From: Octopus vulgaris
Taxonomy: Eukaryota
NCBI GenBank assembly: GCA_951406725.2
Contig: OX597817.1
Coordinates: 127,720,001 to 127,784,000 of the forward strand
Length of the DNA: 64,000 bases
Direction: 5' to 3'
Below are positions 1 through 64,000 of this stretch, one piece after another. The notes beneath the pieces are model-generated. The model saw only the letters and a program-made list of their open reading frames with translations. It was not told where the DNA came from and searched no databases. Within the stretch, counting starts at the first letter, position 1. Each line of letters begins with the position of its first letter. The position numbers and the translations under genes were made by a program.

Positions 1-99
1 TCAGTTGTGCTCTTTTTTTTCTTTGTATACTAACCTCCGCTTTATCATGGCATACTAGACTTAACTTCCCTTAGCTTATTGTTAAACGTGTACAATTTC

Positions 100-1317
100 T
101 GCTTATTTTTTCCAATTTTTTTTTTCTGATTTATTTAAGCTTCTGTTTTGTATTTGTCGGTATTCTGCAAGATAGAAAATCGTGTTTCAGTTTGTTTGTG
201 TTTTGTAACTGTTTTGGTGGTTTTTTTTTGCTTTCTTCATTGTTTACTACTCATTTTTGTAAAGCTACAATTAGTCTTCTTGTTGCATAAAATTACTGCT
301 TGCATAAAGATACTCTTCCACTAACAAATTTTTGAGCATTTCAGACGTCATTATTATTTTTCTGGTTTTTCTGTCATTTTGTTTTTCTGGTTTTTCTGTC
401 ATCTTGTTTTACTCGTGAATTAATTGTCCAGTTGTCAATATTATAACAATAAATTATTACTGATACAGCTAAAATATTGAAGCTTATTACTTTAACTTTT
501 GCTTTTAGCGGTCTTATGCATCAATCTAATGTTATTACATATTGATTTTTCTTTTCATTCATGTGTCGTACACTTCCTAGTTAATTGATTCCTAAGTACT
601 TTAGATCCTACGTTTCGTCTAATTCTCTTATTTGTGTCTCTTTATATTTGTATCTTTAAGTTTGTTTCAGCCTATTTTACTAATGCGATTCTCATATAAT
701 TTCGCTCAGTATGTCGGAGTACTGTCAGTTGCAGAGTTTCCGCAACGCATAACGAGAGCTTATCAATATATAAAAGACTGTGGGTCGTCCTCCCATAGCA
801 TGTGTATCTGAGTTCAGTCTTGTTAATCACACTGGTTAAAATTATTAATCCAAAGTAGAAAAGAAAGGCATGGTGAATGGAAATCCCATCTGATTATTCC
901 TCCTTTAATTGTGATGCCGTAAATTTTTATAATTTCATTTTTGCCAGCAAAATTGTTTCCCATTTATGTATGATGTGCTCGATGTATCTGCGAATTAGTA
1001 GTTCTACTTTTTACATGGCCTTAGTTTCGCGAGAAAACTCTGTCAAAAGTTTTTTTAATTATTAAATCAGTTCGTGCCATATCCAGGTACATTTCTTCAT
1101 CATATTTTGGTTATGGTACAGTTGATCTATAATTGATCTTTAGAGCTGCATGAAATTCTTGCAGCGTCCCTTTTGTTCTTCTTGAAGTATGTTCTAATTT
1201 TTTTTTACCCTCCAGTTATTTTAACCTCTGCCATATTATTGCAGTTAGACAAATTTGCTGAATACTGGTGATTGTTCTGTAGTTCCCGGATTATTGTTGA
1301 TTATTTATTACAAACAA
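100..1317 (-). pseudogene. Heavily decayed R4/Dong-type non-LTR retrotransposon RT remnant
   Basis: Minus-strand translation across frameshifts gives ordered RT motifs: NPGNYRTITS (~1290), EEQKGRCKN..SKDQL (~1180), a degenerate GI.QGD.LSP.L (~895), THSLLYIDKL (YMDD-like, ~780), LKYLGIN (~595). Same order as in the copies at 23205-24518 and 36189-37637. Left boundary approximate. Confidence 0.7.
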
Positions 1318-1339
1318 TTAAGCTGGTATTCCACTTTGG

Positions 1340-1450
1340 GTCTGCTTTATCGGTTGTTTTTGCCGAACCGTTAAGTCCCGGTGAGTGACATTAACACACC
1401 AATATCTGTTGTTAAGCAATGGTAAGGGGACAAACACAAACATACAAACA
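1340..1450 (-). mobile_element. SINE family A, partial 3' half
   Basis: ttttgccgaaccgttaag...ggggacaaacacaaac matches the corresponding part of the copies at 4581-5024 and 5637-6153. Confidence 0.6.
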
Positions 1451-1457
1451 CACACAT

Positions 1458-1516
<59 letters not shown>

Positions 1517-2164
1517 TTATTCATTCGATGTCGACAAAATAATTATTAATCGAAGATATATACATGCATAGATAGATACATACGTCTGGAACAGAGTAAG
1601 GCCGAACTTGGGATCTTGGGGAGAGTAAGTAAATCTTAAATTGCATATGCAAAGAATAATCACGATATCTAGTACTTTAAAAATCTACAAGACTTTAAGA
1701 TTTGAATGATGAAGGTTAAAACAAGATGCTTCATTCACCACCTTGGTACTAAGCTGGTAGCCAGTCTAAACGTTTTAAATATACATGCATACATATATGC
1801 ATGCAGGCGTGTGTGTGTGTATGCGTAGAGTGGTGTATGTATGTGTAAATATAGAGGGATGTGTATGTGTGCATGAGTAACATGACATCAGTGCGTATTG
1901 GGGCGAGCGTATGTCAATCGTTATTTATGTATGTGTATACGTGTGTATGTGAACGTGTGGCTAGACGCATGCGTGCGTAAATGTATATAGGCGTGTCGCA
2001 CACGTCTACATATGAATGTGTGTGTGTGTGTGTCTGTCTGTCAGTGCGTGTGAGTAAACGTAGGTAGCCACAAAGTTTAAAGACCTAAATCTGATGATTG
2101 TGTTGTGCTTGATTGCCCTGGCCAGACATGAAAAGCTTACACACGCTAAACCATTATGTACTCG

Positions 2165-2390
2165 CATGGCTTAGTTTTTAGGGGGGGGGGTGTTCTCTGA
2201 TGATCGTAAGTTTGTTGATTCGATTCCTGGACCAAGCGACGCATTGTCTCTTGAGCAAAACATTACCTCACATGCCTCCAGTCCACCTCTGGCAAAATTT
2301 AGTAATCCTGTGATGGATCGTCGTCCTACCGTGATGAAAATATTTCCACCACAGAATGAGGCATACCTCATAAGGAAGGGAACTTCATCC
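2165..2390 (+). mobile_element. Old tRNA-derived SINE (degenerate)
   Basis: A-box-like tggcttagt, B-box-like gattcgattcc, then cttgagcaa (CORE-like) and cctgtgatggat..cgtcct (V-domain-like). Confidence 0.4.
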
Positions 2391-2424
2391 TCTATTATTT
2401 TTTAAATATTTGTATGCATATATA

Positions 2425-2825
2425 GGCGCAGGAGTGGCTGTGTGGTAAGTAGCTTGCTAACCAGCCACATGGTTCCGGGTTCAGTCCCACTGCGTGGTAT
2501 CTTGGGCAAGTGTCTACTGCTATAGCCCCGGGCCGCCCAATGCCTTGTGAGTGGATTTGGTAGACGGAAACTGAAAGAAGCCTGTCGTATATATGTATAT
2601 ATATGTATGTGTGTGTGTTTGTGTGTCTGTGTTTGGCCCCCCTAGCATTGCTTGACAACCGATGCAGGTGTGTTTACGTCCCCGTCACTTAGCGGTTCGG
2701 CAAAAAAAGAGACCGATAGAATAAGTAGTGGGCTTACAAAGAATAAGTTCCGGAGTCGATTTGATCGACTAGAGGCGGTGCTCCAGCATGGCCGCAGTCA
2801 AATGACTGAAACAAGTAAAAGAGTA
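2425..2825 (+). mobile_element. tRNA-derived SINE family A, full length, with internal (TA)/(TG) microsatellite
   Basis: Head GGCGCAGGAGTGGCTGTGTGG (A box) ... GGGTTCAGTCCC (B box), CORE-like cttgggcaagtg, tail gaaacaagtaaaagagta; closely similar copies on the minus strand at 4581-5024 and 5637-6153. Confidence 0.9.
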
Positions 2826-3633
2826 TTCGTTAACCCTAGATAACCATTATCCTTGGCGCCCTCATCCCATGTTCCCTGGATAAAAGAGCCAAAATAAATG
2901 ACACCCCATCTAATATTTTTTCAGCGCCACTAAAATGTGTTTACTGTTCCTCACATTCGAATAAAATGCCAAATAAAGGGCAACATCGCCCTTCTCACAG
3001 GTTTCTTTTATGTTTGTATTTTGTTTTATCGCCAATACTGGCGCTTGTTTGTGCCAGTCGAACCAACGGTCACTGTAATGTCTTCCAACGCAGAAAATAA
3101 TGGCCGGTAAAGCGGCCGCTGGGATATTTTTATGTGTCTGGCGGCCGGAATACCGGCAGCTGGAGTTCTGAGTGTTGAGTGTGTGTGTGTGTGTGTGTGT
3201 ATGTGTGTGTGTGTGTGTGTGTTTGTGTAAGAATGTATATTTGCATATGTTTGTATTTTAGCTAGCAACTTTAAAAAAGACGACTAACGATATATATATA
3301 TATATATTGATGAAGTAAGTATTGAACTATAAAAGACTTTCATTTGCATGCCGCTCAACGCAAAGACTATTACAAGTAAATATTTGGCGAGGGAAGTTGA
3401 AGTAGTTCCTTTTATATGTTAAAATTTGTTTCATCACTTTTAATATATCCAAGAGAAACATTTGACCGCAGTAATCTCAAATGTATACAGCATTAAGATG
3501 TCTGTCTGTCTCTCTCTCTTTCTATCATGCTCTTTCTCTCTCCTCACCCTCTAACTCTATACATGTTTGCGTGTGTGTGTGTGTATGTGTGCGTGCGTGT
3601 GTGTGTCTATGTTTGCATCTCTGTTTGTGTGTG

Positions 3634-3705
<72 letters not shown>

Positions 3706-3945
3706 TGAGTTTGCGTGCGGAGAGGGCATGTGACATGCACGTATACATCCGCCGAAATATTATGTATTTAAATACTTATATATGCATGTACACATATAAG
3801 CATGCAAACACCAACACAGACTGTCAAAGATACACACATACACACACAAATATATACATATACATATATATATGTATGTATGTAAGTATACATATATATA
3901 ATTTAGGAAAACAAATTTCCAAAGCAATCAAGTGTATATACGTAC

Positions 3946-3960
<15 letters not shown>

Positions 3961-4035
<75 letters not shown>
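3961..4035. repeat. (TA)n microsatellite, representative of dozens in the window
   Basis: Pure TA run; similar tracts at ~1461, 3640, 4135, 4513, 6186, 11640, 13088, 14585, 18085, 27119, 28417, 43692, 44283, 55485, 56708, 58301. Confidence 0.95.
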
Positions 4036-4037
<2 letters not shown>

Positions 4038-4126
4038 CAGTTTGAGTTGATGTTTGCATGCTTATATGCCTGTCAATCTATTTATCCACCAGCCTCTCTC
4101 TCTCACTCCGTATGTGTATGTATGAG

Positions 4127-4246
<120 letters not shown>

Positions 4247-4478
4247 CATGTAAATATTTATGTCTATCCGTCTATCTACCTTTCTGTATGTAAATTTGCA
4301 TGTATGTAAAAATATAGGTCGATATGTTGGTAGGCAGGTAGGTAAGCAGTTTGGCAGGTAAATATATATTTCTCGGTGGATAATATTTACGCATGAAAAA
4401 TATTTACTGAAATAAATATGTAATGTGAAGCCACATGCAAACATCTAACATCGCATGCACGCACAAACACACACAGTT

Positions 4479-5068
<590 letters not shown>

Positions 5069-5636
5069 TCTGTGAATAGGTCTTCTAAAGAGATGCATAT
5101 AGGCAGATGTCAGTAACTTTTTATTCTGTTCCGTCTCTGTCAGTTGTCATTTGATTTACATTTAACATCACTTATCTACTTTTCTACTGTCTTAGAGGAG
5201 CATATGATATATATTTGTTTTATTTTAAGTCCCTAAAGAAAGCATTTTTTCATGAGACAATGTAGATTTATTTTCAGATTTACATCAATCTTCATTCCTG
5301 TCACTGACCATAACTTACTTCTTTGTCAAGAAAAACAAAAGTTTTAAAGATAAGGACACCAATGACAAATTTTGGAATTTTCAGAACAGTTAGTGATAAA
5401 GCTCTAATGTTGAGAAGAATGAAGTATTATATTAATCTTGAAGGCAGCATTTACTAAACATATAGGGAATGTAACACCGCATAAAATAAATATTTGTATA
5501 TATTTCAAGAATTAGAGCAAGAGTGCAGACCAAATACGTATTCCGAAACAGTTTATATATTTTATTTAGGTTTATATAGCAATGGCATACATCCGTTTGC
5601 CTATATATATATCGATATATATATATATATATATAT

Positions 5637-5946
5637 CTTTCTCTTTCTCTTCTCTTTTACTTGTTTCAGTCATTTGACTGCGGCCATGCTGGAGCACCAC
5701 CTTTAATCGAGCAACTCGACCCCGGGACTTATTCTTTTGTAAGCCTAGCACTTATTCTATCGGTCTCTTTTGCTGAACCGCTAAGTAACGGGGACATAAA
5801 CACGCCAGCATCGGTTGTCAAGCAATGCTAAGAGGACAAACACAGACACACAAACACACACACGCATATATATATACATACGCGGTGAAGCTACACATTA
5901 GCGTCGTATTTTTACGTTCGCTATTTCCAGTAAATATCGGTAAATT

Positions 5947-5978
<32 letters not shown>

Positions 5979-6153
5979 TATACATATATACGACGGGCTT
6001 CTTTCAGTTTCCGTCTACCAAATCCACTCACAAAGCTTTGCTCGGCCCGCGGCTATAGTAGAAGAAACTTGCCCAAGGTGCCACGCAGTGGGACTGAACC
6101 AGGAACCATGTGGTTGGTAAACAAGCTACTTACCACACAGCCACTCCTGCGCC
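5637..6153 (-). mobile_element. SINE family A, full length, with ~67-bp insert in its internal microsatellite
   Basis: Matches 4581-5024; extra non-repetitive segment at 5881-5947. Confidence 0.9.
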
Positions 6154-6181
6154 TATATACACATATAATATATACATATAT

Positions 6182-6261
<80 letters not shown>

Positions 6262-6764
6262 TACATATAAAATTTATTCTGTTTATATCATACATAATAT
6301 GTAATGCAAACCTGCACGCACATATGTAGTTAAGTATTCATGTGCCAATATATTTATCAGTAATCCGAAAAACGTGACTGTCAGTTATTAGATGTGTCAA
6401 CTTCCTTTCCCGTTCGACGTTCGAATTACATTTTACAGGTTTTAGACAATAACCTAGATTCGTTGCATTACATGACTAGACATTATTCTATATCTTCAAT
6501 TCCTAGAAGAATACATTAGGTGACAACAAAAGTCATTTACAGAAGTTTAGATCAATCACTATTCTTGACACTGACCTAAATTTTCCCGAAAATAAAACAA
6601 CACTAAGTGCAATATTTTTAGCATCTTTCCGAGAAACAGTCACAAGGAAGAAGAAACTATGAACAGAAAGTCATGTTTTACTATGTTAAAAGCAGTATTT
6701 ACTTCATTTTATAGAAGACATCTATCCATTTATCTATCTATCTATTTCTCTTTCGCTAGCCACA

Positions 6765-6920
6765 CACATTTTTTTATCTTCTCTCCTTGTTTCTTTCTCT
6801 GTGTTCCTTTCTGTGGAAGAGGGTAGATCGAAACGTTAAAGACTTTTTCACTTCCCGAGCGTTATACTAATATATCTGTTTGCTGTCTACACCACCCGTC
6901 TTCGTCTTTTGTCTTTTTTT

Positions 6921-6922
<2 letters not shown>
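6765..6922 (+). mobile_element. Probable solo Penelope-like terminal repeat (pLTR) fragment with a degenerate minimal hammerhead
   Basis: cttt-CTGTGGA-A-GAG-ggtag-ATC-GAAAC-GT-T-aaag at 6807-6841 (palindromic stem III), then a pyrimidine-rich tail ending in (TA)n. Confidence 0.5.
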
Positions 6923-6959
<37 letters not shown>

Positions 6960-7276
6960 CTAGTGGAGCTAGAGTTTGGAATAACTGTCTAAGGGATAAA
7001 AATATCCGTTTTACTACCGGTATAATTACCCATGTTAACTGTGGGCATACATATACAAGCATATTATGCCTATAGGATACAGCCAATGGCAAAGATAAAC
7101 AGGAATTTATCACGAATCAAACAGAAAAAGGAGAACGTTTTCGATTTACTTTATTGATCAACATTGATCAACAACAATTGATATTGATTTCGATCGTGAG
7201 TACAGCACTCTAACCAGTACGCAATGTGCCCTTATATATATATATATTTATATATATATGTGTGTGTGTGTGTATG

Positions 7277-7381
<105 letters not shown>

Positions 7382-7442
7382 ATATATATATATATATACA
7401 AACACATATATATATACATAGATACACACACGCACATACACG

Positions 7443-7659
7443 TACGAAGGGTGCTGAAAAGTTTCTGACCGTAAGGTTGTCACGGAAGGCCCGATTGAAG
7501 GCCTAACATTCCTAGTTCTTTTACAGGGCTTAAAAAACTGAAGGACCGCTGCAATAAGTATGTGAATCTGAGAGGAGTAAACATTGAATAAAATCATTAT
7601 ATATTTTCTTTTGTATTTCTTTTACCCCAAACCAGGAAATTTTCACCAACCCCTCGTAT
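7443..7659 (+). mobile_element. Mariner internal-deletion derivative (MITE)
   Basis: Imperfect TIRs TAcgaagggtgctgaaaagtttctg ... ccaggaaattttcaccaacccctcgTA; interior encodes the mariner C-terminus LQGLKKLKDRCNKYVNLRGVNIE*. Confidence 0.8.
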
Positions 7660-7706
7660 ACATACATATATATATATATATATATAGACATATATATATA
7701 TGCCCT

Positions 7707-7775
<69 letters not shown>

Positions 7776-7907
7776 TGAGAGAGAGCGAGAGGGAAGATAG
7801 ATAGATAGATAGATAGATAGATATATAGATAGATAGAAAGATAAATAGACAGATATTACCAATATCACATACTTAATGTAAGTGTGTTGTGAAACACTAG
7901 TACAAAT

Positions 7908-8007
7908 NNNNNNNNNNNNNNNNNNNNNNNNNNNNNNNNNNNNNNNNNNNNNNNNNNNNNNNNNNNNNNNNNNNNNNNNNNNNNNNNNNNNNNNNNNNNN
8001 NNNNNNN
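7908..8007. other. Assembly gap (100 N)
   Basis: Run of N; sequence on either side may not be contiguous. Confidence 1.
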
Positions 8008-8582
8008 ATTGGAATACTTGAGAATTGTGGAATTAATATAAATGAATTAATCTTTTACTAAGTGCTCTTATTGTATTATGACTGTTGCCACAGCTGGTAA
8101 TTTCACTAAACTGAACGGTAACAGAGACACACAGATGAGATATGATCGTAATGGAGATAGAAAACTCTTGAATAATTATGAATCCTGGCAGGAGTAGATT
8201 GTAGAATACTCGTCATACAACTATAAATGACTACATGGACGGATAAAGATTGATTGTCCTTAACAGATAATAACACAGTAATATTTAGAAATATAAATAA
8301 AACTTTTTGCATTATTAAATTCACCACCCTGCGATAGAAACACTGGGAACATCAACAACAGGTCAGCTGTTCAAAACTTTGAATGATTCTACACAGCTGG
8401 TAGCATGCTTGTAAGAAATAACTGTTACATTTCTACCCTCTTGAAAATAGGAAGCTACATTTGAAAATATCTTAGATATACATAAATATTATGACGGTTA
8501 TGGATGCAATACTTTCAATCAAAAGTATGACCAGGGGCCTAAACAGAGATACAGTACATTATCAAGAGGTTCATCATGTTTT

Positions 8583-8590
8583 ATATATAC

Positions 8591-8656
<66 letters not shown>

Positions 8657-8747
8657 GTATGTATATATATATATATATATGTGTGCATATATATATGTAT
8701 ATATATATACATATATATATGTATATATATATATGTATATATATATG

Positions 8748-8785
<38 letters not shown>

Positions 8786-8820
8786 AATATAAATGTATAT
8801 ATATATGTATATATTTATAC

Positions 8821-8868
<48 letters not shown>

Positions 8869-8899
8869 GTATATATATATGTATGTATATATATATATG

Positions 8900-8969
<70 letters not shown>

Positions 8970-8978
8970 TACATATAT
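8583..8978. repeat. Long compound (TA)n/(TATG)n microsatellite
   Basis: Direct reading; source of several spurious YIYI ORFs. Confidence 0.95.
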
Positions 8979-9763
8979 AGGAGATATCTTGTAGATGCAC
9001 AAAAATACCATTCTGAATGTTGCTGAAAGTTGATGGAAACTTATTACTAATTATCTAGACGGTATCCATTTAGTATTAAAAATTTAGAGCGTTGACAATG
9101 ATAATGAGGATGAAGATGTTAATAATGAGGAGGGTGTGGTACAGCGAGTGGGAGCGTTGATGCTGCTGCTGATGGTGATGAACATGGTATTGATGGTCGT
9201 CATGATGCTGTTGGTGCCGAATGCCATGGTGACGGTGATGGTAGCTAACAAAATATAACAAAATATAAATAACAATATCAAGTTAAAGGATATGAAAAAA
9301 AACATAATATAAAACAAAAAGTATAACGAAAACGATCGCAATAACAACAACGTCAACAATATTATAAAAATCACAAAACCAAAATTGAAAGAACCACAAA
9401 CTAGAGAATTTATTTACAGTTTCTGATTTTTGCATCGATTTCTATTGGAACTACAAACAAGAAACTATTATTACAAGAAGCAACGGAAATTAGCATTGAG
9501 AAAAAAAGAAAGATAAAATGAAATTGAAACTACCAGAAGACTGAAGAATTATTCGAAAACAGAAAACTAATCTAAAATTATATCTATTTCTCCGTTATGG
9601 AAATTTTATAAATTCAGGAAAGTAGTCTGATTGTATGGTACTTTGTAACGTTTTTTTTTTCGTGCGGGATCAGAAATGAAACATAACCATACATACTCAC
9701 ATACACACTTACACACGCCTATATATATATATATATATCTATCTATCCATGTATATGCATATA

Positions 9764-9813
<50 letters not shown>

Positions 9814-9893
9814 GTATCTATCTATCTATATATATGTACACACACATACACCCACATATGTATATATACATACATATATATTTACACACACAT

Positions 9894-9937
<44 letters not shown>

Positions 9938-10329
9938 ACCAGCGAGAGAAAGAGAAATATTTACTTCATGTATGTATGTATGTATATATGGATGGATGGA
10001 TGGATGGATGGATGGATGAATGGATGGATGGAGCTAGCCAGAGGATTTTTCATAGTTATATCAAATGATTTTCATATTAATACTTCCGTTACCTGCTGCC
10101 ATTCTTCTCCAAAATTTCTTTCACTAACCTAATATACTACACGTTCTTAGGTTACCGGGTTCTGTTAATGGGTCACATTTAATTTTTCTTACAGGAATAT
10201 ACTTGCTCTACATAAATTTAGATTGTCGAAGTCGCTAAGCCGTTATATATCTGATATAGAACTTACACACATACATACACACACACACGTCTAGATTTAC
10301 ACATAATGGTGCAAAAATTGCTATGAGAA

Positions 10330-10750
10330 TTTATCTGATAGAGATCCAACTAATGACTGCTGAGGTCGATACAATCATCCAAAGACCTCTTACTGCAGAT
10401 GGAGTGGCGTTGTCATCGTCAAGTTTGTTGTAACTGAAGCCAGTAAAAGAATAAAAGAATTCGAGTGAATATAAGGAAATACTTCTGTGATTGTTTTTGA
10501 CAGTGATATATAACACAAGGGTCTTGTAAGATCCCACATACTACTATTACAATGTCACTCAGTTCAACGTGCCTCATGATTGGCCGGTCTGTATGTAAAT
10601 GGACTAATCTTAACTTTAACTCTTTAGCATTTAAACTAACCATATCAAGCCCAAGTTTTATGTTATATACAAAATGGTCTCTCACACGTCTCTACAATAT
10701 CTTTCTAAAAGTAAATCCCCACATCGTTAAAATTTCGAAGTCATGAGATA
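10330..10750 (-). pseudogene. Very decayed CR1/L2-like RT fragment
   Basis: ORF 10419-10685 contains TDRPIMRHVELSDIVIVVCGILQD (cf. DR...V..G..S....V..GVPQG), followed by a frameshifted DD..TLH-like motif near 10400. Confidence 0.35.
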
Positions 10751-11044
10751 ATGTATGATTAAATCAAAATGATGTGAAAAAATATGCATTATATTTGTCT
10801 GCGTAAATTGAATGCCAAAGGATTAATGGATGAGAAAATTGAAGATAATTTCTCACAGACCCGTCAACAGTATCTGAGAAGAAGATAGGTTTCAACGGTT
10901 ATGTGCTCATCGAAACACATGGTGATGTATTGAATCTGGGTCACATCTCTTGTTTGGTAGTTATGATTTTTGAGTGATAAATGAAAACTGAATTAATATT
11001 ATAATTATTCAATAACAAAAATTTGAGTACAAACGGTTACAGCT

Positions 11045-11225
11045 TGTACGTTGTTCGTCAACTTGCTAGAAATAAATCACACCATAGGTCTTCAGGGCGA
11101 GTGGTACATTAGATGATGTGGTCTATGCTACACTATTCCGAGAAGAAAAACATAGTGGTTGCGTTGCGGTAACTTTCTCCATAAGTATGTGCTATCGGAC
11201 CAAATAGGCGTTAAATAACAACAAC
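11045..11225 (+). repeat. Old unclassified interspersed repeat (related copies ~8395-8545 and ~25550-25715)
   Basis: Shared degenerate blocks: cttgctagaaata / cttgtaagaaata, acattagatgatgtggtct / acatagcgtgttatctagtct, and an end ggcgttaaataac / gggctaaataag / gggcctaaacag. Confidence 0.4.
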
Positions 11226-11635
11226 CAACAAACACAGCAATTTATTATTGTAACTTTTGGCTAGTGTTTCTGGGACGTATTTGAAAGTACAGTGTTTTAC
11301 CTCGTTGATAGAAAAGCAGAAACACTTAGGTGGACATTAATAAAACCACGTATTATATTTCATTGAATATTCAGTCATGAGTAAGGGGAAGTTTTATTAG
11401 AATATACTGCGTCAATTATATTATATCTCATTGTCTTCCAGTCAAATATGTTAGCAGGTGATAAGAAAAAAATGATTCATTCTTTCCGTTTTCTAAAATT
11501 CTTTATGTATGAGTGATGTACTAAATTGACATAATGTGTGTCGTTGACCTTTTATGTCGTATACATATAATTATATCTGTTTTGGCGGGCAATATTACAC
11601 ATATACATACATATGTGTGTGTGTGTGTATACATG

Positions 11636-11695
<60 letters not shown>

Positions 11696-11720
11696 TGTAT
11701 ATATGTATGCACTTATATTT

Positions 11721-11772
<52 letters not shown>

Positions 11773-11873
11773 GCATGTACGCATATATCTATATCTATTT
11801 ATATATACACACATATTTCAATATATATGTGTGTGTGTGTATGTACCTATACGCTTATATGTGTGCATATAAG

Positions 11874-11933
<60 letters not shown>

Positions 11934-13083
11934 CTATATATAATACAGTGTACATTTAAACACATTAATTATGTATACTTATCTATATATATATATATAC
12001 TTATACGTACATACAAATATTGTGTGTGAGTTGTTAGGTGCATGTATATGTTTTTAGAAGCATTGTAAATTGCTAGGTTCGTGTGTTTCCATATTCCTAT
12101 GCGAATATAATTTGTTTTATTTTGACTTCGTTCCTATTTTCCAAATATAATCGGGAAATTCCGTTTTCAACCAATCTTGCTGCAAATAATTTAATGCATT
12201 TATAACAAGCAGTTTGTTATCATCATATATTTTGAAGATGTATTTGTCTCCATGATAATAGCAAAATTTTAAGTGTGAATATATTCATATATTTATTAAT
12301 AATATCTATATTCGTGCCAATGACCCACATAAGTTATTTCTCTTAATCGCCTTTTGTGTTTAAGCAAATTACGATGAAGCAGAGTTATTCATAATTTTCT
12401 TATAAGACATCAGTTTTCATATTCGATATGTCAATATTCTGCTGGCGTGACCTAATAAGACCGAAATATATACGTAGCTCTCACCATGGCGAATAACAAT
12501 GATCTTGTTTGACTCAAATATGAAAAGTGATAATTTTCTCTGAAATTAGTTCTTGGTTTCTGGAAATAAGGTATACTTTTCATTGCATTCTTTCACTACT
12601 TGTTCCTTTGTAATTGCTTTCTTTTCTTGAAAAAGGCATGTTTTATTGTACTCAGTACCATCATTATATGCATACACATACAACCCCCCATATATATATA
12701 TATAATAATAAACACAGTACTATTGTTAGTTTTATGTGCTGATAGCATGCCAAACAGTGTTATTTTACCACGTCTAGTGTCCTAGCATAATTATCAGACA
12801 CTGGTCACTTAGTACAACAAACTAAAAATGTGATCTAGGTAGTATCTGATGGTTATGATAGAACACCTGGAATTTAAAAAAAAGTACTTAACAACATTCA
12901 CCACAGATCGACTCCTATTTTTAACGGAGCAAGGGCTTATTTAGTACCCTACTATATATAAATATATCTATACATTTTATATATAATATTTAATTTTGCA
13001 TATACGGCGTTTGCGCTCGCGAACACTGACGTTTATTTTTATGAGTTATAATTTTCTTTTATATATGCATAAAAGAACATATG

Positions 13084-13149
<66 letters not shown>

Positions 13150-13197
13150 TATATTCAGCTCACACATACAGGCTCACACACATAAACACATGCGTTA

Positions 13198-14500
13198 TAC
13201 CGTATATACTAGACTATAAAACAACGTCGCCTATAAGACGTACACGCGACTAACAAGGTTCAAATCGAGAATTTTATCATTGACCCGACTATAAATCGCA
13301 GCGACTTTTTTCTGTGAGAGCAAAGTTCGATTAGGAATTGCGCCGACATAGTTATTAAATCGGTAATCGAACTTTCATTAAAGCTAAAGATGACTTACAA
13401 CAACTGATATCCCATTAAGTCCATGCATTTTAGAAACCGTTGTTTATAATGTGTAAAACTTTATCCTTGATAACGCTAGTTGATTTGTTTATTGTATTGA
13501 GACTTAATTGCCTCGATACTTTCCCTTTACGTTTTGATTTATGCATTTCATTTTTCGGACACTTCTGCAGCAACTGACACACAAAACCATGCAATCATAC
13601 GTGTTATGACTGAAAAAAAAGAACAATATTCTGTTTTAAATTGTAAAGAAGTGTATGAAACATTGTGGCAAAAATTGGAAGAATAAATAAAAGAAGAATC
13701 GATTTTACCAAATAACTGGTAAAACTCCTCCGTTGTGATGGTCTCGTCGTATACACCATGATCCTCGTCTTCGCTTGTCTGATATTCATTCACTGATGAA
13801 GCACTGGGGCTGTCATTTCTTGAACAAACGAAGTTATTATATAGTTCGTCAACTTCCATACGATACATGGAATTTGAGATTCCGCATTTCAAAAATAATT
13901 TCATCACAATTTTACTCGGTATTTCAGCCCATGAATCTATCACACACCTGCAGTCCTAAGGCCAGGGCTTTTAAAGTGTCCAGCCTTTGCCATTTCCTTG
14001 ACACCATTAATCATTCATTCATTCCATTTGGCACGATATTTCACCTTAAAAGGCTTGTTCACCGACACAGATGTACATCCACCGGGAACCACAGCTTAGT
14101 AGGTACGACGCTCCTTTAATCTATTTCTTTATGCTGTCGATCAGATGAACCCTAAACATATCCCCTACAAGAAGCGACTTTGAATAAGCATAATCCCTAA
14201 GCTCTTGACCCACACTTCGTTTAACCAGTTCGTCAATACGGTTTCATTAACCCGACCTTTCGCCTGAAATACACTACTATGCCCTTCGGAAACTTCTCAT
14301 TCGAGAAAGTCTTTCTTTTGAAAACAACAGCCGGGGTAAGTTTCGTATCCTCAGCCATACAAGCCAAAATTGCGGTGAAGTTGGGCTTGTCGCTCCCCGA
14401 AGTTTGTACTGAAATTCTGTTTTTCCCTTTAACGTTGGCTGTCCGAGTTCCAGGCATATCGAAAAAGGGGATGTCTCCTCTATATTATCGATTGTTTCCA
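13198..14500 (-). mobile_element. Decayed pogo/Tigger (DDE_1, POGK-like) DNA transposon, 3' part with TIR
   Basis: TIR TACCGTATATACTAGACTATAA at 13198; frameshifted transposase: [52 protein letters not shown](QPLD deleted)VSVNKPFK, SWAEIPSKIVMKLFLKCGISN. Confidence 0.85.
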
Positions 14501-14601
14501 AGGAAACCTCGTGGGTCTTTCGTAGGTCTATTAGATATCGCTGGAAGGAATCAATATATGTTCATACACAACTATACATACATATATGCATACATAAGTA
14601 C

Positions 14602-14734
<133 letters not shown>

Positions 14735-15639
14735 TTTCACATGTATACATATACATACAAAGCTACAAAATAGCTCAGTTTAACAAAAGAAATTATATTC
14801 AAAAATGTTAACCTATATAGAACAACGTATATTTAAGTAAACAGAAAACATTTATGTGATGGAGTGCAGGGGGTTCGGCATCAAAATACATTAAACTGTG
14901 ATAATAAAACGAATTATATTTTGCACTGTTAAACATGGATTCTTTTAATTTTCAAAAACTGCAAAAAGGAATTTAAATATTCATTGCATTATATGAAAGG
15001 TAGCATCATTGTAGGATACAAAATTGAATAAAGTGAATGCACAGAAAAAAAAGGAAAGAAGCAAAAATGAAAAATATGTAGAATTAGATTTCAGTTAATT
15101 CTCCTTGTTGGAAAACAATATGTATATAAGGTAAGATGTGTAAATTTAAAACAAGCTTTAACGAAAATTGTTGTGTCATGGTATCGTTCAAATCGTAAAA
15201 CGTTTGATGTCAGAGTTTAAAAACAGAAGAATACGTGCAATTTTATAGAAAAACAATATTACTAAATGTACAGTTTAGAAAGAGAGAAAAAATCCTATTT
15301 CTAAATTATATTCGAATTATATATATTAACAACATAGTCATATGTATGATAACTACATTCCAAATAAGAACGAAACGAACCTTAAAGACATATCAGTGCA
15401 AAAGATAACGAATACCAGCAAATAAAGCTTTGTTTAATGATTATAGGGAAACAATAAATATTGCAAATTTAACATGTATTATGGACAGCTTTTGATACTG
15501 AAAGATCTGTGTTGCTGATAACAGCCACTTTAATTGGGGATTCTTTCACCAAATTGCTAAACAACCAAAGATGCATGACTTATAAACATTTATATGCAGG
15601 AAAAACATGCATACATGTAATTATTGTTGCATAAAATGA

Positions 15640-16580
15640 TTGCTGGATCATTTGTACGTTCTACCAGTTGAAGACTTCATTATTGATCAAGTATACATCG
15701 TTCTCTCTATCACAACTTTAAACCAGCCTAGATTGTGCAGTAACGAAACTATAACTAATCCGTGCGTTGCACGTCTTTCACATATCATAAGTAAATGATA
15801 GATTCTTCACTCTGTGGGATGCAGATCTGTCTTATACAGATTCATGCAATAACATATATTTATTTACTTCCAGTTCAATGAATTTCTTCCACAAAACCTA
15901 CGCTGACGATTTAAACTCGAGAACTATAAGAACATTTGATATCCTATTTACCATTGAACCCCAGTTTATTCTTGTGAAGAAAAGAATGTAAATGTTCCGA
16001 GCAAAAATTTGTAAGAAAAGTGACCTTCTGATAATTAACAAGATGATTGAGCTGGTTTCACAAAAATGGAAGGATGGTACATCCCGATGTATTTTTTGAC
16101 ATATATAAAAAGGTTTTGAGGCTTTCCGTGAGATATTAATCAAACATTTAGGTTTTACGAATACTTAACTTGCGGTAAGTAGAAAAGATGCACTAATCAT
16201 GATTTTGTATCTACAAAAATAATCTAAAGTGTCATTTGATAATACTGACACTAATTTAAAACAGAAGGAATTTGCTCACATTTTTTACTCTCAACTCTAA
16301 ACATTTAAAACAAATCTTATTTTGTATCACAGTATGGTAGGCAAGAAGGGCAAACAATGATAACTGTATGATTAATAATTCTGCTACCAACACAGTGCTG
16401 TATTAGTAAATCAAGCATTCCAGTAAATTTTCTGGGTGGATGAGAAGGATTGTTTTTAATTTTTTTTTTGCTTTTTTTCTTGCTTTTTGTGTCCATGTTC
16501 TGTCAGAAATCATAGCTACAACCATAAGTGGAGGACATTTCTTCCCAAAGGATTATTTTACGGATGCTCTTGTGTCACGT
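15640..16580 (+). pseudogene. Ancient LINE RT remnant
   Basis: Frameshifted motifs in order: ENY(R)TF (~15920), DLLIINKMIE (~16022), F.DI.K(G)FE (~16095), LFYGC/TDAL (YADD-like, ~16555). Boundaries approximate. Confidence 0.35.
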
Positions 16581-18072
16581 CTATGTACATCTAGCGGTCA
16601 TTGTTTATATTTATAGTTGTAAATCTTCCACACAACAAACATAACGGTGATTAACTTGTTATGATATTCGATAGAGGGATCATTCATCAAAAGGCAAGTA
16701 CCACACATTGTTCTACTTCACAAGAGTGGTTAACTTAAATCGCAATCTCACTCAGTGTCAAACTAGAACGTAGCTCTAACAGTTACACAACTTTGCTTAT
16801 CGTGCAATTGTCAGTTGCTTCATTTAATAATTAAATACTGACACATTGCGCAACATCTATTTAAAAAGATGGAATAAATTTAAGAATTTTTAAGTGGCTG
16901 TTTTGAATCCTTTTCTATGAAATGAATACATTAGTTTTTTTCCATACACAGAAAAAATGGGAGATTATCTTATGTTTCATAATTTCCGGATCATTTATCA
17001 GAAACAAACAAGTCCTGCTCATTCCTTTGCACATAGCATATAGCATATAGCAAAATGGCTATAACCGAAATGACCACACTAATTTGCATTTGTGATTTGA
17101 CGGTCTCGGGAATAAATTGTTAACAGAGATCTATAATCATAATAGCGTGTGGTAGAAAACGTAAGATATCTTTAAAGTAATTAACCTAGACTTTTCTTCT
17201 TATGTGACAAGTTGTGAATATACCAAGAGATATGTCAGGCGATGTCAAATCTATCTCTGTATATCACGAAAGCACATGATCAGATGCATGTCTGTTTAAT
17301 ATGCCCCAGCGGCAAACTTAATATGTGCAGTTGGAGCTTCCTCAAATTCATTATACATTTTCTAATACGTTCTCTGCTTTGCTTTACTGTATATTGATAT
17401 GTGTGCGTCCATACCAGTCCTTGTTTATGAATGTCTGTTTATGAGTGTATGTATATGTGTGTGTAAACACACGCAAATACACACGTACATGCTATGCAAG
17501 CTTAATGTACCAGGAATTATATAACGTAACGTATGTTTCCATTTGGGTGCGATTTCTAATAAATTAGTTTGCTATTTTTACACGCTTGCGTATGTACGAA
17601 CGCAGAGATTCCATTGCAATCTCCATTGTATTCCGTATTTCAATAACTGCTGTCAATCTCACACACTACACTGAAGTGTAATGCAACGTACACGCTATCT
17701 ATATTTTTGTTCTCTTAATTCAATGATGCAATTACAGTTTCCACTATATTTCATAATATTTTCATTTCAACAACATAAAAATATAAAACAGCTTCTAAAA
17801 AGAAGAAAACAGATTGCTTCATGTACTCCAGAATAGAATAGAATCAGTATCAGTCGTGATGGTAAAAACTCTCTTTTTATGTATTCGACAAGCACTCTTC
17901 TGCAAGGAATACATTTTTACAAATGAAAACATAAAAAACAAATTCTATGAGAATTTAAAACCTGTAAGATTATGATGAGTATGAATAGAAAAGAAACAAT
18001 TTCTTTCGGCAAAGTATTATCACATAAACCATTATATTAAACATAACAAAATATGTGTCGGTATATATATAC

Positions 18073-18166
<94 letters not shown>

Positions 18167-19134
18167 GTATGTACGTATATGTATATATGTATGTATGTGT
18201 ATGTATATTTGTATGTGTGTCTGCATATATGTATATATATATACATATATCTATCTATCTATTTATCTCTCTCTATCTATCTGTCTGTGTGTATATATAT
18301 ATATATCTAACACATATTATACACATATATACAAAGAAGTTCATGCTTCATATATGCCTATTCATATATGCAATTATATATATATATAAATATAGAATTT
18401 ACATGTAAATGTTTACACACACAAATAGATATATGTAATCTATATTTATAAACACACACTCAGATGTATGTGTTTGTCCATATATAAAGATGCTTATGCT
18501 ATTTTTTATAATATTGTATCGAGAAACATTCTTAGAATTTTGTTTTTGATAAATCCAATAATATACTCCTACAAAACAATTACTATATTTTCTCTTATAC
18601 ATGCATTATCTCTATGATTTTACTGAAACGAAAAGCAATTCGAAAATTCCCGAAAATGTACGTGGCTATTCCATTCTGGTGCTAGCGTATTGGTTCTTCC
18701 CTCTCGTAATATCTGTTCTTTACCCACTAAAAATAAATTAACTATTTGCATTTTACTCAGTTAAAACTAGTAAGTTTATGAATGATTTTTGAAGCTATGT
18801 AAACAAAGCAATTGTTTCGATATCGAGCAAGCATAGCAGTTGAGCTCCTCGGTTACTTGCTAGACGGTCAACAGGAAAACACAAAATAGAAAGCAATCGG
18901 CTATGTTTCATGTACTTTAAATGATAAACGTTGTGTTAACAACAAACAAGATTAGGACAAATATCCGTCAAATGTAAATAATGTAAATAATATAAATAAT
19001 TTTGTGTCTGTAGTATGTAGAGGATCCTTTCATACTAACATGTTGCTTAGCGATAGAGAGCAATCGCAGACACAGAGACATGCACGCACACACACAAACA
19101 CACACATATATATATATATAAATATATATAAATA

Positions 19135-19375
19135 ATGAGGGAGATAAATTAATATTAATTTTAATATCAATTTAAAACCAGTAGTCTAGCATAAAAATCT
19201 GAGAAATCAGAGAAAATTCTAATATATGTCTATATTGGCAGGGCAAGACTGCTAGGTAGTCGGCCGTATGCTAGAAATAGATCATCAACGATCAAACTAC
19301 AAAGAAAGTTCTCTAGAGGAAAAATTCAGCGAACACCAGAACCAAATTTGGCGGGCAGGACAGATGAAAATTTAT
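19135..19375 (+). repeat. Unclassified ~240-bp interspersed repeat between (TA)n tracts
   Basis: Homologous to the reverse complement of 56465-56700 (atcaatt.aaa.cagt, atgctaga.atagac/t, acaaagaa, gca.gaca.atgaaaat). Confidence 0.55.
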
Positions 19376-19395
19376 ATAATATATATATATATATA

Positions 19396-20150
19396 TACTA
19401 GTAGAACCCGTATAAATTCCACGGAATGGAAAAGATCAAGAAGTCCTATTTAAGAAAGAAATGATGATTTGCATTTTTATAGCATTCTTAGTTTAGCTTT
19501 CTTTAAATAGGTTTGGCATTCATCTACACACATTTCCTCACGTCTCTGTCGGTGTTGGCTCTTTCCTCTCTAATGCGTGCTCTATGTCTGCGCATCCTTT
19601 GTCAAGGAGCTTGCAACCATGTTTCTTGTGAATACATAGTTTAGACTAAATAACACTATTAAACAAATATAAATTTTTTAATCGAGCTGATAATAAATAT
19701 TTGCACTTATGCGTATGCGATTGTCGCTATAAAAAAATTACTTCAGTATAAAAAATTACTTTTCAATATCAACACACCACCACCGCTCTCTCTTTCAGTC
19801 TCTCTCTAACTTTCAATTTAACTGCCTCTCTTGTCCATCTCTCTCTATCTACCTTAACCTTCATGTAACCACGTAGTAAGTATTCCTTCCCTACCTCATC
19901 GCACGTTGTTAACACTTCTCTCTCCCTTTTATCTCTCGCCGTCATTTTTCTCTCGTTCTTCATCTTTACCTTCTGTTGACCACGTGACCATTTGGCCAAA
20001 GTGTATTAATATTAATTACCTTTCTCTACTTCTTCCTCTCTTCTTTCTTCACTTCACCCCCCTATCTCTCACTCTTCACCTCTCACTCACTCCGACTTCA
20101 CCTCTCTAACTAATGTATAACGAGCGAACAAACAAACAAATTATTATTAT
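19396..20150 (+). mobile_element. Possible non-autonomous Helitron-like element
   Basis: Starts tatACTAGtagaaCCCG inside (TA)n, has a CT-rich interior and ends acaaacaaacaaa-ttattatt; architecture only, no coding evidence. Confidence 0.3.
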
Positions 20151-20179
20151 TTTAATTATTATTATTATTATTATTATTA

Positions 20180-20210
<31 letters not shown>

Positions 20211-20259
20211 TTATATTTATATACATACATATCTGTGTGTATGTGTGTGTGTTTGTGTC

Positions 20260-20303
<44 letters not shown>

Positions 20304-20304
20304 C

Positions 20305-20475
20305 ATTTTTCGGTCTTCCAAACACACAATATCTGTGTACCAAATTTGTTCACAAGTCATTGCTCGACTTGGGGGTATACTTGAAGGCACTTACCCAAGA
20401 TGCTGGATACTGGAACTGAACCAGAAAACATGTGATTCCAAAGCGAGGTTCTTAACTGCCCAAACATTCCGCACC
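20305..20475 (-). mobile_element. SINE family A, diverged 5' half
   Basis: taccaaatttgttcacaag...cacttacccaagatgct...ggaactgaaccagaaaacatgtg matches the family A head. Confidence 0.55.
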
Positions 20476-20997
20476 TACAACAAAGCATTTATTTATTTAA
20501 ATAATTTCGTTTAGTATTAATGCCCTTTTTTATGAATGGATTTTTAGCAACAGTTGCTTAATCCTAGTTTCTTCGTTTCTACGTTGAGTCTCGCATATTT
20601 TCTTTTAGTTTGTTTTTGAAGAATTTCTTGTGAAACACCCAATATGGATTTATATGCATCTATCCAAATATGATTATTTATACATATCACGTACAATATT
20701 GGCGAGAAAAAAACAAATAATGTTGATACCGTACAATTATCTGTTTTAGAATAACATATATCCAATATAAATAGGCGAGAAAAACTAATATTGATGAATT
20801 ATTGGCTAGATGAAACATTGAAACGCTACAAATGCATTCTCGCATGTTTATATTGTAACTTTGAGATTTGAATAGCAAATAATGTCGATTTCCAAATAAT
20901 TTCTGCAAAGAAAACTCGCAAGTACTAAAGAAACGCAACACCTAATACAACAACAGCAGTAACTACAACTATAATGATAATAATACTATAAGCACAA

Positions 20998-21210
20998 GGC
21001 GGTGAGTTGGCAGAAACGTTAGGACGCTGGGCAAAATGCTTAGCGGCATTTCGTCTGCGGTTACCTTCAGAGTTCAAATTCCGCCGAGGTTGACTTTGCC
21101 TTTCATCCTTTCGGGGTCGATAACTTAATTACCAGTTACGCACTGGGGTCGATCTAATCGACTGTCTCCTTCCCCAAAATTTCGGGCTTTGTGTCTAGAG
21201 TAGAAAAGAA
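20998..21210 (+). mobile_element. tRNA-derived SINE family B, full length
   Basis: GGCGGTGAGTTGGCAGAA (A box), GAGTTCAAATTCC (B box), gactttgcctttcatcctttcggggtcgataa, ctggggtcgatctaatcgact; many copies in the window. Confidence 0.85.
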
Positions 21211-21249
21211 TAATATAATACTATGAGCACGTAGCTCACATATTTAAGA

Positions 21250-21416
21250 GAAGGAGACCAGCCGATTACCTCAACCCCATTATTTCATTGGTACTTATAT
21301 CAGCCACCCCGGAAAACTGGACAGTAAAGTAAACCTCGATGAAATTTTAATTCAGAACAAGAAATACAGGTAAGCATTTTGTGCGGTACGCTAACGATTC
21401 TGCCAGTTCGCCGCCT
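21250..21416 (-). mobile_element. SINE family B, diverged
   Basis: Ends ctaacgattctgccagttcgccgcc, the reverse complement of the family B head. Confidence 0.65.
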
Positions 21417-22235
21417 AAATAATAATAATAATAATAGTGATGATGATAATAATAAGGCGGCTGGACGTGACAGAGGATGGACGTATTTTTACGATGCTCT
21501 GAACTGGCAACAGCGAACCCAGCAGGACAACTGAAAAAAACAACTGTAGAAAACTGGAAGATCTACTGTTTTCTGTAAGTAATTTGAATTTCCCTCAAAA
21601 TAAGTAAAAAAAAACTTACATATCTACAGCTCATACAAACGTACACCTAACAAGAAAAATTAGAAACATAAATATCTCCAATTCTGTGTGAATATTTACA
21701 TTTAGTCGTCTCTCATGACTATAAGAATGTGTAAAATTGCCTTTTAAATTACCTTTTATTGTAACAACACAATTAAATGCACGATAAAAAGTTATGGAAT
21801 TAAGCACCTACTAATATATACATACAACTGAATTCAGAAATTAAAAAAATATATACATAACATTGAACTCAGAAAGTTATTTAAAAAAAAAAAATCATCG
21901 ACGAAAACATCAGATAATATGTGTGAGTGAGTATACATATACATATACATATGCATGTGGTGAGGAAGAAAAGAGAAAGGCAAAAAAAAAAATAAATAAA
22001 TGTAAACAGGTTTGACCTTTTACTGACCATTAACGTCCTTTGTCTCCACCATCTACCGTAGCTATTTATAGACCCAAAGAACATGAATTCTTTAACCAAC
22101 CATTCTCCCACACAATGGAGTGTTGAGGGTGGCTGTGGCTACACATAAAACAATGTCATTGATGATGATGATGGTGATGGTGATGTTGCTGATGATGGTG
22201 ATGGTGGTGAAGGTGATAGTAATAACAATAATAAC

Positions 22236-24518
22236 TGACAGATCCCGTCTTTTTCCCTTTCTTTTCGTTTCCTTCTCCGTATTTTATTCTCATTATTTCG
22301 AACTAATACAGACACAGAGAGCCTTGAAGAAAGGAAGAGGAGGAAAAAAAAATGTTCGGAGATAAAACTATCAGCAAAAAAAATATAGACGAATATAGAT
22401 CTGCTAGTCTTAAGAAGCGGCGCTATGAGCAATGCTTACATGTAGTGAACCCTAAACTGTCAGATCCATCTCCTAATATAAGAATGGATGCTCGTCATGC
22501 TTCAAGGTCAACAAATCAAACAATAAACCGCATTGGTCATTGCGCGGATTACAAAAGACCACGTACCCGAAAATTGAACCAAATTCTGATTGAAAAATCA
22601 GCTACTGGATCAAATCTTCCCAACACACAGGAGCTAGACGTACCCCACAACCGGAATATTCCAACAGATGGCCATCCATGCTCATCACCAAATAATCAAA
22701 AGAAAAAGAAGGAGAAATGGTCTAGGGAAGATAATAAAGAAGTTCTTGAGGCCTTCTACCATGCCATATATTTCCCCACAGATAAGTCTAGCACTGTACA
22801 AGCATACTTAAACTGGAGACAGAAACACCCTAAAGTAAGACCCTACATAGACAGTAACAAACTTGCCAACGTCAGAAGAAACATTATAAAAAAAAATTAC
22901 TGACTGAAGTAGAGATTGATCAGGTTAGCCAAGCAATATCGGATAAAATGAACGAAGCTGCAGCTAGAGAAGATAATACAGAGGAAATAATTATAGACCA
23001 GCCCAGGGCTGATAAAAACGAAGAGAGGATTGAAAGAGTTAGTATAAGTGATAGGCAAAGTGAAATACTCCCTGAACCAATCATAAACACTAAGACAGAT
23101 GAGCATCAAATAGATAAAGAAAGTCACACAAATATTGACCCAACAGAACTACATGAGCTAAAAAATCAAATCATGATTGAATGGCTGAAAATTAAAGAAA
23201 CCAGATGGATGAACGTGATACACTTCCTAAAATCCGCAACTCTAACCAAAACATGAAAATAATTGGTAAAATCCGGCTTGCACTTAAGGATATAATTTCA
23301 GCTAATGATGTTGATATCACAAACCTCAACCACCTATACTATGCATCCGCGAAAATCTCAACGATCCTATGTGGTGTAAAGATTAGAAAACGGCAACATT
23401 CCCACAAAAAGCCTTCTTGGCAAGAGCGTCTGCAACAACAAATTAAAATATTTAGATCTGACATTGGATATTTGAAAAACCTTAAGGCAAACAAGACTAC
23501 CAAACCTACAAAAACCCAAACATTACTGAAAAAATACAATATGAAAACTATACTTGATATTGATGCCAGCATAGAAACCATCAAACAAAAGGTATCTGCC
23601 AAAGCTGCCCGCATAGCGAGGTATGAAAAGCGTGTTAGATTTTTCAAGGACAACAACATGTTCAAAAATAACACCAAGAATTTTTACAGGAAGATAGGAA
23701 AAACAGCGTTTACAGCAAGGTCTGTACCATCAAAAGAAGAAGTGCAGGGATTTTGGAATAAAATCTGGGCAGAAGAAAAAACACACAACGAAAAGGCCCC
23801 CTGGATTGACAGAATATCTACAGAACTGGACCCCTTAGAAGAGCAAAAGTGGGAGGGTGTCAAGGTAGAAGATATAAGATCTGCTCTCAGGAGGTCAAGC
23901 AAATGGAAGTCTCCAGGAAAGGATAAAATTCCTAACTTCTGGCTGAATGCCTTCCCAGAGAGCCATGAACTGCTAACAGAACTGTACAATGATGTTTTGC
24001 AACACCCTAGTAGGATGCCTCCTTGGCTAGTTAATGGGTTAACATTCCTGCTTCCAAAAAGTGAAGAAACAAATGAACCAAAAAACTATAGACCCATAAC
24101 CTGCTTAACAACTATGTACAAAACACTAACATCTGTCCTGACGGAATATACCTATAGTTTTTTAACAGACAGCAGCATATTCCCTAATAAACAGAAAGGA
24201 TGTAAACGTGGATCCTACGGCTGTAAAGACCAACTACTCATCAATAAGATGATCCTAGAAGATTGTCACAAACGACACAAAAACTTATCAATAGCCTGGA
24301 TAGACTATAAAAAGGCTTTTGATAGCCTACCACATAGCTGGATTAGGAAATGCCTGGAAATGTATAAGATAGCACCTACTCTGCGAAACTTCTTGACTGT
24401 AAGTATGAGATCATAGAGAACCACACTAACTCTGAACAGTGACAATGAATCCCTAAATGCTGGTGATGTAAAAATTTCGTGTGGCATTTTCCAGGGTGAC
24501 TCACTGTCACCACTCCTA
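22236..24518 (+). mobile_element. R4/Dong-clade RLE LINE, 5' half (5' UTR, N-terminal domain, RT to motif B), 3'-truncated pseudogene
   Basis: Frameshifted ORFs 22352-22903, 22948-23256, 23205-24416: KWSREDN...WRQKHP...KLANVRRNIIKKN (R4-type N-terminus), WKSPGKDKIPNFW, KNYRPITCL, QKGCKRGSYGCKDQLLI, WIDYKKAFDSLPHSWI, then after an in-frame stop GIFQGDSLSPLL. Begins just after taataacaataataa. Confidence 0.92.
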
Positions 24519-24934
24519 AAGTAGTACTTGTAGTACTTGTGCATTGAAAGAAGGAATGTTTAGCTGTGACGGCAGAATTGAGAGAAGTGAAAAATATATA
24601 AACTCGGTCTTAGTAGGTTACTCTTACTTATCTTCTAAAGTCCTTAAGAGAATGGGTGCGTCAGGATACAAAGGCACATTATATTCCAAGTTTCCCAAGG
24701 GATTGCTCTCAAGAGACTAATAATACAGATTTTTAACGTAGATATGAGTCCATAAATTTGGACTATAGACATAGGTATATTGACCCACAATACTTGACTG
24801 GCATTTTGTTTCGTCGACTTCGTAAGAATAAAAGGTTAAGTTAGACTCGGCACGGTAAGATCTGAACACAGAACTAAATAGACCTTCATATATATACGGT
24901 AGGACTTTTTCGACAGTCTAAATATTCTTAGTAG

Positions 24935-25085
24935 TATTTTACGTTCTGAGTGCAAATTCCGCCGAGGTTAACTTCACCTTTCCCCCTTTCGAGGTAGATA
25001 ACAAGAGTACCAGTTGGACACTGGGCCGATGTAATCGACTTAACTCCTTCCTCGAAATTGCTGCCCTTGTAGCAAACTTTGAAAC
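24935..25085 (+). mobile_element. SINE family B, partial
   Basis: tacgttctgagtgcaaattccgccgagg...gagtaccagttggacactgggccgatgtaatcgact. Confidence 0.7.
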
Positions 25086-27115
25086 TAATATTGTTATTCT
25101 ATATGAGCTTCTGCTGATTTTCTGGAAAGAGATTAATTATTATATAACATGAGAATATTTCTTGTAGAACACGTGATAATAAGTTGAGAACCTCTTTCTG
25201 AAATCGATATGTTTACAACATTGATTTGGTGTTGGTATTTTTGCTAGTCATTAATAAAACTGAAGATAGAATCAGACATTGCAGTACTATGGTTAATTAA
25301 AACTAAAATTATAAACTAAATGAAAATGTACATTTTGGATTTGATCATGGTATGTTTATTTTTGTTAGATTAATTATCGATTTGTTTTCACAATACAACA
25401 GTGAAGTTTCTCCATAGATCTGAAATCATCGGAATTGACTACATCGCTGTTCCTTTATTTTGTTATGTAGAGCCAGTTGCAGTTAACACACCAGAGTGCT
25501 CCTGATCTTAGTACATGATTAACTAAATCTACAAGGAAGCCCAATTACAAGGAAGCGAAATTTCTCTGGCAAACCAAACCTTAACATATTCAATAAAGGG
25601 GGACATAGCGTGTTATCTAGTCTGCGATAAATCACGTAAGTAAAGACGAGTAGATCATGATTGGTGTGCCTTTGATCAAATGTCTACTTGATTAGAGCTA
25701 ACCTGGGCTAAATAAGATCTTCACTAGTTCTGTGCAGTACTATGTATCGGGTCATCTCAGGGACAATTCGAGAAGTACATAATTTTTTCTATGCAATGAG
25801 CGTGGTAGAACCTCGGTCAACACATTTTGATTTATGGAGAAAGAATGCTTCTTATAGCGCAACGTAACCGATTCTGAGAAAGAGAGAAAGAGAGGGAGGG
25901 AGACAGCGAGAGAGATAGAATCGACCAGTGCTTGGCTGGTAATCCCACAAAAGGATGAAAGGCCATTGCTGAACGTAACTATTTTTTCCCATCCTGCAAT
26001 CCCTATTTACAGGAGTAGTGACAAATTTGATCATTTGAGACTTCTACTTCGTTTCCACGAACACAATTTAACACCATTGATAATATATAGAACACCGACT
26101 TCTCATCGACTGAGTGCCGGTAATTCGATCTACAAATACTCAATCCTCTTTCTCAGAATTGTATTATATACATCATTAACTATATACAAATTCTGTTACG
26201 CAACATCAGTTGTAAGTCAAAAGAAATCAGAAAAGAAGAACGGAGAAATATCGGAAGCATGTGTTAATAGGAAGGAAAACCATTGATACTTTTTTGTATA
26301 ATAAAGAAATAGGGAGACATATAGAATATCGGAGATAATGAAATCTTAGGAAAAAGTAATGAGTTGCTGGAAACAATAAACCACATCTTGAAGCGTTTTT
26401 TCTTATGATACATTTTTATATTATGCATTTGTGAATGGTTATAGCTTTCTGCAGGCGAATCACAGGTTCACTGTAATTTAAACAGAGACTGACAAGGTAA
26501 TACTTGTGCGATTCGAGCGGCTAACTAAGACAGGGGATTTTTTTTTGGGGGGGGGGTCCGATGTTTAAATATTTCGCTGATAAGTCTGCGAGTGATACAC
26601 AAAATGCTTTCGCAGCTACAGATGCATTTTTTTTGTCTTTTATTGCCGTCGCTGTGTAAAACCAAGGCCGTTCTTTTGATAAAGCTGAGGATGATCTCTT
26701 TTCAATAATATGTGTGAACGTGAGTGTTTGTGCGTGAGTCTGTGTGCGTGAGTCTGTGTGCGTGAGTCTGTGTGCGTGAGTGTGTGTGTGGGTCGGTATT
26801 TGTGAGTGTGTGCGCGCGCGTGTGAGCGTGTGTGCATTCGATTATTATCATAATTACGTAACTCTGAGCTTCCTGAAACAACTGTCGTGTTAAGAAATTT
26901 TATTTATGTTTCTGTATTTTAGTGCTCCATGCAGATAAATGTATATATATATATATATATATGTGTATGTGTGTGTTTGTGTGTGTGTGTCTGTGAGTGA
27001 TATCTAATTATGATTATTTGCACTACTACCTCCATATCGGCTCGTTCAATATTTCTCTTCCAGCCCCAATTTATACTCGGGCCAAGCCTGAACATCCCGA
27101 GTACCGGAGTCGTCA

Positions 27116-27174
<59 letters not shown>

Positions 27175-27524
27175 CAGAAAAACATGTTTATTTAAAAACA
27201 AGCACAAGTTTTTCAAATTTAGGTGCATTTTCAACACATTTTCATCCTCTTTAGTTATATATAATGTATTATAAAAAAGTGAGAAAGCCTGACAAGATAC
27301 ATACAATACTAGTGAAAATCCCAAATAATGATTCTCGTTCAATAAGTTTCATATGTAGAATCATTGCATCACAATTTTAAACTCAAGCGGTAGAAAGTAG
27401 ACGATGTGAATTGCAATGAAGCTTAAACCACAACTCTGAATTTTAGGAAAACTCGAACAGCATTTATAGAAAACTCAGTCTGCAGACGACATGGTGAATT
27501 ACCCATTTCTTGTCCATTTGTAAA

Positions 27525-27747
27525 TGAGGATCGAAACTGAGAAATTCACTGTGACTTTACGTTCACTTTACATTCTGATTTAAAATTTTCTATCACCATT
27601 CCGAGGTCAATAAAGTGAATATTACCGAAGTATGATCGCAATCAGCTGCGTGGTTAAGACGTTCACTCGTGCTACTAGCCAGATAATTTGTGATTAATAT
27701 GCTGTAGTGGGAAATTGTAACTTTACTATTGACTTTATTCTCAGTGC
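27525..27747 (+). repeat. Source copy of a 223-bp local inverted duplication
   Basis: Reads as the reverse complement of 28676-28898; no mismatch seen by eye. Confidence 0.92.
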
Positions 27748-27787
27748 CATCTGATAAGCTTCATACGAACTGACAACTCTCAGATAT

Positions 27788-27988
27788 ATGCCGGGCAAAA
27801 TGCTTAAAGGTATTTCGTCTGCCATTACGTTCTGAGTTCAAATTCCGTCAAGGCTGACTTTGCCTTTCATCCATTCTGGGTCGATAAATTAAGTACTAGT
27901 TACGCACTGAGATCGTTGTAGTCGACTTAATCCCTTTGTCTGTCCTTGTTTGGCTCCTATGTATTTAGCCCATTGTGGGCAATAAAGA
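27788..27988 (+). mobile_element. SINE family B, 5'-truncated
   Basis: gccgggcaaaatgctta...gagttcaaattccg...gactttgcctttcatcc...gtcgataaattaagtac. Confidence 0.8.
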
Positions 27989-28404
27989 TATATATATATA
28001 TAGTAAATGCGAAAACTAATTTCTGTGTGTCAGTGTGACACACTTTGACTCCCCTCTCTCACTATTCAACGACACTTCTTCGTGTTATTGTGAGAGTAAT
28101 ACCAAGCATAGAGACGGTGAGTGTGGTGGCGAACACATAGAGAGAGAGGGAGAGAGAGAGAAAGAGAGAGAAAGAGAGAGAGAGTGGGTATGTGAAAGAA
28201 AGATGGAGATGCTGTACAACGTTCCTGGACAGAAATTCCTGTGGCGAGCATACTGAATCAGTAACTGAACACTATCATTTCTCTTTTATTTTTGCTTTCT
28301 TTAATACATACATATATGTGTGTGTATGTGCGTGTGCGTACGTATATACATATATACACATTCACACACGCAATATATATACATACATACATATATATAT
28401 TTAT

Positions 28405-28478
<74 letters not shown>

Positions 28479-28616
28479 CGGAGATGTACTCGCATAGCAA
28501 GTAATTTGATCTGAGATCGTGTGCTGAAACGAAAACAATTGCAGCGTGGGAGGTGTTTATAAGCCATTTAAGAAACACACAAAAGCCGTTCGATTCACTC
28601 CAACATTTAAGTTTAA

Positions 28617-28666
28617 TTTGTCAAAATATTTTCGTCGCTAAAATCCGCGACCTGTTCACTGACAAA
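28617..28666 (-). ncRNA. Minimal type I hammerhead ribozyme-like motif, G3-C8 variant (left arm)
   Basis: Reverse complement of 28927-28976. Confidence 0.65.
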
Positions 28667-28926
28667 GTCCGTGCTGCACTGAGAATAAAGTCAATAGTAA
28701 AGTTACAATTTCCCACTACAGCATATTAATCACAAATTATCTGGCTAGTAGCACGAGTGAACGTCTTAACCACGCAGCTGATTGCGATCATACTTCGGTA
28801 ATATTCACTTTATTGACCTCGGAATGGTGATAGAAAATTTTAAATCAGAATGTAAAGTGAACGTAAAGTCACAGTGAATTTCTCAGTTTCGATCCTCACT
28901 GACAAAGTCCGAGATGCAGCACGGAC

Positions 28927-28976
28927 TTTGTCAGTGAACAGGTCGCGGATTTTAGCGACGAAAATATTTTGACAAA
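28927..28976 (+). ncRNA. Minimal type I hammerhead ribozyme-like motif, G3-C8 variant (right arm)
   Basis: TTTGTCA (stem I) GTGAACA (core) G GTCGC-ggatttta-GCGAC (stem II) GAA AATATT (palindromic stem III) T TGACAAA (stem I'). Confidence 0.65.
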
Positions 28977-29289
28977 TTAAACTTAAATGTTGGAGTGAAT
29001 CGAACGGCTTTTGTGTGTTTCTTAAATGGCTTATAAACACCTCCCACGCTGCAATTATATATATATATATAAACCACTTTAACTGAAATACAGTTTCCCC
29101 AAAATAAAAATATCTAATATATTAAATGTAAATATCAGTGTGCCAGTGTGTCACACTTTTCAACTTTACTCCTAGAGGCAGTAGCCCAGCATATCATGCC
29201 ATTTTGGAACCGAGGGAAATCCGGACCTGCGATCCGAAATTTTGGATTCCTATGTCTTCATTACTGCGAATGTTTTTGGCGATTTGTTT

Positions 29290-29388
29290 TACAGGATTTA
29301 TAGCGTCAACTCTGGAGGAAGCAAATGCAACAAATTCTTCAAAACAAGTCAGAGTTCTGTTTACAGATCTTCCCGTTCTGGTTTATTT

Positions 29389-29393
<5 letters not shown>
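29290..29393 (+). mobile_element. Short PLE-like terminal fragment with a decayed hammerhead
   Basis: aactct-GGAGGA-AG...CTT-CAAAAC-AA-GTC-agagtt at 29308-29356 (6-bp stem I; cgaaac apparently decayed to caaaac), tail into (TA)n. Confidence 0.4.
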
Positions 29394-29434
<41 letters not shown>

Positions 29435-29566
29435 ATCGAGAAGGTTGAGATCTGGGTTGTTACTGGGTTAAATGTTGGCCCTCGCAAAAATTGGCACTTT
29501 CTCACCAAAGAAAGCCAGTATTGCTTCTGACCTGCATGGTGCAGAATCCTGGATAAGCACCACATT

Positions 29567-29754
29567 CTTTTCTACTCTAGGCACAAGACTCACGATTTTA
29601 GCCCCAGTAGATCGACCCGAGTATGCAACTGGTACTTAATTTCTCGACCCCAAAAGAATGAAAGGCAAAGTCGACCACGGCGGAATTTGAACTGAGACGA
29701 AATGCCGCTAAGCATTTCGCCCGACGTGCTAATGTTTCTGTCAGCTCGCCGCCT
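29567..29754 (-). mobile_element. SINE family B with 13-bp target-site duplication
   Basis: TSD TAAGCACCACATT at 29554-29566 and 29755-29767; inserted in the DD37D-like transposase. Confidence 0.9.
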
Positions 29755-30576
29755 TAAGCACCACATTTTTAAGCCCAATCATTTGTTTCATCCGAAGTAA
29801 CAGAGAGTTCTTCATGATATTCTGACAAACCTTTCTGCCGATCTTCAAGCCAGATTCAATGAAGTGTGGATTCATGAAAATTCCATCACTCGCCACGGCA
29901 CCAACTATCATCGCAGATGCGGGATTCTTAGTCTCAAACACAGGAGGGATGTCAGAAGGGTTGTATGCAATCACTCGAGAATTTATGCGATTCACCTCAG
30001 CGTCTACTCTGAACTTCTCATCCACAAGCACGACAGTTTTTCCTGTACCTTGCTTGATGTATAACAGAGGCTTTGAGCATCTCTCGGCTCTTATTGCTTT
30101 GGCTTTGGCTGATAAATGGGACGGAGTCGTCGAACAAAACTATGCATGCCAAGATTACTGTTCACAACTTTGGACACCGTCGAAAGGGAAACATTGCGTT
30201 TCTGAGCAAGAGAGGACACACTTGCAAAAAAGGACACATTTGTAAAAAGGACAGATTGCGTTTCTTTACAATTGGATTCAATTAAGCGTTTCAGGCCAGC
30301 GAGAAACTTTGGATTGTCGCAGCTCGTGACCAATCCATCTCAGCCGGTATTCCTTTATCCTTGTGCTCATTCGCTTTTCGTCAGCCATTTGGTACATGAT
30401 ATCATTGGAAACATGGTCGTTATAGAATATCTGATAGGCTAAATAATATAAATAAATCCTGGAGTCAATGTCAATAACTTTTACCCTCTACGTAAAAATA
30501 AATGATGGCCTTACGTTAGAGATCAATATGTTTCGAAATATGCGAGAAAAACAAGGGTTAGTATTTTAATTCTTTC

Positions 30577-30610
<34 letters not shown>

Positions 30611-30816
30611 TGTGCGTGCGTGTGTGTAAGTCTATACGCAATAGAGACTATCAAGGTAATTAGATTGATCATCAGAATGTTGGAATGCTGGCAGTATACA
30701 GCAGCGAATGTGCAATTAGCTTTTCCTGCTCTGTCGGCGCATATCCCAGCCAACTTGTCGCTATTGTATCATTTAAGATTTTATGTCAAGAGGTTAATTT
30801 GCTATGTATATTCACT

Positions 30817-30886
30817 GATCATCATCAGTATCATAGTCGTCATCATCCTGATCATCATAATCAACATCGTCGTCGTCGTCATCATC

Positions 30887-30936
<50 letters not shown>

Positions 30937-31045
30937 GATCATCATCTTTATCATCATCATCATCACTACCTTGGTCGTCGTCATCATCATTATCATCATC
31001 AGCATCATTACCACTATCATCATCAGCAGCATGAATTACATCGTA

Positions 31046-31094
<49 letters not shown>

Positions 31095-31125
31095 ATTATC
31101 ATTATTGTTGTTGTTGTTGTTACTA

Positions 31126-31185
<60 letters not shown>
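30817..31185. repeat. Compound (CAT)n/(TAT)n trinucleotide microsatellite
   Basis: Direct reading; explains the poly-H, poly-I, poly-M and poly-D ORFs. Confidence 0.95.
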
Positions 31186-31187
<2 letters not shown>

Positions 31188-31529
31188 TCGGTCTCACTTC
31201 AGTAAACCGAGAAACATTTATCATTATCATTTGCTCAGGATAATTAAGATGAAAATAAAGAAGCAGGAAAAAAAATTATTATACGAAATAAGGATGGAGC
31301 ATAAACAACAAATATGTTAATGATAATAACATTAACAACACTAACGTCTCTAAAAACAACAACAATACACAACCTTATAAAATCGATTTTATCTGAAACA
31401 TTTATTTTCATTAATTACATAAGATACAATCGATATTCTGTCTCTATGGTGCGCTTCTAATATTAAAAAAAAGAAAATACAAATTATTCTATTCTTGTTC
31501 AGTCATTATTACTACTTCGAACGTTAGGT

Positions 31530-31730
31530 CAGTGGTTAGAGCGTCGAACAAAATGCATTGTGTTATTTGCACTAATTCTGAATTCTACATTCAAATCCAA
31601 ACGAGTTTAAATTGGCCTTTCATTCTTTCGGTGTCGATCATTTTGGGGTACTATTTAAGTTCAAGGGTGGAGTTAAATGACTAACCACTACTCCACAAAT
31701 TTCAGTCCTTGCAACTCTATGAGAAACAAT
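31530..31730 (+). mobile_element. SINE family B-related, diverged
   Basis: gtggttagagcgtcg...acattcaaatcc...ggcctttcattctttcggtgtcgat. Confidence 0.55.
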
Positions 31731-33270
31731 TATTACTTAGAATATTTTCAGGTGTTCGGATTCTCTACCGTTCGAGTAATTGCTCAGGTTATAAGCGGCA
31801 CGCAAGAGCGACGACGTATATTAGGAGATTATACGTGTCCACAAATTTCGACTGAACAGTCTATTTCAGAGACTAAGACGAATTTAAAAATCCTTTGCTT
31901 CTGAGATATTATCTGTGATAACTTTTAGGTTTGTTTTAAACTCCACCGAAATATAAATGCCTTCAAACAACCTATCGAAGATGCACACCGTACGTCTGAA
32001 CCGTTCTGGGAATATCTTTTTCAGTGTCAAAGCATTTTTTGATAAGACGGATTTTATCAAGCAGGTTGTGTCGCGCATAGGATCACTGTCCAATTTTTCT
32101 AGAGAGAGCAGGTAATTTTTTCTGACATTTTGTTTTAGACTAGAAGTCAATGGCAGCCACATTTCTCTCCGGTGAGGCCTCATCGATTTTCATTGTTCGA
32201 TATACAGAATAAGAGTGAGTTGAGAATTGCAGCATTCCTGTGAAAGGATTGAAATACAGGTGCAGCAGACGAGTTCGACTCGGTGAGGTTGTTCAGTTTG
32301 AGTGCATATAAATAAGCTCCAAAATATTGCTGGTGTAAGACAGTACAATTAACCCTGGAAGCAAGAATAATAAAGAATGTATAGCTTTCTTGGTTTAATT
32401 CTAGGTGAATATTCCTCAACTGGGGTGCTTTATTTCCTGTTGCATTTCATGTATGTTACCACATTCGGTTCTATGTAAACCTTCACTGCTTTTGTAATTT
32501 GTCATTGTATTGTCTTCGCCTCTGCTTCGCTTTTGGCTTGTAACAACGAAGAAATCGCAGAAAATAGCATGGTTGGTGGTTTGATTTTATACCTTCTTCT
32601 AGGTGCCGAAAAGTGGTAATATGTTGCGTGTATGTTGGACAGTTTCACTCAGAGTACCATTTTACTACCCCACCTCTACCCCCTCTCTCTGCCCCTCACT
32701 TAGGCTGTATCACTATATACAGGAGACTCCTTTACTCTATACATTCTCATACCTTTCTCTCTCTATCACCCATCAACCCCATTCCTTCTGACATTCCTTT
32801 ACTCTTTACCCTATCATCTTTTCTACACTCTCATATTTTTCTCTCTCTATCACCCTCACCTCTCCATTCCTTCTATCAATTTATCTTGACTGACTTTCCC
32901 TCTTCATTGCTTTTCCTTTTTCGTTTTCTTTATTTCCTTTTTGTCTTTTTTCTTTTTATTATTTTCTTTGTTCCTCTTTTACTGTTTAGATTTGGCCTTA
33001 CAAATACATTCCCAACCTTTAAGTTACTTTAAATAAAACCCTCGATTCAATAACTCGGTGTACAAACTCTATACTTGGAATTATCAATTTTAAATATTAT
33101 AGGAACTTACTCACAAGGAACTGGAATCTTATATGTATACTATTCTGCCTAAATAATGAATCTACAAATGCAATATCCCTACATATCTCACGTCTATTTT
33201 CATTCCTCCACTTCACTCTCTGTTTCATATCTTATCTAGAATAACTATTGCATAACAATTTTCTCGCATC

Positions 33271-33318
33271 GTCTCCGATGAAGGGATATATAAAATATCC
33301 CGGAAACAGCTGTAAGAC
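33271..33318 (+). ncRNA. Minimal hammerhead ribozyme-like motif (C4 variant) in a probable PLE terminus
   Basis: gtct-CCGATGA-A-GGGATAT-ataaa-ATATCCC-G-GAA-ACAGCTGT (palindrome)-A-agac; GUA cleavage triplet. Confidence 0.65.
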
Positions 33319-33532
33319 CTTCTATTTATAAATATTCTGAAATCTTTCTCAGCCTTTGATTTTTTTACTCATTCTGTTAATTTCTATATATACACATGCT
33401 GATATATGTCCTACGTTGGACGCCACATTCGCATAATCACCGAACCTGGAGCTTAACTATAGTCTATCCATAGCACTTACTCAGCATTACCTGACACATT
33501 TGGGTCTTATTGACACCATTAACTCTCATAAC

Positions 33533-33588
<56 letters not shown>

Positions 33589-33619
33589 TACATAAGGAGA
33601 AAGAGAGGGAGTGAGACAT

Positions 33620-33830
33620 CAAAAGGATCCCATCACCTTTAAACGGAATCTGGACAAATTTCTTCAAAGGATACCAGATAACCCACATATACCTAGATAC
33701 AACTAACTCAACAAGAGCTCCCTACTCAAATGGGCCATGATACCACAAAACTGGGGCTAAAAAGGATTTAGCAAATCCTATCAGGTGATGCTATTAAGTT
33801 GGACGTGGCATGGGATAATCTTTAGTCGAA
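33620..33830 (+). mobile_element. CR1-clade LINE 3' fragment
   Basis: KDPITFKRNLDKFLQRIPDNPHIPRY..NKSSLLKW resembles the CR1-type ORF2 C-terminus FK..LD.FL..IPD.P....NSL. Confidence 0.6.
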
Positions 33831-33856
33831 ACATATCAAAGTTATCCAAGTTATCT

Positions 33857-33926
<70 letters not shown>

Positions 33927-33927
33927 T

Positions 33928-33962
<35 letters not shown>

Positions 33963-34020
33963 TGATTGATTGATTGATTGATAGATAGATAGATAGATAG
34001 ATAAATGGATGGATAGATAA

Positions 34021-34085
<65 letters not shown>

Positions 34086-34090
34086 CAGAC
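33857..34090. repeat. (GATA)n microsatellite
   Basis: Direct reading. Confidence 0.95.
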
Positions 34091-34849
34091 AGATGATTGT
34101 TGGATAAATAGGGAGATAGATAGATTGATAGACAGATATATAGATAGAAACATACATATATACACCCATACACGCATGCATACATACAATCTAAAATGCA
34201 CGAATGCATAAATACATATATACATACATAAGACACTAACACATTACAAGATTTCTTCGAAATTTTGAATATATCGAATTCTCCTGATGTTTCCGGTGAC
34301 ATTGCTGTCACAAACCAGTAGCCTGAGATGTTCCTTTGTCGATCACACCAACACTTCCACATAACATTCCATTCAGGAAAACTTCAAGTATACTCTGCCG
34401 AATGTTGCAATGTCTTAAACGACATAATTGTATAACAATTATAATAGGTAAACTGCACTGTATTTTCCTTACTTCACGGTGTCATTAACAATTATTTACT
34501 AAATATCTTGAATCGAGATTTTATAGGTTTGTCATGTTTCGTCTTATGCCTCCTGGCCCTTTCAATGCGGAGTGCATTCTAAAAAAAATTGTTTGACCAA
34601 AATCATCCAGTAAGTGAATTAAGTTAGCGTTGAGGAAATATATGACTTTCGACACGTTGGACATGTTATGATATATAATTGCAAAATACAATCAATTTAG
34701 ATATCCATTAGCTGAGACGTGATAATATTTTATGATTGTCACAACAACAAAAATATAACATAATATAGCTAGCTACGCGCAAGAACTTTTTTCAGTAAAC
34801 ATTCGTATGAGGCATTTTGGAAAACTTATGGTACTCTTATCGTTATCTC

Positions 34850-35217
34850 TTACATGTTTCAGTCATTTCACTTCAACCATGTCTTGAAGGGTTTTAGTCG
34901 AACAAATCGACCATAGGACTTAATTTTTGAAGCCTAGTACTTATTCTGTCAGACTCTTTCCCGAATCGCTAAGTTACGATGGCATCACTACCGATGTCAA
35001 GCGGTAGTGGGGGACAAATACAGACAGAGATACACACACACATAGATATATACATACATATATACGAGAACCTTCTTTCGGTTTCCGTCTACCAAGTTCA
35101 CTCACAAGACTTTGGTCGGCCGTGGTTATAGTAAAATATATTTTTGCCCAAGGTGCCACGTAGCTGTATCCTTGTGGTTGGGAAGCAAGCTTTCTACCAC
35201 ACGTGCACGCCTGCGCC
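34850..35217 (-). mobile_element. SINE family A, older copy
   Basis: tgtttcagtcattt...aagcctagtacttattct...ttccgtctacca...gcccaaggtgccacg...cctgcgcc. Confidence 0.8.
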
Positions 35218-35971
35218 CAGTGAAAGTTATATGAACTTCTGATTATAAAAACATCGAAAATAAGGGGGAAAATTCGATAAACGTTTCTGAAATTGCTGGT
35301 CAAGCAATTTGCAAAAAAATGTTACCCGTCAATTGACGCCCCTCATTTTTTCATATTATATCTTCGTACTTAAGAGGATTGTAACTATCTTTTCGTCTTC
35401 TTTCTTGACTATTTGTTGGTCAAGGGGCATGCAACATCTTCTTTATAACATATGTTGTGCATCTTGTCCCCCACCACTAGACCTGGTCTCCGATTTTGCT
35501 AGTCCCCGACTCCGCCACTCTCTGCGGCTTGTGCTTATATAACCTCTTGCCTCTCTAGCCCCCACTAGCCGCAGTTTCCAATGTAGCACTTTCGCTACCT
35601 GATCGTGTCGCCACAACTTGTAGTGGATTGGGCAAGTCTAGAGCATTCGTTTGTGATATGGGCAATGGTTTCATCCACTCCATTGCAGATATCATCATCA
35701 TCATCATCATCAACATTATCATCAATATTATCATAATTATTATTATTAATATTATTATTATTATCCTTATCATTATTATTTTTGTTTTTGTTGTTGTTGT
35801 TATTATCATTATTATTAGTATTAAGGGTGAGCTGAGTTAGAGGTTAAAATAACCGTCTAAGGGATAAGATGGGACGCAGTCTATTTGTATTGAATTAATA
35901 AATAACAATTGATGTAAGTCAATTGTTGTTGATCAATATTTCTCTATTTTCTGTTTGCTTCTGTTCTTCTT

Positions 35972-36053
<82 letters not shown>

Positions 36054-36054
<1 letters not shown>

Positions 36055-37661
36055 TTTTTTTTTCTTCTTTCAAATTTTCTTCCATTTCTTGCCGAGTGTC
36101 TTCCCGACTCCTAGGGCAAAGAAACTCATAGTGTATATTGGTAGGCCATTAAACCAAACTCAGTAGTTCGTTCATTTTTTTTTTTTTTTTAAGTTAAATT
36201 AAAATACATGAGCAGCAACAGTTCGCACATCGACAATGCTCTTCTCAATACGTGTGATGTACCAGTTAAGACAATCTTTTGCACTTCTTGCAGGGATGGT
36301 AAGCCAGGGACCATTCTCATATAATTTTCGGTTCCCTTCTTGATCATTCCTAGTGCTCCTACGATCACTGGTATTGTAACCGCCTTGAGATGCCACATTT
36401 TCTCAATTTCAATGAGTAGGTCTTTATATTTTCTGAGCTTGTCAAACTCTTTCGCTGAGCTATTATGATCACAGGGGATGCTCATGTCGATCAATAAGCA
36501 AACTTTATTGTTTTGGTCTTTCACAACAATATCTGGTTTATTGGCCTTGATGGTTCGGTCTGTATGTACTGGAAAGTCCCACAGAATGGTTACATTTTCT
36601 CCTTCAGTTACAGCCTCAGGGTGGTGATTATACCACTTGTCGGCAGTTTTGATATTGTAATGCCGACTTATTAGCCAGTGGAGATATTGGCCAACTCTGT
36701 CAAGTCTTAATTTATACTCCACTGGTGCTAAGACTTTACATCCAGAGATTAGGTGGTCCACTGTTTCAATCCTGTCGTTGCAGAATCGGCATTTTGGGTC
36801 TGCTCCATTTTTCATCACATTGGCCTGGTAGTTCCGGGTTAATAGGCTTTGGTCTTGAGCAGCCAGGATGAAACCTTCACTCTCTGCTTTTAGCCCTGAG
36901 CTCCGCAGCCACTGATGGGTTTGCTTCTGGTCAACATCAGCTTGTTTGCTGCGGGTCACATATTTGCCGTGCAGAGGTTTCTCCTCCCACCTATCAGCCA
37001 ATTGCTCGTGCGCTTTTTTCATTGCCATCATTTTCACCTTCTTTGCAACAATAGTTGCCGTACTTCCCTCGGGTTGTTCAGTTTGGGTATCCTGCACGAG
37101 ATCAATAGCAAATTTTTTGCTTTCCTTGATGATAGAATGAAGCTTCTTTCGTCTCTCGTGATTTTCCACGAGCTTTAGCATCCAGTCATTCGATATTTCG
37201 AGATATTTGGCCAGTCCAATTGTGGTTGTTTTGTAAGCTAGTTCAAATTGGATCAGGCCTCGACCTCCTTGGGCTCTGTGAAGGTAAAGGCGATCTACGT
37301 CTGCCTTTGGGTGGTGCATCCTATTACAACTCAGCAGCTTGCGTATTTTTCTATCTATATTCTTTACTTCACTCATATTCCAGTTCAACACATTGTAGCT
37401 ATAAGTAACAAATGGAACTGCTAAGGAATTTATAGCTAACACCTTGTTACGTGCATTTAGTTCAGATTTCAGGACTGCACGAACTCTCCTATAACATTCC
37501 TTCCTGATTTTCTCATTCATGCTTGCATGCTGAATACCAGAGCCTTCATTTATCCCTAAATATTTGTATGTTTGTTCCTGCTCAAGCTCTCTTATGACTG
37601 TGTCAACATCTAACACGACTGAATTTGTGGTCTTCACTTTCCCTTTCTGGAAAGTGGCCTT
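36054..37661 (-). mobile_element. R4/Dong-clade LINE, 5'-truncated 3' part inserted in (TAA)n
   Basis: Contains the open 482-aa ORF and 3' UTR; (TTA)n at 36001-36053 and from 37711. Confidence 0.93.
36189..37637 (-). CDS. C-terminal part of R4/Dong ORF: RT thumb, CCHC zinc knuckle, restriction-like endonuclease
   Basis: YKYLGI, RLYLHRAQGGRGL, AAQDQSL, CRFCNDRIETVDHLISGC (CCHC), ILWD...NKPDIVVKD...LIDMSIP...KLRKYKDL (PD-D/ExK RLE), PVIVGALG. Confidence 0.9.
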   Translation of the reverse strand: MKTTNSVVLDVDTVIRELEQEQTYKYLGINEGSGIQHASMNEKIRKECYRRVRAVLKSELNARNKVLAINSLAVPFVTYSYNVLNWNMSEVKNIDRKIRKLLSCNRMHHPKADVDRLYLHRAQGGRGLIQFELAYKTTTIGLAKYLEISNDWMLKLVENHERRKKLHSIIKESKKFAIDLVQDTQTEQPEGSTATIVAKKVKMMAMKKAHEQLADRWEEKPLHGKYVTRSKQADVDQKQTHQWLRSSGLKAESEGFILAAQDQSLLTRNYQANVMKNGADPKCRFCNDRIETVDHLISGCKVLAPVEYKLRLDRVGQYLHWLISRHYNIKTADKWYNHHPEAVTEGENVTILWDFPVHTDRTIKANKPDIVVKDQNNKVCLLIDMSIPCDHNSSAKEFDKLRKYKDLLIEIEKMWHLKAVTIPVIVGALGMIKKGTENYMRMVPGLPSLQEVQKIVLTGTSHVLRRALSMCELLLLMYFNLT

Positions 37662-37723
37662 TCTGGACTTTCCTTTCTTTTTCCTTTTTCACTTTCCTTT
37701 TTCACTTTCCATTATTATTATTA

Positions 37724-37797
<74 letters not shown>

Positions 37798-37819
37798 GTT
37801 ATTAATATTATTATTATTC

Positions 37820-38509
37820 AGTAGTTTTATTTTGATAGCGTGCTCTCACTTCACTACCGAGCGCAGCTCTGTGTGCCTTAGGTGTGTGCTGTGATTTGTT
37901 GTGATGCTCTGATTGTTATTGTATGGAAAGTGTTCTGCGTAGGATGTGTGCAGTGCTTAGTAGTGCAATTTTCTGTTTGTTATATGTGTTTGTAAGTCCT
38001 GGTGTTTTTGTTATGTATTTTTTTGAATATTTTTTATCATGCCTAGTGCACCTACTATGATAGGAATTGTTTCTGTTTTTAGATTCCACATTCTGGTTAC
38101 CTCTATTTCCAGGTCTTTGTATTTTGAGAGTTTCTCCATTTCTTTTAGAGACACGTTGTCATCTGCCGGTATTGATACATCAATTAGAAAGCATTTTTTT
38201 CTTCATGATCTCTGACAACTATATCTGGTCTATTGGCCTTAATTTCTCTATCTGTGTGTATCGGCATATCCCAGAGTATGGTTGCTTTCTCGTTTTCTGT
38301 GACCTTTTCTGGTGTGTGCGTATACCATCTTTTTTCTGTTGTTATTCCATAATGTTGGCATAGCTTCCAATGTATGTAGGTTCCAACTCTGTCATGTCTG
38401 TGAATATATTACTTCTTAACCAGGACTGGGCAGCTAGAGATAATATGATTTATTGTTTCTTGTCCATCTCCACATATTCTGCAGTTACTAGTTATATTTC
38501 TTTTCATTA

Positions 38510-38510
<1 letters not shown>
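37820..38510 (-). mobile_element. Second, distinct R4/Dong-type LINE 3' fragment (RLE + 3' UTR) between (TAA)n tracts
   Basis: Minus translation TILWDMPIHTDREIKANRPDIVVRDHEE ... PIIVGALG ... KIALLSTAHILRRTLSIQ*; 3' UTR differs from 36054-36190; (TTA)n on both sides. Confidence 0.85.
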
Positions 38511-38582
<72 letters not shown>

Positions 38583-38629
38583 ATTATTATTATTATTATA
38601 ATTATTATTATTTATTTACTTTTAAGAAA

Positions 38630-38950
38630 CCGAGTCGGCAAAATCGTTATGGCGCCGGGTAAAATGCTTAGCGGTATTTTTCCCATTTTAAGTTCTGAGT
38701 TCAAATAAAGCCTAGGTCGAATTTGCCTTTTTATGGCGGTGAGCTGGCAGAATCGTTTGCATGCTGGACGGAATGCTTAGCCGTATTTCGCCCGTCCCTA
38801 CGTTCTGAACACAAATTCCGTAGTGTCGACTTTGCCTTTCATCCTTTCGGGTTCGATAAACTGAGTGCCAGTTGAGTACTGGCGTCAATGTAATCGACTA
38901 ACCCTCTCCCCTAAATTTCAAGCCTTGTGCCTATAGTTCAAAGGATTATC
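38630..38950 (+). mobile_element. Two tandem SINE family B copies (partial 38630-38730, full 38734-38950)
   Basis: Two successive heads (ggcaaaatcgtt / ggcggtgagctggcagaatcgtt) and the body gactttgcctttcatcctttcggg. Confidence 0.8.
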
Positions 38951-40550
38951 ATAATTATTGTTGTTGTTCTTCTTGTTGTTGCTGTTGTTACCTATTTTTA
39001 TGAAGTAATATTTTGTGTAATTTCAGAATTGGAACATTCCACGTACACATTTCCCTGCGTGCCGGACAGATCATCGTTTCCAAGTGAGTGTGGGGTGTTT
39101 CGAAGTTTTAAATATATCATATAAGCATTGGTAAATTTATAAATGAATATAAGAACACTGGAAAGGAATTGTAAACGCCACTGGATGCCCTTTATCTACT
39201 TTTATAAACTCATCATCCCTTACTCAGTTTATCTGATTCTTTGAAGCACTTCGTGCTGGCGACGAAAGTGAAATTTCCGAACCAGGGCTATCTGAGAATT
39301 AAATCTTCAAATTAAATTAGAATTCTAAGAGTGAATATAGGCAGAGGAAAAGATGTATATCATATTTAAGTAATTTAGAAAGAAAAGAGAAAAGTTGATA
39401 TTCTGCTAGAGATGCTTCTCTATTCTACAAGCAATGCAAAATTTTTTTTAAATGAGAACGAGTTTATATTATTCCTGATAAAAGAATTATGACACTCCAC
39501 ATTCTTTACTTGATCGTAACCAAAATTGCAAGTTTATTGAAGACGATAGTCACTAGAATTCAACCGTGAGGGGAACGTGGCTGAGTTTCAAGTAGCAAAA
39601 TAGCTCACACATACACACAGATATTTTAAACTTTAGATATTATCACGTATTTATTATAAGTTATAAATATATTTAAGTAATGCGTCGTATTGGCAGTGGA
39701 TATGGATAAATTATGAATTGCCTATTTACGCCATCTAGCTGCGTATATTTTTATTAAATATGATCTCACAAACTCTTTAACATTTTACTAGATAATAGCA
39801 CTCCAAATGAGCGTACTGATATTCAAATATCTAAATGTATTCCCCGTTGCTCTGTGGGTGAGTTTCGGTACTCAATCGATTGACTAAGTTTTTTATTGAA
39901 ATATGTTGAATGTTGCTGCTCGCACGTGATGTTTCGTCTTACTCGTAAGCTTTTGCCTTCCATGTACTACAGATTTTTCATTGCACTGTCTAGTTTCTCA
40001 GTATTTTTTATAATCATTGTGATGTACATAGAAATAGTGTTAGAGGATTAAATCTTCATGCCTTAAGCATGGCGATGCTTATCTGATTTATAGCTGATGA
40101 GATGTTTTTCTATATTCAGTTGACCTTTTCCACGATTCCACCTCTTCACTGGCAAAGAACCACTCGGTTATTTTTAAGAAACAAAAGTTTAGACCTCGCC
40201 TCAAATATTTTAGTGAAATTTCGCCTCCTCACTGGCAGATAACCGTGAAATATTGCGAGGGTAACACAGCATTTGGTAATTTCCGGTCGTTATGTTTTTA
40301 TTCACATTGTCCTTACAGAGAAACTATTCTCCAACAGAAGATAGAACAGTGAAAACTTTGAAAACTATAGTGCACAAGGACATGTTCAAAATAGAGGTAT
40401 ATATCTCAATTTTGATATGCACTGCATGGAAAGAGTCATTATCCACTCGCAAATGTATTATTTGCGGATATGTATATTATATCTATATACATCTAAGTTT
40501 CTATCTAACAAAATATATATAAATATATAGGTAGATATACACACACACAT

Positions 40551-40592
<42 letters not shown>

Positions 40593-40994
40593 ATATATTA
40601 GTCGGAGACTGCCTTAAAAAGCTATGCAATTACACCAAAACGCCGAGTAGCAAGAAATTGTCTGGACGAAAATATAATATTAATACTGTATTCTATAGTA
40701 TCGAGCTCTCTTTCCGTCATTACGAAACGGATATACCTACCTACCTACTGATCAACCTATGTTATTTATGACTGCTTGGAAAGCGCCTATGCCTACACGT
40801 ACACTAAATACATAAACTAATACTAAGAAAAAAGTGTCGCATACATTTTGCAATAATCACCAATCTCACTGAGAAATTTCATCTATAGTATTTTATATTT
40901 TAATTCTTTGTAAGTCTTAATTCATCCTAAATTACTTTCGATTATTTTTTTATACTTCTTGCCTTTCTCTGTCATTTGAATATTGTTTTGTTCC

Positions 40995-41135
40995 TTTTAC
41001 TCGTTTCTATCATTTGAGTTTAAGCCTAGTATTTATTTTATCGGTCTCTTTTGCCGAACTGCTAGTTCACGGAGTCGTAAATACACAACATCAGTTGTCA
41101 AGCGATGATGGGGGGATAGACACAGACACAAACAC
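40995..41135 (-). mobile_element. SINE family A, 3' partial
   Basis: aagcctagtatttatttta-tcggtctcttttgccgaactgctag...gttgtcaagcgatg. Confidence 0.7.
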
Positions 41136-41170
41136 GCACTCTACAAGCAACCACACACAAACACACACAC

Positions 41171-41228
<58 letters not shown>

Positions 41229-41524
41229 CAAAAGGATTTGTTATCATTCTATTCCACAGCCATACCAACAATCCAACATACCTCCATCATCAGCTGCCCC
41301 ACGGATATCGTTATGTTTTCGACACCTGGGCAGTTCCATTCAATCCGGCGGTGTCAACAGCACTGAAATAAGTGTTGTTTGGGAACAAACCAAAGAAACC
41401 ACATCTTTCAAACATATTTACCCAATATACAACCGTATCGATATTCCATAAGTAAATTACAACCACTCTTAAATACTTAACTAAACAGCGACAACTCTAT
41501 TAAGTCATAAACAATTATTATCCC

Positions 41525-41775
41525 TACCGACAAGTACCCCGACTGTTGCCATTGTAACGAAGCTAAAGCGCGCAGAGTAAAACCGCTTGGCACTGAATGG
41601 CTGTGAACTTTTCTGTGCATGCGCAATATTTCAACTTTTTAGCTTTCTCTCGCATGGACAAAGCGACTATCACACATTACACATCTTCCTTCCATGCACT
41701 GTTATAAACAGCGGAAGTAAGCTAGAACGTTGAAACTTATTGCACATGCACAGAAAAGTTCACGGTCATTCTGTC
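41525..41775. mobile_element. Mariner-derived foldback MITE remnant built from two left-end copies
   Basis: 41685-41772 matches 56250-56338 (cttccttc...gcggaagtaagct...catgcaca.aa...cacggtcattct); 41525-41635 matches the reverse complement of the same end. Confidence 0.65.
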
Positions 41776-41782
41776 TTTCCGT

Positions 41783-42795
41783 TAAAAGCACGAAACAGGT
41801 GGTAATAAACAGTCGACAACTGAAGTGGCGTTAGAATTCTTTCGGTATTTTTTCCCATACATGTCTGTCGTTGTGTGTCTACTTATTTTCCGCTCGTTGG
41901 TGATGTCCAATACTTAATGTGCATTTTTTAATTTTTATTTAATAATTGAAAGCCACGAAGACTTTCTCAACAGTAGGTCCTTACATTTATATATAATTTC
42001 TGCGACTCTGTTCTCTGCATTTTTTCTTTCTCTTTCTCTTTTTCTATGCCCCTATAAACCTCTATAGTTTTTATACCCTCCTTCCTTGTTCTCCCCCACC
42101 TGTCTTTCTTTCACTCTTTTTCTTTCCTTCTCCCTTCTCCTCACTCGCTTTATTTCTTTTCCTTACTCTCTTTCTTGCTCATTTTCCCCTCTGCCTGTTA
42201 CTCACACGTCATTATAGGCTATTTTTCTCGCCTCTCTCTCATCTATTTATAAATTAAACGCAGAACTGCATTATAGCAAATATATCAGCAAATATATCAG
42301 TTGGCAATTATACATCGTCCTCTCTGCGTGAGATAGGGAACCTCTAAATTTTTTTGCATGGAATTGCAAGTACGTATGTGCAAGTACAGACTGTTTTCCC
42401 TTGTGTTTATAACTAACCAGGCGTCATTTTTTTCTTCTCTCGCCTCTCTATATCCTTTTTTCTTCTATTCTTTCTATTGTATTTATGCTATATCTCTTGT
42501 ATTTATGCTATATCCTTTCAAAGTCATCTTGGCCTTGGCCTGTCTTCGTCGGTCGTTCGAAGCCATGACTCTCCACAAATTTTATGTTTTATAAATTTTT
42601 GGTCGCTGATGTATTATAACGTTTTCCTGTCTTGTTGTTAAAACCACGAAACGGGTAGCAATACACAGTCAACAACTGAAGAAGAGTTAGATTTCTTTGG
42701 CATTTTGTCCCGTACTTGTCTCACGTTGTGTGTTTACGTATTTTAGCTTGTTGGTGATGTCATGTACTTAACGTGTATTTTATCATTTTTATTTT
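41783..42795 (+). mobile_element. Non-coding PLE-like remnant with diverged direct terminal repeats
   Basis: Direct repeat 41783-41935 / 42638-42790 (cacgaaac.ggt...aata.acagtc.acaactgaag...ttggtgatgtc); second copy preceded by CTGATG at ~42606, giving a decayed hammerhead core. Confidence 0.5.
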
Positions 42796-43581
42796 ATATG
42801 TGTATGTGCGTGCGAGTGTGTGTTTGTGTCTCTATCTCGATAACATAGATAGATAGATGGATAGATTTTATTGTAGGAGATCGAAGTATATCAAAGTGAA
42901 GTTCGCCAAAATTATTGGTTCGAGAAAATGATGAACATCGGACTGTTAACAAACCCACTACTATAGCACTCAATGCTTCGATGAAGGAAAGTTCAGTTAT
43001 TAGGTAATCGACAACTCAAATATTATCCAAACCTGTCAAACGATGAGTGGAACCTTAAGCCTTGCGTAAAAACATAATAAAAACAAGCAAATCGGTTATC
43101 TGGTACTGCAATAATTGTTTCGCTAAGAGTTTTATTGAGAGATAAACATACTAAAATCAGGTATGTAATGTGTACAGCATCACTTCTTCTGTCACTTCTT
43201 TTAATGATATATACTACTTCTATTGGTACTACTGCTCCTGCTGCTAACACCTAGCAAAAATCAGACGGCAACGAAACAACGACACCATGCGGTTTTCGGG
43301 AGAAATACACTTAAACTTACAGAACTGATGTCACGAAAGTATAATTTAATCTCTTTCAATTTTATTTTCCTTTTCTTTGAGTATGACTTAATCGTCTATT
43401 TCAAGTGATTAAAACCGGTGTATATTATCATAAACATTTAAATACTTTTTTATCTTTATCCATGATGGACTTCATAACGCACTTTCGTTTGTTGTCAAAT
43501 CTGTGCGAGTTTACATGTGTGTGTTATATGTGCATGTATGTATATCAATATCCATCTATCCATCCATCCATTCATACATAG

Positions 43582-43625
<44 letters not shown>

Positions 43626-43688
43626 GTCAAGTCATATGTACATATATATATATATATGTGTGTGTTCGTGTGTGTATGCATATATATT

Positions 43689-43740
<52 letters not shown>

Positions 43741-43778
43741 AATGTGTGTGTGTATGCATATATATATGTATATATGTA

Positions 43779-43847
<69 letters not shown>

Positions 43848-44278
43848 GTATACATACATCTATATGTGTGTGTATCCAGTAGATTTTGCAACTGTAAAAA
43901 TTGTAAAGAAAACAGGATGTCTTATTATTATTCATACATTTACCGTTCGTTTTGCTTTGTTCCTCAGATTCTTTATAAATGCCATTTCTGGATTTTGGCA
44001 AAAAATTTTGCAATTGATGCGCCATTTTTTTGTCGTCTCTGTACTTGATTGTGTATTTTTACATTTTCTGTCTTTTGTGTTGTTGTGATTTTGATGCAGA
44101 TATTCTCATTTCTAGTACATACGCGAGAATGCAAGGCCAAATCGATTTTGTAAATTCAGAAGTTTTGGGGAAAAAATATTTTTGGAGAAAGCACTCGGAA
44201 ATGTTAAGCAACGAAATATTCTGCACAATGGATTTCTTTAGCAGTAAATGCTTGTATATGTCTTTATGCGTGCATACA

Positions 44279-44332
<54 letters not shown>

Positions 44333-44402
44333 TAATGCATTCATAGAGAAAGTGATAAGATGTAATTATACTACGTCTACGATGGAAAGAACTCAAGATT
44401 TC

Positions 44403-44485
<83 letters not shown>

Positions 44486-44860
44486 GTATGTATATGTCTG
44501 TTATGTACGTACGTATGTTTATAGAGTTTCTAGAAATTATGTTTCCAGGCGACATTTAGTGGTTTTGAAGGCAATTTTTTTTTACATTAAAGAGTCCTGT
44601 TAAAAGAAATTTTAGGATAAAACACTAGGAAATATTAAGCAACAATATTTTATTTTATTTTTTTTGTAGATTTCTTGAGCAACATACAGACACACACACA
44701 CACACACACATGTGCGCGATATGCACACACTCGGATATACATGTACGTGTGCATGTATGCACGAATGTATTCATATACATTTGGGCATACATTCATACGC
44801 GCATGCACACATACATACTCACACACACATACACACACACGCATATATATATATATATAT

Positions 44861-45759
44861 ATACATCGCTCGCATTTTTCGTCATAAAAATTATATAAAC
44901 ATACATAAAAATATATAAAAATATATAAAATCTTCTTGGGACATAACACAGAAAGCATGTTCTATCCGTTTTCTTTAGGGGACCAAAAACGTAACAGAAA
45001 TTTAGTCACATGTGGGCATGATCCGAAAAGCTCTGTCCTTGTATTTAGACATGTGGTAGGGTCTAAGCTGCTTTTCCAGATAAGCCATCTCTCCATGTCG
45101 CATAAACCGGACCTTCCGCTGCCGTTAGTATAGGGCTTACATCTGGCCAAAATCTTCCATTGTATGTTATAATCGACACCTTTATCTCTTAAAGACCAAA
45201 TATGATTGGATAATTGTGTCGCTTTTCTTTTGTTCCAGTGCCTAAAGCTCAAAGTGTGGTTATTGAACCTGGCCTTGAAATTACCCTCTGTCAGGCCCAC
45301 GTATTTCTTCGTCGAAACGGTGTCTTTAGTGGTTATAGAGTTTACGGTAGCTTCATATATGATGGTCTTGGACATGCAAGCTCCATTTAGCGGGCACAAT
45401 TCTTTATTCCTGCATGAACAGCTGTTTTCTTCTTGTGTTTTTTGTATGTTATGATTGATTATGTTTTTAAAATTGGTAGTTGAACTAAAACTAATTTTTA
45501 AATTGTGTCTATTGAAGAGTTTCCTATAAGCATGGTTAACTGGAAAATGTCTATCTATGAGTGCTAGGAAATATTTACCTATATTGAAGGCCACCTCGGG
45601 TGAGTAAGGGGGCGTAAACCAGATGAACTTCCTATTTCTATTATTCCTTTTCCTTATTGTTGCTTTCTGTGTTATGTCCCAAGAAGATTTTATATTTTTT
45701 TTTATATATTTTTATGTATTTTTATATAATTTTTATGACGAAAAATTCGAGCGATGTAT
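44861..45759 (-). mobile_element. Penelope-like element 3' fragment with an inverted terminal duplication (44861-44957 / 45661-45759)
   Basis: GIY-YIG ORF bracketed by ~97-bp inverted repeats; left end runs into (TA)n. Confidence 0.85.
44962..45660 (-). CDS. Penelope-like GIY-YIG endonuclease C-terminal fragment
   Basis: RKFIWFTPPYS..NIGKYFLALIDRHFP, CSCRNKELCPLNGAC, IIYEATV...YVGLTEGNFKARFNNH, LSNHIW, CDMER, LNTRTELFGSCPH. Confidence 0.88.
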   Translation of the reverse strand, partial: TIRKRNNRNRKFIWFTPPYSPEVAFNIGKYFLALIDRHFPVNHAYRKLFNRHNLKISFSSTTNFKNIINHNIQKTQEENSCSCRNKELCPLNGACMSKTIIYEATVNSITTKDTVSTKKYVGLTEGNFKARFNNHTLSFRHWNKRKATQLSNHIWSLRDKGVDYNIQWKILARCKPYTNGSGRSGLCDMERWLIWKSSLDPTTCLNTRTELFGSCPHVTKFLLRFWSPKENG

Positions 45760-45842
45760 AAGTACGCAGGCAAAGCAGAGTTATAACAGAGTAATTTCCC
45801 TTCATTTTTAACGGTATTTTTTCATAACGTTTTCAAATAGCC

Positions 45843-45905
45843 AGATAACCGAAGAGATGGTGTTGTGGATTTCCACTTCGGCATCTGAAACTCAGAGTTT
45901 TATCT
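45843..45905 (+). ncRNA. Hammerhead ribozyme-like motif (C4 variant) in a solo PLE-like terminus (~45760-46003)
   Basis: AGATAA-CCGAAGA-GATG...gtgga-tt-tccac...CATC-T-GAA-ACTC-A-GAGT-T-TTATCT; 6-bp stem I, GUU triplet; followed by a T-rich tail into (TA)n. Confidence 0.7.
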
Positions 45906-46001
45906 TGACTACCGAGTAATGTAACATATTGTATAGATAAATTTCCTCTATTTACATAATATTGAGGTCTCTTTCTTTCTTTTGTTATCTTACCGTTTTA
46001 T

Positions 46002-46048
<47 letters not shown>

Positions 46049-46050
46049 TG

Positions 46051-46238
<188 letters not shown>

Positions 46239-46248
46239 CAGATAGATA

Positions 46249-47342
46249 TGTTTCTTTATTAGCCACACAGGGCTGCACACAGACGAGACAAATTACGAGG
46301 TAGAGCTTTTCTTTTGGGGATAAAAAAAGGTGGTTCGGTTTTCGATCAAAAGCGATCGTAAAAGGAAAGAAAGAGGAAAGCAAAAAAAAGGGGGGGGGGG
46401 ATAAACAATAAAAGGAAAAGGTAAAAATAGATCAATAGGGATCGTTATCACAGGAATGTCAATATAAAGTGTAAAGGGGAGTACAGGTGAGGTTTACCCG
46501 TGTAAAGAAAAGCCTACGGAAAAGACCACGGTAACCTCGGTCAATGAGGTCACATGTTATATTTCTTTACAAATGAGCAACTCTCTGTATTAATTTTTAC
46601 GGTTCATAGGATCATATTCAAGGTGGCTTCGTCATTCATACGTATCATCCTTGCTATATTCACCCATCTTTTTTTAAAACATTCACTAGACAAAACTTGC
46701 CTCTCTACTCTCACTTTCCTCTTCAAGTGATACTTGAAGAAGTTGGTGAGAGATTGACCAGATACATTCTTTCGCCATAGCCACAAGTATGTGGCTCTTC
46801 CTTCCCGTTTGAAGGAAGGAGGCGTGACGATATTAACGATAGACTCGGCTGATAAACCGACACGTCCCACACGTGACAGCAGTCGTTCGACATAAGCCCA
46901 CAGGTCGGAGATTGTTGGACACTGCACGATTGCGTGCAGAACGGTTTCGTCGCTCTGCCCGCATCTCGGGCAGGTCGGCCCGTGTTTCTAGAGCCATGCC
47001 TATAGAGCTTATCCCGAACGGGTAGCACTGCCAAGCCAGGGATCTCTGGAAGTTGTCCATAGGTCTCGGCCCGAAAGTCGTTTCAAACAGCCGGGTCAGG
47101 TATTCCTCGTCGACGCTCAGGTTTGCCCCAAGATCGTCGTCGTACCTCCCCTCCATTAATCCCCTATAGAATGCTTTGTTTGTGTTGAAGTCACTCAAGG
47201 TCGACCCGAGACGGCAGAGTTGCTTGAGAGCAACGCGACACTCGCGGTGCCATTCACCCTTCCTCGGCCTCTTTTTGATTCACGACTGCAGTTCGGTCAT
47301 GGAGACGAGCTGCGGGAAAGCGTGCCTCACAAACGGCGACCT
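46249..47342 (-). mobile_element. 5'-truncated L1/Tx1-clade LINE inserted in (GATA)n
   Basis: Frameshifted zf-RVT-like region LAWQCY..LPVRDKLYRHG...CPRCGQSDETVLHAIVQCPTISDLW; 3' UTR ends AATAAAGAAACA then (TATC)n; (GATA)n on both sides (46052-46248, 47343-47562). Confidence 0.85.
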
Positions 47343-47367
47343 TAGATAGATAGACAGACTGACAGAC

Positions 47368-47523
<156 letters not shown>

Positions 47524-48329
47524 CGATAGATAGATAGATAGATAGATCGATAGATAGATAGATACAGGCAATAAAAGAAAGTGTTAGTTCGACTGCAACA
47601 ACAACAACAACAACAACAAAAAACGTGTTTAAGGATTCCTTCATGATCAAACTAATTAATGCCTATCTCACAGAACAGAGAAATAAAACTAGTTAATATT
47701 GTCTGTTGGAAATAGTTCTTCTTTGAAATAATATCCTAGAGTGAAATGAAAAAATAAAGGAGAGATCACAGCACAGATGCCGACCTGATGCTTCTCTTCG
47801 TAATAGCTTTTTTCTTATGAGCGGATGTAAAACGACACTACCAGTTAGTTATCAGAAAGTGAATACAACACTTTTGGTGTATGAGTGCACGTACTTGAAG
47901 TATATGCATGGATCTTTGTATGCGAGATTATTCTTGTGTGGATGTACGTGTTTTTCTTTGACTTTATGTGTATGTTTGTACACACCTTGTTTATATGTAT
48001 GTGAGCGTATATGCAACATATATGTGTATAAATCAGTGTGTACGTTTGTTTGTGTGAATGAATGCATTCATATATATATATGTTCGTGTGGGAAGGTCCG
48101 TGAATTACTTTATTTGTATGTATATATGTATGTATATATGTATGCATGTATTATTCAAGCTCTGTACATTATACCACATACTCATATTATGTTATAAGCG
48201 ATATATCACGTCCTTGGAAATTAACCACGAACAACTGCTTTCAAAATTGCTACATGCCGTATCAAGACACTATATCTAGAAGCCTACGATACACAAATTT
48301 ACACACACACACAAACACACATTCATATA

Positions 48330-48375
<46 letters not shown>

Positions 48376-48382
48376 AACACAC

Positions 48383-48735
48383 ATGTTGCGATGGGTAAAT
48401 GTCGCCAACTTATTTTTTATTTCGCGCATGCGCGTTGTTTCTGATTTTGTCGACTATACACTACAGTAGTGTCAGTGAGGCACCGTCTATGAGGAAAACA
48501 GCACTACGACGCAATTCACTCTGTCAGAAATTTGGAAAATACGCTGTACTGTTTAGCATTCGTACCGGAAGCTCCAATACCAGCATTTCAGAGTGTTTGA
48601 GTCTGAGAATATGTACCGAAATTGATCAAAATCAAGCATCCAGCATGGTGTTTGGAGTGATCACTAGTGATGATGACGATATAATCCTCCATTCATCATC
48701 CCACAAGGCCTCATCAGGTGTCTGGAGGACATTGC
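48383..48735 (+). mobile_element. DD37D/maT-like transposon deletion derivative
   Basis: Homologous to the reverse complement of 57950-58297 (tgcgat.gg.aa..tgtcgcca, gacgcaattc.ctctg.caga, ggaagctccaatac); encodes IKHP..MVFGVITSD. Confidence 0.7.
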
Positions 48736-49064
48736 TAGAAATAATTGGTAAAATGCTCTAATGATTTAGTTAAAGCAAATAATTAGATACATATAAACAG
48801 ACATCCAGAGATTTCTAGCATAAAATGATATATACAGACAGAGAATTAAGTCTGAAATCTGCCGAAGTAGAACCAGTTGTTACTGATGAGGCAACGGAAA
48901 TTGCCGAAACTGAATTCAGTATCAGGAATTCTCAAACGGTGTTTTCATACGATTATAGTGCCTGTCTGTATTTATGTATATATAATATGTGTGTGTGTTT
49001 GCGTGTGTGTGTGTGTCTGTGTCTGTGTGCGTGTGCGTGTGCGTGTGTGTGTGTGTGAGTGTTT

Positions 49065-49268
49065 GTACCTCACCATCGCGGGCCAGTCAGTGTTGGTATG
49101 TATCAGTCCTCGTAACCTAACTGTTCGGCAAAAAATATCGGTAGAATCAGTTCCAAGCTTCAGAAAATCATAGATACTAGCGTGGATTTATTTCGAGGAA
49201 ATTCTTCAAGGCGGTTCCCCAATATAGCCGCACGCCGATGATTGAAACTAGTAAAAGATAAAAGATAA
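49065..49268 (+). mobile_element. SINE family A, diverged 3' half
   Basis: gtgttggt...gttcggcaaaa...aaggcggttcccca.tat.gccgca...tgaaactagtaaaagataaaagata. Confidence 0.65.
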
Positions 49269-49307
49269 GATAGACACGCGCGCGCATGCACAAACACACG
49301 CACACAC

Positions 49308-49356
<49 letters not shown>

Positions 49357-50347
49357 GTATATATATTTACATACTTGTATACATACATGCATACAAATAT
49401 ATATATTTATGTATGCATATATGCATATGTATGCATGTATGTGTGTGTGTGTGAGTGTATACAAAACCAGATCATGACTAAGAATATAGCTCTATAACGA
49501 AAATAGAACAAAAGAGGAAATGGGGCTTGTGAGAAGTTTTTTCTTCTTCATTCGCTCTTTTATTTCATTATTTATTTCCTGCACGTCAGACGACCATAAG
49601 GCAATCTACTATAGAAGAATGACATTTTAGTTGGAAAAAGATTTCGTAATAAAGAATCAAATATATATCACTGCTAAACTTTCTTGACAACGGCAATTGA
49701 ACAATGACGACTGTATATTCTAAATTGCGAAAATGATAGATTACTATTTGATATAAACCTTGTAAACTGGAGAAAAAACCAAGTAGTTCAAAGTTCATTT
49801 TGTAACAGTAAGTTTAAAAATATACATGTGCATTGTTATGAGTGAATTAATTGCTAAAGATTCTCAACTCAAAATGACAGTATGAGTTTGAGAATAAGAA
49901 GAGGATCGTTAAGATGATCGTCTGCTTCATATTGTTATTTATAAAGTCTAATATCGCTTTTTATTATGCAGTATATTGCGAAGCGAAAAGCAGAATTGTT
50001 ATAATATTTCAATTGAAGATCACATTTTTCATTACTATTTTTGGTCATTACCAATAAGAGAATTAGAAGATGTATTCTCTTCGCAATTCAACCAACTTCT
50101 GAGATGGATCACATGTCATCGCACGAAATTAACCTTCCTCTTCGTTTATAATGGGCAGAAAAAAAAGACATCCTAACACATTTTATCCTTGCTACTTGTA
50201 CGTATGTGCATTGTGAATTATATTAATTGTCACATCCAATTTAACTGGATGTGTTGTTTTCAATGCCGTAGACTGCGGTAATAGTACTGAGAAATCCACT
50301 CATCTAGATGTGCTTATAGCAGTGTTAATATACGCTATAGATAAAGT

Positions 50348-50555
50348 AGCGAGCTGACGGAATAGTTAGCGCCTCGGTCAAAATGATTAGCGACATTTTG
50401 TCAGTCTCTACGTTCTGAGTTGAAATTCTGCCATGGTTGACTTTGTTTTCATCCTTTTGGGGTTGATAAAATAAGTACCAGTAGTTCACTGGGTTCGATG
50501 TAATCGACTTACTCCCCTCCTGAAGATGTCGGCCGTGTGCCATACTTTGAAACCA
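50348..50555 (+). mobile_element. SINE family B
   Basis: gcgagctgacggaatagttagc...tacgttctgagttgaaattctgcc...gataaaataagtaccag...gatgtaatcgact. Confidence 0.8.
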
Positions 50556-51983
50556 ATACATGTGCTGGTTTCTTTGATAGGGTAATTACAAAGATTTTTT
50601 TAAAGATTTGAACCTTGCAGCAACATTAAAATGTGATCACTGCATACATAGGTGATTTTGATTTAAAAATTTTTGCTTTATTCATAGCTTTTAAATTGTG
50701 ATGGTATATGTGTAAACTCTTATGATAATTACTCTTGTAATTCATTATTTGCTTGACTGACTTATACAATGGACTTAATGCTTTTTGTGTACAATGAATA
50801 TAAATATTTCTCGTTGCCTAAATACGATGCATATTCCTTATGTAAGACTGGCTGTTTGACATTTTCTTTCCTTTAATATCATCGACATATATTTGTATAT
50901 TCTAAATAGTGTTCTTCTAAGCATCTTCGGTATGTTCGTGTTGGAATCACCTCCTTAAGGCTGCATAGTATGAGTTAATAGAGCTTTCGTAGCTACTTCA
51001 GTAGACAGAGTAATCGCAATCATTGCCACATACACGCTTCTACGCTATATTGGCGCATTTCATCGCTTTATGAATTACTTTTCTCATTACCAGGTCTTAT
51101 TCCCCCGCTTCCTTTCTTTCTCTTATGCTCACGCAAACCGACTTGCGTATAGCAGCGAGGGTAGACGCGTAGAAAATCTAACCATTGAGTCAATGCTGTT
51201 AATTGTGTTAGTTCGTTACATATGAAGTGTTTTCATTGAGTTATGTGGTTAAGAAAGTAGACTAAGGAAGCGGTTGATAACAGATTTTTTAGTTCAGATT
51301 TCAGGTTTTAGAGGTAGTCTGGAGTATTTTTGCCTGGAGAACCTTAGGAACTAAATGTTTGCTTTCGTTTATAAATGAGATTGTGCATGTGTTTTAATAT
51401 ATCTAAAAACGTCATAGTGGTATAGATTAAAGGAGATAGAAAGAGGACAGATACTATCACACTCCATCTGCGAAATCACAAATTCTGTACTTGTTCTTCA
51501 TGTGTAGTCCATAGACTTGGCAATCACAAACAAACTTTGCAGATTAACGTTCGGTGTATTACGAGCGGTTCAGTAAAATGGTCATACTTTGGCAGCAAAC
51601 TATGAAATCTGTGTTCCAGTGATGTTAACAATAGTTCACATTTTACTTAAGGTTTTTTGTAAAATCCATAACGTATTTGGTATGAGGATTTGTGAGTAGT
51701 CTGGTTCATTGCGATGGTAGGAATTGGCTTTGTCAGTTCAAAGGGATATGTGTTAATTTGCTTCCTTTAATGTATTTTGTATAAGACGTTAATGTGATTT
51801 TACACACACATATACACGTGTTTGTTTGCGCGCGCGCGTGTGCGTGTGTGTGTGCGCGCGTACGTGTGTGTTATCTACAGATGTGGGTTCGAGTCCCACC
51901 GATGAGCTTCGACTTTCTCTATTCGAAAAGGGTTTTCAACCCAATACTTCCTTGGTATTGTGTATACCTTTACATAGGTTTGT

Positions 51984-52034
<51 letters not shown>

Positions 52035-54476
52035 TACGAACAGATATATGTATATGTATATGTATATGCATATATATATATATACATATATATGTGCATA
52101 TATATATATACATATATATGTGTATATATATATATACATATACATATACATCCACACACATACATACACATATATACATGCATATACTTACATACATACA
52201 TACACACACATACACACACATACATACATACATACATACATACATACATACATACATGTATGCATGCATACATACATACATGATTGTTCGTATGACTATA
52301 CAAGCTGTTCCTCAGAGTACAATTTTTCGATATGATTCAGCATGGTTTTGGCTTTCTGTTGCCATAAATTTCCGCTTCAAAATTCAGCAAACTAATATCA
52401 ACAACCACAACATTTGTATAATAATCTGAGGACGAAATAGAAATAGTATATACAATGTAATTGCAAAAAAAATAATCAACAAATTAAACCTTGAAATAAA
52501 TAACATTGAACGATAAAAATTCTTCCTTCGAATCTAAACCTACTAAGTAAAGGAAATAATTTTGTTACCAAAGGCAAGCTATTTATATGTTCGATGTCTG
52601 TCAAGCAATGACGAAAGCAATTACTTGAGCTAGAACATAACGGCTATATACATAGAAGTGATAAATCAGTCATCAAGCAAACAGAATTGGACATGATGCT
52701 TCGATACATGCAGAGTTATGTGGAATATAAACATGTCATCCTGGAGAAGAATGTTAAAGAATGTTTTACATACTGAAGCCACCAACAAATAGTAAAAGAA
52801 AAAAAGTTGTGCTTATACAGAAGATTAGTGCTAACAGAATTACAAGCAACTCTTTCAAATACGGCAACGACAGAAAAAAATAACTAACAATATATGAAAT
52901 TTTACAGTGTGTTTTTATACGTAAGTACACGTATGTGTGTGTATGCGTGTGTGTGTATGTGTGTGTGTGTGTGTACGTATGCGCGTGTGAACGTGTGTAT
53001 GTGTGTGTATTTGTGTGTGTATGTGTGTGTGTGGAGGTGTGTGTTTAAATACACACACACACACACACTCATATAGTATTATACGTCTTCTTTTGCAAGT
53101 CACCACATCTAAATATCTGTGTAGGACTCAATTTTACTTCACTCCACTCCAAGTAATTTAATTAAACGGTTGTTGTGCTTAATCAATCTTACGATATATA
53201 TCTATACACACACGTACACAGATACACATACACATAGGCACACACAAATACACACACAAATATATATTCTTTTTTAGTGTAGCATTCCTCGAAACCATTT
53301 TCATTCTTCTATATTTTCGTCTCGTAGCACAGTTTACTCTTCTTCATACATGGAATAAAAGTAATTACATACTGTTCAAAAACGAAAGGAAAAACGATTT
53401 AATTTAATTAAAGTCAATATGTTATATATAAAAACGATTGTTTTCCTATTAATCGTTATCATAACGCTGGGAGAAAAGATTCAAATCCTATTAAAATTTA
53501 GCAATATACTGTATTATCTTCTTCATGAAGATTTTGTTATATACATATCTCAATGCTACAGTCATAATTGACAACGTACCGGTCATAATTGCCAACGTTT
53601 ACATAATTGACAACTTGTTTACAGATGCATTAGGCAAATGCAAATTCTATGTGATTACCTACCATGCATCTACATTTCAATGGAAATCCACGCTATGCAT
53701 TTATACACGATTTATCAGCAGAATATGACTTGGTTTTGCTAACATATATGCATGTGTTTCCGGGACGGAATAAAGCCTGGCATATTTAAGACCAAATAGA
53801 GTGTTCTGTAATACAGGAATTTAATGGATTTAAGTAAAATGTTAAATTTCATGGATTTAAGTACAATGTAAGTTAAAAATAAGGCATGTATTTAATGGGA
53901 GAATGAAATGAAACAATAATTTCAGAGGTAGTTTCACCACCAAACTGGACAAATTCGTTATATTAAAATGTTTTGCACCGAGGAAAATATTTTCAATTTT
54001 AGATCTTATTGTTTGGATGAAGCCTTATATTTGCACCAAGAATATTTTCTGAGAGATTATCGGGGATCGGTGGGGAGACAAGAAAATAGTGGATATAAAC
54101 ACACTTGGGAATCTGAAAAATAATGTTGATTTGATATCACGTAATCAGATAGTAAATATCTTTTGCCTGTGATAGAATACATTTGTTTTATTATAAACAT
54201 AACAATCCCCTAACAGAGTATGAAGTAAGTATTTTGCGACTGCGAGAGCGTGTTTATGAATTACAGTATGTTGTTTTCGGGAAATATGTTTATGATGATT
54301 GATACTTAATATTTGATACATCGTGCAAGGGGTATTTTAACACTAATGGACAGAAAGAAAACACCCATACTCACACATATATACATATACACAGAAATGT
54401 ATATCTACAATAATAAATGTCTTCTTTTATTTATATCATATATGTATAAATGTATATATTTATATATATATATATA

Positions 54477-54607
54477 GGGTAAAATAAGAAAAGTCAACGA
54501 AAATGCATATTGCAGGTATAAAAAGACTATTTATGATAGGTAGTGACAAAAATATGCATTTAGAGTATTACGAGTCAAAAAGGTCATTATTATTGATGAT
54601 TATAAGA

Positions 54608-54668
<61 letters not shown>

Positions 54669-55470
54669 CATAATAATAATAATAATAAGGTGAGGGACTG
54701 AAACGAACCAATTGGTTTTCGCGTTAGCTGTTCATCGTTTGAATAACACCGGTTAGTAGACGGTGTCAGGTCTAATAGTTCCTGAGAGAAAAGATTATTT
54801 GTAAGGGGGGTAAGTAGTTCTGGATTATATATATAAGGGAGGTAAGTAGTTCAGGAATTAGAAATGTGAGTGATGTAGAAAGTTAATAGGGTTTAGTGGT
54901 TTAAATTGAAGAGTTAGTGGTGTTCTGTATTGAGTTGTGTGTTCACATTTAGTTGGGGGAGAAATTTGTTGATGGAAAATGACTCTTTATTCAACCTTTG
55001 TTGCATTGTGGTGTTCTGTGAGCATTGGTAAAAGGAAAATATTTGGAAGTTGGGATTACGATTCCTGGCATATCTGTCTATGTGTTCACTCACCTTTAAC
55101 TGTCTGTATTGTGGGTGGTGGTTTTCTCTTTGTGAATGGTGATTCTTTGACGGAGCGAAATTCCTGTTTGTCCAATATAGAGTTTACCGCATCTTATGTA
55201 TATCATGACATACATTACATTTGCCGAGGCGCAGGTGAAATTTGATTTGATCTTAAATATTTCTCCTTGTTTGAATTGGAATTCTGAACCCTCCAGAAGG
55301 TGGGGGCATGTTCCACAGTTAGAATGTCCACATTTTGTCACTTTTGGTTCAGTAGTTAGTGGGTAAAATCTAGCGCTGGTTAGTATTCTTTTCAGTGACT
55401 TCGGTTTCTTTTTGCTTTTTATAATTTTATATGAGCTTAAAACTTCGTTCCTTGTTTTGTCTGCTGTGAG
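54477..55470 (-). mobile_element. Penelope-like element (Neptune-type Cys-rich linker + GIY-YIG) 3' fragment with terminal repeat
   Basis: [11 protein letters not shown]...[13 protein letters not shown]...[35 protein letters not shown]; downstream hammerhead-like motif; both ends in (TA)n. Confidence 0.85.
54701..54740 (-). ncRNA. Minimal hammerhead-like motif with TGAACA (C8) core
   Basis: Minus strand aaac-GATGAACA-GC-taac-GC-GAA-AACCAATTGGTT (palindrome)-C-gttt, located 3' of the GIY-YIG ORF. Confidence 0.5.
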
Positions 55471-55478
55471 GATATATA

Positions 55479-55528
<50 letters not shown>

Positions 55529-55596
55529 CATACGTACACACACATATACATACACGCATATATATTTATATATATACACACACATATATGTATGTA

Positions 55597-55638
<42 letters not shown>

Positions 55639-55649
55639 CACTAAGTTTT

Positions 55650-56404
55650 ACCGTTCTAGTTCACTTTCATTGCTTACATCAGTGCTTGGAAGGAAGGTAT
55701 GTTGCGTGTGAACGTTGCATTGATCATGAGAGAAAAACTTAAGTTGACAATCTGCATCAAATTTTGCCAAAAGCTTGGTGATACCTGCTCAGAAGCCTAA
55801 TCAAAGTTTTCAAAAAGTGTTCATCGTTCTCGACACAATCAAGATCTTGTGCGACTAAATCCGGAATGTCATTTTGGTCAACTGAACGCAGTTGTTGCAC
55901 AAACTTGGCAGACACGCGTCTCATACCCAGATCTTCAGTGATGATGGGCTGAACTGATCCATAACTAATCTTCACATCCTCTGATGACTCATGGATGGTG
56001 ATTTGAAGATTACCCATTATAGCTGCATGCACATCTGCGATGTTTTTCTCAGCTCTGCTGATTGCGTGTCTCAGAATGTTCGTCAATATCTACATTTTTC
56101 CGGGCATCTTGGAAACTTCTGAACCACTCGTACACTTGTGAGGAGCTCATACACTCCTCTCTACCCACTTTCTGCAACTTTGCGTAGGTTTCTGGGCAGG
56201 TATCGCGATGACAACTTTCTCTGTCATAGTCAATGCGACGATTACACACCTTCCTTCGAAGCACTACTGTAAAAAAGCGGAAGTAAGCTGGTTCGTTACA
56301 ACTTTGTGAGCATGCACAAAAGTGTCCACGGTCATTCTATGCTAAGCGTGCTTTAGCTGCGTTACTATAGCAACGGTCCGGGTACTTATTGATCAGACCT
56401 CGTA
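55650..56404 (-). mobile_element. Mariner transposon remnant: left end + N-terminal transposase (55800-56402, minus) joined to an opposed second left-end piece (55650-55799, plus)
   Basis: TIR (rc) TACGAGGTCTGATCAATAAGTACC; SQVYEWFRSFQD, ISYGSVQPIITEDLGMRRVSAKFV; plus strand MREKLKLTICIKFCQKLGDTCSEA. Confidence 0.82.
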
Positions 56405-56464
56405 TGAATATATATACATATATATTATACCAAATATATATATATATATATACATACCAATACA

Positions 56465-56700
56465 TTTCGTATATTTTCATTTGTCTTGCTTATTTTTAGT
56501 GCTTTGGTTCGTGCTGGGTTTTTATTTGAGTACATATTCTTTGTGGAAAATAGCGATTTGACGTCTATATCTAGCATGTTGACCGTCCACTTTTAGTGGT
56601 TAGTCCTTTAAATTTTGTATGTACAAATATTTTAATCTTCGGATTTTTTTAATATGATAGGCCACTGATTTTAATTGATTAATATCAATTTCTATCCTTA
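56465..56700 (-). repeat. Unclassified repeat, same family as 19135-19375
   Basis: See 19135-19375; flanked by (TA)n. Confidence 0.55.
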
Positions 56701-56703
56701 TTA

Positions 56704-56785
<82 letters not shown>

Positions 56786-56787
<2 letters not shown>

Positions 56788-57080
56788 AGGCGCAATGGCC
56801 CAGTGGTTAGGGCAGCGGACTCGCGGTCGTAGGATTGCGGTTTCGATTCCCAGGGCGTTGTGAGTGTTTATTGAGCGTAAACACCTAAAGCTCCACGAGG
56901 CTCCTGCAGGGGGTGGTGGCGATCCCTGCTGTACTCTTTCGCCACAACTTTCTCTCACTCTTTCTTCTGTTGGCTTGCTCGCTTAGCCAGCGGGGTGGCG
57001 TCATTTGAAGGCTAAAGCAATGCGAAGCGCATTGTGACCAGCGATGTGTAGCAACATCTGATTTCCTGGTGATCACGGTG
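56786..57080 (+). mobile_element. tRNA(Arg)-like SINE family C, apparently full length
   Basis: GGAGGCGCAATGGCCCAGTGGTTAGGGC (A box) ... GGTTTCGATTCCC (B box); CpG-rich body; sits between (TG)n and (TA)n. Confidence 0.8.
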
Positions 57081-57399
57081 ATATATATATATATATATAT
57101 ATAAGAGTGTTGTAGTTCGGTTGAAGCATTGTAATATCGAAGATATGTGTGTGTGTGTTTGGGGAGGTACGCAAGAAAATTAAGGCACAAAAGATGAGTT
57201 TAACTATATATTTTATTAATATTTAGCAGAGGCAACAGACTAACATACGGGCCGAGATTTTCGTGTGTATGATAAGTTTGATCACCAACGCACAAAACTC
57301 TTAGCCTTTGTGTCACTGTCGCTTCTTTAAAATACAAATATATGTTTTACCATTTCCTTTAATGTCCGTTTAAGACGCTGGCATATATATATATATACC

Positions 57400-57751
57400 T
57401 ACGGTGGGAATGGATTTTTATACGGCACAGTTTTTACAATCCTGTAAATAATAATAATGGTATTATGATATAAGATTAAAGCTTATGGCGATCACCGTGC
57501 ATTGACTAAGGAAAATAGTCTCATAAAAGGGAGTCGAACCCACATCCCTTTGTTAACGGGACTAACTGTGTTACCTTTACACCAGCGAATCAGCCCACAT
57601 TTTCCTGTCAAATTTAAGAACTATAATAGTTCGTGTTTGTTTCTTTATATGTAAACAAACTTTCTGTATGCTTTCGGTGCAAATGATTTTTTATACAGCG
57701 CCGTTTTTACAATCATGTAAATAATAATAATGGTTAGGGTTAGGGTTAGGG
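57400..57751. mobile_element. Unclassified element with ~60-bp direct repeats, an internal antisense tRNA-like segment and (TTAGGG)3
   Basis: Repeats 57402-57461 / 57675-57734; minus-strand CTGGTGTAAAGG ... GGGTTCGACTCCC (57529-57596); TTAGGG x3 at 57734-57751. Confidence 0.55.
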
Positions 57752-57769
57752 TGCAGTGGCCATATGTTA

Positions 57770-58295
57770 GGTGTGATATGGTAGCAGATACTGACTGATA
57801 GCCATGACTAGATTCTCCTGCTTGTGCAGCATGGTGCAGAGTCCTGTTGCCAGATATAGGGTCTTCCAGCAGCCACTGCCTTCTTGAATCAGAGCAGCAC
57901 TACCTTCTCCAGACATTTGATGTAAGCCTCCGTGTTGAGTCTGAGACCGTGTAGGAAGATGAAAGGAGACATAACGTCGCCATGACTATTGATCACTCGA
58001 AACACCATGATGTTTACTGGATGTTTGGTTTTTATCACTCTCGCTACAAGCACTGTCCTAAGATTGACACCTAAACACTCTCAAATATTCGTATTGGAGC
58101 TTCCGGCGCAAATGCCTAGTAGTACAGCATGTCGTTTCCAAAGTTCTGGCAGAGCGAATTGCGTCATGGTACTATTTTTTATTAGACGGTGCCCAACTGA
58201 CTCTACTATACTGTGTATTCGACAAAATCAAAAGCAAACAATGCACATGCATGAAACTAAAAATATAAAATGGCGACAACTTTCCTATCGCACCC

Positions 58296-58299
<4 letters not shown>
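57770..58299 (-). mobile_element. DD37D/maT-like Tc1/mariner deletion derivative with left TIR
   Basis: TIR (rc) TACAGGGTGCGATAGGAAAGTTGTCGCCA; KTKHPVNIMVFRVINSHGDVMSPFIFLHGLRLNTEAYIKCLEKVVL...WQQDSAPC. Confidence 0.85.
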
Positions 58300-58354
<55 letters not shown>

Positions 58355-60172
58355 TAAAAGCAGCAGAAATTTAACAAAAGCTGTTACTCGGAGTTAGACA
58401 GACGGATAGATAGATAGTTAGATAGATATATGTGAGTGTGTGTGTGTGTGTGTGTGTGTTTGCGTGTGTGTGTGTGTTTAGCTGTATGATATGATGAAGG
58501 ACTGCAAAAATCAAGCATGTCTTATTAATTTAATAGTAGCATACTTCGGTTAAATATTCGAAGGCCAGATGTGCTTCCGTTTCTCCATAAGAAACAATAT
58601 AGAATTTATTAGCCATAAGTCATTTTAACATGAAAAAAAGTTAACACTAAATATAATCTTGAAGTTTCGATCCCCAACACTAGCATCACACAAACTTGTT
58701 ATTACGCAACACCAAATACTTAAAACTTTAGAACATAAACATTGGCAACTAAATACAGGATGGTTTATTTTGTCACTCTAATGATTTTGCCAATCTGTTA
58801 GGTGTAAGTTGTGCCTTACCAACAGTGAAAAATCTTGCCATGCGTTTTAATGATCAAACAAGATTTATCAATGAGATATATTATCTTAAAAGTTGACTTT
58901 TAATATCAGCAAGCTGATCGTAGATGCATCGTTACGGTTCAAGCATAAACAGAAGCCATTTAAAAGATTCGTGTTTTAAACTTCAGATGACGTGTTTTTT
59001 TTTTTAATATATCCCTAACTATCTATTCGTGTTAGCACTTACGTGAACATATAAAAAATAGCAAATATATTCAGATATAGGGAGATGAAAGGAGAACAGA
59101 AAGAGAAAAAAGATAAATGAAGGCTATCGGAATATGTGTTGACAGGAACTGCTGCCAAGCAGCAGTAGTGTACTGTCTGTAATGAAAGGTTATAATGTCG
59201 GACCTGAAGACAATCCCAGCTATTGACAGGTTGCATGAAACTGAAACTCTGGAGGAAGTAACGACGCAGTTAACTGATGGTCTGATGGAAATAAGGTTAC
59301 TGGATAATAGCACAGCAGTCTTGAAGTTCACTAACGAGATGCAAAGAAGTGAAACCGAGAAAGAAATAAGGTTGAAAGATTTCAGATTAAGAAAGGTTGC
59401 AATACGGCTCCAAGAAAATGAATGCCAAATCTATGCACGGTTGGATATAACTCAGCAAGTAGGAAATGCTGCAAATAGATTAATAATAAACTCGAGATCA
59501 AACAGAATTGAAATAATCAACAGATGTCGATTATCTCGGGTTTCAAAGAGAAATGCGGAAACAAACTGTAGAGATGGCAATCTGCACGCATACAAAATGT
59601 TAGATACAATGCCAGCGTACCTATGCATGTGAATGTAGTTCTGAAAGCGGAAAACTGAGGGCAGTATTGTGTGTTGTTCTGCAAAATAAAATGAACTGAA
59701 ACAATATATTCTTTAAATATACTATCACAAAAATTCTGCAGAAACTAGATGGTTCCTATCAAATTTACGGAAGTATACTGGCCGCAAGTTATCAGCTGTG
59801 TAAGAACTATCATTAGATTTGAAATGTTTTACATTGCTGTAAAACATTGTATTCTACCATAGCCACAAGTGTATACAGAAGTGTATAACTTAATTCAGAA
59901 TATGAAAATGGCAGAACTAAATACAGCAAAGAATTTTGTTGGTTGCTACACCATTTCTAATGTCCCTAGTTTTCATACAAGAAAATGATACATCAAAAAT
60001 TCTGTTGTACGTAAAATCCTCATTACTTGTAGTATATTTATTTTGAATATTTTTAACATTATACACTTTTATTTTTATTAATCTTAAGAAATATGATAAT
60101 TTTTTCAAAAAACAAAGGTTCTCATTTCCTATATAAATTCTGAAGCACACACTGTCAAACACATACACATTA

Positions 60173-60225
<53 letters not shown>

Positions 60226-63200
60226 GAAATCTCTCGTACTTCATTCTATCATATCCTAGCAGATTCATTTTTACAATTATGAAGATTCATTCTTAGAAGT
60301 GTGGAGGATAATAGTGAGACATTCAGCTTCTAATAATGCCCTTGTGGTGTCATCTTCACATACGTCATGTATTGGGCAGTTTGCAACTGGCACAGTCCAT
60401 TTCTCTCCAGGACCTATCGCCACCGATTTCTTCTACTGAAAATGTTACAATGAGACTGAGAGAGAGATTAACAGGTAGGCAGACAGACAGAGACCGAGAC
60501 AGAGACAGAGACCGAGTGTGAACGAGAAAGAACATTTGATTACTATACAGAAGCGTGCTTTATTTATCGACATAGAAAATATAAGATGCAAAGTAGATCC
60601 TGGAAGGATCCAAGCGTAGAGCGTAGAGATCCAGGTTGAACAACGTAAGGCATTGTATCCCGAACTCTTACCATACCAACGACCATTTTATATATGTAAA
60701 TTAGTATTATGTGGGTATGCATACGTGTATGCCTAAGGTCACTCTTACTGCTTCTGGTAACATGTAATCTTGTACAATCTATTGCATGATCGGGCAGAGC
60801 GACTAAAATGGCTGTCCTTAGAAACCCGCTTGTGTGTGTGTGTGTGATCGAATGAATGAAAAGAAGGTGTTCAAATTTGCTGTAGTATATTGTGGTATAT
60901 TGAAATTGAATTTTATCTTACAGACCTGTTATCACCTTGATTCGCGGGGCTTTCTACTATCGCTCCTTATAAAAATCATTAAGCCTTAATCAATTTCTCA
61001 TAAAAGATGGTTATGTAATCATTCTTATTTATTTATCTTATATCACGTTCAACAATCACAAATGTGATATGGGTAAGTCTTTGCATTAAGATTGGGTACA
61101 ATGAGTCAAGGAATATTTTTGTTCGAAAACATCGGTCTATTGTATTTCTCCCCCGAAATATATAAGCTACATACGTTAAAACTCTCTCCCTCGCTCTCTG
61201 CAGTCTTTCTGTAGATATATGTGTATGAGTGTAGACAAGTACAAACCCCTACGCGCACGTACACACCCATTTTGAAAACAACGGTAGGCTAGCCCGCAAG
61301 GAGTAACTGAATGAACCATCGGGCGAATTTTAAAATACATTTGACTCTACAGTCAATATTAATTCCATTCCTTCAGTAAAGTTTCCGATGTTATTCTTAA
61401 ACATTCATTAATAACCTTAATTTTACAGCACACGAGCGCGTGCTCACCCATACAGCCGCATGCATGTATTTAACATAATTGCCTTAATTTTAAGATCAAC
61501 AAGATAATTCAACCAATATGTAGTCAATACATTTAAATATAGTCAAAACATTTAATACAGTTAAATATGTTATTTATATGAAAACGTCCAACACTTGTTC
61601 TAATGTATAGAAACTGAGATTTTTTTGTGTGTATTTTTTCCTTTGGCTGAAGCACTTGTTACTAATGTTGGTATTTTGCATAAATGTTGTGCTTGTGTAT
61701 GAATGTATGCATATATGAATAGATATGATGAGATACAGAAAGAGAAGTTGGTGTGTAAATAGAAAGAATGAGTGTAAGAGTAAATATGAGAGAAAAACTG
61801 CTTGTGTTTATTTGTGTATTAACCGAGCGTGATAGTTCTTCGACACATTTGTAAATATTATTTTAAGCAGTGCGTATGACATGAAATTGAGAGATAGAAA
61901 GAAGTAAAACGAGAAAACGGCTGAGAAGATGTGAGCATGAATATGTTTAACGTGTATATGTGTGACAACATTGACAGAAGTAAAAGATAAATGTAACTAG
62001 AACTTTGCCGGTTTCTCTCATGAGCGTCCACATCAACAGAACTGGTTACTCTTCGCATTGGCTTCTAAGTCGATGGCTACTCAACAGTTTCTTGCTCTCT
62101 AGTCTTAATCACGAGACGAAATCAACGTGGTAGAATGCTTGGCAAGGTTGTTTCATATGATTTTCATTTGACAGATTGCGAAAGAATTTCCTTCCGCCGA
62201 ATTTCACGCAAAACGCTTAGGTAGACTCCAGGTTATGGTGAAAGATATAATGAAGTAGAATCGAACATGCATCTTCCGGATTATTAAAAGGACTTTTGAA
62301 CAATTTTACTGTAAAAGTATAGTTATTATTATTGCACTTAGTCCCTGCTGTAGTTAGAGTTTCTTTACCCATTACACACAAGCACAAGTAATTAGCTGGT
62401 AAGATTATCTCTGAAAGTAAACTATATCAACCCAAGTAGGAAGTTGAATTCGAATCTATCAAACTAATTAAATTCTTTGTTCCAGCTTCACCAATTTCTG
62501 CTATATATACGAGGGTGAGTGCGCGCGCTCGTAAGGGTTTGTATGTGTGTACACTCATACACATATACCTACGGAAATACTACACAGTGCGAGGGAGACG
62601 TTTCAACCTATGTATCTTATACATTTCGGGGAGAAATCCAAAAGACTGATATTTTCGGACAAAAATATTCCTTGACTTCTGTATCCAATCTTATTGGATA
62701 GACTTACACATATCACAGTTATTATTGTTGAATATTTTAGAGTGAAGGTACATTCCATTAGAACGATTCAAGTTCTTCATTGGTACCAAAGGAAGTAAAG
62801 TAGATTTTGCGCGCGGCAGCATTTAAAAAGTCTAATCTTATAAAAAAAAGTATCAAATAAAACATATCAGCATTTTTAAATTCTGTTTTATTCATATATT
62901 TTTTGTTTTGTTTTGTTTTACGATCAGCCACTCTAAAATTCTCAGATATTGAATATCATACAACATGATCGATGTCATTTCAAAATCACTTTCTTAAATA
63001 TTTTAATAGTTAAGCTTAGTAAGGGAAGTTGAATCATAGACTAATCTAAATAAGTATATCCCCGAAATTTGAAAGAAAAAGCAAAAAAAAGCTGTATCAG
63101 AAGAGATGTGAGGAGAAAATCAGCAAAAGAAAATACAACTTGCTAAACTTTTGTTTGATTTCAGACTATTTTATTTATAAATATGCAATATATATCAGTC

Positions 63201-63779
63201 GGTTGTTTGATTTCTTCCGTCCTTCCTTTCTTCTGACAATATTTTCTTAGTCTCTTTTCTTCTGTTTATTTTTTTTCTTGCCATTTCATGACATTCACGT
63301 CCACCCGATATATACGTTAGAGGATATCTAGGTATGTTGATAATTAACAAGCGCACTTCATCTTACACACACACATATATATATATATATGTATATACAT
63401 ACATACATATATATATATATACACACATATATACATGTATGGATGAGTATTTATATATATTATATACACCCATATGCACACATATACATGCATACACACA
63501 TATGTACAGAAATACATGCATATACACACCGCGCGCCGCACACACACGCACACACGCACATACACATACACCTGTATACATACATTATATAAAAATAAAT
63601 GTAAATGTCATTGTTACCTTAACAAACAAGAGCAAACAGAACATATCGGTGATCAGTCAATCAAATATTCGACAGTTGGCAAGGGCTTCTGTTTCTATGT
63701 TTTGTTTGTATATCTTGTTTATTGGTCCATAACAACACACATGTTTCTATTTCCAAAATAGAATTATTGCTGACATCAG

Positions 63780-63945
63780 TGCAAGGCGATATATTTAGGT
63801 GAACATAAAGTCGATTATATCAATCACCTGTACTTGGACAAAGGCGAAGTTGAGCCCGGGGGGATTTGAACTCAGAACGTAAATGGCTTAAAGCCTATTT
63901 TCAACAAGGTCATGATTTTGTCAATTCGTCGTCGCAGCAGCAATT
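63780..63945 (-). mobile_element. SINE family B-related, diverged
   Basis: aaaggcgaagttga...ggatttgaactcagaacgtaaa is the reverse complement of the family B B-box region. Confidence 0.6.
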
Positions 63946-64000
63946 GCGGTGATAAAAACAATTGTTTCTAATTTAGGCTCATAGCCAGAAATTTTTGGTG

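Follow-up and report, generated by a model that had tools for sequence, protein, structure and literature searches.

Copied flanking DNA at the joint of a two-armed Penelope-like element insertion in Octopus vulgaris

Results

The window analysed here is a stretch of 64,000 nt of the Octopus vulgaris genome (GCA_951406725.2, contig OX597817.1, positions 127,720,001-127,784,000, forward strand). A (TA)n tract within it holds an insertion of 580 bp in total (Table 1), whose inverted arms (28537-28678 and 28915-29056) are 100% complementary over 142 bp. The spacer between the arms is host DNA: 27525-27747 is the exact reverse complement of 28676-28898 over 223 bp (0 mismatches on exact extension, rechecked; BLAST E 1.6e-115 for donor against copy within the window). 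The extension confirms the inverted copy proposed in an initial annotation, and the GCA and TCA overlaps and the identity of the 16-mers 28656-28671 and 28896-28911 are present as described there. Neither the spacer nor the arms differ from their sources (100% identity), and the lack of any mismatch in the 223-bp copy and the 142-bp arms agrees with the proposal that the event is young. A genome-wide search with 27400-27800 as query matched the donor and the spacer copy only. Elsewhere the window contains GIY-YIG fragments that we take to belong to other PLE-like families (44962-45711 and 55096-55647, minus strand), fragments that are presumably RT remnants of non-LTR elements (23196-24416, plus; 36189-37688, minus) and one that presumably resembles a Tc1/mariner transposase (29741-30139, minus). 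Near the donor lie copies, 72-85% alike, of a short repeat that is very abundant (27790-27990, 24939-25049 and 29564-29757).

Table 1. Features of the donor and the insertion, in window coordinates.
Feature	Position	Strand	Remarks
9/11 match to 3' end of right-arm snap-back	27517-27527	+	from a site scan
Donor, host DNA, 36% GC	27525-27747	+	730-952 bp left of the insertion; unique besides the copy
(TA)n-rich target tract, left side	28373-28476		target-site duplication indistinguishable
Tailed arm, PLE pLTR positions 1-202 from the tailed end	28477-28678	-	element sense is minus
60-nt tail, part of the tailed arm	28477-28536		
Inverted exact donor copy	28676-28898	-	GCA shared with left arm, TCA with 16-mer
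16-nt snap-back of right-arm end	28896-28911	+	16-bp stem, 10-nt loop, -18.0 kcal/mol
Tail-less arm, PLE positions 205-61	28912-29056	+	starts at the family's main stop site (putative transcription start)
(TA)n target tract, right side	29057-29071		

The true start of the right arm is 28912, and the trinucleotide aga, previously listed apart from the arms, is element positions 203-205. The 16-mer had been ascribed to a return jump from donor to left arm; a better explanation is that the right-arm end snapped back on itself. L158, a second locus, snaps back in an identical register; 16 ends altogether match one of the six similar junction motifs scanned. While the left arm is 3 nt short of position 205, the right-arm end is complete with an extra base, G28911, which is the complement of an extra C after position 205 and probably derives from a 5' cap. 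The left junction has GCA microhomology alone. At the junction of donor and 16-mer, an imperfect 9/11 match (27517-27527) extends beyond the 3-nt TCA; it is the best of 75 sites with the same 3-nt end within 1 kb and ties with 4 other sites within 2 kb. Template switches guided by microhomology, as originally suggested, account for the junctions.

The 202 bp from 28477 onwards are matched at 100% in at least 40 copies (40 scored of 1,389 first-look candidates). Longer copies run on into a microsatellite-rich 3' region and then into an ORF with reverse transcriptase (RT) and C-terminal GIY-YIG motifs, for instance a 654-aa open stretch with YVDD and VYQIKC...YIGET in L068. The nearest Atlas clusters, at 0.96-0.97, carry RVT_1, HTH_animal and GIY-YIG; a Pfam scan of the ORF gave no match at E 0.01. 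By eye, KCQEGAC stands between the motifs GIY and YIG and CQSNCAVC upstream, and the CCHH motif, the two cysteines between GIY and YIG and the CX2-5CxxC linker of the Neptune/Nematis type, as described in excerpts of PMC8557442, are all present. Judged by its sequence, the carrier is a young EN+ Penelope-like element (PLE) that targets (TA)n. The longer copies thus bear out the PLE origin already assumed, and the name foldback element gives way to that of a two-armed PLE insertion. Fixed TIRs around a family-wide internal region, as in a foldback DNA transposon or MITE, were not found; the arms are retroelement sequence of about 30 to 3,300 bp, and the spacer is not common to the family. The idea that the spacer regularly belongs to the interior of such a family, for which the inverted-arm shape speaks and nothing more, therefore has practically no probability, as the genome search finds it twice only and the family runs instead into its 3' region and RT-GIY-YIG ORF. 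Since the donor is unique and local, the spacer is neither a chance match nor a family-wide internal part.

One copy, L114, is a partial tandem in which an upstream copy is joined directly to the 5' part of the ORF. Here, the frame opens at an ATG within the pLTR and continues for 130 codons until it meets an in-frame stop in that copy. Rfam found no hammerhead among 45 matches at E<=1 in L114:4400-6400, a search that minimal variants could escape. Self-cleavage was considered for the stop at position 205; as no ribozyme was found by Rfam, a capped start is preferred.

Exact patterns counted 226 tailed and 176 tail-less ends genome-wide. We parsed 165 loci with a tail-less end in 10-kb stretches, the window locus included, leaving aside L169 (pattern not found), L228 (paired with an unrelated older copy) and L063, L068, L070, L071 and L072, which are without the exact tail-less pattern; L124 and L145 have two tail-less ends each, of which one was parsed. 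By our pairing rule, 45 of the 165 are without a tailed partner. Two-armed copies make up 119/165, and 96 of these are young pairs, i.e. with at least 96% identity on both arms. The outer ends are fixed, the tailed one at position 1 and the tail-less one at about 59, and a tail of 58-60 nt is found at one end only. The inner arm ends cluster over positions 198-206, where 36 of the left ends and 44 of the right ends of the 96 pairs fall. A C follows position 205 in 32 of the 38 ends stopping there, on tailed and tail-less arms alike, and in 4/7 unpartnered tail-less copies. This extra C is likely a reverse-transcribed 5' cap, which would place the transcription start at position 205; for L1 junctions, the available part of PMC11702581 mentions an additional base derived from the cap.

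The relation of the two arms bears on how they were made. The tail-less arm reaches more than 20 nt past the tailed arm in 26/96 young pairs and the tailed arm more than 20 nt past the tail-less one in 13/96, whereas 57/96 agree within 20 nt. Simple self-copying is insufficient to produce the 26 tail-less overhangs, although asymmetric arms could alternatively stem from later central deletions. Both arms carry the same allele at the diagnostic sites 1017/1053 in 6/6 loci listed with the minor allele, and the arms share alleles, 11 of them locus-private (35,643 sites, 89 loci). Allele sharing shows one template molecule, which dual priming and snap-back copying would fit equally well. Arm asymmetry, the loop-less TCTC/GAGA joints of L183 and L221 and in vitro data favour two cDNAs joined head to head: according to the sections available of PMC11167929, PLE protein cuts and extends both strands in vitro and uses two RNA start sites that bound the tail.

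Spacers of at least 60 bp that are not element sequence occur in 4 of the 119 two-armed copies; a 60-bp gap in L136 was set aside as diverged element sequence. Two spacers derive from the copy's own flank, inverted from the left at the window locus and direct from the right at L111. As flanks were searched over about 2-6.5 kb per side, and less beside long copies, 2/119 is a lower bound. Among the other inverted-arm copies surveyed, a spacer matching the copy's own flank was found at L111 alone within the flank lengths searched. The L111 spacer (482 bp, L111:4710-5191, G000:C3:166171109-166171590 region) has its donor 1.4-1.7 kb to the right, contains an internal 160-bp restart at the 4-nt microhomology AATA, and its near-identical matches are all local. 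Neither of its junctions with the element shows microhomology, and one has 2 extra bases. For the L078 spacer, a dispersed old repeat, no donor appeared among the best 40 of 154 candidates (best other match 83%), and a genome search found no second copy of the 77 bp that lie with a TA tract between the arms of L201 (G000:C12:89300163-89300239). In five copies picked by their tailed end, no flank-derived piece was found at the inner junction. Since the 223-bp copy exists once, and locally, the suggested transduction of host sequence is not borne out.

The flank copy at the joint is real in the assembly, and such copies are uncommon. Inverted repeats trouble assemblies, as excerpts of PMC8557442 point out, and an assembly or long-read chimera would fit the sequencing data inasmuch as contigs of X1, X2 and X18 and about 3% of the X24 raw reads yielded no junction-spanning record among the 24 pieces listed, while one unbroken 554-bp contig of the public run X1 crosses the donor with no differences. 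Contigs drop variants, however, and the X1 individual may lack this insertion, whose youth would allow it to be polymorphic. Moreover, the joint carries marks typical of the family that are not chimera products, namely the extra C, the snap-back register shared with L158 and the tail-less end, and L111 is a second locus with the same kind of event. We therefore consider a chimera very improbable.

Palindromes are break-prone. A two-armed copy might thus have formed first and its centre broken later, to be patched from a nearby DNA template. With 100% identity throughout, either order in time would fit, and near-identical local duplications occur in 21/165 loci, 19 of them in flanks (an enrichment is not claimed). 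However, 4/6 inspected flank duplications resemble, by eye, copies of other mobile families. A later break would usually erode ends, whereas here the right arm is intact to its end, with extra C and snap-back, and just 3 nt are missing from the left arm. Later repair appears improbable on these grounds.

Discussion

Our preferred reading, held with modest confidence, is that host repair synthesis copied unique flanking DNA, in inverted orientation, into the joint as the two fresh cDNA ends of a PLE insertion were brought together. The GIY-YIG domain would first cut both strands of the (TA)n tract. Reverse transcription of one capped pLTR RNA would next be primed by both ends, one using the tailed start site and the other the tail-less one, and both cDNAs would run off the RNA 5' end at position 205. 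The right cDNA, ending in the cap-derived C, would fold back and copy 16 nt of itself. The left cDNA, 3 nt short, may have used GCA to pair with its own strand where resection had exposed it 730 bp upstream, and then been extended by at least 220 nt. Finally, the extended ends would anneal at the 9/11 match and be filled in. The reverse order, in which the right end invades the donor at the 9/11 site and copies toward the break, would give the same sequence. In polymerase theta repair, as outlined in parts of PMC7165422, inverted repeats arise via the own strand and direct repeats via the opposite resected end. The polarity of our flank-derived cases, left-inverted and right-direct, matches repair synthesis on resected ends, a rule resting on n=2. 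Both outcomes would be open to the end of the tailed arm, with its own resected strand as template in one case and the opposite resected end in the other.

Several observations sit uneasily with repair synthesis. Copying 223 bp at 730 bp is far past the length and distance norms of polymerase theta and past the typical distance for L1, L111 lacks microhomology at its element junctions and would be better explained by RT jumping or fragment capture, and no donor was found for the long spacers of L078 and L201. The element's own RT might instead have left the RNA end for single-stranded DNA close by, or for a transcript of the locality, and made the 223-bp copy there, an explanation that we hold to be less likely but a serious competitor. 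Length and distance beyond polymerase theta norms as well as the L111 junctions without microhomology, one with 2 extra bases, are in its favour. Precedents come from the accessible portions of two reports, in which L1 ORF2p extends DNA ends on DNA templates (PMC11702581) and R2 cDNA snaps back onto nearby target DNA (PMC11371274). On the other hand, DNA-templated jumping by a PLE RT was not found in the open-access literature, and the microhomology at both junctions of the window locus, together with the polarity of both cases, fits repair synthesis.

Penelope-like tandem or inverted insertions such as Poseidon_Ac, as far as portrayed in excerpts of PMC11167929, PMC8557442 and PMC3846280, share with the present family a pLTR that holds the ORF start, an inverted 5'-truncated copy, a tail at one end, an AT-rich target and two RT start sites. 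In contrast, their reported tail is 30-40 nt instead of 58-60 nt, no hammerhead was found here by Rfam, and a flank copy at the inverted joint is not described in those excerpts. Host DNA captured between pLTRs is mentioned in PMC3846280, where head-to-head palindromes are attributed to an antisense template that is copied by self-priming; in the present family, both arms carry the extra C, which speaks for capped sense RNA instead.

Templated insertions of L1 number 22 instances against 3,598 insertions according to a figure legend in 10.1101/2024.08.27.596794; their templates are typically shorter than 250 bp and lie no more than 15 bp from the site. Like these insertions and twin priming, as partly covered in that report and in PMC11702581, the present events are rare, copy local genomic DNA into the insertion and involve two cDNAs joined by microhomology. 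The templates used here, however, lie not within 15 bp but 730 bp away (223 bp) and, at L111, 1.4-1.7 kb away (482 bp), and the carrier is a PLE of the germline whose second start site is fixed. The 5' snap-back junctions of R2/PRINT (sections of PMC11371274) are similar in that the cDNA 3' end primes on itself, especially after full-length synthesis, and less often on nearby target. Unlike the natural, dispersed insertions with two cDNA ends studied here, R2 is one-ended and site-specific for rDNA, and was followed in cultured cells. Polymerase theta, in the part of PMC7165422 available, shows the same inverted and direct repeat classes, iterative restarts and short microhomologies. Its templated insertions typically measure 3-30 bp and usually come from within 30 bp of the break, a range that includes the 16-mer and excludes the 223-mer.

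The window locus is likely a repair scar like those known from L1 and R2, in a host family that is new for such scars; open-access texts yielded no report of flank capture or cap marks at PLE joints. The 223-bp duplication has no recognised function and has not spread. What makes the family valuable is rather its set of more than 100 young, almost identical joints, which combine a mark resembling a cap with two fixed start sites and, now and then, captured flank, since the late steps of PLE insertion were left unvalidated in the parts of PMC11167929 at hand. Such joints make dual priming versus self-priming testable from sequence and the existing in vitro assay. In a broader scheme, which we consider unlikely, one capped RNA would be copied off both cut target strands to give head-to-head insertions, and the PLE RT would then jump to resected flank as far as 1.7 kb off; about 2% of two-armed insertions would thereby duplicate hundreds of host bases, and the last step of PLE integration could be read from the joints.

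Further rearrangements were seen next to copies of the family. At L200 (G000:C12:62620400-62630399), a tail-less copy is bracketed by two direct copies of host DNA, each about 656 bp long and 97.9% identical to the other, an arrangement resembling a very long target duplication. L140 (G000:C6:116889700-116899699) has a tandem duplication with a 588-bp period that ends at the TA tract and adjoins a left arm with heavy gapping. Near-identical inverted or palindromic pieces are present in the same (TA)n tracts at L074, L077, L148 and L163, the last of which resembles, by eye, another PLE RT fragment. TA tracts seem to collect several families.
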